A stretch of 64,000 bases of DNA from an uncultured Bacteroidaceae bacterium. GTDB taxonomy: Bacteria; Bacteroidota; Bacteroidia; Bacteroidales; Bacteroidaceae. This document shows, piece after piece, positions 1 to 64,000 of the stretch. Under the pieces are notes generated by a model. The model did no database searches. It saw nothing but the letters and a program-made list of their open reading frames with translations, and was not told the origin of the DNA. The position numbers and the translations under genes are program-made. Each line of letters opens with the position of its first letter. Position 1 is the first letter of the stretch. The stretch is from contig CAJOEI010000025.1 of NCBI GenBank assembly GCA_905233465.1, positions 4,951 to 68,950 on the forward strand, written 5' to 3'.

Positions 1-1911
1 GCGATAGATGGTGCAGCCCTTGCAGCCGCTGCGCCAGGCCTCCATATAGAGGTCGTTGACCAGCTGTTCGTCGACGTTGTTGGGCAGGTTGACGGTCACG
101 CTGATGCTGTGGTCAACCCATTTCTGGATGGCACCCTGCATCCTCACCTTCATCAGCCAGTCGACGTCGTTGGCCGTAGCCTTGTAGTATGGCGACTGCT
201 CCACGAGCTCGTCGAGCTCTTCCTGGGTGTAGCGGCGCGATGTGTCAAGGCCGCACACCTTCATCCACGTAAGGAAGTGGTGGTGGTAGACGATGTATTC
301 CTCAAAGGCATCGCCTGTCTCGTCGACAAAGTCCACATGCACATCGGGGTCGCCGGGGTTGACCTTGCGGCGACGCTTGTATACGGGCATGAACACGGGT
401 TCGATGCCGCTGGTGGTCTGTGTCATCAGTGATGTGGTGCCCGTGGGGGCTATTGTCAGGCAAGCAATGTTGCGTCGGCCATAGCGCACCATGTCGGCAT
501 AGAGCTCGGGGTCGGCCTGGCGTATGCGCGCAATCATCGGGTTGTTCTTTTCGCGTTCGGCATCGTAGATCTCGAATGCTCCGCGCTCGGCTGCCATCTC
601 CACGCTGCTGCGATATGCTGTCAGGCACAGGGTCTTCTGCACTTCAACGGCAAAGTCGGTTGCCTCCTGAGTGCCATAGCGCAGACCCAATGCGGCGAGC
701 ATATCGCCCTCGCCGGTGATGCCCACGCCGGTGCGGCGGCCCATGCTGCTCTTGCGCAGTATCTTCTGCCACAGATGGCGCTCGCTCTGCTTGACCTCCT
801 CGTTCTGGGGGTCGCCGTCAATCTTCTCTAAGATGAGATGTATCTTCTCCAACTCCAGGTCGATGATGTCGTCCATGATGCGTTGTGCCTTGCGGACGTG
901 GTCGCGGAAGAGGTCGAAGTCGAAGCTCGCGTTGCGCGTGAAGGGGTCGCGCACATAGCTATATAGGTTGATGGCCAGCAGGCGGCATGAGTCATAGGGG
1001 CACAGAGGTATCTCGCCACAGGGATTGGTGGACACCGTGCGGAAGCCCAGGTCGGCATAGCAGTCGGGCACGCTCTCGCGCAGGATGGTGTCCCAGAAGA
1101 GCACTCCGGGCTCTGCGCTGCGCCAGGCGTTGTGCACAATCTTGCGCCATAGCGCTGAGGCATCGATGTCCTTAGACACGATGGGCTCCTCGGCATCGAT
1201 GGGGAACTGCTGTGTGTAGGGCTTGCCCTCGGCAGCAGCCTCCATGAAGGCATCGTCAATCTTCACACTGACGTTGGCACCGGTGACCTTGCCCTCGGTC
1301 ATCTTGGCATCAATGAATGCCTCTGCATCAGGATGCTTGATGCTCACCGAGAGCATGAGTGCACCGCGACGGCCGTCTTGAGCCACCTCGCGGGTGCTGT
1401 TGCTGTAGCGCTCCATGAAGGGCACCAAGCCTGTGGAGGTGAGTGCTGAGTTCTTCACGGGCGAACCGGCGGGGCGCAGGTGTGACAGGTCGTGGCCCAC
1501 TCCGCCGCGACGCTTCATCAGCTGCACTTGTTCCTCATCAATGCGGATGATGGCGCCATAAGAGTCGGCATCGCCGTCGAGACCCACCACGAAACAGTTG
1601 CTCAGCGAGGCCACCTGGAAGTGGTTTCCGATGCCCGTCATAGGCGAACCTGCAGGAATGATATAGCGGAAGTGATCCAGCAGATTGAAGACATCCTGGG
1701 CCGACATCGGATTCTTGTACTGACGCTCTATGCGGGCAACCTCCATAGCGATACGCCAGTGCATATCTGTCGGGCTCTGTTCGTAGAGCAGGCCATAGGA
1801 GTCTTTCATGGCATATTTGTTCACAAAGACACGAGCTGCCAGCTCGTCGCCATCAAAATAATTTAGCGAGGCAGCCAGTGCCTCGTCGAAGGAATAAGTT
1901 GTCTTCTTCAC
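1..1911 (-). CDS. nrdJ: adenosylcobalamin-dependent (class II) ribonucleotide reductase, 3' end cut by window edge
   Basis: Absent from the ORF track because the frame has no stop inside the window. My minus-strand translation starts at GTG 1911: VKKTTYSFDEALAASLNYFDGDELAARVFVNKYAMKD...LMKRRGGVGHDLSHLRPAGSPV. Also GRRNIACLTIAPTGTTSLMT (480-421) and VNDLYMEAWRSGCKGCTIYR (60-1). All three are in one frame. The RNR-type TIAPTG and GGVG..S.LRP motifs are present. Confidence 0.85.
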   Translation of the reverse strand, partial: MKKTTYSFDEALAASLNYFDGDELAARVFVNKYAMKDSYGLLYEQSPTDMHWRIAMEVARIERQYKNPMSAQDVFNLLDHFRYIIPAGSPMTGIGNHFQVASLSNCFVVGLDGDADSYGAIIRIDEEQVQLMKRRGGVGHDLSHLRPAGSPVKNSALTSTGLVPFMERYSNSTREVAQDGRRGALMLSVSIKHPDAEAFIDAKMTEGKVTGANVSVKIDDAFMEAAAEGKPYTQQFPIDAEEPIVSKDIDASALWRKIVHNAWRSAEPGVLFWDTILRESVPDCYADLGFRTVSTNPCGEIPLCPYDSCRLLAINLYSYVRDPFTRNASFDFDLFRDHVRKAQRIMDDIIDLELEKIHLILEKIDGDPQNEEVKQSERHLWQKILRKSSMGRRTGVGITGEGDMLAALGLRYGTQEATDFAVEVQKTLCLTAYRSSVEMAAERGAFEIYDAEREKNNPMIARIRQADPELYADMVRYGRRNIACLTIAPTGTTSLMTQTTSGIEPVFMPVYKRRRKVNPGDPDVHVDFVDETGDAFEEYIVYHHHFLTWMKVCGLDTSRRYTQEELDELVEQSPYYKATANDVDWLMKVRMQGAIQKWVDHSISVTVNLPNNVDEQLVNDLYMEAWRSGCKGCTIYR

Positions 1912-2000
1912 GGGAAAGTGCGTGTGTGTATGTGTTTAGTAATAAATCGTTAGCGATGCCGCGGCAAGCTCGCGGCAAAAGGGAAATGGTTTTACGGCTG

Positions 2001-2008
2001 CAAATTTA
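2001..2008 (-). promoter_or_regulatory. candidate Bacteroidota -7 box (TAAATTTG) for nrdJ
   Basis: The reverse complement of caaattta matches the TAnnTTTG consensus. It lies about 90 nt upstream of the GTG start. Confidence 0.4.
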
Positions 2009-2059
2009 GTAAACTTATTGTAGACGGCAAAGGGCGACGGCGAAAAAGTATTTAAAAAA

Positions 2060-2091
2060 TTTGCACTGCACGAAAAGATGACGTACCTTTG
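2060..2091 (+). promoter_or_regulatory. candidate promoter for the tRNA: -33 TTTG (2060-2063) and -7 TACCTTTG (2084-2091)
   Basis: Both elements match the Bacteroidota consensus and are separated by 20 nt. The tRNA starts about 39 nt downstream. Confidence 0.5.
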
Positions 2092-2129
2092 TGCCGCAAA
2101 AAAACGAGGCGGACTCCGCAATGAACCTT

Positions 2130-2201
2130 GCGCCCATAGTTTAATGGATAGAATGAAGGATTCCGGTTCCTTTGATAAGGGTTCGATTCCCTTTGGGCGT
2201 A
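2130..2201 (+). tRNA. tRNA-Arg (anticodon CCG)
   Basis: Cloverleaf folded by hand. Acceptor stem is GCGCCCA/TGGGCGT (G1-U72). Anticodon stem is AAGGA/TCCTT with loop TTCCGGT (anticodon CCG). T arm is AAGGG-TTCGATT-CCCTT. Discriminator is A. Total 72 nt. Confidence 0.9.
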
Positions 2202-2216
2202 CTTCATGGCGGAGGT

Positions 2217-2239
2217 GTGTGCTCACTTGTCAAGCACAC
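2217..2239 (+). terminator. hairpin downstream of the tRNA (GTGTGCT-N9-AGCACAC)
   Basis: Perfect 7-bp inverted repeat between the tRNA and the convergent membrane-protein gene. There is no clear T-tract. Confidence 0.35.
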
Positions 2240-2252
2240 GTTCGCAACAATA

Positions 2253-3098
2253 TCACCTGTTTAGAATTGTGCGTCGCAGCAGTTGCTGTATTAGCAACAT
2301 GGCCCACAGCATGGCAAAGAAACATACGCTGGTGACGGTGTTTTCGATGCCCAGCGGTGCAAAGGGCACCGTGCAGAGGGCAAAGAATAGGCTGTAGGCT
2401 ATGAGGCGCTGCCGCTTGAGCAGGTGCAGCAGCGAGCGGCGCCCCCAAGAGGCTGTGGTGAACCACAGCGTGAGAGCGCCTGCGAGGACAAAGACCTTTG
2501 TGTCCCAGAGCAAGGCCAAAGCATGTGATGTCTGTGACGACAGCAGTTGCAGGTCGGGGTAGAGGTTCGGGATGTGGTTGCGTGTGACAAACTGCATCAC
2601 TGTGCCGATGACCCAACCGCACACCATCGGCCAGATGGCCAGGCGGAAGAACTCGCTGCGACGTTGCCAGGCAAGCATCAGGAACGCCAAGCATAGCGGA
2701 ATGGTGATGGCGTCGTGTGTGAAGCTGCAGAAAATGCCCATGAACAGCATCAGGGCATAGCCTCGGCTGAAACTCTTGTGACCTATGCGGCCGTATTGCG
2801 ATAAGAAGAATGGCACGATGCACTGTGACGACAGCTCCACCAGTGCCTCTTCGTCGCGTGAGAAGAAGAGTGCGGCGCTGGGGTTGAAAAGGATGATGAA
2901 TGCGGCTGTGAAGATTATCTCAACAGCTGTGCGGTTGGTGCCGATGAAGCGTGCCACGAGCCACACCAGCAGCGTGAACATGCCGGCCGAGAGGGGCACG
3001 ATGATGCGCGGGTCCCATACTTGTACACCAGCGCTGGGCACTATCTTCAGCAGCAGGCATAGCACGAGGAATATGATTAGATATGAGATTGTTCGCAC
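2253..3098 (-). CDS. polytopic integral membrane protein, unknown function
   Basis: 281-aa ORF with a GTG start in the track, so the true start is uncertain. It has many hydrophobic segments (ISYLIIFLVLCLLL, FTLLVWLVARFIG, IIFTAAFIILF). I recognise no family motif. Confidence 0.5.
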   Translation of the reverse strand: MRTISYLIIFLVLCLLLKIVPSAGVQVWDPRIIVPLSAGMFTLLVWLVARFIGTNRTAVEIIFTAAFIILFNPSAALFFSRDEEALVELSSQCIVPFFLSQYGRIGHKSFSRGYALMLFMGIFCSFTHDAITIPLCLAFLMLAWQRRSEFFRLAIWPMVCGWVIGTVMQFVTRNHIPNLYPDLQLLSSQTSHALALLWDTKVFVLAGALTLWFTTASWGRRSLLHLLKRQRLIAYSLFFALCTVPFAPLGIENTVTSVCFFAMLWAMLLIQQLLRRTILNR

Positions 3099-3125
3099 GG
3101 CTTTGAGACACGAGCAAAGCTCGTA

Positions 3126-3217
3126 GTTTAAAGTTTAAGGTTTAAAGGGAAGTCCATTGAACATTGAACATTGTGAATTATGCATTGTAAATTGTAAATT
3201 GTCAAATTGTAAATTAA
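3126..3217. repeat. mosaic tract with 7-bp periodicity, 13 units
   Basis: The tract reads gtttaaa gtttaag gtttaaa, then a 7-nt gap, then ccattga acattga acattgt gaattat gcattgt aaattgt aaattgt caaattgt aaattaa. It fills the spacer between the tex stop and the start of the membrane-protein gene. Confidence 0.9.
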
Positions 3218-3231
3218 ATGGGATTGTGCAT

Positions 3232-5418
3232 TCATTTAACGTTTTTCATGGAGAGTGATATGCGGTTGCGGCGCTGATCCACCTCCGTGACACGCACCAT
3301 AACATGCTGGTGCAGGCGCACTACGTCTGTGGGATGTGCCACATAGCGGTCGGCCAGCTGTGAGATGTGCACCAGACCGTCCTGATGCACGCCGATGTCC
3401 ACAAAGGCTCCGAAATTGGTGATGTTGGTGATAATGCCCGGCAACGTCATGCCTGGGCGTAGGTCGTCGATTGTGCTCACGTCGGCAGCAAACTCAAATG
3501 TCTCGGCATCTCCGCGCGGGTCGCGGCCGGGTTTTTCCAACTCCGACATGATGTCGGTCAACGTGGGCAGGCCCACATCAGCGCCAACATAATTATTAAT
3601 GTTTACGCGCGCGCGCAACCCTTTGTCGTTTATCAGGTCGGCGACGTGGCAACCTTGGTCGGCGGCCATCTGCTCGACAAGGGCATAGCGCTCGGGGTGG
3701 ACGGCGCTGCCGTCGAGGGGATTTTTGGCGTCCGTGATGCGCAGAAAGCCGGCACACTGTTCAAAGGCCGACGGCCCCAGACGCGGCACCTTCTTCAGCT
3801 CGGCGCGCGAGGTGAAAGGCCCGTGCTCGCGGCGATAGTCCACGATGTTGCGTGCCAGTGTGGGCCCCAGGCCGCTGATGTATGTCAGCAGATGGCTGGA
3901 TGCTGTGTTGACATCCACACCGACCATATTGACACAGCTCTCCACGGTCTGGTCCAGGGCGCGCCGCAGCTTGGTCTGGTCCACATCGTGCTGATACTGG
4001 CCCACGCCGATGCTCTTGGGGTCAATCTTCACCAGCTCGGCCAGAGGATCCATCAGGCGGCGTGCTATGCTCACGGCTCCGCGCACTGTGACATCTTCGT
4101 CGGGGAACTCCTCGCGTGCCACCTTGGAAGCGGAATAGACCGACGCGCCGTCCTCGGAGACGACATACAGCTTTATGTCTTTGGCTACTTGCTCGCCGCC
4201 CAGCTGATGCAGTGTGAACTCGACAAAGTCCTTGGTCTCGCGGCTGGCGGTGCCGTTTCCTATGGCTATAGCTTCGATGGCATAGCGGTGTGCCATATCC
4301 AACAGGCGCTCCATCGCGTCGGCACGCCGTGCTGCCGGTGGGTGGGGGAAGATGGCTTCGTGGTGCAGCAGGTTGCCCTGTGCATCGAGGCATACTACCT
4401 TGCAGCCTGTGCGGAAGCCGGGGTCAATGCCCATCACGCGCTTCTGGCCCAGAGGAGCGCCGAGCAACAGTTGTCGCAGGTTCTCGGCAAAGACGCGTAT
4501 GGCTTCGTCGTCGGCACGCTCCTTGGACGATGCAGCAAACTCGGTTTCTATTGATGGTGCCAGCAGGCGTTTGTAGCCATCGGCCACAGCCTCGGCCACC
4601 AAGCGTCCGCATTCGCCGCGTGAATGCACCCACTGGTGCTGCAGGCGTTCCACGGCTTCGGCTGCGTCGATGTCGATGCTCACACGCAGGATGCCCTCGA
4701 CCTCGCCGCGCCGCATGGCCAATAGGCGGTGGCTGCTGGCGCGGCGCAGGGGTTCGCTCCAGTCGAAGTAGTCGCTGTATTTGGCGGCACGGGCCTCGAA
4801 GTCGGCGGCTGCCTGTTCGTCCTTGGTCTTGCTGCGCACCAGTTTGGAACTCACCACGGCTGTGCGGCGGAACATGCCGCGTATGCTCTGGCGCGAGCGC
4901 TCGTCCTCGCTGACCATCTCGGCGATGATGTCCTGTGCGCCGCTGAGAGCCTCGGCCACGGTGGGCACGGCCTCGCTGCCGGCATACGCCTTGGCTGCTG
5001 CGGCCGGGTCGGGGTAGCGCTGCTCGAGCAGCAACAATGCCAGCGGCTCCAGCCCCTGTTCACGGGCTATCTGTGCGCGGGTGCGTCTACGCGGCTTATA
5101 TGGCAAGTAGATGTCTTCCAGCTCGGTGGCATCCCAGCAGGCTTCGATGCGCGTCTGCAGCTCCGGCATCAGTCGCCCTTGCTCGTCGATGGTCTTCAGG
5201 ATGGTCTCCTTGCGATGCGCCGTCTCGGTCAGTTTCTCGCTCAGCTCAGCTATGGAGCCTATCTGCACCTCGTCCAGCCCGCCGGTGCGCTCCTTGCGGT
5301 AGCGGGCGATGAAGGGTATGGTGGCTCCGTCGGCCAGCAGTTCGAGCGTCGCACGTACCTGCTTGGCAGCCAGCTGTGTACGGCTGCTGATGATATCTGT
5401 GAAGATGGTGTTATCCAT
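3232..5418 (-). CDS. tex: Tex-like transcription accessory protein (S1 RNA-binding domain protein)
   Basis: Contains IPFIARYRKERTGGLDEVQI and a C-terminal S1 domain (GIITNITNFGAFVDIGVHQDGLVHISQL). The track start at 5445 is TTG and overlaps a -7 box. I prefer ATG 5418 (MDNTIF); ATG 5430 is also possible. Confidence 0.9.
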   Translation of the reverse strand: MDNTIFTDIISSRTQLAAKQVRATLELLADGATIPFIARYRKERTGGLDEVQIGSIAELSEKLTETAHRKETILKTIDEQGRLMPELQTRIEACWDATELEDIYLPYKPRRRTRAQIAREQGLEPLALLLLEQRYPDPAAAAKAYAGSEAVPTVAEALSGAQDIIAEMVSEDERSRQSIRGMFRRTAVVSSKLVRSKTKDEQAAADFEARAAKYSDYFDWSEPLRRASSHRLLAMRRGEVEGILRVSIDIDAAEAVERLQHQWVHSRGECGRLVAEAVADGYKRLLAPSIETEFAASSKERADDEAIRVFAENLRQLLLGAPLGQKRVMGIDPGFRTGCKVVCLDAQGNLLHHEAIFPHPPAARRADAMERLLDMAHRYAIEAIAIGNGTASRETKDFVEFTLHQLGGEQVAKDIKLYVVSEDGASVYSASKVAREEFPDEDVTVRGAVSIARRLMDPLAELVKIDPKSIGVGQYQHDVDQTKLRRALDQTVESCVNMVGVDVNTASSHLLTYISGLGPTLARNIVDYRREHGPFTSRAELKKVPRLGPSAFEQCAGFLRITDAKNPLDGSAVHPERYALVEQMAADQGCHVADLINDKGLRARVNINNYVGADVGLPTLTDIMSELEKPGRDPRGDAETFEFAADVSTIDDLRPGMTLPGIITNITNFGAFVDIGVHQDGLVHISQLADRYVAHPTDVVRLHQHVMVRVTEVDQRRNRISLSMKNVK

Positions 5419-5442
5419 AGATGTTGTCATGCAATTTGGCGA

Positions 5443-5450
5443 CAAAGGTA
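5443..5450 (-). promoter_or_regulatory. candidate -7 box TACCTTTG for tex
   Basis: The reverse complement of caaaggta matches TAnnTTTG, about 25 nt upstream of ATG 5418. Confidence 0.45.
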
Positions 5451-5526
5451 GCTAAAAAAGTGTAAAATGAAGAAGGATGGCAAAAGAATTACAGCTGAAA
5501 AGTGGAAATCTTTTACGTTTTCTTTG

Positions 5527-5534
5527 TACCTTTG
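5527..5534 (+). promoter_or_regulatory. candidate -7 box TACCTTTG (extended TACCTTTGCGCCC) for the Smr-domain gene
   Basis: Matches TAnnTTTG 28 nt upstream of ATG 5562. The same 13-mer recurs at 9413. Confidence 0.55.
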
Positions 5535-5561
5535 CGCCCAAATTTCAAAAAACGTACATTC

Positions 5562-6878
5562 ATGGAAATCGGACAGAAAGTGCGCTTCCTCAACGAAGTG
5601 GGAGGCGGAGTGATATCTGGCTTTCAAGGCAAGGATATCGTGCTTGTTGAGGATGAAGACGGTTTCGACATCCCCATGTTGCGTTCGCAAGTCGTTGTCA
5701 TAGAGACAAATGCCAACAACTTTGAACGCCCTAATCCCGGGCAACGCCAACAGCAGCGCGAGGCTCAGAAACCCAAGGCTGCTCCTGAATATGGCAGCAA
5801 GCCTGCAACACAACAGCCGACGGCCGACAGCACAGCGCCCCGCCGACGCTATCTCAACGACGACGAGGACTATGACCCAGCAGACAGACCTGTGACCTTC
5901 CGTCCCAAGCCTGTGGAGCGCAAGGGGGGCGACCTGCTCAATGTGATGCTGGCATTCATACCCGAGAACGTCCGTGAGCTCACGTCGACACGCTTCGAAA
6001 GCTATCTCATCAACGACTCCAACTATTATCTCTCTGTGATGATGGCGACTGCCGAGGGCGCTGCCTGGCACCTGAGGTGGCAGACCACGATGGAGCCCAA
6101 CACCAAGACCCTCATTGAGAGCTTCGACCGCTCGGAGCTCAACAGCCTGGAGCGGATAGCGGTGCAGGTCGTGGCCTGGAAGCAGGACAAGCCTTTCATG
6201 CTCAAACAGCCAATAGGCGTTGAGTTGCGACTGGATATGGTGAAGTTCTACAAGCTGCATGTTTTCCAGACCACGCCGTTCTTCCACGAACCCGCCCTGC
6301 TATACGACCTCGTGCGTGACGACCATCCCGTGCGTAAGGTCTTTGCTGAGGCCACAGACCTTGTGGAGGAGGTAGACACACAGCAGCAGGAGGCACAAAT
6401 TGAGGAGGCACCGCAGCTCGAGGAGCCCGCAGCCGCACCGCAGCTCACACGCGAGCAGGAGCGGCAGGCCCTGAAGGATGCCAAGCGTGCGCTGAAAGCC
6501 CAGCAGCAGGCCGAAGCCGCCCGGCAGCTGGCTGCCAAGATGGCTGAAGCTCCACGCGAACACCAGTTATCGAAACCCAACCATCATTCCGGTGAGGATG
6601 TCGTGGAGGTGGATCTGCATATCACGGCGCTGCTCGACAACACCGCTGGGCTGTCGAATAGTGTGCTGCTCAACACGCAGCTGACAGAGTTCCGCATTGT
6701 CATGGAGCGATATAAGGCCAAGAAAGGGCAGCGGATCGTCTTCATACATGGTAAAGGCGATGGTGTGCTGCGCGATGCCATACTCAAGGAGCTGCATCAG
6801 CGCTACCGCCACTGCACGGCACAGGATGCTTCCTTCCGCGAATACGGCTACGGTGCCACAATGGTGACAATACACTGA
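5562..6878 (+). CDS. Smr domain-containing protein (DUF2027-like N-terminal region plus C-terminal Smr)
   Basis: The C-terminus reads VVEVDLHITALL...RIVFIHGKGDGVLRDAILKELHQRY, which is Smr-like. The track start at 5502 is GTG upstream of the -7 box, so ATG 5562 (MEIGQKVRF) is preferred. Confidence 0.75.
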   Translation: MEIGQKVRFLNEVGGGVISGFQGKDIVLVEDEDGFDIPMLRSQVVVIETNANNFERPNPGQRQQQREAQKPKAAPEYGSKPATQQPTADSTAPRRRYLNDDEDYDPADRPVTFRPKPVERKGGDLLNVMLAFIPENVRELTSTRFESYLINDSNYYLSVMMATAEGAAWHLRWQTTMEPNTKTLIESFDRSELNSLERIAVQVVAWKQDKPFMLKQPIGVELRLDMVKFYKLHVFQTTPFFHEPALLYDLVRDDHPVRKVFAEATDLVEEVDTQQQEAQIEEAPQLEEPAAAPQLTREQERQALKDAKRALKAQQQAEAARQLAAKMAEAPREHQLSKPNHHSGEDVVEVDLHITALLDNTAGLSNSVLLNTQLTEFRIVMERYKAKKGQRIVFIHGKGDGVLRDAILKELHQRYRHCTAQDASFREYGYGATMVTIH

Positions 6879-6883
6879 TACAG

Positions 6884-8134
6884 ATGACTGACCCCAAAGA
6901 CATACAAATCAAGGACTATACCTACCCGCTGACCGACGACCGCATCCCCAAGTACCCGCTGGCACAGCGCGATGCATCGAAGCTGCTGGTCTATGACAAG
7001 GGTGACATCAGCCAGCGCGTGTTCAGACAGCTGCCGGAGCTACTGCCCGAAGGTTCGCTGATGGTGATGAACAACACCCGCGTCATACAGGCGCGGCTAC
7101 ACTTCCGCAAGGCTGCTGCAGAAGGACAGACGGGCGCGCTCATCGAGATATTCTGCCTTGAGCCCCACGAGCCCCGCGACTATGTCCTTATGTTCCAGCA
7201 GACGAAGTCGTGTCAGTGGATGTGTCTGGTGGGCAATGCCAAGAAGTGGAAGCAAGGGCCGCTGGAGCGCATCATCAGCGTCGGCGACCGCCAACTCACC
7301 CTGCGTGCCACACGTATCTCGACAGCTGGCGGCGAGGCCGTAGTGGAGTTTGACTGGAATGATGCCGACGTGACATGGGCACAGGTGCTGGAGGCCACGG
7401 GTGAGCTGCCAATTCCTCCATATCTCAATCGTGCCACAGAACAGAGCGACATGCAGACCTACCAGACCGTCTACTCGAAGGTCAAAGGCAGTGTGGCAGC
7501 ACCCACGGCAGGACTGCACTTCACGCCGGAGGTGCTGGCCGGCATCGATGCTCGCGGCATAGAACGTGCCGAGCTTACGCTGCATGTGGGAGCCGGAACG
7601 TTCCGACCCGTGAAGAGTGAACAGCTCGGTGGCCATCAGATGCATGCCGAGTGGATTTATGTGCCGCGTGCTGTGGTGCAGGCGCTACTGCGTCACGGTG
7701 GCGAATGCACAGCCATCGGCACCACGAGCGTCCGCACTCTGGAATCATTGTATTATATTGGCTGCCACATCATAGCCAACCCTGAGGCAACAGAGGATGA
7801 CCTGCGTGTGGAGCAGTGGGAACCGTATAGTTTAAAAGCGGATGAGGCTGGTTTCACGCCCACTGTTATTGAGGCGCTTGAGGCCATTGACGAATGGATG
7901 CTGCGCAAAGGTGTCGATGCGCTGCACACCGCGACACGCATAATCATCGTGCCGGGCTACAAGTACCACATCGTGCGGCGTATGGTGACCAACTTCCATC
8001 AGCCTGAGAGTACACTGCTGTTGCTCGTTGCTGCCTTTGTCGGCGAGCGGCAGTGGCGCGACATATACCACTATGCCCTTGACAACGGTTTCCGGTTCCT
8101 TAGCTATGGCGACAGCTCGTTGCTGATGCCATAG
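6884..8134 (+). CDS. queA: S-adenosylmethionine:tRNA ribosyltransferase-isomerase
   Basis: Motifs: NNTRVIQARL, PPYLNR, YQTVYS, GSVAAPTAGLHFT, HVGAGTFRPVK, GTTSVRTLES, FHQPESTLLLLVAAF, YRFLSYGDSSLL. Confidence 0.9.
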   Translation: MTDPKDIQIKDYTYPLTDDRIPKYPLAQRDASKLLVYDKGDISQRVFRQLPELLPEGSLMVMNNTRVIQARLHFRKAAAEGQTGALIEIFCLEPHEPRDYVLMFQQTKSCQWMCLVGNAKKWKQGPLERIISVGDRQLTLRATRISTAGGEAVVEFDWNDADVTWAQVLEATGELPIPPYLNRATEQSDMQTYQTVYSKVKGSVAAPTAGLHFTPEVLAGIDARGIERAELTLHVGAGTFRPVKSEQLGGHQMHAEWIYVPRAVVQALLRHGGECTAIGTTSVRTLESLYYIGCHIIANPEATEDDLRVEQWEPYSLKADEAGFTPTVIEALEAIDEWMLRKGVDALHTATRIIIVPGYKYHIVRRMVTNFHQPESTLLLLVAAFVGERQWRDIYHYALDNGFRFLSYGDSSLLMP

Positions 8135-8152
8135 CCGTATCTCACTTGACTT

Positions 8153-9316
8153 TTATCTCCACCAGCGGTAGATGACGGGCGTGCTCTCGTCCCATGGGCT
8201 GATGCGTGCGCTGATGAAGCGGCTCTGTGCCAGACTGCGCGGATTCCATACATCACCGACAAACCACACATCGCGGCCGTCGTCGACCGAGAAGGCTCCT
8301 TGTGCTCCAAAGGTGCGCTCGGCGTCCTCGCCGCGCATCGGTGAGGGGTGTTGTGTCCACGTGCCGCTGATGCTGTCGGCAGAGAACATGCGAGCCTCAT
8401 TGGGTTCCCAACCTGTGCAACCGCTGCATATCATCCACACGCGCTGATGCATATCAAACAGCACCGGAGCCTCGTTCTGTCCGCCCGGGGCGATGCGGTA
8501 GTAGCGGCCTGTGTAGCCCAGACAATCGTCTGTGAGCTCTGCCGCCTGCAAAGTCATATTCTCTTCGGATGAATAGATATGCCACCAGCGGCTGTGCCGG
8601 TCCATATATACTGTCATATCGCGGCTCATCTGGCCTGTGCCAAAGTCACGTGCGCAGAACATCCCCGCTTCCACAGCCTTGCGCCATTCGGGTGTCCACG
8701 ATTCCTTGAAGTCCCGTGGGTGCAGCGACTGGGCTCGCGCTATGTCGGCATCAGTCCAGTCGGCAGGCCATCGCCCGGGGTTGGGGCGCTGCGAGTGGTG
8801 GAAGCGGAACGGCCCTTCGGGTGTGTCGCTTACGGCGAAGCCGACTTCTGCGGCATCATAGCCGCGTCCTTTGTGCTCGAGATGGAAGAGCATCACGTAT
8901 TGCTGTGTGCGGCGGTTGTATATCACCTTGGGTCGCTCTATGATACATCCGCGCTCTATGGGCGAACCGGCCGAGTCGACCACCGACAGCACCAGGCCGC
9001 GATTGACCCAATGCTTGTCTTGCAGGAACGTCATTATCTGCACCATTCCTGGACCGTCGAGCATACGTGCATCGCCGTGATTAACGACTGGCGGAGCGGG
9101 TATCTCGGCCGTGTAGAGGCTCACCCCGAGCGATGTGAATCCGCGGCGGGGACGAGCTTCGCCATACCAATACCAGGTGTTGTCGTGGCGCAGTATGCAC
9201 CCTCCGTGAGCGTTCACAGATTGGCTATCAGTGTCGAGGACAATTTCTTGTGCCACAGCGGGCGGAACGGAGCAGGCTGCCATAAGCAAAAAGGTCGTGA
9301 TTAGGTGTTTGTACAT
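8153..9316 (-). CDS. secreted glycoside hydrolase, GH43-like beta-propeller (family assignment tentative)
   Basis: Signal peptide MYKHLITTFLLMAACSVPPAVAQ. Contains NAHGGCILRHDNTWYWYGE and repeated W/Y-rich blade-like segments. The track start at 9343 is TTG; ATG 9316 follows a -7 box. Confidence 0.55.
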   Translation of the reverse strand: MYKHLITTFLLMAACSVPPAVAQEIVLDTDSQSVNAHGGCILRHDNTWYWYGEARPRRGFTSLGVSLYTAEIPAPPVVNHGDARMLDGPGMVQIMTFLQDKHWVNRGLVLSVVDSAGSPIERGCIIERPKVIYNRRTQQYVMLFHLEHKGRGYDAAEVGFAVSDTPEGPFRFHHSQRPNPGRWPADWTDADIARAQSLHPRDFKESWTPEWRKAVEAGMFCARDFGTGQMSRDMTVYMDRHSRWWHIYSSEENMTLQAAELTDDCLGYTGRYYRIAPGGQNEAPVLFDMHQRVWMICSGCTGWEPNEARMFSADSISGTWTQHPSPMRGEDAERTFGAQGAFSVDDGRDVWFVGDVWNPRSLAQSRFISARISPWDESTPVIYRWWR

Positions 9317-9340
9317 AGGAAAAGAAGTATAAATACGGTG

Positions 9341-9348
9341 CAAAAGTA
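9341..9348 (-). promoter_or_regulatory. candidate -7 box TACTTTTG for the GH43-like gene
   Basis: The reverse complement of caaaagta matches TAnnTTTG, 25 nt upstream of ATG 9316. Confidence 0.45.
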
Positions 9349-9412
9349 ATAAAAAGCGTTAATACACATAGGATTTCTCACATATTTTTCCTGTTTATCG
9401 GGTTATTTTTCA

Positions 9413-9420
9413 TACCTTTG
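9413..9420 (+). promoter_or_regulatory. candidate -7 box TACCTTTG (TACCTTTGCGCCC) for ndk
   Basis: Matches TAnnTTTG 48 nt upstream of ATG 9468. Confidence 0.55.
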
Positions 9421-9467
9421 CGCCCGAAAACTGGACTTTATCCGTCCAAATCACCCAAAAACAACGT

Positions 9468-9929
9468 ATGGAAACAACCTTAGTATTGTTAAAACCCAGT
9501 TGTGTGCAACGTCAGTTGATAGGCGAAATCGTCAATCGTTTTGAACGTCGTGGACTGCGCATTGCAGGCATGAAGATGATGCAGCTTGACGACAAGATAC
9601 TCAGCGAACATTATTCTCATCTTGTGGGACGTCCTTTCTTCCCCTCCCTCGCAGCCTCGATGAAGGCCTCTCCCGTGGTGGCTATGGCATTGAGCGGCGT
9701 AGAAGCTGTGGCAGTGGTGCGCGGCATGACAGGCTTCACCAACGGTCGTAAGGCCGACCCAGGCACAATCCGTGGTGACTACGCCATGAGCAACCAGCAG
9801 AACATTGTGCATGCCTCTGACTCACCGGAGAATGCTAAGATTGAGCTCGCGCGATTCTTCCGTCCAGAGGAAATCTTCGATTACAAACACGCCCTTCAGG
9901 CCTATCTCTATGCTCCCGACGAGTGCTAA
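9468..9929 (+). CDS. ndk: nucleoside diphosphate kinase
   Basis: Contains TLVLLKPSCVQRQLIGEIVNRFERRGLRIAGMKMM and NIVHASDSPENAKIELARFF, which includes the active-site His context. Confidence 0.92.
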   Translation: METTLVLLKPSCVQRQLIGEIVNRFERRGLRIAGMKMMQLDDKILSEHYSHLVGRPFFPSLAASMKASPVVAMALSGVEAVAVVRGMTGFTNGRKADPGTIRGDYAMSNQQNIVHASDSPENAKIELARFFRPEEIFDYKHALQAYLYAPDEC

Positions 9930-9977
9930 GTGAGCAATCCAGAGGAGCTTTTATTTCACACAACAAATCAATAGCCA

Positions 9978-10973
9978 ATGATATATTCGTTAATTAGAAA
10001 GACAGCAGCACTTTGTGCTCTTGCATCAGTGTTTGTGCCCGCGATGGGTCAGGATCTGATAGCACGCCAAGCACCCGTAGACAAGAAGATGCGTGCAGTG
10101 GACAGCGTTGCCATCCAGCGACTGCTGCAGCAAGAAAGCATCACAGACGAGAGCTCTATTGAAGAGAGGTTCCAGAACGACCTCTATCCTAACTGGGAAG
10201 AAGGGAACATCAACTATTATGGAAATGTGGAGTTGCCGAAAGACTACAAGATTGACTTGCGGCATTTCTGCATGCCCACGACCAACCGCATCGTGACATC
10301 CAACTATGGTTATCGTGCCCGCTTCCGTCGTCAGCACAAGGGTCTGGACATCAATGCCTATAAGGGCGACACCATCCGCTCGGCCTTCGATGGCAAGGTG
10401 CGCATCGTGGACAACCAGCCCGGTGGATACGGCAAGGTGGTCGTCATACGCCACACTAACGGCCTCGAGACCGTCTATGGTCATCTGTCCAAGCATCTCA
10501 CAACGACGGGTTCGATCGTCAAGGCTGGCACACCCATTGGTCTTGCTGGCAGCACAGGTCGCAGCACCGGCACGCATCTGCACTTCGAGACGCGTCTGCT
10601 GGGTGAATACATCGATCCCGACAAGCTCTTTGACTTCCCCAACCAGGATGTGAAGGGCGACTTTTATGTCTTCCGTGGACGTGGTCGCGGCACTTTGCTG
10701 GGTCGTCACGACGGCTCGCAGCACACAAGCTCGGATCTGGCCGCAGCATCAAGCAGCAGCGAGGAGGTCAGCTACGACAGCAGCGTGAGTGCAAATGCTA
10801 ATTCTGGCTCAAGCAAGAGTCAGGCTCGCACACGCTTCCACAAGGTGCGCAAGGGCGAAACTCTCAGCAGCATCGCTCGCAAGCATAAAACCACTGTGGC
10901 CAACCTCTGCCGCATCAACGGTCTTTCCAAGAGGAGTAAGCTCCGCACCGGACAAGTCATCAAGTACTCATGA
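9978..10973 (+). CDS. M23 family metallopeptidase with C-terminal LysM domain
   Basis: Contains HKGLDINAYKGDTIRSAFDGKV and GSTGRSTGTHLHFE. The LysM-like region is HKVRKGETLSSIARKHKTTVANLCRINGL. An N-terminal signal peptide is present. Confidence 0.85.
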   Translation: MIYSLIRKTAALCALASVFVPAMGQDLIARQAPVDKKMRAVDSVAIQRLLQQESITDESSIEERFQNDLYPNWEEGNINYYGNVELPKDYKIDLRHFCMPTTNRIVTSNYGYRARFRRQHKGLDINAYKGDTIRSAFDGKVRIVDNQPGGYGKVVVIRHTNGLETVYGHLSKHLTTTGSIVKAGTPIGLAGSTGRSTGTHLHFETRLLGEYIDPDKLFDFPNQDVKGDFYVFRGRGRGTLLGRHDGSQHTSSDLAAASSSSEEVSYDSSVSANANSGSSKSQARTRFHKVRKGETLSSIARKHKTTVANLCRINGLSKRSKLRTGQVIKYS

Positions 10974-11542
10974 CGACAGAAGAGCAGTTCCGGGCGGTGA
11001 TGAGCGAATGCCGCTCCGTATTTCAGGCCAAGTTGCACGATTACGGAGCGGCATGGCGTATTCTGCGAGTGACATCACTCACCGATCAGCTATACATCAA
11101 GGCCAACCGCATCCGCTCGTTAGAGTTGAAGGGCGAGGCGCTTGTAGCTGAGGGCATCCGGCCCGAGTTCGTGGCTATAGTGAACTATGCCATTATCGGT
11201 CTGATACAATTGGCTCATGGTTTTGCCGAGCAACCCGATGATATGACGCCCGAACAGGCTCTGGCAGAGTACGACACGCTCGCCGAAGAGTCGTTGCAGC
11301 TGATGTTGCGCAAGAATCACGACTATGACGAGGCTTGGCGAGGAATGCGTGTGAGTAGCTACACCGACCTGATATTGCAGAAGATATTCCGCACCAAACA
11401 GATAGAGGAACTGGGCGGGGTGACGCTGCAGAGCGAGGGCATCGATGCCAATTACATGGATATGATGAACTATGCTGTCTTCGGCCTCATCAAACTCACC
11501 TATGGGGATGCGGCCTCGCCTCAGTTGAAAGTTGAAAGTTGA
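10970..11542 (+). CDS. DUF1599 domain-containing protein (two repeats)
   Basis: KLHDYGAAWRILRVTSLTDQLYIKANRIRSLE recurs as KNHDYDEAWRGMRVSSYTDLILQKIFRTKQIE. The last codons (PQLKVES) and the stop lie inside the GTTGAAA tract. Confidence 0.7.
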   Translation: MTTEEQFRAVMSECRSVFQAKLHDYGAAWRILRVTSLTDQLYIKANRIRSLELKGEALVAEGIRPEFVAIVNYAIIGLIQLAHGFAEQPDDMTPEQALAEYDTLAEESLQLMLRKNHDYDEAWRGMRVSSYTDLILQKIFRTKQIEELGGVTLQSEGIDANYMDMMNYAVFGLIKLTYGDAASPQLKVES

Positions 11543-11579
11543 GAGTTGAAAGTTGAAAGCGGAAAGATGAAAGTTTCAA
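11524..11579. repeat. 7-bp tandem tract (GTTGAAA)n
   Basis: The tract reads gttgaaa gttgaaa gttgaga gttgaaa gttgaaa gcggaaa gatgaaa gtttcaa. It contains both the stop of the DUF1599 gene (11540-11542) and the ATG of the next gene (11567). Confidence 0.9.
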
Positions 11580-12733
11580 CAAGATGGATAGTGGTGAACA
11601 CGTGCCGCCTGCTCGTGTCCGCCATTTTTATTTTATCGGGATTGGTGAAGCTCATCGACCCCCACGGCACAGAATATAAGATTGAGGACTATCTTGTCGC
11701 AATGGGTCTGGACGGCGTGTTGGTGCAACCCTTGCCGCTGTTCTTTGCCGTAGGTATGGCGTTGCTGGAGTTTTGTTTAGGCATTTACCTGTTGTTCGGC
11801 ATACGTCGTCGTCTGACCACCCGCACCATACTGGCCTTTATGCTTGTCTACACGCCGCTGACGCTGTGGCTTGCGCTGACGGATGCTGTGGCGGATTGCG
11901 GCTGTTTCGGTGACGCTCTTGTGCTCACCAACTGGCAGACGTTTGGCAAGAATGTCTGTTTGCTGGCTGCTGCTGTGTTGCTATGTCGCACACGTGCTTG
12001 GCAGACGCGCCTCATCTCGGAGAGCGCGCAGTGGCTGATATCGATATACTCCGTTGTATATGGATTGGCTCTGGCGCTGCTGTGTCTGTGGGGCGAGCCC
12101 GTGATAGACTTCAGACCATTTCATGTCGGACAGGACATTGCTGCAGCGATGGAGTGGCCTGATGATGGGGAGGGGCAGCCTGAAATCCTTGATTTCAGCT
12201 TCGAACCCATAGCGGGACTTGACAATGCGTGCGATGTGAGGGCGGATGATGTGCTTGCCGACAAGGGATATACCTTCCTGCTCATTGCTCCGTATCTTGA
12301 GAGCGCTGACGACGGCAACATGGATCGCATCAATGCCATCGCTGATTACGCTGACGAATATGGTTATCGTTTCCTTTGCCTGACAGCCTCCGACAGCGTA
12401 GCCATACGTCGCTGGCAGGACCTTACAGGCGCCGACTATGCCTTTGCTTTTGCCGACGAGCTGATGCTGAAGACTATTGTTCGCAGCAATCCCGGTCTGA
12501 TGCTTCTGCGCGGAGGCGTTGTGATGGGCAAGTGGAGCCACAACACGCTGCCTGCGCCTGCCGAGCTCACAGCACCGCTGCACTCTCTCGCGTTGGCACA
12601 TCCCCAGCCCGGCAGCTATCGTAGGATGTTGCTCGCGCTACTGCTGTGGTATGTCGTGCCGCTGGTGCTGCTCACGCTGCTGGACCGCCTCGTGGCAGTT
12701 GTACGATGGCAACGGAGAAAGGCAAATTCATAA
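11567..12733 (+). CDS. DoxX/MauE-like membrane protein with C-terminal soluble domain (BT_3928-like)
   Basis: The N-terminus RLLVSAIFILSGLVKLIDPHGTEYKIEDY is followed by 4-5 TM helices. Its position after a DUF1599 gene is typical of Bacteroidota. The track start at 11546 is TTG inside the repeat, so ATG 11567 is preferred. Confidence 0.6.
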   Translation: MKVSTRWIVVNTCRLLVSAIFILSGLVKLIDPHGTEYKIEDYLVAMGLDGVLVQPLPLFFAVGMALLEFCLGIYLLFGIRRRLTTRTILAFMLVYTPLTLWLALTDAVADCGCFGDALVLTNWQTFGKNVCLLAAAVLLCRTRAWQTRLISESAQWLISIYSVVYGLALALLCLWGEPVIDFRPFHVGQDIAAAMEWPDDGEGQPEILDFSFEPIAGLDNACDVRADDVLADKGYTFLLIAPYLESADDGNMDRINAIADYADEYGYRFLCLTASDSVAIRRWQDLTGADYAFAFADELMLKTIVRSNPGLMLLRGGVVMGKWSHNTLPAPAELTAPLHSLALAHPQPGSYRRMLLALLLWYVVPLVLLTLLDRLVAVVRWQRRKANS

Positions 12734-12763
12734 TTCGCTCACAATTCATAATTCACAATTCGA
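12725..12763. repeat. 7-bp tandem tract (AATTCAY)
   Basis: The tract reads aattcat aattcgc (tcac) aattcat aattcac aattcga. The TAA stop of the upstream gene (12731-12733) lies in the tract. Confidence 0.85.
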
Positions 12764-12766
12764 ACC

Positions 12767-12796
12767 ACTTTCAACTTTCAACTGCGGCATAGCCGC
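12767..12796 (+). promoter_or_regulatory. leader element copy 1: (ACTTTCA)2-ACT-GCGGC-ATA-GCCGC
   Basis: The heptamer pair and a 5-bp GC hairpin end 9 nt before the ansA ATG (12806). The same architecture is seen at 17182-17224 (-), 22295-22324 and 22902-22944. Confidence 0.7.
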
Positions 12797-12805
12797 GTTA
12801 GAATT

Positions 12806-13855
12806 ATGAAACGAACAGGACGTGTTTTGCTCATATATACTGGTGGCACAATAGGTATGGCCGCCGACCGTGAGACTGGTGCGCTGACGCCTTTGGATTT
12901 CAATCATCTCATAGCATGCATGCCAGAGTTCAAGGCTGTGCCGACGGGCATCGACGTCCATCAGTTTCCGCAGCCCATCGACAGCAGCGACATGAACCCG
13001 CAGCTGTGGCGGCGCATAGTTGAAATCATTGCTGGCCTCTATGACAACTACGACGGCTTTGTCATCCTTCATGGCACAGACACTATGGCCTTCACCGCAG
13101 CAGCTCTGAGCTTCATGCTCGAGAACCTCACAAAACCCGTTGTGCTCACTGGCTCACAGCTGCCCATTGGACGTCTGCGTACCGACGGGCGCGAGAACCT
13201 GCTCACGAGCATCGAGATAGCTGCTGCTCATCACCCCGACGGCCGGCCGCGTGTGCCGGAGGTGTGCATATATTTCAGCGGCAAGCTGCTGCGCGGCAAC
13301 CGTTCCACGAAGATAAACAGCGAGGGCTTCAACGCCTTCGACACATTTAACTATCCTCATCTGGCAGATGCGGGAGTGGACATCCGCTACCACGATGAGT
13401 ATATCCTGCAGCCGCGCTTCGATGAGCCCATGACACCGCATTTCGCTATGGATGCGAGCGTGATGGTCTTTACCCTCTTCCCTGGCATTCAAGAGAATAT
13501 GGTGCGTCATCTGCTGCACACACCAGGTCTGCGTGGCATCGTGATGCGCACTTATGGTAGCGGCAACGCCCCGCAGCAGCCTTGGCTGATGGAGGCGTTG
13601 AAGGAAGCCACGCAGCGCGGAGTGGTGATCATCAATATCACCCAGTGTGCTGCCGGCCCTGTGGAGATGGCGCGCTACTCAGGTGGCTTCTTGTTGCAGA
13701 ACGTCGGCGTGCTGTCGGGTTACGATGCCACCGTGGAATGTGCCGTAGCCAAGCTGATGCACCTCTTTGGCAGTCAGACTGATGTAGACAACATCCGCCA
13801 GCAGATGACACATGCCATCTGCGGTGAGATAACGGTTGTTACTGAGCCATGTTAG
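12806..13855 (+). CDS. ansA: L-asparaginase, type I
   Basis: Contains VLLIYTGGTIGM (catalytic Thr motif) and ILHGTDTMAFTAAALSF. Length is 349 aa. Confidence 0.88.
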   Translation: MKRTGRVLLIYTGGTIGMAADRETGALTPLDFNHLIACMPEFKAVPTGIDVHQFPQPIDSSDMNPQLWRRIVEIIAGLYDNYDGFVILHGTDTMAFTAAALSFMLENLTKPVVLTGSQLPIGRLRTDGRENLLTSIEIAAAHHPDGRPRVPEVCIYFSGKLLRGNRSTKINSEGFNAFDTFNYPHLADAGVDIRYHDEYILQPRFDEPMTPHFAMDASVMVFTLFPGIQENMVRHLLHTPGLRGIVMRTYGSGNAPQQPWLMEALKEATQRGVVIINITQCAAGPVEMARYSGGFLLQNVGVLSGYDATVECAVAKLMHLFGSQTDVDNIRQQMTHAICGEITVVTEPC

Positions 13856-13957
13856 AGAGGTATAAGGGAAAAGTTGTAATTACAGTTGTGGAACATCATC
13901 AAAGCAAAATGCTTGTGAGAGCAGATGACAGAACAGACCCCGTTTTTAGTAAAATAA

Positions 13958-13985
13958 TCTGGAGATTGTTGCTGTTATCTCCGGA
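13958..13985 (+). terminator. possible ansA terminator hairpin
   Basis: TCTGGAGAT-N10-ATCTCCGGA forms 9 bp including one G-U pair. It is followed by a T-rich stretch (gcatattttt). ATCTCCGGAGAT is itself a perfect palindrome. Confidence 0.35.
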
Positions 13986-14018
13986 GATTTGCATATTTTT
14001 GCCCAGTCGTTTGGCTTT

Positions 14019-14128
14019 GTCCACGAACGCGGACGATATTGTCCACGACCACGGACGAAATAGTCCACGAACGTGTACGAAATAGTCCACGACCGCGGAC
14101 GATATTGTCCACGAACGTGGACAAATAG
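14019..14128. repeat. five tandem 22-bp repeats, each with a GTCCACG-AM-CGYGGAC palindromic core
   Basis: The units are gtccacgaacgcggacgatatt / gtccacgaccacggacgaaata / gtccacgaacgtgtacgaaata / gtccacgaccgcggacgatatt / gtccacgaacgtggacaaatag. They are head to tail with no spacers. ACGA recurs every 11 bp. Confidence 0.9.
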
Positions 14129-14210
14129 AATCATCCGGTCGATACACAAGAAACCACTGGTGGAATCAGTAGGAACCAACGGATGAATGGTTCGACAGCT
14201 CACCATAAAT

Positions 14211-14246
14211 CAACTTTCAACTTTCAATTTTCAATTTTCAACTTTC
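14211..14246. repeat. 7-bp tandem tract (CAACTTT/CAATTTT) abutting a start codon
   Basis: The tract reads caacttt caacttt caatttt caatttt caacttt c, followed directly by ATG 14247. Confidence 0.9.
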
Positions 14247-16358
14247 ATGAGCTTAATCCGTAATCTCATGGTCCTCTGTGGCTTAAGTCTGCTCGGGCTG
14301 GTGCCTGTTCAGTCTGAAAACGACTTTGGCAATCTGCGCCGCTATGCTTCTGACAACGCCCGCGTACGTGAACTGCCGCAGGAGCAGCGGCGCGCTGTGT
14401 TCATCGGCAACAGCATCACCGAGGGATGGCGTAACCAACGTCCCGACTTCTTTCAGAAGAACGGCTACATAGGCCGCGGCATCAGCGGACAGACATCCTA
14501 TCAGTTTGTGGTGCGTTTCCGCGCTGATGTCATAGAGCTGAAGCCGCAGGTGGTGGTCATCAACGTCGCAACAAACGATGTCGCAGAAAACACCTGCCCC
14601 TACAACGAAGACCGCACCTTCGCAAACATCGAGTCGATGGTGGAACAGGCATTAGCCAGCGACATCAAGGTCATCCTCACCACCACTTTGCCCGCCGCAC
14701 GTTTCGGTTGGAACCCCGACATCAAGGACGCCCCCGCCAAGATTGAGAGCCTCAACGCCCGCATCCGCGACTATGCTGCCCGCAAGCGACTGACCTTCGT
14801 GGACTACTATAGCCACATGGTTACTGGCGAGGAGAAGGCTCTGAACCCGGCTTATACAAAAGATGGCGTTCACCCCACTGCCGATGGTTACACGGTGATG
14901 GAGTTGCTCATTAAACCGGCTATCGATAGAGTTTTGGGGCTCGACAAGAAAGATGCCCATCAACTCAGCTTTGCCGAGCGCATAGCCACACCGGCCGACA
15001 ACACACGCGTCACGCGCCGCCCTGTCGAGGGCGAGCGGCTGTTCCGTTCTGACGTCATCGAGCGTAAGATACAAGAGGTCAAGCAGCTGCTTACGGGAGC
15101 GCCTTATCTGGCATGGATGTTCGAGAACTGCTTCCCCAACACGCTCGACACCACTGTCCACTACCAGACCACGGAGGACGGCGACGACGATACCTTTGTC
15201 TATACCGGTGACATCCATGCCATGTGGTTGCGCGACAGTGGTGCGCAGGTGTGGCCCTATGTGCAGTTTGCACGTGAGGACGAAGGGGTGCGCAAGATGG
15301 TGCGTGGCACCATACTACGTCAGCTCAAGTGCATCTGCCTCGACCCCTATGCCAACGCTTTCAATATGGGACCGACGGGCAGCGATTGGGCCAGCGACCT
15401 GACGGATATGACACCCTGGCTGCACGAGCGTAAGTATGAGATTGACTCGCTCTGCTATCCCTTGCGCCTGGCCTACCACTACTGGATAGTGACGGGCGAC
15501 GACAGCATCTTCAGAACGGAACTGTGGAGTAACGCCCTCCGCGCCATACTGAAAACCTTCCGCGAACAGCAGCGCAAGACCAACCACGGCCCCTACCACT
15601 TCCAGCGCCGCACGGCAGCGCAGTATGACACCATGAGTCACAATGGCTACGGCAACCCCATCCGTCCCTGCGGACTCATCGCTTCCGCCTTCCGTCCGAG
15701 CGATGACTGTACGGTGCTGCTCTACCTCGTTCCCTCCAACTTCATGGCCGTATCCAACCTGCGTCGCGCTGCCGACATCCTCACTCGTGTGACAGGTGAC
15801 GCTGCAATGGCAAAGGAGTGTACGGATTTGGCCGATGAGGTGGCAGAAGCGCTGAAGAAATACGCAGTATACAGGCACCCGAAGTATGGCAAAATCTATG
15901 CCTATGAGGTCGATGGTTTCGGCAATCATCTGCTCATGGATGATGCCAATGTGCCATCGCTGCTCGCAATGGCCTATCTTGGCGACGTCTCGCCCAAAGA
16001 CCCGATTTATAAGAACACGCGCCGCTTCGTGCTCAGCGAGGACAATCCTTACTTCTTCCGCGGCAAGGCAGGCGAGGGCATAGGTGGTCCGCACGTGGGC
16101 TATGACATGGTGTGGCCGATGTCTATCATGATGCGCGCCTTCACCTCCACCGATGATGCCGAGATACGTCGCTGTCTGCAAATGCTTGTTGACACCGACG
16201 CTGGCACTGGCTTCATCCACGAGTCGTTCCACAAGGATGACGCATCACGCTATACCCGTTCGTGGTTCGCCTGGCAGAACACGCTCTTCGGAGAACTCAT
16301 CATCAAACTGATTGACGACGGCAAGCTCGACTTGCTCAACTCCATACAGAAAAGTTGA
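14247..16358 (+). CDS. fusion protein: N-terminal SGNH/GDSL hydrolase plus C-terminal GH125 (DUF1237) exo-alpha-1,6-mannosidase-like domain
   Basis: Signal peptide MSLIRNLMVLCGLSLLGLVPVQS. SGNH blocks are FIGNSITEGW, GISGQTS, ATNDV and DGVHPT. The GH125-like motif is FVYTGDIHAMWLRDSGAQVWPY. The track start at 14187 would translate the repeat tract, so ATG 14247 is preferred. Confidence 0.75.
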   Translation: MSLIRNLMVLCGLSLLGLVPVQSENDFGNLRRYASDNARVRELPQEQRRAVFIGNSITEGWRNQRPDFFQKNGYIGRGISGQTSYQFVVRFRADVIELKPQVVVINVATNDVAENTCPYNEDRTFANIESMVEQALASDIKVILTTTLPAARFGWNPDIKDAPAKIESLNARIRDYAARKRLTFVDYYSHMVTGEEKALNPAYTKDGVHPTADGYTVMELLIKPAIDRVLGLDKKDAHQLSFAERIATPADNTRVTRRPVEGERLFRSDVIERKIQEVKQLLTGAPYLAWMFENCFPNTLDTTVHYQTTEDGDDDTFVYTGDIHAMWLRDSGAQVWPYVQFAREDEGVRKMVRGTILRQLKCICLDPYANAFNMGPTGSDWASDLTDMTPWLHERKYEIDSLCYPLRLAYHYWIVTGDDSIFRTELWSNALRAILKTFREQQRKTNHGPYHFQRRTAAQYDTMSHNGYGNPIRPCGLIASAFRPSDDCTVLLYLVPSNFMAVSNLRRAADILTRVTGDAAMAKECTDLADEVAEALKKYAVYRHPKYGKIYAYEVDGFGNHLLMDDANVPSLLAMAYLGDVSPKDPIYKNTRRFVLSEDNPYFFRGKAGEGIGGPHVGYDMVWPMSIMMRAFTSTDDAEIRRCLQMLVDTDAGTGFIHESFHKDDASRYTRSWFAWQNTLFGELIIKLIDDGKLDLLNSIQKS

Positions 16359-16427
16359 AAGTTGAAAGTTCTTTCTGAGGAAAGCGACCAAAGGTCGAGC
16401 GGAAAGATCAAAGTTCAATGTTCAATG
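16354..16427. repeat. 7-bp periodic tract (GTTGAAA ... AAAGTTC AATGTTC)
   Basis: gttgaaa gttgaaa contains the stop codon at 16356-16358. This is followed by agcggaaagatcaaagttcaatgttcaatgggg. The string agcggaaagatNaaagtt also occurs at 11558-11575. Confidence 0.8.
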
Positions 16428-16434
16428 GGGTCGC

Positions 16435-17169
16435 TCACAGGAATCCTTGTGCTGTGAGAGCGTCGTGCAGCAAGGAACTCATTGTCTCGTTGTCGCTCTG
16501 TTTGTATCGGATGTCCGTGAAGATCTGGGCGAGGGTTGCCGTTTTGTTCTGTCTTACAAATTCCTGGTTCTCGGGCAAAGCCTCCTTGGGGCCATAGTAG
16601 CGGTCGATGTCGGCAGGCGTGGGGAGATGGTATGTCTCGGAGTGCACGAAGCTCTCTGTAGGCAGGCGGTCGGTGAGCGGCGGCTGCTCGTCGGGCCATC
16701 CCATGGTGATGGTGGCCACGGGGAAGACGAGTTTGGGCAGCTGGAGAGCTTCGATGATGGGTTGTGGCTGATAGAGCGTGGTGCCGAGATAGCAGAGTCC
16801 GAGGCCTGCATCCTCGGCTAAGCAGCACAGCGTCTGGGTGTAGAGCAGGGCATCTGTGGCAGCATTGAGGAAGCTCAGGAAATTGTCATAGCCGGGATGT
16901 GCCTGACGCTGCAGCGCCCACTCTGTAGTGCGCCGGAAGTCGGCACAGATAGTGAGCACCACTGGTGCCTGTGTTACCATGGGCTGGTGGAAATGTGCAG
17001 GCGCGAGTCGCTCCTTGCCTTGCTGGCTGCGTGTGACGATGACACTATAGAGCTGGAGGTTGCCCATCGTCTGGGTGCGTGCTGCCTGTGTCAGCAGTTC
17101 ATTAAGAAGTTCGTCGCTGACCTCCCGGGTGCTGTAGCGACGTATGGTGCGGCGGGTGAGAATGGACAT
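16435..17169 (-). CDS. nitroreductase family protein
   Basis: The N-terminus reads MSILTRRTIRRYSTREVSDELLNELLTQAARTQTMGNLQ, which is typical of the family. Length is 244 aa. Confidence 0.8.
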   Translation of the reverse strand: MSILTRRTIRRYSTREVSDELLNELLTQAARTQTMGNLQLYSVIVTRSQQGKERLAPAHFHQPMVTQAPVVLTICADFRRTTEWALQRQAHPGYDNFLSFLNAATDALLYTQTLCCLAEDAGLGLCYLGTTLYQPQPIIEALQLPKLVFPVATITMGWPDEQPPLTDRLPTESFVHSETYHLPTPADIDRYYGPKEALPENQEFVRQNKTATLAQIFTDIRYKQSDNETMSSLLHDALTAQGFL

Positions 17170-17181
17170 GGGAAGTGAGAC

Positions 17182-17224
17182 GCGGCTAAGCCGCAGTTGA
17201 AGGTTTAGAGTTTAAAGTTGAAAG
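17182..17224 (-). promoter_or_regulatory. leader element copy 2 (minus-strand orientation)
   Basis: The minus strand reads actttca actttaa actctaa accttca act GCGGC tta GCCGC gtctcacttccc ATG. The hairpin ends 12 nt before the nitroreductase start (17169). The tract begins at the stop of the SDR gene (17229). Confidence 0.7.
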
Positions 17225-17228
17225 TTAA

Positions 17229-18041
17229 TCACATCGCGAAGGCATTGAAGCCGCCATCAACCACAGCCACTGTGCCAGTCACGAAGCGTGAGGCATCGGA
17301 GATGAGGTAATGGATAGTGCCGCAGAGCTCTTCAGGGTCACCCATGCGTCCGAACGGGGTCTGACGAATCACATCCTGACCGCGCTGGGTGTAACTTCCG
17401 TCGGGGTTCGTCAGCAGCGAGCGGTTCTGCTCTGTGATGAAGAATCCGGGAGCTATGGCGTTCACGCGGATGCCCTCGCCGAACTTCTTGGCGCACTCGG
17501 TGGCCATATAAGCGGTGAAGTTGCTGATTCCGGCCTTCGCAGCGGCGTAACCGCAGACGCGGGTCATCGGACGGAAGGCAGCCATCGACGAGAAATTCAC
17601 GATAGCGCCCTTTCCCTGCTTCACCATCGGCTTCAGGAACACCTGTGTAGGGATAACGGTGCCCGTCAGGTTCAGGTTCAGCACAGTCTGGAACTGAGCG
17701 GGGTCGAGGTCGAAGAAGGTCTTGTCGGGGGCGATGGTCGCTCCGGGCATATTACCGCCGGCAGCGTTCAGCAGCGCATCCACACGGCCGTACTTGGCCA
17801 GGATGGCATCGCAGTTCTCCTGCAACTTTTCCTGACTCATCACATCCGTTTCCATGAAACAGGCTTCTCCGCCAGCTGCCACGATGTCGGCCACAATAGC
17901 CTCACCCACAGCAGCCTTACGACCGAGAATTACCACTTTTGCGCCTTCAGCAGCAAGATATTTGGCGATGGCGCGACCCAGCACGCCTGTGCCGCCAGTT
18001 ATGACCACGACGTGGTCTTTGATATCAAATAAATTACTCAT
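17229..18041 (-). CDS. uxuB: SDR family oxidoreductase, likely D-mannonate oxidoreductase
   Basis: Contains VVVITGGTGVLGRAIAKYLA and a YAAAK catalytic motif. The call rests partly on its position next to uxuA, the MFS gene and uxaC. Confidence 0.65.
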   Translation of the reverse strand: MSNLFDIKDHVVVITGGTGVLGRAIAKYLAAEGAKVVILGRKAAVGEAIVADIVAAGGEACFMETDVMSQEKLQENCDAILAKYGRVDALLNAAGGNMPGATIAPDKTFFDLDPAQFQTVLNLNLTGTVIPTQVFLKPMVKQGKGAIVNFSSMAAFRPMTRVCGYAAAKAGISNFTAYMATECAKKFGEGIRVNAIAPGFFITEQNRSLLTNPDGSYTQRGQDVIRQTPFGRMGDPEELCGTIHYLISDASRFVTGTVAVVDGGFNAFAM

Positions 18042-18062
18042 AGGATTGATGAGAGTTATAGA

Positions 18063-19256
18063 TTAATGGGATTCGTGAGCGAGTGCAGCCAACACTCCTT
18101 GCATCTGTGCCATTGCGTACATTCGTCCGAGGAAACTGTAGCCGGCGTTATAGCCGCGTGTCTCGTCGCCCAACATTGTGCGACCATGATCCACGCGGAA
18201 AGGTAGGGTGGGTCTGAATATCTTGCACAGTTCCACGAGGTCTGCACGCCCTCCGAGATGGCTGGCTTCGGTGAAGTCGCCGTTGGGGAAGATATGGCAT
18301 GAGCGCAGATGCACAAAGTGTGTGCGTGGGGCGAACTCGCGTGCCATAGCCACCACGTCGTTGTATGCTCCTGCCGAGAGGCTTCCGGCACAGAAAGTGA
18401 GGCCATTGTGAGGATTGGGCACAGCATCGAGCAGCCAGCGTATGTCATCTGCTGTGCGCACGATGCGCGGCAGGCCAAGGATCTCGATGGGCGGGTCGTC
18501 GGGATGCACGCACATATTGATGTCGCATTCGTCGCACACCGGCATGATGGCCTGTAGGAAGTACTTCATGTTCTCGCGCAAGCTGGCTTTGTCTATGCCC
18601 TGATATAGGCTAAGGAACTGCCGGAACTTCTCTATTGGTGCCTCGTCGTCCTCGCGGAAGTTGCCACTGACGAAACCCTGTGTCTTGATGACAATGTTCT
18701 CCACGAGTTTGTGTTCGCGTTGCGGAGTCATCTCGCGGGCCAAAGCGTCGACCTCAGCAAGCACGTCGCGCCCTTGGCCAACGCCAGCAGGGAAGCGAAA
18801 ACGTGCCCAATCCTGGCGCGCACCATCGCGCTTGAGGATATAGATGTCGAAATAGGCAAACTCTGCGTAGGAGAAATAGAGATTGCTGGAGCCGTCGTCG
18901 TTGGGGTGCAACAGGTCGGTGCGAGCCCAATCGAGCACAGGCATGAAATTGTAGCACACAGTGCGGATGCCCTCGGCTGCGAGGTTGCGCAGGCTTTGCT
19001 TGTAGATCTCTATCTGCTGGTCGCGGTCGGGACCACCATATTTTATTGTCTCGGTGACAGGCAGACTCTCGACGACACTCCATCTTAGGCCATAGCTCTC
19101 AATGAACTCTCTGAGGTCGCGAATGGCCTCGCGCGGCCACACCTCGCCCAGTGGCACGTCGTGCAGGGCTGTGACTATGCCCTCCACACCTATCTGCCGC
19201 AACATCGGCAAAGTGATCTTATCGGTTCGTCCGAACCAACGCCAAGTCTTTTCCAT
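18063..19256 (-). CDS. uxuA: mannonate dehydratase
   Basis: The N-terminus is MEKTWRWFGRTDKITL. Length (397 aa) and context support the call. Confidence 0.88.
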   Translation of the reverse strand: MEKTWRWFGRTDKITLPMLRQIGVEGIVTALHDVPLGEVWPREAIRDLREFIESYGLRWSVVESLPVTETIKYGGPDRDQQIEIYKQSLRNLAAEGIRTVCYNFMPVLDWARTDLLHPNDDGSSNLYFSYAEFAYFDIYILKRDGARQDWARFRFPAGVGQGRDVLAEVDALAREMTPQREHKLVENIVIKTQGFVSGNFREDDEAPIEKFRQFLSLYQGIDKASLRENMKYFLQAIMPVCDECDINMCVHPDDPPIEILGLPRIVRTADDIRWLLDAVPNPHNGLTFCAGSLSAGAYNDVVAMAREFAPRTHFVHLRSCHIFPNGDFTEASHLGGRADLVELCKIFRPTLPFRVDHGRTMLGDETRGYNAGYSFLGRMYAMAQMQGVLAALAHESH

Positions 19257-19261
19257 AACGA

Positions 19262-20704
19262 TTATATTTTTTTATAACGTGGCACAAGGGTCTTGATGCA
19301 CGCCCATGCTATGAGATAGGCTACTGCACAGTAGCAGAAGATGATCATGTAGCCGGCAGGTTTGCCCGTGGCACCAAAGAAGCGGAAAGCCTCGCCCTGA
19401 GCATCGGCATAGGTGAAGAGCATTCCGGAACATTTATTGATGGCAAAGCAGCAGAGGCCGCCGAACATTGTACCAATACCCGTGATGGTGGCTATCGCAG
19501 ATTTTGGAAACATATCTCCAATAGTAGAATAGAGGTTGGCAGACCACGCCTGATGACCAGCGCCAGCCAGCCCGATGATTATACAAGGCCACCAGGGAGA
19601 GATGCCAGCCAAGGGCTGGGCAAACATCGCAAAGATGGGAAGGAAAGCAAAGATCAACATCGCTCGCATACGTCCGGCATAAGGATTCATGCCCCAGTGC
19701 TCCACGAAGAGTTTCGGCAGATAGCCGCCGAGGATGCTGAGCAATGTGACGATGAGATAGAGCACAAAGATCAAAGCCTGTCCCATGCCCGAAGAAGATG
19801 GGTAACCGAGTTCGGAGAAATAGGCGGGCGCCCAGAAAAGGAAGAACCACCATACGCCATCGGTCATCAGCTTACCCACGACGAAAGCCCACGTCTGACG
19901 ATAGCGGAAACACTGAACAAACGACAGGGTGGGTTCTGTCTCTTCGTCTGAAGTCTTGAGCTGTGATGCCTCGTCTGGCTGATTGATATAGGCCAACTCT
20001 GCAGCATTGACGAAGCGACTTTTGGAAGGCGACGTATAGAATGCCTGCCACAAACCGGCCCAGATGAATCCGATACCGCCGATGATAATGAAAGCCCATT
20101 CCCAACCGAAATACTCTGCCAGAAGAGGAATCGTAAGGGGCGCGACAAGGGCTCCGACCGAAGCGCCGGCATTAAAGATGGAAGTGGCGTAAGCACGGTC
20201 TTTCTTGGGGAAGTACTCAGCCGTCACCTTGATTGCAGCGGGGAAGTTGCCCGACTCACCCGTAGCCAAAATAATTCGGCAAGCCAAGAAAAGCCAGACG
20301 CTAGTGGTGGAAACCATGAGAGCCATTTCGGAACCTTTCTCCACAGCGTAGAGGGCATCGGTATCTGCGAGGCCTGTAAGCTTTAGCGTAGCCCAACCGC
20401 ACGCTGCATGAAGGCAGGCGCCAACGGACCAAATGACGATAGCCCAGATATAGCCCCTCTTTGTTCCCAGCCAATCAATGAACCGGCCGGCAAACAATGA
20501 GATAAAGGCATAGAAGATGGAGAAAACGGCCGTGATGTTGCCATAGTCGTTGTCATTCCAGTGAAACTCAGGCGCGATAAAGTCTTTCCACGTCAGCGAC
20601 AGCACTTGTCGGTCGAGATAATTCACTGTTGTGGCGACGAAAAGCAATGAACATATCCACCAACGCCAATTTGATTTACTATTTGACGATTTACTATTTA
20701 CCAT
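19262..20704 (-). CDS. MFS transporter, hexuronate (ExuT-like)
   Basis: About 12 TM segments. WRWWICSLLFVATTVNYLDRQVLSL resembles the ExuT N-terminus. The first 12 codons (MVNSKSSNSKSN) are encoded by a 7/8-bp tandem tract. Confidence 0.8.
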   Translation of the reverse strand: MVNSKSSNSKSNWRWWICSLLFVATTVNYLDRQVLSLTWKDFIAPEFHWNDNDYGNITAVFSIFYAFISLFAGRFIDWLGTKRGYIWAIVIWSVGACLHAACGWATLKLTGLADTDALYAVEKGSEMALMVSTTSVWLFLACRIILATGESGNFPAAIKVTAEYFPKKDRAYATSIFNAGASVGALVAPLTIPLLAEYFGWEWAFIIIGGIGFIWAGLWQAFYTSPSKSRFVNAAELAYINQPDEASQLKTSDEETEPTLSFVQCFRYRQTWAFVVGKLMTDGVWWFFLFWAPAYFSELGYPSSSGMGQALIFVLYLIVTLLSILGGYLPKLFVEHWGMNPYAGRMRAMLIFAFLPIFAMFAQPLAGISPWWPCIIIGLAGAGHQAWSANLYSTIGDMFPKSAIATITGIGTMFGGLCCFAINKCSGMLFTYADAQGEAFRFFGATGKPAGYMIIFCYCAVAYLIAWACIKTLVPRYKKI

Positions 20705-20710
20705 TTGTTA
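20668..20710. repeat. 7/8-bp tandem tract covering the start codon and N-terminus of the MFS gene
   Basis: The minus strand reads ATG gtaaata gtaaatc gtcaaata gtaaatc aaattgg. Confidence 0.8.
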
Positions 20711-20735
20711 TTAATGTCTGACCGGTGTGCGAATT

Positions 20736-22184
20736 CTACATTTTACAATCTACATTAAAATAATGCTTTGCATTATTGTATGATATATCTTCCACCATTT
20801 GTCGAACACGCTGTTTCTCATAGCCGATGAAAGGTATGAGACCTTGCTCGACATCATTGCCGATGAGGTTGCACAGCACACGGCGGAAATACTCATGGCG
20901 CGGGTAGGACAAGAATGAACGGCTGTCGGTGAGCATACCCACAAAGCGGCTCAGGAGCCCCAGCACAGAGAGAGCATTCAACTGACGTTCCATGCCGTCT
21001 TTCTGGTCCAGGAACCACCAGCCTGAACCCCACTGTATCTTGCCTGCCACACTGCCATCCTGAAAGTTGCCAAGCATAGTAGCCACCATCTCGTTGTCAG
21101 CAGGATTGAGGTTATATAGAATGGTCTTTGCCAGATGGCCCTCGCTGTCCAGCAAGTCGAGGAAACGCGACATCGAATTTGCTGTTTGCCACTGGCCTAT
21201 GCTATCATAACCCGTGTCCGGTCCAATGGACGAGAACATACGGCTGTTGTTGTTGCGCATCGCACCATAGTGGTACTGCTGTACCCAACCGGACGCGTAG
21301 TCCTGCACAGCGAAGATATACAGCATGGCACTCTTGAACTTGCGGACTTCTTCCGCATCAGCCGAACCGCCATTAATTAGCTGTCCGAAGATGCGTTCTA
21401 TCTCTGTGTCGGAATATGGCTCTGAATAGAACTCCTCAAGGCCGTGGTCGCTGAGACGGCAGCCACGAGCGTGGAAGAAGTCGTGACGACGCTGCAGGGC
21501 ATCAATGAAGTCAGAGAACGTGCGAATATCAATATCTGCAACGTTGCCCAACTTTGTCACGTAGGCCCTCCAAGCATCAGCATTCTCCACAGCCATGGCC
21601 TTGTCGGGACGCCACGCAGGCAACATTTTCGTCATTTGACAATTTGACGTTTTACGATTTACGATTTCTTCTGCATAAGCAGAATGATACCTCAAATCAT
21701 CTACAGGGTCGTCTGTGGTGCATACCACTTCCACATTATAGTGTCGCATGAGGCCACGGGCAGAGAAGCGGAGGTCGTGCTGCAGGCGGTCGTTGCATGT
21801 GTCGTAAATCTCACGTGCGGTGTCTGGGTTGAGGCGTTTGTCTATGCCGAAGGCTGTTTTCAGCTCCAGATGTGTCCAGTGATACAATGGATTGCGAAAA
21901 CAGTAAGGCACTGTGGCAGCCCACGCCTGGAACTTCTCCCAGTCGGAGGCGTCGCCGGTGATGAAGCGCTCGTCTACGCCGTTGGTACGCATGGCACGCC
22001 ATTTATAGTGGTCACCGCCCAACCACAACTCGGTAATGCTGCTAAATCGGTGATCTTCTGCCACGAGCTTGGGGTCGAGGTGACAGTGATAGTCTATGAT
22101 TGGCTGCGTAGCAGCATGATGATGATATAGGTCCTGGGCTGTGGTGCTCTGCAACAGGAAGTTCTGGTCAAGGAATGGAGTCAT
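20736..22184 (-). CDS. uxaC: glucuronate isomerase
   Basis: Contains IIDYHCHLDPK, GDHYKWRAMRTNGV, NPLYHWTHLELK, WVQQYHYGAMRNNN and GMLTDSRSFLSYPRHEYFRR. Confidence 0.92.
   Translation of the reverse strand: MTPFLDQNFLLQSTTAQDLYHHHAATQPIIDYHCHLDPKLVAEDHRFSSITELWLGGDHYKWRAMRTNGVDERFITGDASDWEKFQAWAATVPYCFRNPLYHWTHLELKTAFGIDKRLNPDTAREIYDTCNDRLQHDLRFSARGLMRHYNVEVVCTTDDPVDDLRYHSAYAEEIVNRKTSNCQMTKMLPAWRPDKAMAVENADAWRAYVTKLGNVADIDIRTFSDFIDALQRRHDFFHARGCRLSDHGLEEFYSEPYSDTEIERIFGQLINGGSADAEEVRKFKSAMLYIFAVQDYASGWVQQYHYGAMRNNNSRMFSSIGPDTGYDSIGQWQTANSMSRFLDLLDSEGHLAKTILYNLNPADNEMVATMLGNFQDGSVAGKIQWGSGWWFLDQKDGMERQLNALSVLGLLSRFVGMLTDSRSFLSYPRHEYFRRVLCNLIGNDVEQGLIPFIGYEKQRVRQMVEDISYNNAKHYFNVDCKM
21633..21668. 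repeat. 7/8-bp tandem tract inside uxaC
   Basis: The tract reads catttgac aatttgac gttttac gatttac gatttc. It is translated on the minus strand as EIVNRKTSNCQM. Confidence 0.8.
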
Positions 22185-22192
22185 TATTATAT

Positions 22193-22260
22193 GATTTTAC
22201 GATTTCACGATTTCACGAATTTTACAATTTTTTTGAGGTTGAGAGTTGCGGATTGATTAC
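22193..22260. repeat. 8-bp tract (GATTTYAC)n followed by a weaker 7-bp tract
   Basis: The tract reads gattttac gatttcac gatttcac gaattttac, then ttgaggt tgagagt tgcggat tgattac. It begins 9 nt upstream of the uxaC start. Confidence 0.8.
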
Positions 22261-22267
22261 TTTTTCA

Positions 22268-22275
22268 TATTTTTG
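22268..22275 (+). promoter_or_regulatory. candidate -7 box TATTTTTG for ORF 22335
   Basis: Matches TAnnTTTG. This places the downstream heptamer/hairpin element in the 5' UTR. Confidence 0.45.
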
Positions 22276-22294
22276 CGGCAGCATTGTGAATAAT

Positions 22295-22324
22295 ACTTTC
22301 AACTTTCAACTGCGGCTTCGCCGC
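22295..22324 (+). promoter_or_regulatory. leader element copy 3: (ACTTTCA)2-ACT-GCGGC-TTC-GCCGC
   Basis: The hairpin ends 10 nt before ATG 22335. Confidence 0.7.
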
Positions 22325-22334
22325 GTCCTAAGAT

Positions 22335-22853
22335 ATGAAACATCGTTTTAATCCGTTCTTTTTTATGTTTTGGCTATGTCTCAACGCGAGTGCTGCGGAA
22401 GGGCCATTAGGTTGGATGTCAGCATATTGTCCTGCTGATAGCCTGACGGAACATATTACCGTTGAGGGCGTTGAGCTCCGTGGGGACATATATGAGTTCT
22501 CGGATGTGTTGCGCAGTCACGGATTCAAGCTGGAGAAGCGTTTGCGTGATGTCGACTCATTCCTTTTCAAGGGCACCATTGCTGGCAATTCTTGTTATTT
22601 TCAGGTCAGCTACACACCATTGTCACGTACCGTTTATCGCATTATGGCTCAGCCGCGTCATGTTCAGGAGAACGATTATGTTGATTCGCTGTGTGTGCGT
22701 TATGGAGACGTCTTCGACAGCAAGCCCGGTTCATATCAGTGGATGTTGCCCAACGGTGCTGTGATGCTTATTACGCCTGACAACGGCGAGCCGACGCTGG
22801 TCATCATCGATGGGGCTGGCTATGCTGTGTACAAGGATGAGACAGGAAGATGA
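22335..22853 (+). CDS. hypothetical secreted protein
   Basis: 172-aa ORF with a signal-like N-terminus (FFFMFWLCLNASAAEG). I recognise no motif. Confidence 0.5.
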   Translation: MKHRFNPFFFMFWLCLNASAAEGPLGWMSAYCPADSLTEHITVEGVELRGDIYEFSDVLRSHGFKLEKRLRDVDSFLFKGTIAGNSCYFQVSYTPLSRTVYRIMAQPRHVQENDYVDSLCVRYGDVFDSKPGSYQWMLPNGAVMLITPDNGEPTLVIIDGAGYAVYKDETGR

Positions 22854-22857
22854 GAAT

Positions 22858-22896
22858 ATTTTACGATTTCACGATTTTACGATTTTACGGTTTTCG
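22858..22896. repeat. 8-bp tandem tract (ATTTTACG)n
   Basis: The tract reads attttacg atttcacg attttacg attttacg gttttcg. It belongs to the same unit family as 22193-22225 and 21633-21668. Confidence 0.85.
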
Positions 22897-22901
22897 ATTG
22901 G

Positions 22902-22944
22902 CTTTAAACTTTAAACCTTAAACTTTCAACTGCGGCTTCGCCGC
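22902..22944 (+). repeat. leader-element copy 4: (CTTTAAA)3-CTTTCAA-CT-GCGGC-TTC-GCCGC
   Basis: Same architecture as copies 1-3. Here it overlaps the 3' end of folB on the opposite strand and supplies its last 8 codons and stop. Confidence 0.7.
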
Positions 22945-23316
22945 GTCTATGGCGCAGCCACGTTGGATTTCGACGCTGAAGCCTGCGCCATCGCAGTCGA
23001 TGCCCATGGGGGGATTGAGTTTGGTGATTTCCAGATGTATGGTCTGGGCCAACGGCAGTTGGTCGAAGAGTGCCTGGCAGATGCGGCCTGCAACGTGCTC
23101 GAGTAGTGCCGAGGGCTGTGCCATCTGTGTGCGTATGATGTCGGCTACATCGGCATAGGATATGGTGTCTGCGAGGGCGTCGCTGTGCATGGCGGCCTGC
23201 AGCTGTCCATCGATGCGCACGTTGACAACGAAGTCCGCTCCCACGGTGTGTTCCTGCGGCATCACGCCGTGATGGGCGCGGATGCGCATGTTGCGTATGA
23301 AGATTGATGTTACCAT
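22918..23316 (-). CDS. folB: dihydroneopterin aldolase
   Basis: Contains IRNMRIRAHHGVMPQEHTVGADFVVNV, TISYADVADII and IHLEITKLNPPMG. The C-terminal tail (...AAKPQLKV) is repeat-encoded. Confidence 0.82.
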   Translation of the reverse strand: MVTSIFIRNMRIRAHHGVMPQEHTVGADFVVNVRIDGQLQAAMHSDALADTISYADVADIIRTQMAQPSALLEHVAGRICQALFDQLPLAQTIHLEITKLNPPMGIDCDGAGFSVEIQRGCAIDAAKPQLKV

Positions 23317-25181
23317 TGTTCGTCAATATATTGTGCCAGACGGCGGTAGAAAGGCATGCGGCACAAGGTGGTGCGATGGCCGATGAGGATGAGTTTCATG
23401 CGTGCACGTGTGATGGCGACGTTCATGCGGCGCAGGTCGCGCAAGAAGCCTATTTCGCCCTCGTCGTTGGAGCGGACGAGTGAAATCACGATGACATCGC
23501 GTTCCTGGCCTTGGAAGCCGTCGACGGTGTTCACGGTGATGAGGTTGCGGAAGGGCTTCCAGTATCGGTCTGCCTTGAGCATACGCCGCAACAGCTGCAC
23601 CTGAGCCTTGTAGGGCGAGATGATGCCCACGTCTATGTGTTCCTCGAGGATGCGGTCGCGACCTATCTTCTCGAAGTAGCGTTGCAGGGTGGCGAGTGTG
23701 AGGGCGGCTTCAGAGGTGTTGACACGCGAGAGGCCGGCAGCCTCTTCTTGGCCGTCGGTGTCAATCCATTCCACAGCGGTGTCCCAGTCCAATATGCCGC
23801 GATACTTCACCTGTGGGGCACTTGTCAGCTGTCCGTCGTAGAACTCGTGATTGGGAAACTGCATGATGGTGTCGCACATGCGGTATTGCACGTTGAGGAG
23901 TGACACACACTTCGGCTTCTGCTCCACGATGGCCTGCATGAGCGTACGGTCCAAGCCGCCACGTGCCGCTTCAGGATTCTTGATGGTTGGTGGCAACTGG
24001 CGGTGGTCACCGGCAAGGATGACACGGTGCGCCTTGCGAATGGCTATCCAGCAGGCGGCTTCGAGGGCCTGAGCTGCTTCATCGATGAACAGCGTGCCGA
24101 AGCGTCGTCCCTCAAGCACACGGTTGGCGCTGCCTGCGAGTGTGCAGGCAATGACCTTGGCGTCGGCAAAGAGGGCTTCGTTGATGGTGTATTCCATCTC
24201 TGTGATGCGGTCGCGCAGGCGTGCAATCTTCTGGTGGCGGCTCTCTGTGCTGCCGCTGCGGCTGGCATAGATATCACGTATGGCCCGGCGCGCGGCCCAC
24301 AGGTCCTGATAGAGTGGATGTGCCTCAAAGCGTCGTTCGTAGGTGTGTGCCAGCATGCTGTCGGTGACACGCGTGGGGTTGCCGATGCGCATTACGCTCA
24401 GTCCACGGTCCACGAGCTTCTCGGCTATCCAATCCACAGCCATATTGGACTGTGCGCAGACCAGCACCTGCGTCTCGCGACGCAGTGTCTCATAGATGGC
24501 TTCGACGAGTGTCGTGGTCTTGCCTGTGCCCGGAGGACCGTGCACCACAGCGACGTCCTTGGCCCACAGGACTTCGTTCACTGCAGCCTGCTGGCTGGTG
24601 TTGAGCCACGGGAAGCGTACGGCGTCGAAGGTGAACTTGCCGATGGGCAGCGTGGAATGGAACATTTCGCGTAGCTCGGCCAGACGTCCGCCCTTGGCGG
24701 ATATCACTGCATCAAGTGCCTCGAACATCAGGCGATAAGTCTGCTCGTCGAGGTATAGCTGCACACCCAACCGATAGGCAGCACGTAGCTGTTCCAAAGC
24801 ATCGGCGCTGGGCAAGGCGACAACCATAAGGTTGTCCTCAACGTAGCTCACCTGGGCCACGAAGCGAAAGTAGTGCAGCATGCCGCCAGTGCCATAGCGC
24901 TCGCCGGAAGCATCCTGCGAGAAAAAACACACTGGCTTGCCTGGCTCAAACTGATGTTCTTCGTCAGTGTTTTCTGTGCGCGTGAGCTCCACCACCAACT
25001 GGTCGAGGCTGTTGTGGTAGGAGCGCCCCAAGGCCAAAGGGTACCAAGCCATACCCCGCGACACCTTGCGCTCTACGCCTGTAGCTTCGGTGAGTCGCTG
25101 AAACTCCTCCTTCTCGTAGGCATATTCTGCCTGCAAGAGTGCGCGTTGTCGTGTGAGTATGGATATGGGGCTTTCGGGCAC
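23310..25181 (-). CDS. superfamily 1 helicase, Upf1/DNA2/IGHMBP2-like AAA domain protein
   Basis: Walker A is HGPPGTGKTTT. Other motifs are DEAAQALE, LAGDHRQLPPT, QYRMCDTIMQFPNHEFYDG, VDGFQGQERDVIVISLVRSN and RRMNVAITRAR. Confidence 0.8.
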   Translation of the reverse strand: MPESPISILTRQRALLQAEYAYEKEEFQRLTEATGVERKVSRGMAWYPLALGRSYHNSLDQLVVELTRTENTDEEHQFEPGKPVCFFSQDASGERYGTGGMLHYFRFVAQVSYVEDNLMVVALPSADALEQLRAAYRLGVQLYLDEQTYRLMFEALDAVISAKGGRLAELREMFHSTLPIGKFTFDAVRFPWLNTSQQAAVNEVLWAKDVAVVHGPPGTGKTTTLVEAIYETLRRETQVLVCAQSNMAVDWIAEKLVDRGLSVMRIGNPTRVTDSMLAHTYERRFEAHPLYQDLWAARRAIRDIYASRSGSTESRHQKIARLRDRITEMEYTINEALFADAKVIACTLAGSANRVLEGRRFGTLFIDEAAQALEAACWIAIRKAHRVILAGDHRQLPPTIKNPEAARGGLDRTLMQAIVEQKPKCVSLLNVQYRMCDTIMQFPNHEFYDGQLTSAPQVKYRGILDWDTAVEWIDTDGQEEAAGLSRVNTSEAALTLATLQRYFEKIGRDRILEEHIDVGIISPYKAQVQLLRRMLKADRYWKPFRNLITVNTVDGFQGQERDVIVISLVRSNDEGEIGFLRDLRRMNVAITRARMKLILIGHRTTLCRMPFYRRLAQYIDEQW

Positions 25182-25184
25182 CTC

Positions 25185-25628
25185 TTATTCTTCGGCTTTC
25201 CTGTCGTCTATGTTATCGCCCTCGGTGGGACGCAGCTTGCTGAAGTCATCAAGGCCTGCGTTGATGAGGATATTGTACCACTGGATCAGCTTCTTGATAT
25301 CTGATGGGAAGACTCGGTCGCGGTCGAAGGCTGGCAGAATGCCGGCAAAGAAGTCAAAGAGCTCGTCCTTGGATGCCTTCTTGTAATCCAGTGCCACAGG
25401 CTTGCCATTCTCTTTGGTCTTGATAGTGTCGAGGACATCGGCCAACGGCACTTCTGCCTCGTCGGTATACATTGCGATGTCAGCGAGTGAAATGACTTTG
25501 TCTGTGGCAAATGCGGGCATGCGATGCGGCTTGTCCTCAATGCTTTCCACGATGAGGCTTCTGTTGCCGTGTGATATAAGTTTGTAGAGTCCGGGTTTGC
25601 CGGAGATGGCTAAAATAGTTTCGAGCAT
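25185..25628 (-). CDS. conserved hypothetical protein (DUF5606-like)
   Basis: 147-aa ORF beginning MLETILAISGKPGLYKLISHG. Tightly packed between coaE and the helicase. Confidence 0.55.
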   Translation of the reverse strand: MLETILAISGKPGLYKLISHGNRSLIVESIEDKPHRMPAFATDKVISLADIAMYTDEAEVPLADVLDTIKTKENGKPVALDYKKASKDELFDFFAGILPAFDRDRVFPSDIKKLIQWYNILINAGLDDFSKLRPTEGDNIDDRKAEE

Positions 25629-25641
25629 GATGTCTTGATGT

Positions 25642-26244
25642 TTATTGGTTATTTGTATTAATAATCAGATGATGTATGGTGTCTATTTGTTCTTCCAATG
25701 GCTGTCCATCGTTGGTGATAACATATTGAGCCATTTGTCGCAGGCTGTCCTGAGGGCTCTGCTGGGCGACGCGTGCACGCACCTGCTGACGTGTGGAGCC
25801 GTCGCGCTGCATAGCTCTGTTTATGCGCAACTCCTCGGGTGCTTCGACGAGGACAATGGCATCCACCGTGTCCGACATTCCCGCCTCAATGAGTATGGCG
25901 CTCTCCATGAGCACTGCAGGAGCCTGTGTCTCAGCGGCAAAGCGCAGCCAGTCGTGTCTCACGGCCGGATGGACTATGGCATTGATGCAGCGGGCATTGT
26001 CGCTGTTGGCAAACAGGAACTCTGCTACACGGCTGCGGCACAGTTGCCCGTCAGGAGTATAGGCATCCTCGCCTATCAGAGCCTGCAAAGCGCTGCGTAG
26101 CTGCGCATCCGAGGTCATCAGCGCACGCGCACGCGTATCACAGTCGTAGAGGGGTAGGTGATGGCGCTGTTGCCACAAGCGGGCCACATAGCTCTTGCCG
26201 CTGCCTATTCCGCCCGTGATGCCTATACGAATCGGATACATCAT
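25642..26244 (-). CDS. coaE: dephospho-CoA kinase
   Basis: P-loop IGITGGIGSGKSYV. Length is 200 aa. Confidence 0.88.
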   Translation of the reverse strand: MMYPIRIGITGGIGSGKSYVARLWQQRHHLPLYDCDTRARALMTSDAQLRSALQALIGEDAYTPDGQLCRSRVAEFLFANSDNARCINAIVHPAVRHDWLRFAAETQAPAVLMESAILIEAGMSDTVDAIVLVEAPEELRINRAMQRDGSTRQQVRARVAQQSPQDSLRQMAQYVITNDGQPLEEQIDTIHHLIINTNNQ

Positions 26245-27248
26245 TCGTCGCCAGTTATCTCGATGAGGAAATCCACCGTTTCAGGACTGATGCGCACTTG
26301 CGAGACACCATCAGGCAGCGAACGCAGTCGCAGATGTAGCTTGTCGTTGTCTGCAAGAGATATCAAATCTTCGTATGTGGCAGTGATGACAAAGTTTTCG
26401 GCTGTGATGAGCTTATATTGTTTTGCGCCTACACGGAATGTCACTTTTGCTGTTGCAGGGAAGGTGCGCAAAGTGTGGCCTGCGGGGAAGTTCGTACCGA
26501 TGATAGGCACTTCTACGGTCTTCTCGGTGAACATATCCACTTCGGCCGTCATTTGTATGCTGGCAGGGTCGAGCTTCACGCCTCGCGGAGCCTGCAAGTT
26601 GACATCAATAGTGCGGGTCTCTGTCAGGTCATTGAGCGTGAGGAAGGACGTTGTCACTGTGCTAAGGGTGTCGAGCACGTTTTTTGGTCCCCACGCTGTC
26701 ACAGTGTCGGGCGAGCAATGCACGTTAGCCAGATAGAAGAGTGAATTTGTGTAGATGCTTGCATTGGGCACGACCGCCACGCGCCGGCTGGTGCCGCGGC
26801 TGTATGAATACTCAAGAGTGTCGGGGTCAATGGACACAATGCTTGTCGAAGAAGACAAGATGGTTGCTATCTCCCCCGCTATTTCGGCTTGTGGTATCAT
26901 CACCATGCCATATTCGCTGCCGTCATCGCTCTTGGCGAAGTCCACCACCAAGGGACGTATGCGTGTGCCATTGATGTAGCGGATGAGTGATGTACCCTTG
27001 TCGCGGACGGTAACCACGAGCTGTTCTGGTGGTTCGGTTGTCAGGACGACATTCTCAGGCACACCGATGAGTTCGACAGGCACACGCACGGGCATATCGA
27101 AGACACCGTTCAGGGTCTGAATGACCCAGAACAGTGCCGAGATAAGCACAAAGAAAGCAAACACCAGAGCCTCGCGGCTACGCTTGGAGAGAAGTGCTGC
27201 CTTCAGAGCCTCCCAGAAACGACGTAAGCCTACACGGTCTATGCTCAA
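26241..27248 (-). CDS. YbbR-like domain-containing protein
   Basis: An N-terminal TM helix is followed by repeated beta-rich YbbR-like modules. A 4-bp overlap with coaE is typical of this arrangement. Confidence 0.6.
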   Translation of the reverse strand: MSIDRVGLRRFWEALKAALLSKRSREALVFAFFVLISALFWVIQTLNGVFDMPVRVPVELIGVPENVVLTTEPPEQLVVTVRDKGTSLIRYINGTRIRPLVVDFAKSDDGSEYGMVMIPQAEIAGEIATILSSSTSIVSIDPDTLEYSYSRGTSRRVAVVPNASIYTNSLFYLANVHCSPDTVTAWGPKNVLDTLSTVTTSFLTLNDLTETRTIDVNLQAPRGVKLDPASIQMTAEVDMFTEKTVEVPIIGTNFPAGHTLRTFPATAKVTFRVGAKQYKLITAENFVITATYEDLISLADNDKLHLRLRSLPDGVSQVRISPETVDFLIEITGDE

Positions 27249-27280
27249 CTTTCCAGATATTACGTTTTAATAGACCTCTT

Positions 27281-27604
27281 TTAGCTCTTCTGCTGTCCGG
27301 CGACATCCTGAGCAGAAGCGAAGACGGAGTTGCGGTCGATGCGGATGCGCACACCGCTGGCAATCTCTACAATGAGGGCATTGCTCGCATCGTCGATGTC
27401 GCGTACCACGCCATAGATGCCTCCGGCTGTGATGACTTCAGTGCCTTTTTCTATCGATTGACGGAACTCGCGCAGCTTCTGCTGTTGTTTGCGCTGAGGC
27501 ATGATGATGAACAGCCACATGATGCCGAACATGATTACGAGCATCAGCAGAGTGCTTGTCAGGCCGCTGGCCTGACCTGCGGCAAGGAGGGAGATGAGTA
27601 ACAT
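27281..27604 (-). CDS. yajC: preprotein translocase subunit YajC
   Basis: 107 aa with one TM helix. Contains MPQRKQQQKLREFRQSIEKGTEVITAGGIYG. Confidence 0.85.
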   Translation of the reverse strand: MLLISLLAAGQASGLTSTLLMLVIMFGIMWLFIIMPQRKQQQKLREFRQSIEKGTEVITAGGIYGVVRDIDDASNALIVEIASGVRIRIDRNSVFASAQDVAGQQKS

Positions 27605-27667
27605 GATTGTTATTGTTTTTATGAGTGATTATTCTAATTGATTGTGATTAAGCCTATTGACGACTTA

Positions 27668-28615
27668 TCAATGCTTCCTCTCCGGCATTTCCTTCTTGAT
27701 GCGTCCGTCAGCGATGAGCGCACGTACTATGGTGTCAAGCATGCCGTTGATATATGCTCCGCTGCGAGGAGTGGAATATGCTTTTGCCACTTCGACAAAC
27801 TCATTGATAGTAACTATTGGAGGTATCTGCGAGAAAGTAAAGATTTCAGCCAATGCCACTTCCATGATTATCAGGTCCATAGTGGCCACACGGCTCACGT
27901 CCCAATTGTCAAGGAACTGAGAGATGAGGTTCTTGTAGCTCTCGGCACTGAGCATAGCTGCACGGAACAGGCGGCGCGCAAATTCGCGATCTTCCTCCTC
28001 GCGGAACTCTGGCAGTAATTCCTGGTTGGCACCCGCCTTCGGGTCGAAGCGTTTGATTGTCTTCAGTATGAAAGTGTCGATGATGAAACGGTCGTCGTTC
28101 CAGTATATGCTCTTGTCTTCCAGCAACTGGTTCAGGTCCTCGTCTTCCACAATAATGTGACGGTAGATGTTACGCCACAACTCGCGGTCGTCCTCGTATG
28201 TGGGCTCGTCCGCAGAAGCCATATAATCCTTGTAGATGTCGCTCTCCACGATGCGTTTGTAGAGTCGGCGCACATAATCCTCGTCGTCGGCCCAGGTCTT
28301 CTTCTGTGTCTCGATGAATTCCCGCAACTGCTTGTTGCTGCTCAGCTGAACGATGAAGGTGTTGTCTATGAACCTCGTGCTGGGTCGGGCACCCTCGCCC
28401 AAGCGCAATGTCCTGTTTGTTGCGGTCTCCACGGCACGCTCAGCGATACGGCTGACTTCCACCATGAGTTGCAACATATACATATACAGGTCGTACGCCT
28501 TGGAGATGCTGAAGAAGAGTTCTTTCTCGGCGAGGTCCAGCTTCGTGTCACCGTTGATGTGGTGAGCATAGACCAATTGGACGATCTTCAATCGTATTAA
28601 TTCTCTATTTATCAT
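27668..28615 (-). CDS. nusB: transcription antitermination factor NusB (long Bacteroidota form)
   Basis: The N-terminus is MINRELIRLKIVQLVYA. The C-terminal NusB fold region reads DLIIMEVALAEI...EFVEVAKAYSTPRSGAYINGMLD. Confidence 0.8.
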   Translation of the reverse strand: MINRELIRLKIVQLVYAHHINGDTKLDLAEKELFFSISKAYDLYMYMLQLMVEVSRIAERAVETATNRTLRLGEGARPSTRFIDNTFIVQLSSNKQLREFIETQKKTWADDEDYVRRLYKRIVESDIYKDYMASADEPTYEDDRELWRNIYRHIIVEDEDLNQLLEDKSIYWNDDRFIIDTFILKTIKRFDPKAGANQELLPEFREEEDREFARRLFRAAMLSAESYKNLISQFLDNWDVSRVATMDLIIMEVALAEIFTFSQIPPIVTINEFVEVAKAYSTPRSGAYINGMLDTIVRALIADGRIKKEMPERKH

Positions 28616-28635
28616 ATTTCTGACCGTTTGGCGTG

Positions 28636-28643
28636 CAAAATTA
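28636..28643 (-). promoter_or_regulatory. candidate -7 box TAATTTTG for nusB
   Basis: The reverse complement of caaaatta lies 21 nt upstream of the nusB ATG (28615). Confidence 0.45.
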
Positions 28644-28761
28644 CGTATTTCTAATCAAAAAGTAGGCTATGACAGCAAGTTTTTCTGATTTTTTTTGGCT
28701 GTTTCCCGAATTATGGCCAATTTTGGCAGCCAAAAAGTTATTTTTCCCCTAAAATCATTAC

Positions 28762-29100
28762 ATGAAAGATCCACAAAACAACTTCCGTGCTGAGAGGGAT
28801 ATCCTTTTCTCTCGCTCTATTCGTGCTGGCAAACGCATCTATTATGTCGATGTCAAACAGACATCAAAGGGCGAGATGTACTTGGCCCTCACTGAGAGCA
28901 AAAAGATTGTGAGCGGCGATGTCGACATGCCTCAGGTGAACTTCGAGAAGCACAAGATTTTTGTCTATCCCGAGGACTTTGAGAAATTCACCAGCGGTTT
29001 GGCTGATGCAATGAAGTTTATCTACGAGGAACAAGGCAAGGCCGAACAACGCTCTGATGATTCATCCAGCGAGATACAGCTGGACGATATGGAATTCTAA
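28762..29100 (+). CDS. PUR-alpha-like DNA/RNA-binding protein (DUF3276)
   Basis: Contains ILFSRSIRAGKRIYYVDVKQTSKGEMYLALTESKK. Length is 112 aa. Confidence 0.65.
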   Translation: MKDPQNNFRAERDILFSRSIRAGKRIYYVDVKQTSKGEMYLALTESKKIVSGDVDMPQVNFEKHKIFVYPEDFEKFTSGLADAMKFIYEEQGKAEQRSDDSSSEIQLDDMEF

Positions 29101-29109
29101 TCCTCTGCC

Positions 29110-31158
29110 GTGTTTCGCCCCGTCTCTGTCGCCGTCTGTGCGTTTGCAGCAGGTGTAGCAGCAGGCGGAGCTCTATTCACACCCTTTTCTGCAGACGTCG
29201 CCGACGCGGCGCTGCTGTCCGTCTGTGCTCTGCTGTTAACTGTCTCGCTGTTTGTCTTGTGGCAATGGCACAAGGGCGGCTGGCGGCGTGAATGGATTTT
29301 CGCCACTGTTGTTGCACTTACATTCTTTCTGGCAGGAACAGGACGCTATGTTTGGCATTGTGTGCATCATGCTCCGCGATGGGAGGAGGGCATGACTGGC
29401 GTAGATGCCGTTGTCGTAACGTCGCCACGACTGGTTGACAACCACTTGAAATGCAGCGTTTTCTGTCCATACAGCCGCTGGAACAATGGCACACAAGTGG
29501 CAGGCCAGACATTTGTTCTCAATGTGTGGCCCGACCGCGGCAGTAATGTTCCTGCCGAGCTCAACATTGGTGATGTGTTGCACATCGACGCTCCTGTGCG
29601 CAGACCTCGCAATATGGGTAATCCCGACGAGTTTGATTATGCCTCGTGGCTGTGGTGCCAAGGAGTGACTGGCATCATTCATGCCAGCGCGATACAGCTG
29701 ACGGTTGCACAGGACAGTGCAGCTGCTGCCACACGCCACGGCCTTCCCATTATGATGCGTCTGAGGCTGAAAGCCCTACAATGGCGCGAGCATCTGATAG
29801 ACATTTATCGCTCTGCTGACATCGGTGACGAGGCTTTTGCGCTCATTGCAGCACTGACTCTGGCCGACCGTTCGCAACTGCAGGCTTCCACCCGCGAGGC
29901 CTTTGCCGAAGCAGGAGCCAGCCATCTGCTGGCGCTGTCGGGGTTGCATCTGGGCATCTTGCTTGTTGTGCTGATGGCGCTCCTGAACGGGCCATTGCTG
30001 TTGTCCGCATGGCGCAGACCCCTCTGCCTGATGGCCATCGTGCTGACTTGGAGCTTTGCATTCCTTGTTGGCCTGCCAACGTCGTTGGTTAGGGCATGTG
30101 TGATGACCACTGTGTTTCTGTTTGCCGGTTTGCTTCATGCAGAGGTGTCGTCGCGACACTCGCTGCTGCTCACCGTTGGCGTGATGCTCGCCTTGCAGCC
30201 AACATACCTCTTCGATGTCGGCGCACAGCTCTCGGTGGCTGCCGTAGCCGGCATCACCACTCTCTACTCGCCAATGTATATGTTCCTGTTCCGACGCTGG
30301 CGATATGTAGTATTCTGGATGGAGAGGTATTGGCTCTTCTGGCCAGTAAAGATGATTTTAGTATCTATTGCAGCTCAGGTGTTTACGCTGCCGTTAGTGG
30401 CGTATTATTTCCATCGAATACCCCTTTACGGCGTTCTGATCAACATCGCAGTGATTCCCATTACTGTCGTTCTGCTGCATTGCGGATTGTTGCTGCTGTT
30501 GTCAGCCGCGCTGTGGCCTTTGCTGGCGGCGTGTGTGGCATGGCTGATAAAGATGTTGGTAGCAGTGTTGCTGGCTGTGGTGCAGTTCACTGCAGGCCTG
30601 CCTGGTGCCAACATTAACGACTTCTGGAGCCGGCGTGCGCAGCCGCAACTCGTGGTATACAACAATCGCCGTTGCCCAGCCTTGCACGTCATCACATCAC
30701 CTGACCACAGCGTCCTAATGATGCCCCGGCCCGAGCTGGCGGATTCCGGACTGGCGTACATACGTTCCAACTTCTGGCAGAGACGTCTTACGGCCGAACC
30801 TGTTCCGCTACAAAAACATAACGCACTGCTGCTCAATGGACTGCGTGTCGCCATGCTGGCCGACAACGACAATGCACTGCCACATGAGGCTGATGTGTTG
30901 TGGATATGTGGCAACTACAGCGGCAGGCTTGACACTATCACTCTGGCACGCCAGCCACGACTGGTGATTCTCGATGCATCGCTGCCAGCTTATCGTCGCC
31001 AAGAGTATCAATTAGTAGCAAACAAAAACGCGTGGCCGATATGGGATATCGCCACGCGTGGGGCTTTGGTGTTGCCATTACCTTTGAATCTGCAGGACAA
31101 CATCCGCACGTCTGCACCAAAACATCCACAAGTTGGCATGAAAACATCCGGAGGTTAG
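29110..31158 (+). CDS. comEC: ComEC/Rec2 family competence channel protein
   Basis: Polytopic membrane protein containing AFAEAGASHLLALSGLHLGIL. Starts at GTG; the exact start is uncertain. Confidence 0.78.
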   Translation: MFRPVSVAVCAFAAGVAAGGALFTPFSADVADAALLSVCALLLTVSLFVLWQWHKGGWRREWIFATVVALTFFLAGTGRYVWHCVHHAPRWEEGMTGVDAVVVTSPRLVDNHLKCSVFCPYSRWNNGTQVAGQTFVLNVWPDRGSNVPAELNIGDVLHIDAPVRRPRNMGNPDEFDYASWLWCQGVTGIIHASAIQLTVAQDSAAAATRHGLPIMMRLRLKALQWREHLIDIYRSADIGDEAFALIAALTLADRSQLQASTREAFAEAGASHLLALSGLHLGILLVVLMALLNGPLLLSAWRRPLCLMAIVLTWSFAFLVGLPTSLVRACVMTTVFLFAGLLHAEVSSRHSLLLTVGVMLALQPTYLFDVGAQLSVAAVAGITTLYSPMYMFLFRRWRYVVFWMERYWLFWPVKMILVSIAAQVFTLPLVAYYFHRIPLYGVLINIAVIPITVVLLHCGLLLLLSAALWPLLAACVAWLIKMLVAVLLAVVQFTAGLPGANINDFWSRRAQPQLVVYNNRRCPALHVITSPDHSVLMMPRPELADSGLAYIRSNFWQRRLTAEPVPLQKHNALLLNGLRVAMLADNDNALPHEADVLWICGNYSGRLDTITLARQPRLVILDASLPAYRRQEYQLVANKNAWPIWDIATRGALVLPLPLNLQDNIRTSAPKHPQVGMKTSGG

Positions 31159-31300
31159 CGGAAAATGATCCTGGAAGATTTACGTGAAAGCCCCGGATGT
31201 TTTAGTGCAAACCTCCTTAACCCCCGGGCCTTTTACCGCTAAAATGTTAAAATATCTAACTGATTAATTTACAATGCGTTTGAGTGGCGCAGGCGCATTG

Positions 31301-31335
31301 TCATCCATTATCCATTTCCAATTATCAATTAACTA
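31301..31335. repeat. 7-bp tandem tract (TTATCCA/TTTCCAA/TTATCAA)
   Basis: The tract reads tcatcca ttatcca tttccaa ttatcaa ttaacta. It shares an identical 17-mer (atttccaattatcaatt, 31314-31330) with 50683-50699. Confidence 0.85.
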
Positions 31336-31337
31336 AT

Positions 31338-31413
31338 GCCTACATACTAACCTACATGGTCCTATATTGCACATTAACAATGTGTTAGATACCGACCATG
31401 TAGGCATGTAGGT
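31338..31413. repeat. long imperfect palindrome built from CCTACAT(G) motifs
   Basis: CCTACAT occurs at 31339 and 31351. Its complement CATGTAGG occurs at 31397 and 31405, and CATGTAG at 31431. An 11-bp stem pairs cctacatggtc with gaccatgtagg. The inner palindrome is cacatt-aac-aatgtg (31370-31384). Confidence 0.8.
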
Positions 31414-31466
31414 TGATTTTGGTAAAATTGCATGTAGTGCGCGCGCGCGCGAGGCTGCAATTTGGG

Positions 31467-32573
31467 CTAAAGCTGAACCGGTTCGTATGGCAGGCCAAAG
31501 ACATCGGCCACAGCCTTGAAGGTCACGTGGCCCTCAACAATATTCAGGCCGCGACGCAAGCTCTTGTCGTCACGGCAAGCCTGCTGCCAACCCTTGTCTG
31601 CCAAGGCCAGAGCATAGCGCAGCGTAGCATTGGTCAGGGCGATGGTTGAGGTGTTGGGCACCGCACCGGGGATGTTGGCTACACAATAATGCACGATGCC
31701 GTCAATCTCATAGACCGGCTCGCTGTGTGTCGTCGGATGCGAAGTCTCAAAGCATCCTCCCTGGTCAATCGCCACGTCAACCATCACCGTGCCGCGTTCC
31801 ATCAGCGGAAGCATGTCGCGTGTGATGAGGTTTGGGGTCTTGTCGCCCGGCACAAGCACAGCTCCCACGACAATGTCAGTTGTCGGCAGTTCGCGACGGA
31901 TGTTGTGAGGTGTGGAATATAGCGTATGCACGTTCTGAGGCAATTCCATCTCCAACTGGCGCAGACGCGGCAGCGAGATATCGGCAATCGTCACCTCGGC
32001 ACCCAGACCGGCAGCCATGCGTGCGGCAGCTTCGCCCACAACACCGCCGCCAAGCACCAGCACGCGGGCTGGGCGCACACCGGGCACACCACTGATGAGC
32101 TTGCCCTTGCCGCCTTTCGTCTTCTGCAGATAATATGCTCCGTTGAGTGTCGCCATGCGGCCGGCCACCTCGCTCATTGGCAGCAACAGCGGCAGAGCGC
32201 CGTTGGACTGCTGCACTGTCTCATAGGCCAGACAGACAGCTCCGCTGCTGAGCATAGCATCTGTCAGCGGGCGGTCGCAGGCAAAATGGAAGTACGTGAA
32301 CAGCAACTGGCCACGACGCACCAACGGATATTCCGCTTCGATGGGCTCCTTGACTTTGACAATCATATCGGCTGTGGAATATACATCCTCGATAGCGGGG
32401 AGTATCTGTGCCCCAGCTTCAACATACATCTCATCGCTGAAGCCGCTACCCTCACCGGCAGTGTGCTGAACATACACCGTGTGTCCGTGACGAACAAACT
32501 CCGCCACGCCGGCTGGCGTCATACCTACGCGGTTCTCATTGTTCTTGATCTCTTTAGGTATTCCGATTTTCAT
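31467..32573 (-). CDS. ald: alanine dehydrogenase
   Basis: Contains [23 protein letters not shown] and [22 protein letters not shown]. Length is 368 aa. Confidence 0.9.
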
Positions 32574-32673
32574 AGTTAGTTATGTTTTTATAAGGTTTGA
32601 AAAAAGTTGAAAGTCAAGCAGGTGACGACATCCATCGTTTACAAGCTCAACTTTCAACCATATATTGTCAATA

Positions 32674-33711
32674 TCAGATTAGTGCAATCTTGGCCTCACG
32701 GCATTCGCGACGCATAGCCTCGGGCCAGATGCTGGCCTGTGTCTCACCGATATGTGCTTTCTGCAGCAGCGTCATGCACAAACGGCTCTGGCCTATGCCG
32801 CCACCGATGCTCAGAGGCAGTTCTCCTCGCAGCAACCGCTGGTGGAAAAACAGCTCGCGGCGCGATTCCTTACCTTGCAGGACAAGCTGGCGTTCCAGCG
32901 CCTCGGCATCTACGCGGATGCCCATACTGCTGAGTTCAATGCTACGATTCAGCACCGGATACCATATCAGCAGGTCGCCGTTCAAGCCCTCGAAGCCATC
33001 ATCATTGGGCGTGGACCAGTCGTCGTAGTCCGGCGCACGCAGGTCGTGCTCGCGCCCGTCACCCAACTTGCCGCCGATGCCGATGATAAACACTGCTCCA
33101 TAAGCCTCACAGATGGCGTCCTCACGCTGCTTGGAGGTCATGCCGGGATACATGCGGCGCAGTTCCTCGGAGTGAATGAAATGAACTTCTTCGGGCAGGT
33201 AGGGCCGCAGCTGCGGGTACATCTCGCTCATATAGTATTCTGTGCGCAGAATGGCGCTGTAGATGCGTTCCACAATACGCTTGAGGAACGACAGGTTGCG
33301 GTCGCTGCGCTGTATGGTGCGCTCCCAGTCCCATTGGTCTACGTATATACTGTGGATATTGTCCAACTCCTCGTCAGCACGCACAGCATTCATGTCGGTT
33401 ATGATGCCATAACCCGGCTGCACCTTATACTCTGCAAGCGTATTGCGCTTCCATTTGGCCAGGGAATGCACAATCTCAGCCTGCGCATCGCCCAAGTCCT
33501 TGATGGGAAATGTCACAGGACGCTCCACACCATTGAGGTCGTCATTCAGACCCAGTCCCTTCAACACGAAGAGCGGAGCCGTTACACGTCTCAGACGCAA
33601 TTCACTGGATAGGTTGCTAAGAAAGAAGTCCTTAATCTTCTTGATTGCCAGCTCCGTCTGCTGTAAATCCAACAGCGGAGCATAGCCTTCTGGTTTCAAT
33701 AATTTACTCAT
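32674..33711 (-). CDS. asnA: aspartate--ammonia ligase (asparagine synthetase A)
   Basis: Contains HSLAKWKR, YVDQWDWER, DYDDWSTP, ELSSMGIRVD and GGGIGQSRLCM. A -7 box at 33741-33748 excludes the track start at 33741; ATG 33711 (MSKLL) is preferred. Confidence 0.9.
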   Translation of the reverse strand: MSKLLKPEGYAPLLDLQQTELAIKKIKDFFLSNLSSELRLRRVTAPLFVLKGLGLNDDLNGVERPVTFPIKDLGDAQAEIVHSLAKWKRNTLAEYKVQPGYGIITDMNAVRADEELDNIHSIYVDQWDWERTIQRSDRNLSFLKRIVERIYSAILRTEYYMSEMYPQLRPYLPEEVHFIHSEELRRMYPGMTSKQREDAICEAYGAVFIIGIGGKLGDGREHDLRAPDYDDWSTPNDDGFEGLNGDLLIWYPVLNRSIELSSMGIRVDAEALERQLVLQGKESRRELFFHQRLLRGELPLSIGGGIGQSRLCMTLLQKAHIGETQASIWPEAMRRECREAKIALI

Positions 33712-33740
33712 GGTACATGATTGTTTGTCTATATGCGGCA

Positions 33741-33748
33741 CAAAGGTA
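33741..33748 (-). promoter_or_regulatory. candidate -7 box TACCTTTG for asnA
   Basis: The reverse complement of caaaggta lies 30 nt upstream of ATG 33711. Confidence 0.5.
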
Positions 33749-33977
33749 GGTGATTTCTTTCAATCTGCAAATAAAAACCAAGGTTATTTGTTATTATGTA
33801 TGATTTATCCAGTTTTTACGTTGACCATTATTAAGTCTTTGGACGGTGTGGTTGCAAAAAGTAGCCAAAAGAGGCAAAAAAACAGATTTTTGTATCTCAA
33901 ATGGCTATTTGCACAATAAAAATGCATTCCAATCAACATTTCTTCACATTTTTCATTGCTGTTTGATAAATTTATAT

Positions 33978-33985
33978 TAATTTTG
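33978..33985 (+). promoter_or_regulatory. candidate -7 box TAATTTTG (followed by CGCCC) for the SusC-like gene
   Basis: Matches TAnnTTTG about 115-125 nt upstream of the SusC-like start. Confidence 0.45.
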
Positions 33986-34109
33986 CGCCCAAATTGAGTC
34001 AAAAGTATGCCCTCTTGCCTCAAACGAGGCGGATAAGGCTACCTATTTACATATACGCACGCGCGAACATTAAATAAATTATATATCTGTTTAATTAATG
34101 AGAGTATTT

Positions 34110-37100
34110 ATGGAAAAAAGACTAACAATGCTCATGAGCTCGCTCTTCCTCTGCGTGGGAATGGCGATGGCTCAAGTCACGGTCAAGGGTACCGTCATCT
34201 CGGCAGATGATGGCGAACCTCTGCCCGGCGCTGCTGTGAAGGTCCTCGGCCAGAAGGCTGGCACGACAACCGACAGCAACGGTCAGTTCACCATTCAGGT
34301 GCCCGAAGAAGGCACCCGTCTGGAGTTCAGTCACATCGGCATGCTGCCGCGCGTCATCAAGGGTCGCAACGGCATGCAGATTGCACTCGACACCGACAAC
34401 CGCCTCCTCGACGAGGTGATGGTTGTGGCTTACGGTACGAGTAAGCGCTCCACATTCACCGGCTCTGCTACTGAGCTCAAGAGTGAGGAAATCACAAACC
34501 ACGTCAGCTCGACAGCTACCAACTCCCTGATTGGTAAGGTGGCTGGTGTGCAGGCAACAGGCGTCAGCGCCGGCCCCGGTAGCTCACCCACAATCCGCAT
34601 CCGTGGTATCGGTTCTATGGAAGCCAGCACCACACCTCTGTACATCATCGATGGTGTGCCTATGGCTGCTGCTGTCGTTACCATCAACCCCAACGACATC
34701 GAGAGCATGTCAGTGCTGAAGGATGCCAGCGCAACCGCACTTTATGGTGCTCGCGCTGCCAACGGTGCTATCATCATCACCACCAAGAAGGCCAAGGGCA
34801 AGCAGGATGCTGAGGTCACCTTCGATGCCAAGTGGGGTAGCAACTCACGCCTGGTGCCGCAGTACGACGTCATCACCGATCCCGGTCAGTACTACGAGAC
34901 ACAGTATGCCAGCCTCTACAACTGGCGCAAGAACCTCGGCTACAGCGACCAGGATGCATACCGTTGGGCTAACGACAACCTCTTCAACGGCAACAACGGT
35001 GGTCTGGGTTATCAGGTCTACACCATCCCCGAAGGCCAGTACCTCATCGGTACAAATGGTAAGCTCAACCCCAAAGCTACTCTCGGCTACAGCGACGGTG
35101 AGTACTACTACACTCCCGATAACTGGTATGACGAGACCTACCACAACAGCTTCCGTCAGGAGTACAACGTCAGCGTCAGCGGCGGCACAGACCGTCTGAG
35201 CTACTATGCAGGCGTGGGCTTCCTCGAGGACGGTGGTACAGTGGAGAACTCCACTTACAAGCGCTACACCGCTCGCACCAATGTCGAGTATCGCGCTAAG
35301 AAGTGGCTGAAGTTGAACACCAACATGGGCTTCACACACCGCGACAGCCAGAACCCCACATACGGAACAACATGGGGCTCCAGCGGTAACCTCTTCTATA
35401 TCACAAACAACATGGGCCCGATCTATCCTCTCTACGTCCGCAACGCCGACGGTAGCCTGAAGGTGGAGAACGGCATCCAGATCTATGATAGCAACCAGAC
35501 TGGTCAGGTACGTCCGAGCATGGTGGGCAACGCTGTGCGCGACAATATGTACGACCGTCGTCGCGGCTATGGTGATGTCTTCACCGGCCAGTGGCAGGCT
35601 ACCATCACCCCCATCGAGGGTCTCGACATCTGGGCTCAGCTCGCTGCTCAGAGCATCAACAGCCGCACCAACTATCTCTACAGCCGCTTCGGCAGTGGTG
35701 CCAGCGTTGACGGTATTGCCTACACCAACCACGACCGCACATTCAACATCAACCAGCAGTACATGGCCAACTACCAGAAGGCTTTTGGCCAGCACAACAT
35801 CAACATCCTCGTCGGTTACGAGAACAACCGTCAGACAGAGCAGAACCTCAACGGTGACAAGGATCACCTCTTCAACCCCTACGTAGGTGAGCTCAACAAC
35901 GCACTCTCACACACCAACGAGCACGTTTACTCCAACACCGACCACATCTTCCGTCAGGGTGTGCTTGGCAAGGTGGCCTACGACTTCGGCGAGCGCTACT
36001 TTGTTGACGCCAACATCCGTCGCGACGGCAGCTCCATCTTCGCTCCCGGTCACCGCTGGGGTACCTTCGGCGGCGTAGGTCTGGGCTGGCAGATCAACAA
36101 GGAGGCCTTCATGGCCAATGTTGAGTGGGTCGACCTCTTGAAGCTCAAGGCCAGCTTCGGTGCCAACGGTAACGACGGCGGCATGGGCTACCACGCTTAC
36201 AGCGACTTCTACACCACCAGCTACAACGATGAGACAGGTGAGTACTCCATCGCTCAGACAACCAAGGGCAATGAGAACCTCACATGGGAGAAGAAGAAGA
36301 TGTTCAACGTCGGTGTTGACTTCTCTCTGTTCAAGTATCGTTTGAACGGTACTGTCGAGTTCTACACAGGCCGCACCACAGACCTGCTCTACACCAAGGA
36401 TCTGCCTCTTTCCAGCGGTATCAGCGCACGCACATATCCCACAAACATCGGTACTCTGCTCAACCGCGGTATTGAGGTTTCTCTCGACGGTGACATTATC
36501 CGCACCAAGGACTTCAAGTGGAACATCAACGCAACTCTGGCACACAACCACAATGAGTTCCTGCATCTGGATCCCGCTGACGAGGCCGCTGGTGGCATCA
36601 AGTCTGGCAACCGCATCATCCGTGTAGGCGGTTCCATGTTTCAGGCTTACATGCTGCGCTATGCTGGCACATACCAGGGCAGCTATGATGGCGACATCAC
36701 TCCTGTGGCTTCTGCTGCCAGCAATCCTCTGCAGCCAGGTCAGGCTCTGTGGTATGCCCGCGAGCTCGACGCTAACGGCAATGAGACTGGCAAGGACATC
36801 GTGGTCAACTCCATTGACGCAGCCGACCAGTACGACTTAGGCAGCGTGCTGCCCAAGGTCATCGGCGGTTTCGGCACCTCATTCGAAGCTTACGGTGTTG
36901 ACCTCAGCGCTCAGTTCAGCTATCAGCTCGGCGGTAAGACCGTTGACGGCGCTTACCAGGCTCTGATGGTCAACGGCCGCTCACAGGGTCAGGCTATCCA
37001 CAAGGATCAGCTCAACGCTTGGAGCACCGAGAACCCCACATCTGACATCCCCCGTCTGGTCTATGGCGATGCCGACATGAGCTCGCAGACAGCCAGCGAC

Positions 37101-37364
37101 CGTTGGCTCACCAGCAGCAACTATCTCTCGCTGAACAACCTCACCGTGGGTTACACCTTCCCCAAGAAGTGGATGCAGAAGCTCCAGGTTCGCTCACTGC
37201 GTATCTATTTCGCAGGCGAGAACCTCTTCCTGCTCACTGCCCGCAAGGGTCTTGATCCCCGCTACACCGTTGGTGTCGGCAGCTTCACCACTGGTGCAGG
37301 TATGGCTACAAGCTCTTACGCCACAATGCGTAGCGTCACAGCCGGTCTGACAGTGAAGTTCTAA
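34110..37364 (+). CDS. SusC/RagA family TonB-linked outer membrane protein
   Basis: Signal peptide; CarboxypepD_reg-like VTVKGTVISADDGEPLPGAAVKV; TonB-box/plug DEVMVVAYGTSKRSTFTGS; C-terminal F. No STN domain is present. ATG 34098 is an alternative start. Confidence 0.9.
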   Translation: MEKRLTMLMSSLFLCVGMAMAQVTVKGTVISADDGEPLPGAAVKVLGQKAGTTTDSNGQFTIQVPEEGTRLEFSHIGMLPRVIKGRNGMQIALDTDNRLLDEVMVVAYGTSKRSTFTGSATELKSEEITNHVSSTATNSLIGKVAGVQATGVSAGPGSSPTIRIRGIGSMEASTTPLYIIDGVPMAAAVVTINPNDIESMSVLKDASATALYGARAANGAIIITTKKAKGKQDAEVTFDAKWGSNSRLVPQYDVITDPGQYYETQYASLYNWRKNLGYSDQDAYRWANDNLFNGNNGGLGYQVYTIPEGQYLIGTNGKLNPKATLGYSDGEYYYTPDNWYDETYHNSFRQEYNVSVSGGTDRLSYYAGVGFLEDGGTVENSTYKRYTARTNVEYRAKKWLKLNTNMGFTHRDSQNPTYGTTWGSSGNLFYITNNMGPIYPLYVRNADGSLKVENGIQIYDSNQTGQVRPSMVGNAVRDNMYDRRRGYGDVFTGQWQATITPIEGLDIWAQLAAQSINSRTNYLYSRFGSGASVDGIAYTNHDRTFNINQQYMANYQKAFGQHNINILVGYENNRQTEQNLNGDKDHLFNPYVGELNNALSHTNEHVYSNTDHIFRQGVLGKVAYDFGERYFVDANIRRDGSSIFAPGHRWGTFGGVGLGWQINKEAFMANVEWVDLLKLKASFGANGNDGGMGYHAYSDFYTTSYNDETGEYSIAQTTKGNENLTWEKKKMFNVGVDFSLFKYRLNGTVEFYTGRTTDLLYTKDLPLSSGISARTYPTNIGTLLNRGIEVSLDGDIIRTKDFKWNINATLAHNHNEFLHLDPADEAAGGIKSGNRIIRVGGSMFQAYMLRYAGTYQGSYDGDITPVASAASNPLQPGQALWYARELDANGNETGKDIVVNSIDAADQYDLGSVLPKVIGGFGTSFEAYGVDLSAQFSYQLGGKTVDGAYQALMVNGRSQGQAIHKDQLNAWSTENPTSDIPRLVYGDADMSSQTASDRWLTSSNYLSLNNLTVGYTFPKKWMQKLQVRSLRIYFAGENLFLLTARKGLDPRYTVGVGSFTTGAGMATSSYATMRSVTAGLTVKF

Positions 37365-37402
37365 TTTATTCATCATTCATAATATTCATAACACAGAATT
37401 CT

Positions 37403-39112
37403 ATGAAACTATATAAGATTTCTCTTCTCGCGTTTGGTCTCGCCATGCTCACCACGGCGTGCAGCGACATGGACGAGCAGATCTATGAGGGCGGTTCACT
37501 CACGCCCGAGCAGCTCGCCGAGACCAACCTTGCTGTGCCCACACGTGTGGACGCTTCATTCGCGGGCATGTACAAGATGATGGCCGACGGCGGCAGCGGA
37601 CGTGTGTTCACCAACAGCAGCCGTGCTGACGACTTCGCCTTTGTCATGAGCATGATTTCACTCTCCCTCGAGGGTGCTGATGCTTTCGGTCAGGACAACA
37701 ACTACAACTGGTTCAGCGTTGCCAGCGAGTACTCCGACCGCGACCCCAACTATGCTAATCCCTACATCCGCTACACCACGCCTTACCGTAGCGCAGGTGT
37801 GGCCAACGGCCTCATCGCTAACCTCAGCGATGTGCTGGCTATCACGCCCGATGACGCTGCAACACGTGCCAAGCTCGGTCAGGCATACGCTATGCGTGCA
37901 TTCGACTATCTGGCTCTTGCACCCTACTTCCAGGGCAACTACGCCACCAGCGCCGACCAACCGTGTATTCCTCTGCTTGGCACTGACGCAGACTTCGACT
38001 ACACCAACAATCCCCGCGCCACAGTGCGTGAGGTGTATGCACAGATCATCTCCGACCTTGACAATGCCATTGAGTATCTCAAGGGTTGGGACCGCGGTGT
38101 TGACCCCGAAAACTACGAGGCTACAGCCAACATGAAGATGTACATCGACCGCAACGTGGCATTCGGTCTCCGCGCACGTGCTAATCTCTACATGGAGAAC
38201 TGGGCACAGGCAGCTGCTGACGCTGACTCCGCTATGGTCGGCTACACTCCCGCCAGCATCTCTGATGTCAGCCGTCCCGCTTTCTGCAGCCTGCAGGAGA
38301 AGAACTGGATCTGGGGTATCCTCCTCACCGAGGCTCAGGCCAGTGACTATGGCTATCGTTGCTGCGCAAGCTGGGTATCTGCCTTCACCGGCAGCGGCTA
38401 TGGCCCTGCTACCACCAACACACCGTGCATCAACCAGCTGCTCTACGACAAGATTCCTGACACCGACGTCCGCAAGGGCTGGTGGCTCGACGCTACCAAG
38501 CACTCCGACAACTGGGCAGACCAGGTGTGGACAGACCCCAAAAACGGCAACACAGCTAAGGGTGACGATATCGCAGACTTCACCGATGCCAATGGTGACA
38601 AGGTTGAGTTCTTGCCCTACACCAACATCAAGTTTGGTATGAAGAGCGGATGCTCCTCCACCAAGAACGATAATGACTGGCCCCTGATGCGTGTTGAGGA
38701 GATGATTCTCATCAAGGCCGAGGGTCTGGCAAAGAGTGGCAAGGAGGCCGAAGGCCGTGCAGTGCTCGAGAGCTTCGTGAAGAACTATCGTGATCCCTCC
38801 TACAGCAGCACCGCCGGTGGTCGCTCACTGGCCGACGAGATCTGGTACCAGCGCCGCGTAGAGCTCTGGATGGAAGGCTTCGATGTTGCTGATGCTCGTC
38901 GTCTGGGCAAGCCCATCGTGCGCTTCATCCCCGGCCGCGAGAGCAACGTGCCCGAGGCATTCAAGTTCAATATCGCAGCTGACGATCCTTGGATGAACAT
39001 GCGCTTCCCGCAGACTGAGGTTGATGCCAACCACGGCATCGTGGACAACACCGGTGGCGCTCAGCCCACCAGCGGACAGAATCCTGACCTGCGCGACGGC
39101 GTGACCGACTAA
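37403..39112 (+). CDS. SusD/RagB family nutrient-binding outer membrane lipoprotein
   Basis: Lipoprotein signal LLAFGLAMLTTAC. SusD-type motif EIWYQRRVELWMEGFDVADARRLG. Confidence 0.88.
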   Translation: MKLYKISLLAFGLAMLTTACSDMDEQIYEGGSLTPEQLAETNLAVPTRVDASFAGMYKMMADGGSGRVFTNSSRADDFAFVMSMISLSLEGADAFGQDNNYNWFSVASEYSDRDPNYANPYIRYTTPYRSAGVANGLIANLSDVLAITPDDAATRAKLGQAYAMRAFDYLALAPYFQGNYATSADQPCIPLLGTDADFDYTNNPRATVREVYAQIISDLDNAIEYLKGWDRGVDPENYEATANMKMYIDRNVAFGLRARANLYMENWAQAAADADSAMVGYTPASISDVSRPAFCSLQEKNWIWGILLTEAQASDYGYRCCASWVSAFTGSGYGPATTNTPCINQLLYDKIPDTDVRKGWWLDATKHSDNWADQVWTDPKNGNTAKGDDIADFTDANGDKVEFLPYTNIKFGMKSGCSSTKNDNDWPLMRVEEMILIKAEGLAKSGKEAEGRAVLESFVKNYRDPSYSSTAGGRSLADEIWYQRRVELWMEGFDVADARRLGKPIVRFIPGRESNVPEAFKFNIAADDPWMNMRFPQTEVDANHGIVDNTGGAQPTSGQNPDLRDGVTD

Positions 39113-39176
39113 TGTTAAAGCATTACGCTTTTGCTATTCAAGAATTGAACAAAAACAAATAATTCAAGCAAGATTT

Positions 39177-41414
39177 ATGAAAAAGCATATAATTTTTGCA
39201 TTGTCGGCCGTGCTCGCCCTCGGTTTCAACTCCTGTAAGGATGATGAGACCATCGAGGTAGGTAAGTGGGACTCCAGTGCCGACTATGCCGTTGTGTCGT
39301 TCGTTGAGACAAACAAGTCTACAGAACTCGACCCAGCCGCAGAAACCACTGTCACTCTGCACATGAGCCGCCGCAACCCCGAACTGAGTGAGGTGCTCGA
39401 TGCAGAGGAGGAACGAGTGAACCAATTGCTCGAAGAAGAAGAGAAGAACAAGAACGCTCAGCTCGAAGACACCACTCTGACTGATGCGCAGCGTGCAGAA
39501 ATCGACAGTCTGTATAAGCAGACCGTTAAAGACATCATGGCTGCCTACGATGAATTTGTGGATTCCAAGTGCAAGGCTAATCTTGACTCCATCGTAGTCC
39601 CCATCGTCATCACTAATGGCATGGACAGCATCTTCACCATCTCTCCCGCCACCTTCAAGCAGGGTGAATGGGTTGGTGAATACACCATCAGCTTCCCCGA
39701 AGCCAAGATTGGTACTACATACGAAGTACAGTATGCTGTGACCGACAGAAGTTATGTGTCATCCTACAGCGAAGATGCCACTGCATCATTCACTGTCACT
39801 CGTGTTAAGTGGGTGTCCATCGGTACTGCAGATTTCCATGATTATTATTACTTCTCAGACGCTGAGCTTTACGTAGGTAACAGCAGTAAAGTTGATGTTT
39901 TGATGAAAGATGGTGATCCCACCAAGTTCCGCATTATGCATCCCTATGATGGCATTCTTGCAGGTTTACAGAGTGCTACTCCTTCCGAGTACACCGAACT
40001 CACTCTTCTCAAGGTTGGCGACAAGCTTGAAGGTGTGAATATTACAACTGAGGATCTTGTCTATTTCACTCGTATTTCCACAGGCTATGTTCATCGAACT
40101 TATGGCGTGAACATCATTTGCTGGCATCCTGCCGACCTGTATGCCTCACCTACAGAGAGCCTCTACCTCGCCAGCCGCGTGCTCGGCTACCAGAAGAAGA
40201 CCATCGAGGGTAAGGAATACACCATTCCCGGTGCCATCAACCTCGCTCCTTACTTCTATATGAGTGGCGTTGGTGGTTGGAATGCCACTGGCGAAGAGAA
40301 GTGCATCCAGATTATCATGGATGGCTACAAGCTCAAGTATGAGGCCAGCCTGTTCAACCAGGGTGACTTCCAGTGGGAGAAGGTTATGGATGGTCTGTTC
40401 ACTTCCAATCAGCTCAAGTCCAAATCAGAAGCTTCTCTCTACAAGGGCACATGCGTGGCTACTCAGGACAATGCAGACTCAACGTTCCATGCCAACTATG
40501 GTACTCCCTACATCCTCTCTGAGCCTTACGCTGAGGATTATGACATCGTGTTCTTTGTCAAGGACGGCCGTATCCAGATGCCTAAGGACTATGATGATTA
40601 CTTCGGCATGCAGGAGCTGGGCTTTGAGGCTGCAGGTATGCCTGTCTATGGCACTATCAACGGTTCATCGTCTTCCTTCTCTGACAGCGAGGTGAAGCTC
40701 AACATCACCTTCCAGGCTGAGCGTGAGTATGTCAACGCCAATAACCGTAAGGCTTACGAGTATATTACTCTGGACACCAACGACGAAATCCTGGCTAACA
40801 TGAGTTGGAATCCTGTCGGCACAGCAACATACTATTATATGGAAGTTGATGAGGAAGACAATGTCTCTTATGAAGAAGACCCAGGCTATATCGTCAAGCA
40901 GCGCAGCGACAACCCCGAGGCGTTTATGATTGAAGACTGGTACGCCGGCGGCACACTTGAGTTCACATGGAACCAGACGACCAATGCCGTCAGCGTGCCT
41001 ATGTGTGAAACAGGTTATGAACATCCCAGCTATGGAATGATTTATGTCTGTGACGTCGCCACCTATCCTAATAGCGCCGATTATGGCTGGTCCAGCGAGG
41101 ATTCTCCCTCAGTATATGACCCCGAGACCAACACCTTCATCTTCCGTCTCGTGTACTTCGTAAATGCTGGCACATTCGGCCTCTACGAGGATAAGATGGT
41201 TGTTGAATGGAGTACTTCCGAGGCCAAGGCTCCTCTGAAGAAGGCTGCCCGCACAATGCCTAAATACTTCAACCTCCAGAAGGGAGCGAAAGTGTTTGGC
41301 AAGTATGGCAACTATTCCCGCAAGGCTAAGAGCGGCAAGAAGGCCAAGAAGACTGGCATGTTCGAGAAGAAGGCACCCGTCTTCTCCGCTGATCGCGCTG
41401 GCATTAAGTTCTAA
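39177..41414 (+). CDS. surface lipoprotein of unknown function in the SusE/F position
   Basis: Lipobox ALGFNSC. An acidic coiled-coil-like segment (DAEEERVNQLLEEEEKNKNAQLED) is followed by about 600 aa of beta-rich sequence. The tail is Lys-rich. Confidence 0.6.
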   Translation: MKKHIIFALSAVLALGFNSCKDDETIEVGKWDSSADYAVVSFVETNKSTELDPAAETTVTLHMSRRNPELSEVLDAEEERVNQLLEEEEKNKNAQLEDTTLTDAQRAEIDSLYKQTVKDIMAAYDEFVDSKCKANLDSIVVPIVITNGMDSIFTISPATFKQGEWVGEYTISFPEAKIGTTYEVQYAVTDRSYVSSYSEDATASFTVTRVKWVSIGTADFHDYYYFSDAELYVGNSSKVDVLMKDGDPTKFRIMHPYDGILAGLQSATPSEYTELTLLKVGDKLEGVNITTEDLVYFTRISTGYVHRTYGVNIICWHPADLYASPTESLYLASRVLGYQKKTIEGKEYTIPGAINLAPYFYMSGVGGWNATGEEKCIQIIMDGYKLKYEASLFNQGDFQWEKVMDGLFTSNQLKSKSEASLYKGTCVATQDNADSTFHANYGTPYILSEPYAEDYDIVFFVKDGRIQMPKDYDDYFGMQELGFEAAGMPVYGTINGSSSSFSDSEVKLNITFQAEREYVNANNRKAYEYITLDTNDEILANMSWNPVGTATYYYMEVDEEDNVSYEEDPGYIVKQRSDNPEAFMIEDWYAGGTLEFTWNQTTNAVSVPMCETGYEHPSYGMIYVCDVATYPNSADYGWSSEDSPSVYDPETNTFIFRLVYFVNAGTFGLYEDKMVVEWSTSEAKAPLKKAARTMPKYFNLQKGAKVFGKYGNYSRKAKSGKKAKKTGMFEKKAPVFSADRAGIKF

Positions 41415-41436
41415 TACTTATTACCACAATATCTTT

Positions 41437-41476
41437 ATGGCTTGCGACCCACTCAGGGCCGCAAGCCATTGTTTTT
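41437..41476 (+). terminator. rho-independent terminator after the lipoprotein gene
   Basis: ATGGCTTGCG-N13-CGCAAGCCAT is a perfect 10-bp stem, followed by TGTTTTT. Confidence 0.8.
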
Positions 41477-41543
41477 ATTACATTTGTTTTTCAGCACCAA
41501 AAGGAAAAAGAGCAAAATGTTTGGCATTTTGTGGGTTAATGTC

Positions 41544-41551
41544 TAATTTTG
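41544..41551 (+). promoter_or_regulatory. candidate -7 box TAATTTTG for the C10 peptidase gene
   Basis: Matches TAnnTTTG 32 nt upstream of ATG 41583. Confidence 0.5.
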
Positions 41552-41582
41552 CACCCGCTTTATTGTAAGAACCCAACAACTT

Positions 41583-43346
41583 ATGAAAAAGATAGTTTTA
41601 TTTCTCGGATTAACAGTCCTTACATGGTCAGCTGCTGCTGCATCACGCAGCATCGAGGAGATGCGCACCATCGCGGCCAAGCAACTGCATCGCAGCATGT
41701 CAGCCACAACCGCACGCCGCATGTCGGCTGCGGCACAGTCGCCACGACTCCTGCGCATCACCGATGCCTATGCAGTCTTTGCACCAGCCGACAACGAGAG
41801 TTTTGTCATCATCAGCCGCGACGAGAGTCGCAGGCCTGTGCTGGGATATGCTGCAACGCCGTTCCCAACAACTGACATGCCCGACGGACTGCAATGGTAT
41901 CTCCAGCAGGTAGAACTGACGGCAAACAGTCAGCAGTCATCACGCCGCAACGCTGCCACCTACACTGCAACAGAGAATTTCGTCACTACGACATGGGATC
42001 AGGGTCATCCCTTCAACTTGCTCACACCCAACAAGTACCCATCAGGCTGTGTGGCAACGTCCATAGCACAGTGTATGAACTACTGCCAATGGCCAGAATC
42101 AGCTGAGTTCGAAGGCACATGCAGGGTTACTAAGATTGTGAATCACAGGGAAAAGTCAGAACGCCAGACGTTAGACATCAGTTCAACCTACACTTGGCCT
42201 TATAAGGACAACTACAGTAACAGAGGCCGCACTCAGGACAACATCGCCGAGTTGCTTCGCGACTGCGGCTATGCCACCTACATGAATTATTCAGACGATG
42301 GCAGCGGCACTGCCAGCTATCTTGCCGGAATAGCTCTGACACATATCTTCAACTATCCAGATGCATGCATACGCTATCGTCCACGTGACTATTGCACCTC
42401 GCAGGACGAATGGGCACAGATTATCTACGACGAGTTGATGGCCAAGCGACCTGTCTACTATGGTGCCAGCGACGAATCATTTGGTGGTCACGCTTTCCTG
42501 CTCAGCGGCATTGACGAGGATGGACTGGTATATGTCAACTGGGGCTGGCGCGGTACAGCCGACGGCTTCTTCGACCTCGCCGACCTCAACCCCAAGCAAG
42601 GCTCACGCGAGATGCATTTCAACAACGGTGCTGATATCGTCTTTGGCTTCAAGCCTATAGCCGAAGCCGACGACAAGCCCGAGGTACTGATATATGCCTA
42701 TAGTGGCAAGCCCTACACCTTCCGATGGGGCACCGCTACCGATGATGATGAAGTGGAACACCATACACTCTACTGCGAACTGCCATACGGTTTCCTCAAT
42801 GTTCAACCAGCAGACTTCAATGGCGTGTTCGGCCTCTTTGCTGACGACCTCACAGACGGTTCCTCATGGGTCATTGCACCAGAACTGCGCGACCCGGAAG
42901 AGATACCTTCAGGCTACGGGTATTGCGGCGATGAAGAGCAGTGGGCCGACTTCGCATTCTACTACTACATCGACGGCGAGGCTGGCCTGACACCAGGTCA
43001 CACCTATCGCATGAGCTTCGGCTCCTACGACCCGCGCGAGGGTCGCTGGCACAGCATTATGAGCGATTATGGCGAAGTGGCATACGAGATAACCTACACT
43101 GGCGACCCTGCCACAAGTACTGTCAGCGAGGACTACACCACACCACCCGTACTCACTGGCATCTACAGCGTGAAGGCTGACGGCAACAACCATATCGATG
43201 CCTTCTCTGCCGTCACACGCGTCTATGACCAGACTGGACGCCTCGTCCACACTGCTCCCACAGCACACTTCAACCTCTGGAACGTGACCACACGCGGCAT
43301 CCTCATCGTGGATGACGGACGCACACGCCGCAAGGTGGTGAGATAA
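41583..43346 (+). CDS. C10 family cysteine peptidase (streptopain-like) with propeptide and T9SS C-terminal sorting domain
   Basis: Signal peptide and Spi/propeptide-like region (FVIISRDESRRPVLGYA). Catalytic Cys context TTWDQGHPFNLLTPNKYPSGCVATSIAQCMNYCQWP. His context GGHAFLLSGIDEDGLVYVNWGWRG. CTD-like tail VYDQTGRLV...GILIVDDGRTRRKVVR. Confidence 0.82.
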   Translation: MKKIVLFLGLTVLTWSAAAASRSIEEMRTIAAKQLHRSMSATTARRMSAAAQSPRLLRITDAYAVFAPADNESFVIISRDESRRPVLGYAATPFPTTDMPDGLQWYLQQVELTANSQQSSRRNAATYTATENFVTTTWDQGHPFNLLTPNKYPSGCVATSIAQCMNYCQWPESAEFEGTCRVTKIVNHREKSERQTLDISSTYTWPYKDNYSNRGRTQDNIAELLRDCGYATYMNYSDDGSGTASYLAGIALTHIFNYPDACIRYRPRDYCTSQDEWAQIIYDELMAKRPVYYGASDESFGGHAFLLSGIDEDGLVYVNWGWRGTADGFFDLADLNPKQGSREMHFNNGADIVFGFKPIAEADDKPEVLIYAYSGKPYTFRWGTATDDDEVEHHTLYCELPYGFLNVQPADFNGVFGLFADDLTDGSSWVIAPELRDPEEIPSGYGYCGDEEQWADFAFYYYIDGEAGLTPGHTYRMSFGSYDPREGRWHSIMSDYGEVAYEITYTGDPATSTVSEDYTTPPVLTGIYSVKADGNNHIDAFSAVTRVYDQTGRLVHTAPTAHFNLWNVTTRGILIVDDGRTRRKVVR

Positions 43347-43377
43347 TCTTTTCAATAACAACTAACAACATACTCGC

Positions 43378-45567
43378 ATGAAACGTATTCTCTTGCCTCT
43401 GCTGGCACTTACTGTCTCGCTGACAGCCGCTGCCAGAGACGTGTTTGTCAACACACCGCGCACCACACTCATGCTCTCAGCCAACGAGGGCCAGACACCC
43501 CGCATACACTACTACGGCTCGCGTCTGCGTGCCGAACAGGCACAGGAGGTGTACGATGCTATGAGCATCAACTACGATGCCTATCCCGCCTTCGGACGCT
43601 ATAGCTTCGATGAGACGGCTCTCAGCGTGACACACGCCGACGGCAATATGTCCACCGAACTCGCCATCACAGGCGTGCGCACCGACGGCGACATGACCAT
43701 CATTGCGATGAAGGACAAGAAATACGACTTCTATGTTGACCTCTACTACAAGGCCAACGCCGAGAGCGATGTCATCGAGACGTGGACTGTGCTGCGCAAT
43801 GGCGAGAAGAAGCCTGTCAAGTTGGAGCAGTATGCCAGCGGCGTCGTCACCATGCGTCAGGAGGCACTGCGCGTGGGCGATGGCACCTCAGCCAAGGGTG
43901 CATGGCTCACACATTTCCACGGCGCATGGGGTCAGGAGGCACAGATGACCGAGGAGCCTCTCACACAGGGCCTGAAGACCATCGTCAACCACGACGGTGT
44001 GCGCACGGCAATGAACGACCGAGCCGAGGTGATGATCTCGCTCGACGGCCGTCCTTGCGAGAACAGTGGCCGCGTCATCGGCGCTGCCCTCTGTTGGACA
44101 GGTAACTACAAGCTGCGCATCGAGACGCGAGGCCACTACCGCCACACGCTCATCGCTGGCATCGACGACCTGCACACAGCCTATATCCTCAAGCCTGGCG
44201 AGACGTTCCGCACACCAGAGTTGGCCATGACCTACAGCGAAGAGGGCAAGGGCGGCGTCAGCCGCGCCTTCCATCGTTGGGGCCGAGCCGGCAAGCTGCA
44301 CAACGGCCGTGCGCTGCGCGACATTCTGCTCAACTCGTGGGAGGGTGTCTACATGAATGTCAACCAGGAGGTGTGCGAGCAGATGATGGACGGCTTACGC
44401 GAGCTTGGCGGTGAACTCTTCGTTGTCGACGACGGATGGTTTGGCCGCAAATACCGCCGCACCGACGACACACAGGGCTTGGGCGACTGGGTGACCGACA
44501 CCGAGAAACTTCCCAATGGCGTGCCGGCACTGCTCAAGGCTGCCGAGGACCGCGGCCTGAAGTTCGGCATCTGGATAGAACCCGAGATGACCAACAGCAA
44601 GAGCGAGCTCTACGAGCAGCATCCAGACTGGGTAGTTGCACATCCCACACGCGAGCTGGCCAAGGGTCGCGGCGGCACACAGCTCGTGCTGGATATGTCC
44701 AATCCCAAGGTGCAGGACTTTGTGGTGGCCGTTGTTGACAACCTCGTCAAGGAGAACCCCACACTGCACTACATCAAGTGGGACTGCAACATGTCGATGC
44801 AGAACTTCGGTAGCTCATATCTCACCGCAGACCGCCAAAGCCATCTCTTCGTGGACTTCCATCTCGGACTGCGCAAGGCTTTGGAGCGCATTCGCGCCGC
44901 ACATCCCAACCTCGTCATCCAGCTGTGCAGCAGCGGCGGCGGACGCGTCAACTGGGGCTTCATGCCTTACTTTGACGAGTTCTGGTGCTCCGACAACACC
45001 GATGCCCAGCAGCGACTCTTCATCCAGTGGGGCACCAGCCATTTCTTCCCCACGATGGCTATGGCACAGCACGTCAGCGCCTCGCCCAACCACCAGACAG
45101 GCCGCGTCATCCCGCTCAAGTTCCGCTTTGATGTTGCCATGACTGGACGCCTCGGCATGGAGATGAAACCCAGCGACCTCAACGACCAGGAACGCGAATA
45201 TGCCAAGAGAGCCGTGGCCTTCTACAAGGAGATCCGCCCCACCATACAGCTCGGCGACCAGTATCGCCTTATCTCGCCATACGAGGGCAATGGTTTCTGC
45301 AGCGAGATGTTTGTCACAGAGGACAAGAGCGAGGCCGTGTTCTTCTGCTACAAGTTTGAGAACTACGTCGGTCTCGATGCTCCGCGTTGGCACATGGCCG
45401 GGCTCGACCCCAATGCCACCTATCGTCTTGAGGAGTTCGCCTTGCGCGAGCGTCAGCACTATTTCGAGGGCAAGACCTTCTCTGGCAAGTTCCTCATGGA
45501 GACGGGCTTTGATGCCAGCCTCAGCGGACAGTTTGCCAGCCGCGTCATTCGACTTCGCAAAGTATAA
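43378..45567 (+). CDS. alpha-galactosidase, GH36
   Basis: Contains LLNSWEGVYMNVNQE, FVVDDGWFGRKYRRTDDTQGLGDW, GLKFGIWIEPEM and YIKWDCN. A signal peptide is present. Confidence 0.85.
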   Translation: MKRILLPLLALTVSLTAAARDVFVNTPRTTLMLSANEGQTPRIHYYGSRLRAEQAQEVYDAMSINYDAYPAFGRYSFDETALSVTHADGNMSTELAITGVRTDGDMTIIAMKDKKYDFYVDLYYKANAESDVIETWTVLRNGEKKPVKLEQYASGVVTMRQEALRVGDGTSAKGAWLTHFHGAWGQEAQMTEEPLTQGLKTIVNHDGVRTAMNDRAEVMISLDGRPCENSGRVIGAALCWTGNYKLRIETRGHYRHTLIAGIDDLHTAYILKPGETFRTPELAMTYSEEGKGGVSRAFHRWGRAGKLHNGRALRDILLNSWEGVYMNVNQEVCEQMMDGLRELGGELFVVDDGWFGRKYRRTDDTQGLGDWVTDTEKLPNGVPALLKAAEDRGLKFGIWIEPEMTNSKSELYEQHPDWVVAHPTRELAKGRGGTQLVLDMSNPKVQDFVVAVVDNLVKENPTLHYIKWDCNMSMQNFGSSYLTADRQSHLFVDFHLGLRKALERIRAAHPNLVIQLCSSGGGRVNWGFMPYFDEFWCSDNTDAQQRLFIQWGTSHFFPTMAMAQHVSASPNHQTGRVIPLKFRFDVAMTGRLGMEMKPSDLNDQEREYAKRAVAFYKEIRPTIQLGDQYRLISPYEGNGFCSEMFVTEDKSEAVFFCYKFENYVGLDAPRWHMAGLDPNATYRLEEFALRERQHYFEGKTFSGKFLMETGFDASLSGQFASRVIRLRKV

Positions 45568-45593
45568 AGAGTTTAATACGATTCTATTACACC

Positions 45594-45630
45594 TAATTGT
45601 CCCCATAGACCGCGTCTATGGGGACAATTA
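45594..45630. terminator. bidirectional terminator hairpin between convergent genes
   Basis: TAATTGTCCCCATAGAC-CGC-GTCTATGGGGACAATTA is a perfect 17-bp stem with a 3-nt loop. Confidence 0.75.
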
Positions 45631-45639
45631 TACTTATAA

Positions 45640-48573
45640 TCATTCCATCACAACAGCTTCCTTGCGTGCCCCGTCAACCTTGATAACAAGGGGCGTATCG
45701 AGATGCACCACGCGGATGTGGTCGCTTTCGTAAGTGGCAGGCATCTGCGCCAGACGGTCCTGACGGTAGACACCGTCGCCCATGTAGTCGTTTATGGTCA
45801 GATAGGCTACACCCAGTGATGTGAGGTTCTGGAAGAAGTGCGTTCCCTGGCTTGGGTCAACACGGTAGTTGTCCATGCCTGCCTCCACAATCACCTTGGC
45901 GGCAGAGATGGCCGGCCACTTGACAGGTATGCCCAACCAAGGGTCGCTGGAGCCCCAGCGTCCGGGGCCGACGAGGACGTAATTACGGCCTTCGTCGAGG
46001 AACTTGCGGTTGATGTCACGCATCTCGTCAGCTATGGCAGGATTATGGGATGCGCTCCAGTTGTCGGTCTTCACGTAAACGATGTCCTGAATGTCCTGCA
46101 TCACGCCGTGACCTATGGCGTTGTGTGAGCGCAGCAGGCAGGCCTCGTCGCTGATTTTGGTCAGGTCTTCATCGAGATACATCTTGTTGTCGACCATCGG
46201 GCGTATCTGCAGCAGGTAGAACTCGCCTGTGCGGTCGGCATTAATGTTCGCGGCAAACTCTATTTCCACGGGACGACGCATCTCAGACTGGCCATACTGC
46301 ATGACCTTCTGCATCAGCTCCGGCAGCGGGAAGATGCCTTGCTGCAGCACTCCGCAGAAGGTAATCACTTTGCGGCCACCTTCATATATGCCGTCTCGCA
46401 GCACTTGGTCGTATGGGTCGTAGGTGGAGGCGATGTATTGCAATGTTCCGTCGGGTTCGGCGGCATTGACACGCAGTCGCAGGAGGTTGAAACCGTCGTC
46501 CTTGATGAACGTTGTCGGCGGGTTCTGGAGGTCAAGGGCGTAGAAGCGTGTTTGCGTCTCGCGCAAAGCTATCTCCAGCTCGCTGGTTTGCAACACCTGA
46601 TGCGGGTGTGCCGGGCACACTCGCAGACATTGTCCTCCGTCAACGATATACTTGCCCAAACCAAGCGCCAGATTCACCGTTCCCTCTTCTGCCCGCTCGT
46701 CGCCTATGGGATAATAGTTCACCGAGCGTGCCACGCCAGAGAGCGTAGGATAGAAACGTTCGCCGTGAGCATGGCCCACGACCTCCTGCAGTATCACCGC
46801 CATCTTCTCCTGGTCAATGACATTGCTGGTGGCTGTCATATAAGCCTTCGAGTCGCGGTAGAACACGCTGGCATACACAGCCTTGACAGCATCCGAGAGC
46901 ATGTGCAGGCGTTCGTACTTGTCGGCCACATGAGGTATCATATATGTCGAATAGATGCCTGCAAAGGGCTGGTAGTGGCTGTCTTCGAGCAGTGAGCTCG
47001 AACGTATGGCGATGGGAGTATCAACGACTTCAAGGAAAGCCATGAGGTCGCCTATGAGACGTGCCGGCAGGCGGGCATGCAGGAATGCAGTGAGGATCTC
47101 TTCGTCGGGCAAGTCGGAGAGCGCCAGCTGATAGAGTTCATTAGAATCCATGAACTCGTCGAAGATATCGGTACAGAGCACTACCGTCTTGGGTATCATC
47201 ACCGAAGCGTTGTCGAATTCTTCCAAGTCGGGATGGCGTTGTATGATGTGGTCTATGAATGCCAGTCCGCGACCCTTGCCACCCAGACTACCGTCGCCGA
47301 TGCGCTGGAAGTTGGAGTAGCGGTCGAAACGGTCACGCTGGAACACGGCCACAACACCCTGGTTTTTCATGCGACGGTACGACACGATTGCATCGAAGAT
47401 GATTTGTCTGTGCTGGTCAACGTCGCGAACGGAGTTCCAAGTGATGCGTTTGAGGAACTCTGCTATGGGGAACAGTGCCCTGGATCCCAGCCAGCGCGAG
47501 ACATTGTTGTGCTGCACGTGGTAGAGCAGAGCCTCGCGGGGCAGTGTGAAGATGTTGTCCTGCAGGTCCTTGAGGTTGCGCAGGCGTGCCACCTCCTGCA
47601 TGTTGCTCGGGTCGCGGAAGATGAAGTCTCCGAAACCGAAATAGTGGTTGATGAGCTTGCGCAGGTCCACGGCCAGCTTCTTGGAGTTCTTGTCCACGAA
47701 GCGCACCTTCTGGTCCTCTAACAGCTTGGCTTTCTCTGGCTCACTCGACTCCATGATAAGTGGTATGTAGGGATCGCGTTCGCGGATGTTGCGCAGCAAC
47801 GTCACGCCAGCCAACTCGTCTATACGTCCATCGTGGGGGAAACGGCAGTCGGAAATCACACCCAGAGTATTGTCGGCAAAGCGATCGTATAGCGACCATG
47901 CCTCCTCGTAGGAGCGGGCCAGCACAATCTTCGGACGGCCTCGCATGCGCAACGTCTCGAGTTGCGAGTTGAGAGCTTCCGTAGCAAACTCCAGCGACTG
48001 CTGCAACACGAAATTGTATAGGTTGGGTAGTATGCTGGAATAGAAACGCACGTTGTCCTCCACCAGCAGGATCATCTGCACACCAGCTCCGAGGTCGTGC
48101 TCCAGATTCATTTTGTCCTCGATGAGCTTGATGATGGACAGCAGCAGCTCGGTGTTGCCCAACCAGCAGAACACATATTCGAATGCCGAGAGGTCTTCAC
48201 CAGTCATGCGACGGCTGATGCCGTGGCTGAACGGCGTCAGCACCACGCATGGTATCTGCGGATGGCTCTCCTTGATGCCACGTGCAATCTGGAAGATGTC
48301 GTTGTTGTCTGTGCCAGGCATGACGATGACCAGATCAAAGCTCAGACGATCCATCTGTGTCAGCGCCTCGTCCTCGGAGGCCACCTGCACGAAGCGTGGA
48401 GGATAGCGCAGGCCGAGTTTGGCATATTCATCAAATATCTTCTCATCCACACGGCCGTCATCCTCAAGCATGAAGGCATCATACGGGTTGGCAATGAGTA
48501 GCACATTGAAGATTCGTCGAGCCATGAGGTCGACGAAACTGGTGTCTTTCAGTACGAGTTGTTCACGTTTCAT
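45640..48573 (-). CDS. uncharacterised protein: two receiver-like domains plus a PEP/pyruvate-binding (PPDK_N ATP-grasp) domain plus a conserved C-terminal domain
   Basis: REC-like regions are NVLLIANPYDAFMLEDD...DLVIVMPG and MILLVEDNVRFYSS...ISDCRFP. PPDK_N-like segments are IGDGSLGGKGRGLAFI and IAIRSSSLLEDS. I see no TSHAAI-type phosphohistidine motif. The tail reads VGPGRWGSSDPWLGIPVKW...PSQGTHFFQN. Confidence 0.7.
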   Translation of the reverse strand: MKREQLVLKDTSFVDLMARRIFNVLLIANPYDAFMLEDDGRVDEKIFDEYAKLGLRYPPRFVQVASEDEALTQMDRLSFDLVIVMPGTDNNDIFQIARGIKESHPQIPCVVLTPFSHGISRRMTGEDLSAFEYVFCWLGNTELLLSIIKLIEDKMNLEHDLGAGVQMILLVEDNVRFYSSILPNLYNFVLQQSLEFATEALNSQLETLRMRGRPKIVLARSYEEAWSLYDRFADNTLGVISDCRFPHDGRIDELAGVTLLRNIRERDPYIPLIMESSEPEKAKLLEDQKVRFVDKNSKKLAVDLRKLINHYFGFGDFIFRDPSNMQEVARLRNLKDLQDNIFTLPREALLYHVQHNNVSRWLGSRALFPIAEFLKRITWNSVRDVDQHRQIIFDAIVSYRRMKNQGVVAVFQRDRFDRYSNFQRIGDGSLGGKGRGLAFIDHIIQRHPDLEEFDNASVMIPKTVVLCTDIFDEFMDSNELYQLALSDLPDEEILTAFLHARLPARLIGDLMAFLEVVDTPIAIRSSSLLEDSHYQPFAGIYSTYMIPHVADKYERLHMLSDAVKAVYASVFYRDSKAYMTATSNVIDQEKMAVILQEVVGHAHGERFYPTLSGVARSVNYYPIGDERAEEGTVNLALGLGKYIVDGGQCLRVCPAHPHQVLQTSELEIALRETQTRFYALDLQNPPTTFIKDDGFNLLRLRVNAAEPDGTLQYIASTYDPYDQVLRDGIYEGGRKVITFCGVLQQGIFPLPELMQKVMQYGQSEMRRPVEIEFAANINADRTGEFYLLQIRPMVDNKMYLDEDLTKISDEACLLRSHNAIGHGVMQDIQDIVYVKTDNWSASHNPAIADEMRDINRKFLDEGRNYVLVGPGRWGSSDPWLGIPVKWPAISAAKVIVEAGMDNYRVDPSQGTHFFQNLTSLGVAYLTINDYMGDGVYRQDRLAQMPATYESDHIRVVHLDTPLVIKVDGARKEAVVME

Positions 48574-48582
48574 AGGTAATGA

Positions 48583-49773
48583 TTAGTCTTTCATTTCTCT
48601 TATCCGCTGCAACGCCTGCTGCATCTTGTCGTCCTTGGCACACAGTGAGATACGTATGTAGCGGTTGCCATTGGAACCGAAGATGAATCCCGGTGTTACA
48701 AACACACGCGCCTCGTGGAGGATGCGCTCTGTCAGCGTCTCAACGTTGTCGATGTCGTCGGGTATGCGTCCCCACAGGAACATGCCCGTCTGCGTGGGGT
48801 CGAAGGTGCAGCCCAGCTCGCGCATGATGTCCTCGGCGATGGCGCGACGCGTGGCGTATGTGGCAATATTGGCCTGCATGTGCCATTCGTCGGTGCTGCC
48901 CGTGAGGGCCTCTGCCGCCGCGAGCTGCATGGGCCGGAATGTGCCGCTGTCGATATTGGACTTCACCTTGAGAATCCATCGAATGAACTCGGCGTTGGTA
49001 CACAGCATGCCTACGCGCCAGCCAGGCATGTTGAAGCTCTTGGACATGGAGTTGAATTCGATGCAACAGTCCTTGGCTCCAGGCACCTGCAGGATGCTTA
49101 ACCGCTCGCCCTCGTTGAGAATGAACGAGTATGGGTTGTCGTTGACAACCACTATGCCATGACGACGCGCGAAGTCCACCAACCGCTCGTAGGTACGGCG
49201 CTGGGCGCGTGCACCGGTCGGCATGTGCGGGTAGTTGCACCACAGCAGCTTGGGGGCCGTGGCCGGATTGCTTACAAGTTCCTCTAATTGGTCGAAATCT
49301 GGCTGCCATCCGTTGGCCTCGGTGAGGTCATAGTTGACAACTTCTGCCCCAAGCAGTTGGGACAGGGATGTATATGTTGGGTAGCCTGGATTTGGCACCA
49401 GCACGCGCTCGCCTGGGTTCACCAACGCCAGCGTTACATGCAGGATGCCTTCCTTGGAACCTATCAGTGGCTGTATCTCGGTGGCCGGATCCAGCTCCAC
49501 GCCATACCAGCGGGCATAGAACGCAGCCATAGCCTGACGCAGCTCAGGCGTGCCCACAGTTGGCTGATAGCCATGAGCTTCGGGACGACGTGCCTCGCGG
49601 CAGAGCACATCGATGGTGTTGGCCGACGGCGGCATATCGGGGCTGCCGATGGCCAGAGAGATGATGTCGCAACCCTCGGCATTGAGGCGTGCCACCTCTT
49701 TGAGCTTGCGACTGAAGTAGTATTCCTGCACATGCTGAAGCCGCTGTGCAGGCTCAAATACATTCTTTTCCAT
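48583..49773 (-). CDS. class I/II pyridoxal-phosphate aminotransferase (aromatic amino acid pathway context)
   Basis: Contains NSMSKSFNMPGWRVG and NPGYPTY. The track start at 49788 is TTG; ATG 49773 (MEKNVFEP) is preferred. It overlaps the 3' end of pheA by 20 nt. Confidence 0.8.
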   Translation of the reverse strand: MEKNVFEPAQRLQHVQEYYFSRKLKEVARLNAEGCDIISLAIGSPDMPPSANTIDVLCREARRPEAHGYQPTVGTPELRQAMAAFYARWYGVELDPATEIQPLIGSKEGILHVTLALVNPGERVLVPNPGYPTYTSLSQLLGAEVVNYDLTEANGWQPDFDQLEELVSNPATAPKLLWCNYPHMPTGARAQRRTYERLVDFARRHGIVVVNDNPYSFILNEGERLSILQVPGAKDCCIEFNSMSKSFNMPGWRVGMLCTNAEFIRWILKVKSNIDSGTFRPMQLAAAEALTGSTDEWHMQANIATYATRRAIAEDIMRELGCTFDPTQTGMFLWGRIPDDIDNVETLTERILHEARVFVTPGFIFGSNGNRYIRISLCAKDDKMQQALQRIREMKD

Positions 49774-50596
49774 GCGTGTATTCTCCAAGTATTCTTAGGT
49801 CTGAGGTCAGTGGACGTATAGCGTCTATGCACTGTGAATAGCGTGTGTAGTCAGTAAAGAGCACATCGACGTAGAAGAGATATTCCCACTCGCGTCCGAT
49901 GATGGGCAACGACTGTATCTTTGTCAGGTTCAGTTTGTAGAATGACAGCACCGATAGCACCTGAGACAGCGACCCTTCTTCGTGTGGCAGCGCGAACACT
50001 ATGCTGGCCTTGTCCGTCGTCAGGATGTTGCGCAGCAGGTTGGCTCGTGAGGGATTGGCCACAACCAGGAAACGTGTGAAGTTGTGTTTGTTGGTCTCTA
50101 TGCCCTCCTGCAGCACCTGCAGACCGTACATCTCTGCCAGACGTGCCGAGCCTATTGCCGCGTGGCCGTGCATCTGCTCACGTGCGATGGTGCTGGCGGC
50201 ACCTGCGGTGTCGGTAGCTTCCACGATTTTCATGTCCGGATGCTGTCGCAGGAAGTCGCGACACTGCATCAGCGCCACGGGATGCGAATGCACCTCATGA
50301 ATGTCATCCCAGGTGTCAGAAGGCAATGCCAGGAAACTGTGCTTAATGCGCAGCTTGTGCTCGCCGACGATAGTCACCGGAGCCTCGCGCAGCAGCTCGT
50401 AGTTGTGTAGCAACGAACCCGCGATGGTGTTCTCAATGGCCACCACACCTATGGCTGTGGCATCAGCACGCAGCGTGTCAAAGACCAGTTCAAACGACGA
50501 ACAACAGATGAGTTCGATGTCCTCGCCCTCGTAATACTGATGAGCAGCGATGTCGTGGAAACTGCCTTCTATGCCCTGAATTGCTATACGTTTCAT
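49754..50596 (-). CDS. pheA: prephenate dehydratase
   Basis: Contains MKRIAIQGIEGSFHDIAA and NFTRFLVV. The ACT region reads LNLTKIQSLPIIGREWEYLFYVDV. Confidence 0.88.
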   Translation of the reverse strand: MKRIAIQGIEGSFHDIAAHQYYEGEDIELICCSSFELVFDTLRADATAIGVVAIENTIAGSLLHNYELLREAPVTIVGEHKLRIKHSFLALPSDTWDDIHEVHSHPVALMQCRDFLRQHPDMKIVEATDTAGAASTIAREQMHGHAAIGSARLAEMYGLQVLQEGIETNKHNFTRFLVVANPSRANLLRNILTTDKASIVFALPHEEGSLSQVLSVLSFYKLNLTKIQSLPIIGREWEYLFYVDVLFTDYTRYSQCIDAIRPLTSDLRILGEYTHGKECI

Positions 50597-50633
50597 TTAT
50601 TATATTATTATCTCAACTTGAAACTTAAACAAA

Positions 50634-50663
50634 GTTCCCGCCTCATTGCAGTGAAGCGGGAAC
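50634..50663 (-). terminator. attenuator terminator upstream of pheA
   Basis: The minus strand reads GTTCCCGC-N14-GCGGGAAC (8-bp stem) followed by TTTGTTTAAGTTT. The last U of the run lies about 18 nt upstream of the pheA ATG (hairpin base about 37 nt upstream). Confidence 0.7.
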
Positions 50664-50705
50664 CTGATATTATCAATTGTCAATTTCCAATTATCAATTG
50701 TACAC
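50664..50705. repeat. 7-bp tandem tract (TATCAAT/TGTCAAT/TTCCAAT) inside the pheA leader
   Basis: The tract reads ctgatat tatcaat tgtcaat ttccaat tatcaat tgtacac. It forms the loop between the antiterminator strands. Confidence 0.85.
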
Positions 50706-50716
50706 GGCCTACCGCT

Positions 50717-50776
50717 TCACTCTGGCAGAGCAAAGTAAAAATAGCGGTAATAGTATGCGTGACGATGTTGAATCAT
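50717..50776 (-). CDS. pheA operon leader peptide (19 aa): MIQHRHAYYYRYFYFALPE
   Basis: My translation is ATG ATT CAA CAT CGT CAC GCA TAC TAT TAC CGC TAT TTT TAC TTT GCT CTG CCA GAG TGA. Seven of eight consecutive codons are Tyr or Phe. The stop codon is embedded in the antiterminator strand AGTGAAGCGG. Confidence 0.7.
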   Translation of the reverse strand: MIQHRHAYYYRYFYFALPE

Positions 50777-50801
50777 TATATATTTTTGTGTTTATCGGCG
50801 G

Positions 50802-50809
50802 CAAAAGTA
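50802..50809 (-). promoter_or_regulatory. candidate -7 box TACTTTTG for the pheA leader transcript
   Basis: The reverse complement of caaaagta lies 26 nt upstream of the leader ATG (50776). Confidence 0.5.
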
Positions 50810-50876
50810 CACGTATTATCTCATATCGCCAACTTTTTCATCAACTTTTTGCAACTTCACTTGCATTTTGTTGATG

Positions 50877-52061
50877 TCAGCTCAGCATGGAACGGCCCAC
50901 AGCCTTGCGAATCTCGAACATATACACGAAGCACGAAAGCAGGAAATAGACACCGGCCAGGACCCACAGCATCAGCAGTTCATCGTGGACATCACCCAGA
51001 GATGCGCCCATGCCGCAGACACGCACATAGGCATTTGCGCCCCATGTGGACGGGAAGACGGTGCTCACAGCCTTCCAGAACGGGGGAATGGATGCTCCGG
51101 GCCAGCTCACGCCGGTGAGGAACAGCAGGGGTATGGACATGAACACGAAGAGCAGGATGCAGTCCTCGCGACGGTAGATGAAGCTGGACCAGAAGATGGC
51201 CATATATGTGCACGCCAGCAGATAAGGCACCAGCACGCCTATGAGCGTCCAGAAGTGTGCCAGCTGCGGCAGGCCGAACCAGCGCGTGACGCACACGGCC
51301 ATATACACACCCATGAGCAGGAAGAGCAGGAAATGCACCAGCCCCTTGCCCAGGACAATGGCCAGAGTGTTCTTGTAGTGGCGCGAAGGAGGGATGACAA
51401 GGCCGCGGAAGCGTTCGCGCGAACGGCCCATAGACATGCCCACACCCAGACACAGCGCCTGCTGCAGGATGAGCATCAACACAGGGGGTATGAGGAACGA
51501 GGCAAAGCCTCCGGCAGAGTTGTACATCTTCACCTCCTCAAAGCGTATGGGCCAGCGCGCCAGCTCCTCCTCGCGAGCTGTGGTGTTGCTCTGATGTTCA
51601 TGCACCTTGATGTTGCGGTTTATCTCCTGTGCCACATTGATGACACCCAGATAAGCCACCTTATAATATAGCATCGACGTGAGGTCGCTGTAGAGGCCCA
51701 CCACCGTCTGTTCGCCGCGTACGAGGCTGAGGTTGAACTCCGCCGGCACACGCAGTATGGCATACACGTCGCGTCGACGCATCAGCTCCTGAGCCTCGGC
51801 CATATCAGTGCAGTGGGCTGCGATGCTGACCTCCGGCGTGGCATCTACGCGGCGGATGAAGTCGCGGCTACGGGCTGTCATGCTCTCATCGACGACACAC
51901 ACGGGCAGCTCGCGCTGCGTCTCGGTGTTGTATATCATCGCGTACAGCAACGGATAGGCCAGCGGCAGCAGGATGACGAAGATCAGTATGCCCTCATCTT
52001 TGACGAGTTCCGAGAGCTCGTCCATCCACACATGTAATATAGGGAACTTTGGCTTGATCAT
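50877..52061 (-). CDS. ABC-2 type transporter permease
   Basis: 394 aa. An N-terminal TM helix and a large periplasmic loop are followed by a C-terminal 5-TM bundle. It overlaps the upstream paralog by 4 bp. Confidence 0.75.
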   Translation of the reverse strand: MIKPKFPILHVWMDELSELVKDEGILIFVILLPLAYPLLYAMIYNTETQRELPVCVVDESMTARSRDFIRRVDATPEVSIAAHCTDMAEAQELMRRRDVYAILRVPAEFNLSLVRGEQTVVGLYSDLTSMLYYKVAYLGVINVAQEINRNIKVHEHQSNTTAREEELARWPIRFEEVKMYNSAGGFASFLIPPVLMLILQQALCLGVGMSMGRSRERFRGLVIPPSRHYKNTLAIVLGKGLVHFLLFLLMGVYMAVCVTRWFGLPQLAHFWTLIGVLVPYLLACTYMAIFWSSFIYRREDCILLFVFMSIPLLFLTGVSWPGASIPPFWKAVSTVFPSTWGANAYVRVCGMGASLGDVHDELLMLWVLAGVYFLLSCFVYMFEIRKAVGRSMLS

Positions 52062-53233
52062 TCTTGGTATTCTTTGTTGAGGAAGGCATCATTCAGGCGA
52101 TAGCCGAAGAGCTGGGGTGCCAGATATATGGCCACGAGAGCCACCACACTGGACCACGCATAGCTGATGTCATAGCCGTTAAGCGCTTGATTGACATATA
52201 TGAGGAAGTAGTGGTGCAGCGGGAAGATATTGCTCAGCCACTGAAACGGCGCGTCCATTGCTGACACGGGAAACGAGAAGCCGGCCAGCGAGAACTGCAT
52301 CACGCCCAGCAGCGAGCATGCAGACATCGCCATGCGCATCTGGCCGGGGAAGGCCTCAAACATCAACAGCCCGAAGCCCTGTGAGGCCAGCACAGCCAGG
52401 AAACCCCACAGCATCATACGCGAGATGCCGCATTGACACGGGAACTGCAGATAGCTGTAGAAGATCAGGTCTATGACCCAGAAGATGATGGTGTACAACA
52501 TGGTCTGAGGCATGAACTTGCCCAGGATGACCACCCACACGCGCTGCCCGGCCATGTTGTAGAGCTTGCGTTGTGAGCCACGTTTCCACTCTATGCCCAG
52601 CGCATAGCTCGTGGTGAGCATGATGACGAGCATCAGCAGCCCCGGCACGATGAGGTTGGACAGCACCACGGAGTAGTTCAGATGCGGATTGCCTATAGGG
52701 TGCGACTCGATGACGATAGGTTGCAAGGTGCCCATAATCTGGTCGTCGCGAAAGCCACGCGCACGCATCGTGGCGCGTGTCATGGCCAGGCCAGCCATCT
52801 CGCCCATCTTGCGCATGTCCTTCATCAGCAGCGAGGCCGCGACATAGTATGTGTCGTTGGTATAGAACGAGATCACGGGTTGGCGCTGCGTCAGCGTCGC
52901 CTCGGTGGTGCCCTTGGGAATGCGGAAGATGGCATACACCTCGCCGCGCTGCATAGCCTGACGTGCCTCGGTGAAGCTCGTGGTCTGCATGACGAAGTTG
53001 GTCTCCTCCATCGTGCCGAGGATGCGTGTCAGCTGGCGCGTGACATGCGTGTTGTCCTCATCGACCAGTGCTGCTGGCAACTTGGTGGGCAGGCCAGCCT
53101 GCATCAGGCTCGTGAACATCCACAGGAACCCCAGTGGAGCCACAAACATGATGACCAGGAAGATAGGTCTCCGGCCGAAGGCTACGAGCTCACGACGCGT
53201 GATCTGCCAGATGTTCTTTAATGCCGTGAGCAT
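52058..53233 (-). CDS. ABC-2 type transporter permease
   Basis: 391 aa with the same architecture as its neighbour. Confidence 0.75.
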   Translation of the reverse strand: MLTALKNIWQITRRELVAFGRRPIFLVIMFVAPLGFLWMFTSLMQAGLPTKLPAALVDEDNTHVTRQLTRILGTMEETNFVMQTTSFTEARQAMQRGEVYAIFRIPKGTTEATLTQRQPVISFYTNDTYYVAASLLMKDMRKMGEMAGLAMTRATMRARGFRDDQIMGTLQPIVIESHPIGNPHLNYSVVLSNLIVPGLLMLVIMLTTSYALGIEWKRGSQRKLYNMAGQRVWVVILGKFMPQTMLYTIIFWVIDLIFYSYLQFPCQCGISRMMLWGFLAVLASQGFGLLMFEAFPGQMRMAMSACSLLGVMQFSLAGFSFPVSAMDAPFQWLSNIFPLHHYFLIYVNQALNGYDISYAWSSVVALVAIYLAPQLFGYRLNDAFLNKEYQE

Positions 53234-53236
53234 ATT

Positions 53237-54223
53237 TTACTTGATAATAACAGTCATGCCGGCCAGCACGTCCTTGACATCGTCATTGTTCACGGGGCGA
53301 GCAGTGACCTCAAATGTTTTCAGGTCATACTGGTCGAGGGCTTTGGTGGCCTTCCATGTGGCATAGCTGCCCATGACATTCATCGAGGTGATCTTCACCT
53401 TGAGCTCGCGGTCCACGGCGGGAGCATAGATGGTCAGCTCGCTGCCGATGGTCATGCTCGGCAGATAGTCCTCGCGGACATTGAAGACGAAGCGCACATC
53501 GTCCGTGCGGGCGATGTTCATGATTGGTGCACCCTGACCCACGAGCTCGCCAACAGAGGGGAATACCTCGGTCACGGTGCCGTCGGCAGTGGCGGTGAGC
53601 ACGGTCTCGCGCTGGTAGCCCTGCACCTCAGTCACGGCACCACGGGCACGTGCCACCTGTGCGGCAGCAGCAGCCTTGTCCTCACGGCGCGCACCTTCCT
53701 TGGCCATCTCATACTGGCTGCGGGCGGCAGCCTCGGTGGCGCGCATAGCCTTCAGCTGGGCCTCGGCCTCGTCACGCTTCTGCGTGGCGATGACGCCTTC
53801 GTCGGCCAGACGGGAGACTCGTGCGAAAGTCTTCTCACACACCTCCAGACCGGCAATGGCTTTCTGCCACAGCTCGTAGGCACCCTGTATCTCCTGACGG
53901 CGCGCGCCGTTCTGGGCCTTCTGCTCTATGGCCATCGCTGCGGCTTCGGCAGCCTGAGCCTGCATCATCTTGGCTTCCACCTCGGGCGAATCCATCACCA
54001 CCAGTGTGTCACCTGCCTTCACGCGGTCGCCGCTGTGCACACGCAGTTCCTTCACGCGGCTGGGCACCTTGCTGCTGATGCGGTAGTCCGATGTCTCGGC
54101 CTGACCCTGCAGCACTTCCTTGGGTTTAGGCAAGAAGATGCCCACGAGAATTACTAACACCATCACGCCCACAAGCACCAGGGCAATGATTAGCAGATTG
54201 TTGAGTTTTGTACGTTTTGCCAT
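53237..54223 (-). CDS. HlyD family membrane-fusion (periplasmic adaptor) protein
   Basis: N-terminal TM helix, lipoyl-like GDRVKAGDTLVVMD, and a coiled-coil-rich middle (AQAAEAAAMAIEQKAQ...). Confidence 0.8.
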   Translation of the reverse strand: MAKRTKLNNLLIIALVLVGVMVLVILVGIFLPKPKEVLQGQAETSDYRISSKVPSRVKELRVHSGDRVKAGDTLVVMDSPEVEAKMMQAQAAEAAAMAIEQKAQNGARRQEIQGAYELWQKAIAGLEVCEKTFARVSRLADEGVIATQKRDEAEAQLKAMRATEAAARSQYEMAKEGARREDKAAAAAQVARARGAVTEVQGYQRETVLTATADGTVTEVFPSVGELVGQGAPIMNIARTDDVRFVFNVREDYLPSMTIGSELTIYAPAVDRELKVKITSMNVMGSYATWKATKALDQYDLKTFEVTARPVNNDDVKDVLAGMTVIIK

Positions 54224-54327
54224 ATTCTGTGATTATATTATCTGATGTTATGCTATGGAGTTATGTTTAGGAGTTAAAGGGCCAATGCTATTATTAAGTC
54301 TCATTTGTGGATAATTATCATTTGGCT

Positions 54328-54374
54328 CATTATAACTCCCCATTATAACTCCCTTTTATAACTCCTTAACTCCC
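54328..54374. repeat. tandem 13-bp repeats (CATTATAACTCCC)
   Basis: The tract reads cattataactccc cattataactccc ttttataactcc ttaactccc. Inverted partial copies (ggagttat, ggagttaa) lie at 54257-54277. All lie within the 150-bp TolC-HlyD spacer. Confidence 0.85.
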
Positions 54375-56005
54375 TATCTTATCGTTCCCAACGAGCGTTG
54401 GAGATAAAGCTCGGCTAAGCGTGTGTCGATGTTGGCCTCCACCAGTGTGGAATGAGCCGACAGCCATGCTGTCTGTGCCTGCAGCACGTTGCTCACGGGA
54501 ATCACGCCCTCGGCCATACCCAGATTGGCCATGCGCAAGTTCTCGTCGGCCTGCTCCTGCGAGCGGCGGGCAGCGGCCATGCGCTCGCGGGCCTCCTGCA
54601 ACTTCTGCTGGTTTTGCTTCACCTGCAGGGTAATCTTCTCGCGGGTGTCGCTCAGACGCGTCTCGGCAACCTTGGCCTCGGCACGCGCCTGACGCACCTT
54701 GTAGAGGCGGTCGCCCCAGGTCACGACGGGTACCTTCAGCACCACGCCGGCGCTCCACATGCCGTTGAACTTCTTTTCGAAGCCGTTGAACACGTTGGGG
54801 TTGGAAACCAGATAACCAGCCGTGAGAGCCAGATTGGGCATATACTCCGAGCGAGCCACCTTAATCTGTTCGCGTTTCACCTGCGCTGCGATGTCCAAGG
54901 CCTGTAACTCAGGACGATTGCTCATCGCCGTCTCAACAGCTGTATTGGCAAGCATCTCATCCGCCTCAGCTACCGTTGCTGCACTCGCATCACTGACCTC
55001 AATGCTCTCATCTGCCAGCACAAAGGTCTCGTCCAAGGGCAGGCCGCAGAGCTGTGCCAGCGCCATGCGCGAGAGCACAAGGCCGTTCTCCACCTGGATC
55101 ATCGCCACCTCAGCCTCGTTGACCTTCACCTTCACGCTCAGGCCGTCGGCTTTCGTGGCCATACCTTCGTCGATGATGCGGTCCACGTCGGCGTCGAGCT
55201 TGCGTACTGTCTGCAGGAAACTCTCAGCCAGCTTGCGCTTGGCCTGCAGGTTGACGATGCGCCAGTAGGCCTCGTCCACGCTCACTAACAGCTCATGTTC
55301 CTCCAGAGTGTGTTTGGCTCCGGCAGCTTCCTCGGCCAACCGCGTGATGCGGTCGTAGGCGCGAATCTTGCCGCCCATGTACAGGGGCTGTGTGAGCATG
55401 ATGCTCGCGCCAGTCATGTTGCGGGTGTCGGTGCGGAAGGCATCCACGATGCTTGCACCGGCCTCGTCGAGCACAGAGGCCATGTTGGTCAACATGCCGT
55501 TGAACACCGTGGAGGCCTGTGCCAGATACGGTGCCGCAGCCTGCTGCAGCAGTTGTGGATTCTGAAGCATCTGCGCCAGCTGCGGGTTCTGTGCCAACAG
55601 TGTCTGCACTTCGGCGTTCTGCATCAGCGCCGCAAACTCAGGGCTCTGGGTGTAGGCCGTCAGCTGGCTTTGGTAGTTGGCCACGCCCTGCTGCATGCCC
55701 TGACGCACGCTCGTGGCCAGGTTGGTGCCCAGGTTGTTTAACTTATCTTTCTGCTCACTGTTGAGCAGCGACACCTCTTTGTTGGTTCGCTGGTATGTTC
55801 CCACGGCGTTCACGCGCGGGAAGTAGTTGGACTGCGCCGACTTGTGTTGCCAGTGAGCCGCCTCTTTGCTCAAGGCGCTCATACGCAGCTCCTTGTTACC
55901 CTGCAAGGCCAACGCACGGCAGCTGTCAAGCGTCAGCACTGTCTGAGCGCTCACCACGCCTGCCAACAAGAGGGCCATAAAGGATGTCAGGATTCGTGTG
56001 TTCAT
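54374..56005 (-). CDS. TolC family outer membrane efflux protein
   Basis: Signal peptide. Two long coiled-coil repeats with TolC-type [16 protein letters not shown] and [11 protein letters not shown] segments. Confidence 0.8.
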
Positions 56006-56186
56006 TTATATAGGTTTTATAAAATCGCCTGCAAAGGTCGCCACTTTTCGGGAGATGACCAAATCCACGCGGCACGCAAAGACTAATTTACAAAAGAAAA
56101 CCCCTTTTTGCATACTGTTAGGCCCACACAGATGCCCAACAACGCAAAAAAATGCCCAAACACTTGCCCATATCAGCCAAATCCAA

Positions 56187-56194
56187 TACTTTTG
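56187..56194 (+). promoter_or_regulatory. candidate -7 box TACTTTTG for leuA
   Basis: Matches TAnnTTTG 29 nt upstream of ATG 56223. Confidence 0.5.
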
Positions 56195-56222
56195 CCGACA
56201 ATTTCAACCACAATATATTTGC

Positions 56223-57725
56223 ATGTCCGACAGACTCTTTATCCTCGACACCACCCTGCGCGACGGCGAACAAGTGCCTGGCTGCCAGCTCAACACCATT
56301 GAGAAGATACAAGTGGCCAAGCAGCTCGAAGCACTTGGCGTGGACGTCATCGAGGCGGGCTTCCCCATCAGCTCACCGGGCGACTTCAACAGCGTCATAG
56401 AGATATCCAAGGCCGTCACGTGGCCCACCATCTGTGCACTCACACGAGCTGTGGAGCATGACATCGACGTGGCCGTGGATGCATTGCGCTATGCCAAGCG
56501 CAAGCGCATACACACTGGTATCGGCACATCCGACACACACATCAAATACAAGTTCAACGCCTCGCGAGAGGAAATCATTGAGCGCGCTGTGGCTGCCGTG
56601 AAATACGCGCGACGCTTCTGCGACGACGTGGAGTTCTACGCCGAGGATGCCGGACGCACAGACAACGAGTATCTGGCACGTGTCATCGAGGCCGTGGTCA
56701 AAGCGGGTGCAACGGTGTGCAACATCCCTGACACCACAGGCTACTGCCTGCCACAGGAGTTCGGCGACAAGATACGCTATCTCATGGAACACGTCGACGG
56801 ACTCAGCAGTGGCAAGGCGATTCTCAGTGTGCACTGCCACAACGACCTCGGCATGGCCACAGCAAACACCATAGCAGGCATCACCGCAGGCGCACGACAG
56901 GCCGAAGTCACCATCAACGGCATTGGCGAACGTGCTGGCAACACCAGCCTCGAAGAAGTGGCAATGATACTCAAGTGCCACAAGCACATCGGCATCGACA
57001 CCAACATCAATACACAGCAAATCTATCCCACATCGCGACTCGTAAGCTCGCTGATGAACATGCCCGTACAGCCCAACAAGGCCATCGTGGGACGCAACGC
57101 CTTCGCACACTCCAGCGGAATACATCAGGACGGAGTCATCAAGAACGCACAGACTTACGAAATCATTAACCCTAACGATGTAGGCATTGACGACAACAGC
57201 ATTCTGCTCACCGCACGTAGCGGACACGCCGCTCTCAAACACCGCCTGCAGGCGCTGGGAATAGAACTCACCGACGAAGCTCTCGACAAGACCTACGAGG
57301 CGTTCCTGCGACTGGCCGATCAGAAGAAAGAAGTCACCAACGACGACATCCTCATGCTCGCAGGAGCCGACCGCAACGCCACACATGCCATCAAACTCGA
57401 ATACCTGCAGGTCACAACAGGCATGGGCGTGCGCAGCGTGGCCGCAATAGGGCTCAACATCAGCGGCGAACGTTTTGAGGCCTCTGCTTCGGGCAACGGA
57501 CCCGTGGATGCCGCCATCAAAGCTCTCAAGGTCATCATACGCCGCAAGATGACACTAAAGGAGTTCACCATACAGGCCATCTCCAAGGGCTCCGACGATG
57601 TAGGCAAAGTGCACATGCAGGTAGAGTACGACGGACAACTCTACTACGGCTTCGGGGCAAATACTGACATCGTCACTGCCAGCGTGGAAGCATATATCGA
57701 CTGCATCAACAAATTCAGGAAATAA
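56223..57725 (+). CDS. leuA: 2-isopropylmalate synthase
   Basis: Contains [36 protein letters not shown] and HSSGIHQDG. The track ORF (55998) is over-extended upstream through the promoter. Confidence 0.9.
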
Positions 57726-57769
57726 GCGACAAGACGCTAACAGCACAACTTCTCGACATACAATCCTCA

Positions 57770-57849
57770 ACGAATTATACGAATTATACGAATATTGTAT
57801 ATGCGTATTTAGTCTGCGCTTATAGATTCGTATAATTCGTATAATTCGT
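57770..57849. repeat. perfect 24-bp inverted repeat built from tandem 9-mers (CGAATTATA), with a 32-nt spacer
   Basis: acgaattatacgaattatacgaat (57770-57793) is the exact reverse complement of attcgtataattcgtataattcgt (57826-57849). It lies 45 nt after the leuA stop. Confidence 0.9.
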
Positions 57850-58025
57850 AGCATAAAGATAATGTCTGCATTTTGACATAGCGCTAATTTGCTGTTGTTT
57901 TGCTCCACAAGCCTGCATGAACCGTTAACAATAGTTAAAACATCGTGCGCGTGCAACGTGCGTATTCTATTATTTGCTTACTTTGTAGCCATAACTAACT
58001 ATAAACCATAAAAAACCTCTATTAT

Positions 58026-61000
58026 ATGAAACGAATACTACTATTCCTGTTCGTTGTCGTCACCTCGGCAATGGCGATGGCAGAGGTCATAACACCAGAG
58101 CAGGCACTGGAGCAAGCTCAGAGCTTCATCTCCAAGAGAGAGGCTGACGGCACCAGGCCTCGCCGTGCCCCGGGCACAGCCGCTTCGCGCCTGACAATGA
58201 CCGGCCAAATTAGCGGACTGTATGTCTTCAACGTAGCTGCCGACGGCGGCTTTGTCATCGTCAGCAACGACGACAGCACACGGCCTATTCTCGGATATTC
58301 CGACAGCGGCAACATCGACATCAACAACATCCCGCAAAACATGCGTGCATGGCTGCAGGGCTATGCCGACGAGATAGCGTGGGCACAGAAGCATCCGACA
58401 CAGCAGACGTCACAGCAGCTGAAGAAGGCCCCGCGACGCATCGGTACACACAGCACCACAGCCATCGAGCCGCTGGTGAAGTCGACGTGGAATCAGGGCG
58501 AACCGTTTAACAACCTATGTCCAACTTACGACGGCAGCAACAAATCTGCCACGGGATGTGTTGCCACAGCAATGGCACAGGTGATGAACTACCACGAGTG
58601 GCCAACGGCAGCCACGCAGTCCATCCCAGGATACACAACAGACAGCCATCAGCTTAGCTTGTCATCGTTAGACCCCGTCACCTTCGACTGGAACAATATG
58701 CTTGATAGCTATCCAGATAATGGATACAACGACACGCAAGCCACAGCCGTAGCTACGCTGCTGCAATATTGCGGCTGGTCCGTCCAGATGGACTATGGGC
58801 CGGAATCGGGCGCAACGACATCTGCAGTGGCGGATGCACTAATAGCCTATTTCGACTACAACTCCAACACCACGCAGTGTGTCATTCGTAGCTTCTACAC
58901 CTATGCCAAGTGGACCGACCTCATCTACCATGAGCTGTCGCAGAACCGTCCTGTGGTATATGGTGGCTCGTCTTCAGGCGGCGGACACGAGTTTGTATGC
59001 GACGGATACAAGTATGAGAACGAGACTGACTTCTTCCACATCAACTGGGGATGGGGCGGCATGAGCGACGAATACTTTGTCCTGTCAGCCCTTGACCCCG
59101 ACCAGCAGGGCATCGGCGGCAGCACCTCCAACGACGGCTTCCACTACGGTCAGGATGCTGTCATAGGCATTCAGCCATCAACAGGCACAGGCACTGTGGC
59201 CAACATCACACCTAATACAATCAAGCTGGCTATGACCAGCATGACACTGAGCAGCAATACCACCTATGTGGGCTTCCCTGTGGATGTCACACTCAGCATC
59301 AAAAACAATAGCTCGGATGACTACGATGGAGACATCTATTTGGGATTGAAATTATCAAAAGGATATAGTCTTGCTGAAGGCAACAACTTCTCCATCCCGG
59401 CTGGAGAGACAAGAGACTGTACCTTCTCATTCAATCCATCAGAAGCAGGCTCCTATGACTTCGTGTTCTTCTTCCCCAATGTTTACGGCTCATATTCTAC
59501 TAATGGCGAAGTTGGAGCTACACTGACTGTAGAACAACCCAGCGGTCTCACCGTGTACGACGGAACAGATGAAAGCCAGGAAGTTCCGGCATACATTTTT
59601 TACTTTGATGAATACACAAGAAGTCAGTTTGTCATTCCAGCGAGCGACTTGACAGCCATGAACGGCAACATAATCAATGCTTTGGTGTTTTATACAACAG
59701 CTGACAACACCCCTTGTACCACGATGTGCCCGGTAGATGTCTATGTGAAGGAGGTGGACTACACCTCTATCAACGCTTTTGAGACAAAGGAGAGTTCAAC
59801 TATCGTCTACCAAGGTAAACTTACCATCCTTCGGTCGGGCTCTGGCGGTGTGCTCACCATACCGCTAACAACCCCTTACGCCTACGGCGGAGGCAATCTG
59901 ATGATAGGCATAGAGAACACCACAGACGATGGCTTTGATGACATCACCTTCTTGGGTCAGACGGTTAATGGGGCCTCTGTTGCCGGCAGTGCAAGCAGTC
60001 TGGCCGGTGTGTATCCAACACAGCAGAACTTCATACCAAAGACATTGTTCATGCATGAGCCTCCTGCCATTGAAATGCCATCCACGCTCACAGCTACCAA
60101 CGTGACCACAAGCGGGGCCACGCTGACCTGGTCGGGCGGCACGGGAAAGTATAATGTGGAATACAAGAAGGTCAGTGATGCAGATTGGACAGTACTCCTC
60201 AGCAACACGACACAGCTCACCTACACCTTTACGAATCTTGATATCTACACCGATTATCAGGCCCGCGTGCAGTCGGTGGATGCCAGCGATGCCACAAGCC
60301 ATTGGAGAACCATAGACTTCTCCACACCTCTGGCGGATGACATGTGTCAGATATCCTTGAAACTGACAGACGGCTATGGTGACGGTTGGAACGACGCAGC
60401 CATACAAGTGGTAGATGTCCTGACCAGCACACTTTTGGGGACATTCGCTAACACCAGTGCGGCAGGTAAGGGCGAAGCACAAACATACTACGCAGCAGTG
60501 CCCAATGACAGAGACATTCAGTTCCAGTGGGTAGCAGGAAGCTATGACAGCGAATGTTCATACGTGGTATATGATGTGAATGGAGATGAGATATTCTCTG
60601 GCAGCGGCGCCATGAATTCATCATTCACCCATCACGTAAACTGCAACGCCATATCCAAACCGAAGGACCTGCTCGTCAGCAACGTGAACGCCAACGCTGC
60701 TACCATCACGTGGACGGGCACCGCTGACAGCTATGAACTGCGCTACAGGGTCGCATCAGGTTTCCGCTATGGCTTCGAGACGGCAGAGCCGTGGGCTGTG
60801 GATGACTTCCCACCATGTAGCACTTACGACGGCGATGGTACGCAGACATACACTTTCAGCGGATGGTCCTTCACAAACCAAGGCTATACCGGTGCATGCA
60901 TTGCTTTCAATAATGATAATAATAGTAGCGGAAGCATGGTATCTCACAGCGGCAACGCCTTCGGCATGATGATGAATCCAAATAGCGGCGCTGCCAACGA

Positions 61001-62180
61001 CTGGTTTATCCTGCCAGAAATAACAATACAAGATGGATATATCCTCTCGTTCTGGGCAAGAGAAATCACATCCAATTATGGTAATGAGATTATCAATGTC
61101 GGTGTCTATGGCGACACAGATGGCACTTTCTCCACGACACTGGCTGATAATGTCGGTATTGCAGGAACGGTGTGGCAAGAATATAAATATGACCTGTCGG
61201 CATACGTAGGCCAAACCGTTCGGCTGGCTATCAACTGTGTTTCGAATGATGTCTTCGGTTTCATGTTCGACGACATCTACGTTGGCAATCCCAACGATGA
61301 CAGCGGTTGGACAACAGTAGCCGATGCCACTTCACCATACTCACTGACTGGATTGGCAGAAGAGACCCTGTACGAGGTTCAGGTGCGTGGCAAATATGTC
61401 TCGGCAGGCTACAGCGCATGGACTCAATCTGCCACCTTCACCACCAACGCAGAAGTCACGCTTGCTAATGTCGGTGACAACACCAATGTCATTAGTACGA
61501 ACAACGGTAAGACGTGCAGCGTCACACTTGCAAACCGCACGCTGTACAAGGACGGCAAGTGGAACACTATCTGCCTGCCCTTCGACGTGACGCTGGCCGA
61601 CAGCCCGCTGGCAGGAGCCACGGCACGCACCGTCACGGCTGCCAGCATCAGCGGCACCACACTCAACATGACGTTCGGCGACGCTGTTGATGTGCTGCAG
61701 GCCGGCACACCGTACATCATCAAGTGGGCAACTGGCAGCGATATTGTAAATCCTGTCTTCGAGGGTGTGCAGATGTCTACGGCATACAACAGCTATGACA
61801 ACGGTCAGACGGGCGATGCATACGTTGGCTTCATCGGCACTTACCAGTCTATGCAGCTCACGGGCGCCTTACTTACCGAATATGCCAACAGAGTACTGTT
61901 GCTCACAGGCAACAATCAACTGCGTTACGCTGTTGAGGGCGTCGGCCTGGGTGCTCAGCGAGCATTCTTCCTGCTCGGCGAAAACGCTTCGTCAGTGAAG
62001 CAGGTGACATCCTTCAGCATCGACTTTGGCGACGACGTGACAACAGGCATCATCTCTGTTGACGACGACACACAGTCGGGCAATGGCCTGTGGTACTCCG
62101 TCGACGGACGTGCCTACACCCAGAAGCCGACAACGAAGGGTATCTATATCAATAACGGTAAAAAGCTAATCATAAAATAA
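58026..62180 (+). CDS. large multidomain C10 cysteine peptidase with Fn3, GDGW-type, choice-of-anchor-J/MAM-like modules and a T9SS C-terminal domain
   Basis: Propeptide region FVIVSNDDSTRPILGYS. Cys context STWNQGEPFNNLCPTY...ATGCVATAMAQVMNYHEWP. His context GGGHEFVCDGYKYENETDFFHINWGWGG. Fn3-like segments LTATNVTTSGATLTWSG and LLVSNVNANAATITWTG. Also DGYGDGWND. The MAM/anchor-J-like region reads NDWFILPEITI...VRLAINCVSNDVFGFMFDDIYV. The tail is GLWYSVDGRAYTQKPTTKGIYINNGKKLIIK. Confidence 0.8.
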   Translation: MKRILLFLFVVVTSAMAMAEVITPEQALEQAQSFISKREADGTRPRRAPGTAASRLTMTGQISGLYVFNVAADGGFVIVSNDDSTRPILGYSDSGNIDINNIPQNMRAWLQGYADEIAWAQKHPTQQTSQQLKKAPRRIGTHSTTAIEPLVKSTWNQGEPFNNLCPTYDGSNKSATGCVATAMAQVMNYHEWPTAATQSIPGYTTDSHQLSLSSLDPVTFDWNNMLDSYPDNGYNDTQATAVATLLQYCGWSVQMDYGPESGATTSAVADALIAYFDYNSNTTQCVIRSFYTYAKWTDLIYHELSQNRPVVYGGSSSGGGHEFVCDGYKYENETDFFHINWGWGGMSDEYFVLSALDPDQQGIGGSTSNDGFHYGQDAVIGIQPSTGTGTVANITPNTIKLAMTSMTLSSNTTYVGFPVDVTLSIKNNSSDDYDGDIYLGLKLSKGYSLAEGNNFSIPAGETRDCTFSFNPSEAGSYDFVFFFPNVYGSYSTNGEVGATLTVEQPSGLTVYDGTDESQEVPAYIFYFDEYTRSQFVIPASDLTAMNGNIINALVFYTTADNTPCTTMCPVDVYVKEVDYTSINAFETKESSTIVYQGKLTILRSGSGGVLTIPLTTPYAYGGGNLMIGIENTTDDGFDDITFLGQTVNGASVAGSASSLAGVYPTQQNFIPKTLFMHEPPAIEMPSTLTATNVTTSGATLTWSGGTGKYNVEYKKVSDADWTVLLSNTTQLTYTFTNLDIYTDYQARVQSVDASDATSHWRTIDFSTPLADDMCQISLKLTDGYGDGWNDAAIQVVDVLTSTLLGTFANTSAAGKGEAQTYYAAVPNDRDIQFQWVAGSYDSECSYVVYDVNGDEIFSGSGAMNSSFTHHVNCNAISKPKDLLVSNVNANAATITWTGTADSYELRYRVASGFRYGFETAEPWAVDDFPPCSTYDGDGTQTYTFSGWSFTNQGYTGACIAFNNDNNSSGSMVSHSGNAFGMMMNPNSGAANDWFILPEITIQDGYILSFWAREITSNYGNEIINVGVYGDTDGTFSTTLADNVGIAGTVWQEYKYDLSAYVGQTVRLAINCVSNDVFGFMFDDIYVGNPNDDSGWTTVADATSPYSLTGLAEETLYEVQVRGKYVSAGYSAWTQSATFTTNAEVTLANVGDNTNVISTNNGKTCSVTLANRTLYKDGKWNTICLPFDVTLADSPLAGATARTVTAASISGTTLNMTFGDAVDVLQAGTPYIIKWATGSDIVNPVFEGVQMSTAYNSYDNGQTGDAYVGFIGTYQSMQLTGALLTEYANRVLLLTGNNQLRYAVEGVGLGAQRAFFLLGENASSVKQVTSFSIDFGDDVTTGIISVDDDTQSGNGLWYSVDGRAYTQKPTTKGIYINNGKKLIIK

Positions 62181-62202
62181 AAAGTAACAGGAGGACAGCG
62201 CT

Positions 62203-62367
62203 ATGAAAAAAGAATATATCATGCCACTGGCACAGGAGTTCCTGTTGCTACAGGAGAGCAGCCTGATGGTTGTCAGCCAAACAAGTACTAATCTCGACCC
62301 GAACGACGAGATAGAGGTTGTAAATGACAACACCCCATTCCCCGAGGACTTCCCATGGGGAAGATAA
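62203..62367 (+). CDS. small acidic ORF (54 aa), hypothetical
   Basis: Below the ORF-track cutoff. My translation is MKKEYIMPLAQEFLLLQESSLMVVSQTSTNLDPNDEIEVVNDNTPFPEDFPWGR. It starts 23 nt after the peptidase stop and is followed by a strong hairpin. Confidence 0.35.
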   Translation: MKKEYIMPLAQEFLLLQESSLMVVSQTSTNLDPNDEIEVVNDNTPFPEDFPWGR

Positions 62368-62380
62368 AAAATAGTTTTGA

Positions 62381-62426
62381 GGAAGTTAAAGAAGTTAAAG
62401 GACGACACCTTAACTTCTTTAACTCC
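62381..62426 (+). terminator. long hairpin built from tandem 9-mers (GAAGTTAAA)
   Basis: ggaagttaaagaagttaaagg-acgaca-ccttaacttctttaactcc forms about 19 bp with two single-nt bulges. No T-tract follows. Confidence 0.5.
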
Positions 62427-62449
62427 CGATACTATAATAGATCACTCTT

Positions 62450-62926
62450 ATGGTAGGAGAACAGGACAAAGATTTCATGCGTCAGGCTATACGTCTGGCC
62501 GATGACAATGTGGACCACGGCGGCGGTCCCTTCGGTGCCGTCATAGTAAAAGACGGCGAGGTGATTGCAGGAGGATGCAACAGAGTGGTGCCCAATAACG
62601 ACCCCACGGCACACGCCGAAGTCAGCGCCATACGCGAGGCATGCAACAAACTCGGCACATTCGACCTCTCGGGTTGCACCATCTACACCTCATGTGAGCC
62701 TTGCCCCATGTGCCTCGGCGCCATATACTGGGCACGCATAGGACGTATCTATTATGGAAACACGCGATATGATGCACGCGACATCAACTTCGCCGATGAC
62801 TTCATATACGAGGAGATGGATCGCCCGATAGAGCAACGTCAACTGCCCATCATACCCCTCCTGCGCGAAGAAGCCATCCACACCTTCCGCAAGTGGGCAG
62901 AGAAAGAAGACAAAACTGAATATTAA
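62450..62926 (+). CDS. CMP/dCMP-type zinc deaminase (guanine deaminase / nucleoside deaminase-like)
   Basis: Contains PTAHAEVSAIREAC and SCEPCPMCLGAIYWARI. Length is 158 aa. Confidence 0.8.
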   Translation: MVGEQDKDFMRQAIRLADDNVDHGGGPFGAVIVKDGEVIAGGCNRVVPNNDPTAHAEVSAIREACNKLGTFDLSGCTIYTSCEPCPMCLGAIYWARIGRIYYGNTRYDARDINFADDFIYEEMDRPIEQRQLPIIPLLREEAIHTFRKWAEKEDKTEY

Positions 62927-64000
62927 AGGGGCCACTCCACCGGTGCGAAGCCCCTCTTGATGGACAACTCTGACAACGGCGTGACGGCACACCATACCGC
63001 CATATCACGCACGCCAAAGTCGAGAGGTTTACCTGCAGCGAGCGCTCCTATAAGGCGCTCGTTCATTGTTTGTGTGAGGGCCGAATGCGATTGGCTGCCG
63101 TCGTCGCGCACGGTGATGGTGCCACGTGTTCCCACGATGTGGAACAGACGGTCGTAAGGTTGCGGCGTCAGCACATCGTGACGTAGTATGATGGTGCGTC
63201 CCAGCGCCGTGCGTAGCAATGTTGTCGTGTGGTCGCCGTTGCAGAAGTCAGGTGCCGCCGTGCCCATACGCTGCTCGTAGGCCGACGGGCCCGTGAACGC
63301 CGCCGTATCCATACTCACCAACGTAGTGATGCGATCCTGAGGCCATTGACCATTGACCATTGACCATTGAACATTGTCCATTGAGCATTGCCCATTGTCC
63401 ATTGTCCATTGTCCATTGTCCATTGTCCATTGTCCATTTGTAATTCCCAGCGCCATACATATCGGTGCCAATTCATGGGTCGGATACAGGTCGCCGCGCT
63501 GATGCCGGTTCATCTCCAAACGCCAGGGCGTCCAGCGACCATCAAGAGCATGATAGTATGTACCCTCTGCATGTATCGGCATGCCTATCTCGCCCTCACG
63601 TATCCGCCGTATGGCATCAAGGATGGCAGGGTCGTAGCAGCAGTTCTCAAGCATGAAACAATGACAACCCGTCGTCTCCGAAGTCTCAACCAACGCATTG
63701 ATGTCCTCCAACGTCAGCGCAGCAGGCACCTCCACAGCTACATGCCGCCCCGCACGCATAGCCTCTATAGCCAGACGCGCATGGCTCTGCCAGTCAGTAC
63801 ATATATATGTCAGCTTGACAACGTCGACCATTGACCATTGACCATTGACCATTGATTTATGGTGAGCCTGTCGAACCAATTGTCCATTGTCCATTGTTCT
63901 TTGTGCCGCACGCACCCTCTCCACATCCGTGTCACGCAACGCCGATATACGCACCGGCAGCTTCTCGCCGATGCGCAACAGGCTACGCAACGCCGTCATA
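62923..64000 (-). CDS. Gfo/Idh/MocA family oxidoreductase (GH109-like), 5' end probably outside the window, carrying translated heptamer arrays
   Basis: Contains HARLAIEAMRAGRHVAVEVPAALTLEDINALVETSETTGCHCFMLENCCYDP. The ATG at 63999 is only the most upstream in-window Met. Insert peptides are NGQWTMDNGQWTMDNGQCSMDNVQWSMVNGQW and SMVNGQWSMV. Confidence 0.7.
   Translation of the reverse strand, partial: MTALRSLLRIGEKLPVRISALRDTDVERVRAAQRTMDNGQLVRQAHHKSMVNGQWSMVDVVKLTYICTDWQSHARLAIEAMRAGRHVAVEVPAALTLEDINALVETSETTGCHCFMLENCCYDPAILDAIRRIREGEIGMPIHAEGTYYHALDGRWTPWRLEMNRHQRGDLYPTHELAPICMALGITNGQWTMDNGQWTMDNGQCSMDNVQWSMVNGQWPQDRITTLVSMDTAAFTGPSAYEQRMGTAAPDFCNGDHTTTLLRTALGRTIILRHDVLTPQPYDRLFHIVGTRGTITVRDDGSQSHSALTQTMNERLIGALAAGKPLDFGVRDMAVWCAVTPLSELSIKRGFAPVEWPL
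63343..63440. repeat. 14-unit heptamer array inside the Gfo/Idh/MocA CDS
   Basis: (ccattga)x4 acattgt ccattga gcattgc (ccattgt)x6 ccatttg. Perfect runs are at 63343-63370 and 63392-63433. Confidence 0.92.
63828..63904. repeat. second heptamer array inside the same CDS
   Basis: (ccattga)x4, then a 20-nt gap, then ccaattgt ccattgt ccattgt tctttgt. Confidence 0.9.

What the first reader, a model, noticed from the sequence alone, without database searches (positions are those of the whole stretch)
63343..63904. Perfect heptanucleotide arrays translated inside a Gfo/Idh/MocA oxidoreductase gene: candidate slipped-strand phase-variation switch
Two arrays lie inside the ORF and are read through in frame. 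The first is 14 units at 63343-63440, including 4 perfect CCATTGA and 6 perfect CCATTGT. The second is at 63828-63904 and includes 4 perfect CCATTGA. They produce odd peptide inserts (NGQWTMDNGQWTMDNGQCSMDNVQWSMVNGQW and SMVNGQWSMV) in what should be loop regions of the Rossmann and C-terminal domains.

A 7-nt unit shifts the frame by +1 for every unit gained or lost. Perfect runs of 4-6 units are therefore classical substrates for reversible ON/OFF switching. Heptanucleotide contingency repeats are known in other bacteria (for example Haemophilus). I am not aware of a description in Bacteroidota, which typically use invertible promoters instead.
Basis: partly seen in the sequence, partly recalled or inferred. 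Interest (0 to 1): 0.62.

Follow-up and report, generated by a model that had tools for sequence, protein, structure and literature searches.

The report
Frame-shifting 7-base repeats inside an enzyme gene
Two runs of a 7-base tandem repeat really are translated inside a rumen bacterium's sugar-enzyme gene, and one wild copy has lost four units and is broken, but the same repeats sit harmlessly in many housekeeping genes of related bacteria, so this looks like a lineage-wide repeat habit and not a purpose-built on/off switch.

Summary
Both CCATTGA/CCATTGT arrays exist as described and are read through by a 374-aa GH109-like Gfo/Idh/MocA gene. They encode two low-confidence surface loops on an otherwise confident fold.

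Array 1 varies in nature:
- 14 units, in frame: the window and two independent assemblies.
- 8 units, in frame: a strain about 3% diverged.
- 10 units, frameshifted to a 218-aa stump: a contig with no base substitution against the window or its identical twin contig over its 6.6 kb.

So slippage can switch the gene off, and has done so at least once.

The switch reading is only partly supported:
- The same heptamers lie in frame in PurM, PurL-like, RibD, Fmt, RmlD and MenE-like genes of other rumen Bacteroidales. There 23 of 41 arrays are deep inside long ORFs, against 0 of 20 in cyanobacteria.
- In those genomes, perfect tandem repeats of three or more units are almost all period 7 (77, against at most 1 for any other period from 4 to 12).
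- None of the 41 reference arrays splits a gene.
- 20 of 22 strain SNPs in this gene are synonymous.
- The enzyme has no signal peptide.

Best reading: a lineage-wide heptamer microsatellite process filtered by selection, with occasional null alleles. Reversibility and within-population switching could not be tested.

The parts
62923..64000 (-). GH109-like Gfo/Idh/MocA oxidoreductase or glycosidase gene. It is 358 codons from the ATG at 63999. The real GTG start lies 48 nt beyond the window end, giving 374 aa.
   Evidence: ORF. Pfam GFO_IDH_MocA plus Glyco_hydro_109_C. Upstream sequence from identical contigs L001 and L121. AlphaFold pLDDT 90.1; best PDB matches 6T2B and 2IXA.
63343..63440 (-). 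Array 1: 14 heptamer units, 98 nt. It encodes residues 203-235 (TNGQWTMDNGQWTMDNGQCSMDNVQWSMVNGQW), a loop inserted between helix 193-199 and strand 240-247.
   Evidence: Absent from most orthologues. pLDDT falls to 42-73 here.
63343..63370 (-). Perfect run of 4x CCATTGA (TCAATGG on the coding strand).
63371..63391 (-). Three degenerate units: ACATTGT, CCATTGA, GCATTGC. They are absent, together with three CCATTGT units, from the 8-unit allele of the strain in run X9.
   Evidence: Joint 63370->63413 (skips 42 nt) in a 6378-nt contig.
63392..63438 (-). Perfect run of 6x CCATTGT plus CCATT, 47 nt, the longest perfect heptamer run in the window. This is the polymorphic tract: 6 units here, 2 units in contig L001 (frameshift), 3 units in X9.
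63826..63855 (-). Array 2, first part: 4x CCATTGA. It encodes SMVNGQWSMV (residues 65-74) in the variable loop before Rossmann strand 76-82.
   Evidence: pLDDT 51 for residues 61-70.
63877..63897 (-). Array 2, second part: CAATTGT CCATTGT CCATTGT. It encodes TMDNGQL (residues 51-57).

Best explanation
The two arrays are local members of a heptamer-specific tandem-repeat (microsatellite) process that runs through rumen and gut Prevotellaceae and other Bacteroidales.

How I think it works:
1. Seven-base units of the CCATTG(A/T) family arise and expand by replication slippage all over these genomes, inside genes as well as between them.
2. Selection then filters the copies inside genes. They survive only in the stop-free orientation (read as NGQWSMV or NGQWTMD), only at lengths that keep the frame, and only in loops that tolerate extra residues.
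3. Here two such loops of a cytoplasmic GH109-like NAD-dependent enzyme are occupied.
4. The 6-unit perfect CCATTGT run is long enough to keep slipping. It yields both frame-preserving length variants and occasional frameshift null alleles.

The gene is therefore a mutational hot spot that can be knocked out, and in principle restored, by unit gain or loss. That is a by-product of the repeat process, not an evolved regulatory switch.

Shown: the arrays, their translation, their loop location, three natural length alleles including one null, the lineage-wide presence of the same arrays in housekeeping genes, and purifying selection on this gene.

Inferred: slippage as the mechanism, the selection filter, and the lack of adaptive value.
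For: Arrays and translation.

Loop location:
- Orthologues mostly lack the array 1 insert.
- The AlphaFold model has mean pLDDT 90.1 and pTM 0.88. Its only low-confidence segments are at residues about 55-75 and 203-236, which are the two arrays.
- Orthologue P0005 carries unrelated 30-nt and 36-nt tandem repeats in the same two loops.

Natural alleles of array 1:
- 14 units in the window, in L121 (identical), and in L122, an independent assembly with 10 substitutions and a 1-nt indel in 4 kb.
- 10 units in L001, with no substitution in its 6.6 kb, giving 218-aa and 129-aa products.
- 8 units in a single 6378-nt contig of run X9.
- The simulation reproduces the 218-aa product exactly and shows the gene is ON only at 8, 11, 14 or 17 units.
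- The L001 allele contains one 21-mer and eleven 31-mers absent from the 14-unit allele, so it cannot be a simple de Bruijn collapse at k>=21.

Lineage-wide process:
- A scan for (CCATTGW)4 found more than 119 loci.
- In Bacteroidales, 23 of 41 arrays lie deep inside ORFs of at least 200 aa, against 620 of 820 random control positions. The figures are 0 of 20 in cyanobacteria and 0 of 27 in other Bacteroidota.
- Pfam confirms the hosts as AIR synthase, RibD, RmlD, formyltransferase, an AMP-binding enzyme, an rRNA methyltransferase and radical SAM enzymes. One host genome is a cultured isolate, Prevotellaceae bacterium MN60.
- Perfect repeats of three or more units: period 7 gives 77, every other period from 4 to 12 gives at most 1.
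- Depth over the arrays in rumen metagenomes is 100 to several thousand times that of the flanks.

Selection:
- 20 of 22 strain SNPs are synonymous, including 9 of 10 downstream of array 1.
- None of the 41 reference arrays splits a gene.
Against: - The T-type run of array 1 (47 nt perfect) is longer than any in-ORF run among the reference loci (maximum 40 nt), and longer than any intergenic heptamer run in this window (at most 20 nt). A selection filter alone might be expected to erode it.
- An OFF allele on a background with no substitution is what a contingency locus would show.
- The recurrence of one unit family across unrelated genes and phyla is not explained by simple local slippage. 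It points to an unknown sequence-specific seeding or spreading step.
- The loci in the census were chosen because they hold CCATTGW arrays, so unit-type counts are biased.
Confidence: 0.68

Rival explanations
1. This is a genuine contingency locus. The heptamer tract is maintained because reversible slipped-strand ON/OFF switching of this GH109-like enzyme benefits the population as bet-hedging, as with simple-sequence-repeat loci of Haemophilus or Neisseria.
For: - The unit is not a multiple of 3, and only one unit count in three is ON.
- Six perfect units form the longest run in the window.
- A natural OFF allele exists on a background with no substitution, and an in-frame variant exists in another strain.
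- The gene is intact and under purifying selection, as contingency genes are when ON.
- H. influenzae has in-ORF heptanucleotide repeats with frameshifts (PMC2651432).
Against: - Identical arrays occur in frame in essential-type housekeeping genes, where switching cannot be beneficial.
- None of 41 reference arrays splits a gene, whereas contingency loci are often OFF in sequenced genomes.
- A strain about 0.3% diverged keeps exactly the same 14 units.
- The product lacks a signal peptide and is not a surface, LPS or restriction-modification function.
- Only one OFF allele was seen, from one short-read contig.
- No within-sample mixture could be shown.
Confidence: 0.14
2. The arrays are insertions of a small mobile or copy-pasted cassette, comparable to Rickettsia palindromic elements or the cyanobacterial small dispersed repeats that live in heptamer arrays. 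They would spread by transposition-like or gene-conversion events and only secondarily slip.
For: - The same unit family recurs in unrelated genes, species and phyla.
- Both arrays in this gene share the same layout, with CCATTGA units followed by CCATTGT units.
- Copy number in rumen metagenomes is very high.
- Earlier scan notes report hairpin cassettes inside such arrays elsewhere. These are leads only.
Against: - No inverted repeat or hairpin involves either array.
- There are no target-site duplications or conserved non-repeat cores. The arrays are pure head-to-tail units with point-mutated copies.
- The observed allele differences are whole-unit gains or losses, as slippage predicts.
- No mobility protein is associated with the locus.
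Confidence: 0.13
3. This is an assembly or sequencing artefact. Either the arrays, or the 6-versus-2 unit difference, were produced by misassembly of short reads over a repeat.
For: - The OFF allele comes from a single MEGAHIT-style contig.
- Assemblers can mishandle tandem repeats.
- The two assemblies with no substitution between them may derive from the same sample.
Against: - The 14-unit allele is present in three contigs from independent assemblies and samples.
- The 10-unit allele needs k-mers that the 14-unit allele lacks.
- A 47-nt run is shorter than a read.
- Arrays of the same kind occur in a cultured isolate genome (L089).
- Run X9 shows a third allele in a clean 6.4-kb contig.
Confidence: 0.05

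Closest known systems
Heptanucleotide simple sequence repeats of Haemophilus influenzae: (TGAAAGA)n in the hmw1A/hmw2A promoters, (AATTTTG)14 inside hmw1A of strain PittAA, and (AACAACC)n in an HI1369-like TonB-dependent receptor gene (Power et al. 2009, PMC2651432; Dawid et al. 1999 as cited there)
   Same: A 7-nt unit, some tracts inside ORFs, and unit-number differences between strains that truncate the ORF. Slipped-strand mispairing is the presumed mechanism.
   Different: - In Haemophilus the repeats are confined to a few surface or uptake genes and are unique to those loci.
- Here the same unit family is dispersed over many genes, including housekeeping ones.
- Here the host gene is a cytoplasmic enzyme, and almost all copies are in frame.
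Heptanucleotide long simple sequence repeats of prokaryotes (Mrazek, Guo and Shah 2007, as summarised in PMC4679880), including the cyanobacterial STRR heptamers
   Same: A genome-wide excess of tandem repeats with a 7-nt period specifically. The same unit recurs at many loci. The same CCATTGW arrays were found in Calothrix and Fischerella.
   Different: In cyanobacteria the arrays are intergenic (0 of 20 in long ORFs). In rumen Bacteroidales more than half lie in frame inside genes (23 of 41).
TAACTGA heptamer direct repeats of marine Beggiatoaceae, cyanobacteria and five Bacteroidetes (MacGregor 2015, PMC4679880)
   Same: Heptamer direct repeats shared across distant phyla, including Bacteroidetes. 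In this window, AT-rich heptamer arrays also sit at gene junctions and in the 5' leader of this very gene.
   Different: - TAACTGA carries stops and is almost exclusively upstream of start codons, where a translational role was proposed.
- CCATTGW on the coding strand is stop-free and is translated.
GH109 alpha-N-acetylgalactosaminidases (Akkermansia muciniphila 6T2B; Elizabethkingia meningoseptica NagA 2IXA)
   Same: A Rossmann GFO_IDH_MocA domain plus a Glyco_hydro_109_C domain. Foldseek TM-score 0.76-0.78 normalised to the query.
   Different: - About 25% identity.
- About 70 residues shorter, with no signal peptide.
- Activity unknown.
- The two repeat-encoded loops are absent from the solved structures' alignment.

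Membership tests
Simple-sequence-repeat contingency locus (slipped-strand phase variation) | A tandem repeat whose unit is not a multiple of 3, lying inside the ORF so that unit gain or loss changes the frame | tested here: met
   A 7-nt unit with 14 units in the ORF. Simulation: ON only at 8, 11, 14 or 17 units.
Simple-sequence-repeat contingency locus (slipped-strand phase variation) | ON and OFF alleles differing only in unit number among near-identical genomes | tested here: met
   L001 has no substitution in its 6.6 kb but lacks 4 units, which truncates the product to 218 aa. Only one such allele was seen.
Simple-sequence-repeat contingency locus (slipped-strand phase variation) | High-frequency, reversible switching within a clonal population | not testable with these tools
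   Only k=31 Logan contigs were available, and they break at the arrays.
Simple-sequence-repeat contingency locus (slipped-strand phase variation) | Repeats concentrated in genes for surface structures, uptake or restriction-modification rather than spread at random | tested here: not met
   The host is a cytoplasmic enzyme. The same arrays occur in PurM, RibD, Fmt, RmlD and similar genes. None of 41 reference arrays splits a gene.
Dispersed heptanucleotide long simple sequence repeats (STRR-like) | An excess of tandem repeats at period 7 specifically, at many loci | tested here: met
   77 perfect runs of three or more units at period 7, against at most 1 at each other period from 4 to 12, in 316 kb. 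In the window the counts are 3 against 0. Part of the period-7 count comes from the arrays used to select the loci.
Dispersed heptanucleotide long simple sequence repeats (STRR-like) | The same unit shared between loci and taxa | tested here: met
   (CCATTGW)4 occurs in more than 119 loci from Bacteroidales, Chitinophagia, cyanobacteria, Chloroflexota and others.
Dispersed heptanucleotide long simple sequence repeats (STRR-like) | Essentially intergenic location | tested here: not met
   23 of 41 Bacteroidales arrays are deep inside long ORFs, against 0 of 20 in cyanobacteria.
In-frame palindromic mobile elements (RPE-like) | An inverted-repeat or hairpin structure in the inserted element | tested here: not met
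   No inverted repeat involves either array.
Glycoside hydrolase family 109 / Gfo-Idh-MocA | An N-terminal NAD-binding Rossmann domain with a GxGxxG-type motif, plus the GH109 C-terminal domain | tested here: met
   Pfam PF01408 (E = 6e-9) and PF21252 (E = 4.6e-22). IGLGDRG is restored by the upstream GTG start. Fold matches to 6T2B and 2IXA.
Glycoside hydrolase family 109 / Gfo-Idh-MocA | Secreted alpha-N-acetylgalactosaminidase activity with the GH109 catalytic residues | not tested
   There is no signal peptide, since the protein begins with Rossmann strand 1. Catalytic residues were not mapped.

The most novel reading that the evidence does not exclude
Rumen Prevotellaceae may use their genome-wide heptamer tracts as a distributed contingency system. 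Long perfect tracts such as the 6-unit CCATTGT run here would give stochastic, reversible knock-out of non-essential metabolic genes. That would be the first repeat-based phase variation described in Bacteroidota, and the L001 allele would be a switched-off cell line caught in nature. A separate unknown is the sequence-specific process that seeds the same CCATTGW unit into unrelated genes across phyla.
Probability: 0.14. Interest if true: 0.75.

Novelty: new variant of a known kind. Interest (0 to 1): 0.5.

Why it matters
The locus gives a concrete natural example of a heptanucleotide coding repeat in a Bacteroidota bacterium producing all three outcomes: a full-length allele, a shorter in-frame allele and a frameshift null. 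Bacteroidota are known for invertase-driven rather than repeat-driven variation.

It also belongs to a little-described lineage-wide pattern. Period-7 repeats of one unit family are translated inside ordinary enzymes of rumen Bacteroidales. This bears on several practical and open questions:
- How microsatellites arise in bacteria.
- How much insertion protein loops tolerate.
- How gene callers and MAG pipelines mis-split such genes. Here the database holds the 218-aa and 129-aa fragments as separate proteins.
- How strain-level gene loss happens in the rumen.

If switching were shown to be fast and reversible, it would add a new class of contingency loci in a major gut phylum.

Tried and rejected
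- **Whole-genome census.** The census therefore rests on the 64-kb window and on loci fetched by pattern.
- **Unit counts from public runs.** All 30 or so holder runs are kept only as k=31 Logan contigs, which break at the arrays. Signal from thousands of other CCATTGW loci swamps them. Only run X9 gave a spanning contig.
- **The single metagenome-contig scan, run with the protein as query.** It was captured by the repeat-encoded peptide words. It returned arrays in unrelated metagenomes instead of species-level orthologues.
- **Hairpin or RPE-like element.** Rejected, since there is no inverted repeat.
- **Assembly collapse as the origin of the 10-unit allele.** Rejected on k-mer grounds and because of the independent assemblies.
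- **Frame-split genes at arrays in 41 reference Bacteroidales arrays.** Four hits, all spurious alternative-frame ORFs.
- **Literature.** Searches for heptamer or 7-bp repeats in Prevotella found nothing specific.

Full report
**What is there**

On the + strand, 63343-63440 holds 14 head-to-tail heptamers. In order they are four CCATTGA, then ACATTGT, CCATTGA and GCATTGC, then six CCATTGT, and a final CCATTTG.

A second site holds four CCATTGA at 63828-63855. A 21-nt non-repeat spacer follows, and then CAATTGT CCATTGT CCATTGT at 63877-63897.

A three-unit CCATTGW pattern allowing one mismatch matches 11 times in the window. All matches lie in this gene, and none is expected from shuffles. No inverted repeat involves the arrays, so they are plain direct repeats.

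**The gene**

The minus-strand ORF 62923..63999 reads through both arrays. It matches Pfam GFO_IDH_MocA and Glyco_hydro_109_C.

The ORF runs off the window. Identical public contigs (L001, L121) show that the frame continues 16 codons upstream to a GTG. This restores the first Rossmann strand and the IGLGDRG motif, giving 374 aa. Heptamers of another type (TTCAATT TTCAACT TTCAATT) lie in the leader just upstream of that start.

An AlphaFold model built on 70 homologues is confident, with mean pLDDT 90.1 and pTM 0.88. Its nearest solved folds are the GH109 enzymes 6T2B and 2IXA. The protein begins directly with the Rossmann strand, so it has no signal peptide.

**Where the repeats fall in the protein**

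- Array 1 encodes residues 203-235. Array 2 encodes residues 48-74.
- These are the only low-confidence parts of the model. Ten-residue block means fall to 42-73 for array 1 and 51-74 for array 2.
- Most orthologues go straight from ALGIG to DRL where array 1 sits, so array 1 is a net insertion of about 32 residues.
- The array 2 site is a variable linker of similar length in orthologues.
- One orthologue (P0005, a Bacteroidaceae MAG) carries unrelated tandem repeats of 30 nt and 36 nt in exactly these two loops. Both loops are therefore generally permissive to repeat expansion.

**Natural variation of array 1**

The protein database holds three products from this locus: the 358-aa ORF, a 218-aa protein and a 129-aa protein.

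*The 10-unit allele.* The 218-aa and 129-aa pair comes from contig L001 (58 kb).
- L001 has no substitution against the window over the 3.7 kb they share. It also has none against L121, which is identical to the window, over a further 2 kb upstream.
- Its only difference is a 28-nt gap, equal to four CCATTGT units, so six units become two.
- Deleting four units in silico reproduces the 218-aa product exactly. Only totals of 8, 11, 14 or 17 units give the full protein.
- The two-unit allele contains a 21-mer and eleven 31-mers that the six-unit allele lacks. It therefore cannot arise by simple graph collapse at k>=21.

*The 14-unit allele.* It is seen in L121, which is identical to the window. 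It is also seen in L122, an independent assembly found in two samples that differs by 10 substitutions and one 1-nt indel in 4 kb.

*The 8-unit allele.* In run X9, a bovine gut metagenome, a strain about 3% diverged has a single 6378-nt contig that joins 63370 to 63413. The 42 nt lost equal six units, so the frame is kept.

In total three length alleles exist, two in frame and one null.

Other runs gave no count, because k=31 contigs end inside the arrays. For the same reason, length variation at array 2 could not be resolved.

**Selection on the gene**

Twenty of the 22 strain SNPs reported by the read-laying runs are synonymous in this frame. That includes 9 of the 10 that lie downstream of array 1. 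The full-length frame is therefore maintained across strains.

**The wider pattern**

Depth over the arrays in rumen metagenomes is 100 to several thousand times that of the flanks. Thousands of other loci must carry the same units.

They include many rumen and gut Prevotella, Prevotellaceae, Bacteroidaceae and Bacteroidales MAGs, a cultured Prevotellaceae isolate (MN60), and also cyanobacteria, Chitinophagia, Chloroflexota and others.

Location of perfect runs of at least 28 nt:

| Group | Deep inside ORFs of 200 aa or more | Random control positions |
|---|---|---|
| Bacteroidales | 23 of 41 | 620 of 820 |
| Cyanobacteria | 0 of 20 | 209 of 340 |
| Other Bacteroidota | 0 of 27 | 323 of 460 |
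| Other phyla | 12 of 41 | 511 of 660 |

Pfam confirms real housekeeping hosts. They are AIR synthase, RibD, RmlD, methionyl-tRNA formyltransferase, an AMP-binding enzyme from the isolate, an rRNA methyltransferase and two radical SAM enzymes (one with a HemN C-terminal domain). Each carries NGQWSMV-type or NGQWTMD-type inserts.

In 316 kb of these Bacteroidales loci, perfect repeats of three or more units number 77 at period 7. Every other period from 4 to 12 gives at most 1. Part of the period-7 count comes from the arrays used to select the loci.

None of the 41 arrays splits a gene into two frames.

Within the window itself, heptamer arrays of AT-rich units lie at many gene junctions.

**Interpretation**

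Several facts argue against an evolved switch:
- The same repeats sit in frame in genes that cannot be usefully switched.
- Reference arrays almost never break a gene.
- The host here is a cytoplasmic enzyme under purifying selection.

Together these favour a lineage-wide heptamer slippage process filtered by selection for stop-free orientation, frame and loop tolerance. This gene then carries an unusually long, and so unstable, perfect tract.

Two things remain unexplained:
- Why period 7 and this unit family dominate across unrelated genes and phyla.
- Why a 47-nt perfect run persists in a coding region.

**Comparison with what is known**

- Heptanucleotide repeats that modulate or truncate genes are documented in Haemophilus influenzae. 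They occur in the hmw promoters, inside hmw1A in one strain, and in a TonB-dependent receptor gene (PMC2651432).
- An excess of heptanucleotide repeats in prokaryotes, and heptamer repeats shared by Beggiatoaceae, cyanobacteria and five Bacteroidetes, are described. Those are intergenic elements (PMC4679880).
- I found no paper on translated heptamer arrays in Prevotella or other rumen Bacteroidales.
- Earlier notes of this scan report the same phenomenon in other rumen Prevotella windows, mostly with frame-preserving changes only. I treated them as leads. The frameshift allele found here is the exception to their pattern.

**Limits**

- No raw reads were available.
- The OFF allele rests on one contig, which may come from the same sample as the window. 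Only run X1 holds this exact strain.
- The locus census is biased towards CCATTGW arrays.

Noticed in passing
window 3125-3215, 11523-11575, 12739-12783, 14210-14247, 16351-16427, 17195-17226, 22295-22311, 22902-22931: AT-rich heptamer arrays sit at many gene junctions. They mostly belong to the AAGTTGA/TCAACTT family, with some CATTGAA and ATTGTAA units. Perfect runs there are short (17-20 nt), unlike the 28-47 nt runs inside the GH109-like gene.
   Followed up: partly
L001 2930-2952 (just beyond the window end, upstream of the gene's GTG start): The 5' leader of the same gene carries TTCAATT TTCAACT TTCAATT heptamers that end in the in-frame codon immediately before the GTG start. The gene therefore has repeat tracts in its leader as well as in its coding region.
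   Followed up: no
window 21642-21667 inside ORF 20736-22184 (-): A short ATTTACG-type tract of 7-8 nt units lies inside a full-length glucuronate isomerase gene (UxaC; Pfam E = 6.5e-197 over the whole profile). This is a second in-frame repeat insert in this window.
   Followed up: partly
L203 499-557 and 957-1067 (orthologue P0005, Bacteroidaceae MAG GCA_017445145.1): An orthologue of the gene has tandem repeats of 30 nt and 36 nt, both multiples of three, in the same two loops that hold the heptamer arrays here. They encode GGSINSGNS-type and SPAPVPGAFSAG-type repeats.
   Followed up: partly
window 14017-14128: Five copies of a 22-nt unit (consensus TTGTCCACGAACGCGGACGAAA; also scored as a 44-nt period) lie upstream of the ORF that starts near 14187-14247.
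   Followed up: no
window 57770-57850 and 62382-62400: Tandem 9-mers (ACGAATTAT / TATAATTCG and GAAGTTAAA) lie at gene ends. The first pair is in opposite orientation and could form a long hairpin.
   Followed up: no
window 58026-62180 (+) and 62203-62367 (+): A 1384-aa protein has Spi inhibitor-like, Peptidase_C10 and fn3 domains. It is followed by a small 54-codon ORF that gene callers also call in the sister contigs.
   Followed up: no
L001 2542-2691: Between the upstream lipoprotein-like gene and the GH109-like gene lies a 49-codon open frame. By eye it resembles the N-terminal part of an FKBP-type isomerase and may be a gene remnant. This was not tested.
   Followed up: no
L016, L044, L047, L050, L120 (Peptococcaceae MAG Nt197P3bin107): A Firmicutes MAG carries many CCATTGT-type arrays, several of them inside long ORFs. 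In-gene heptamer arrays are therefore not limited to Bacteroidales.
   Followed up: no
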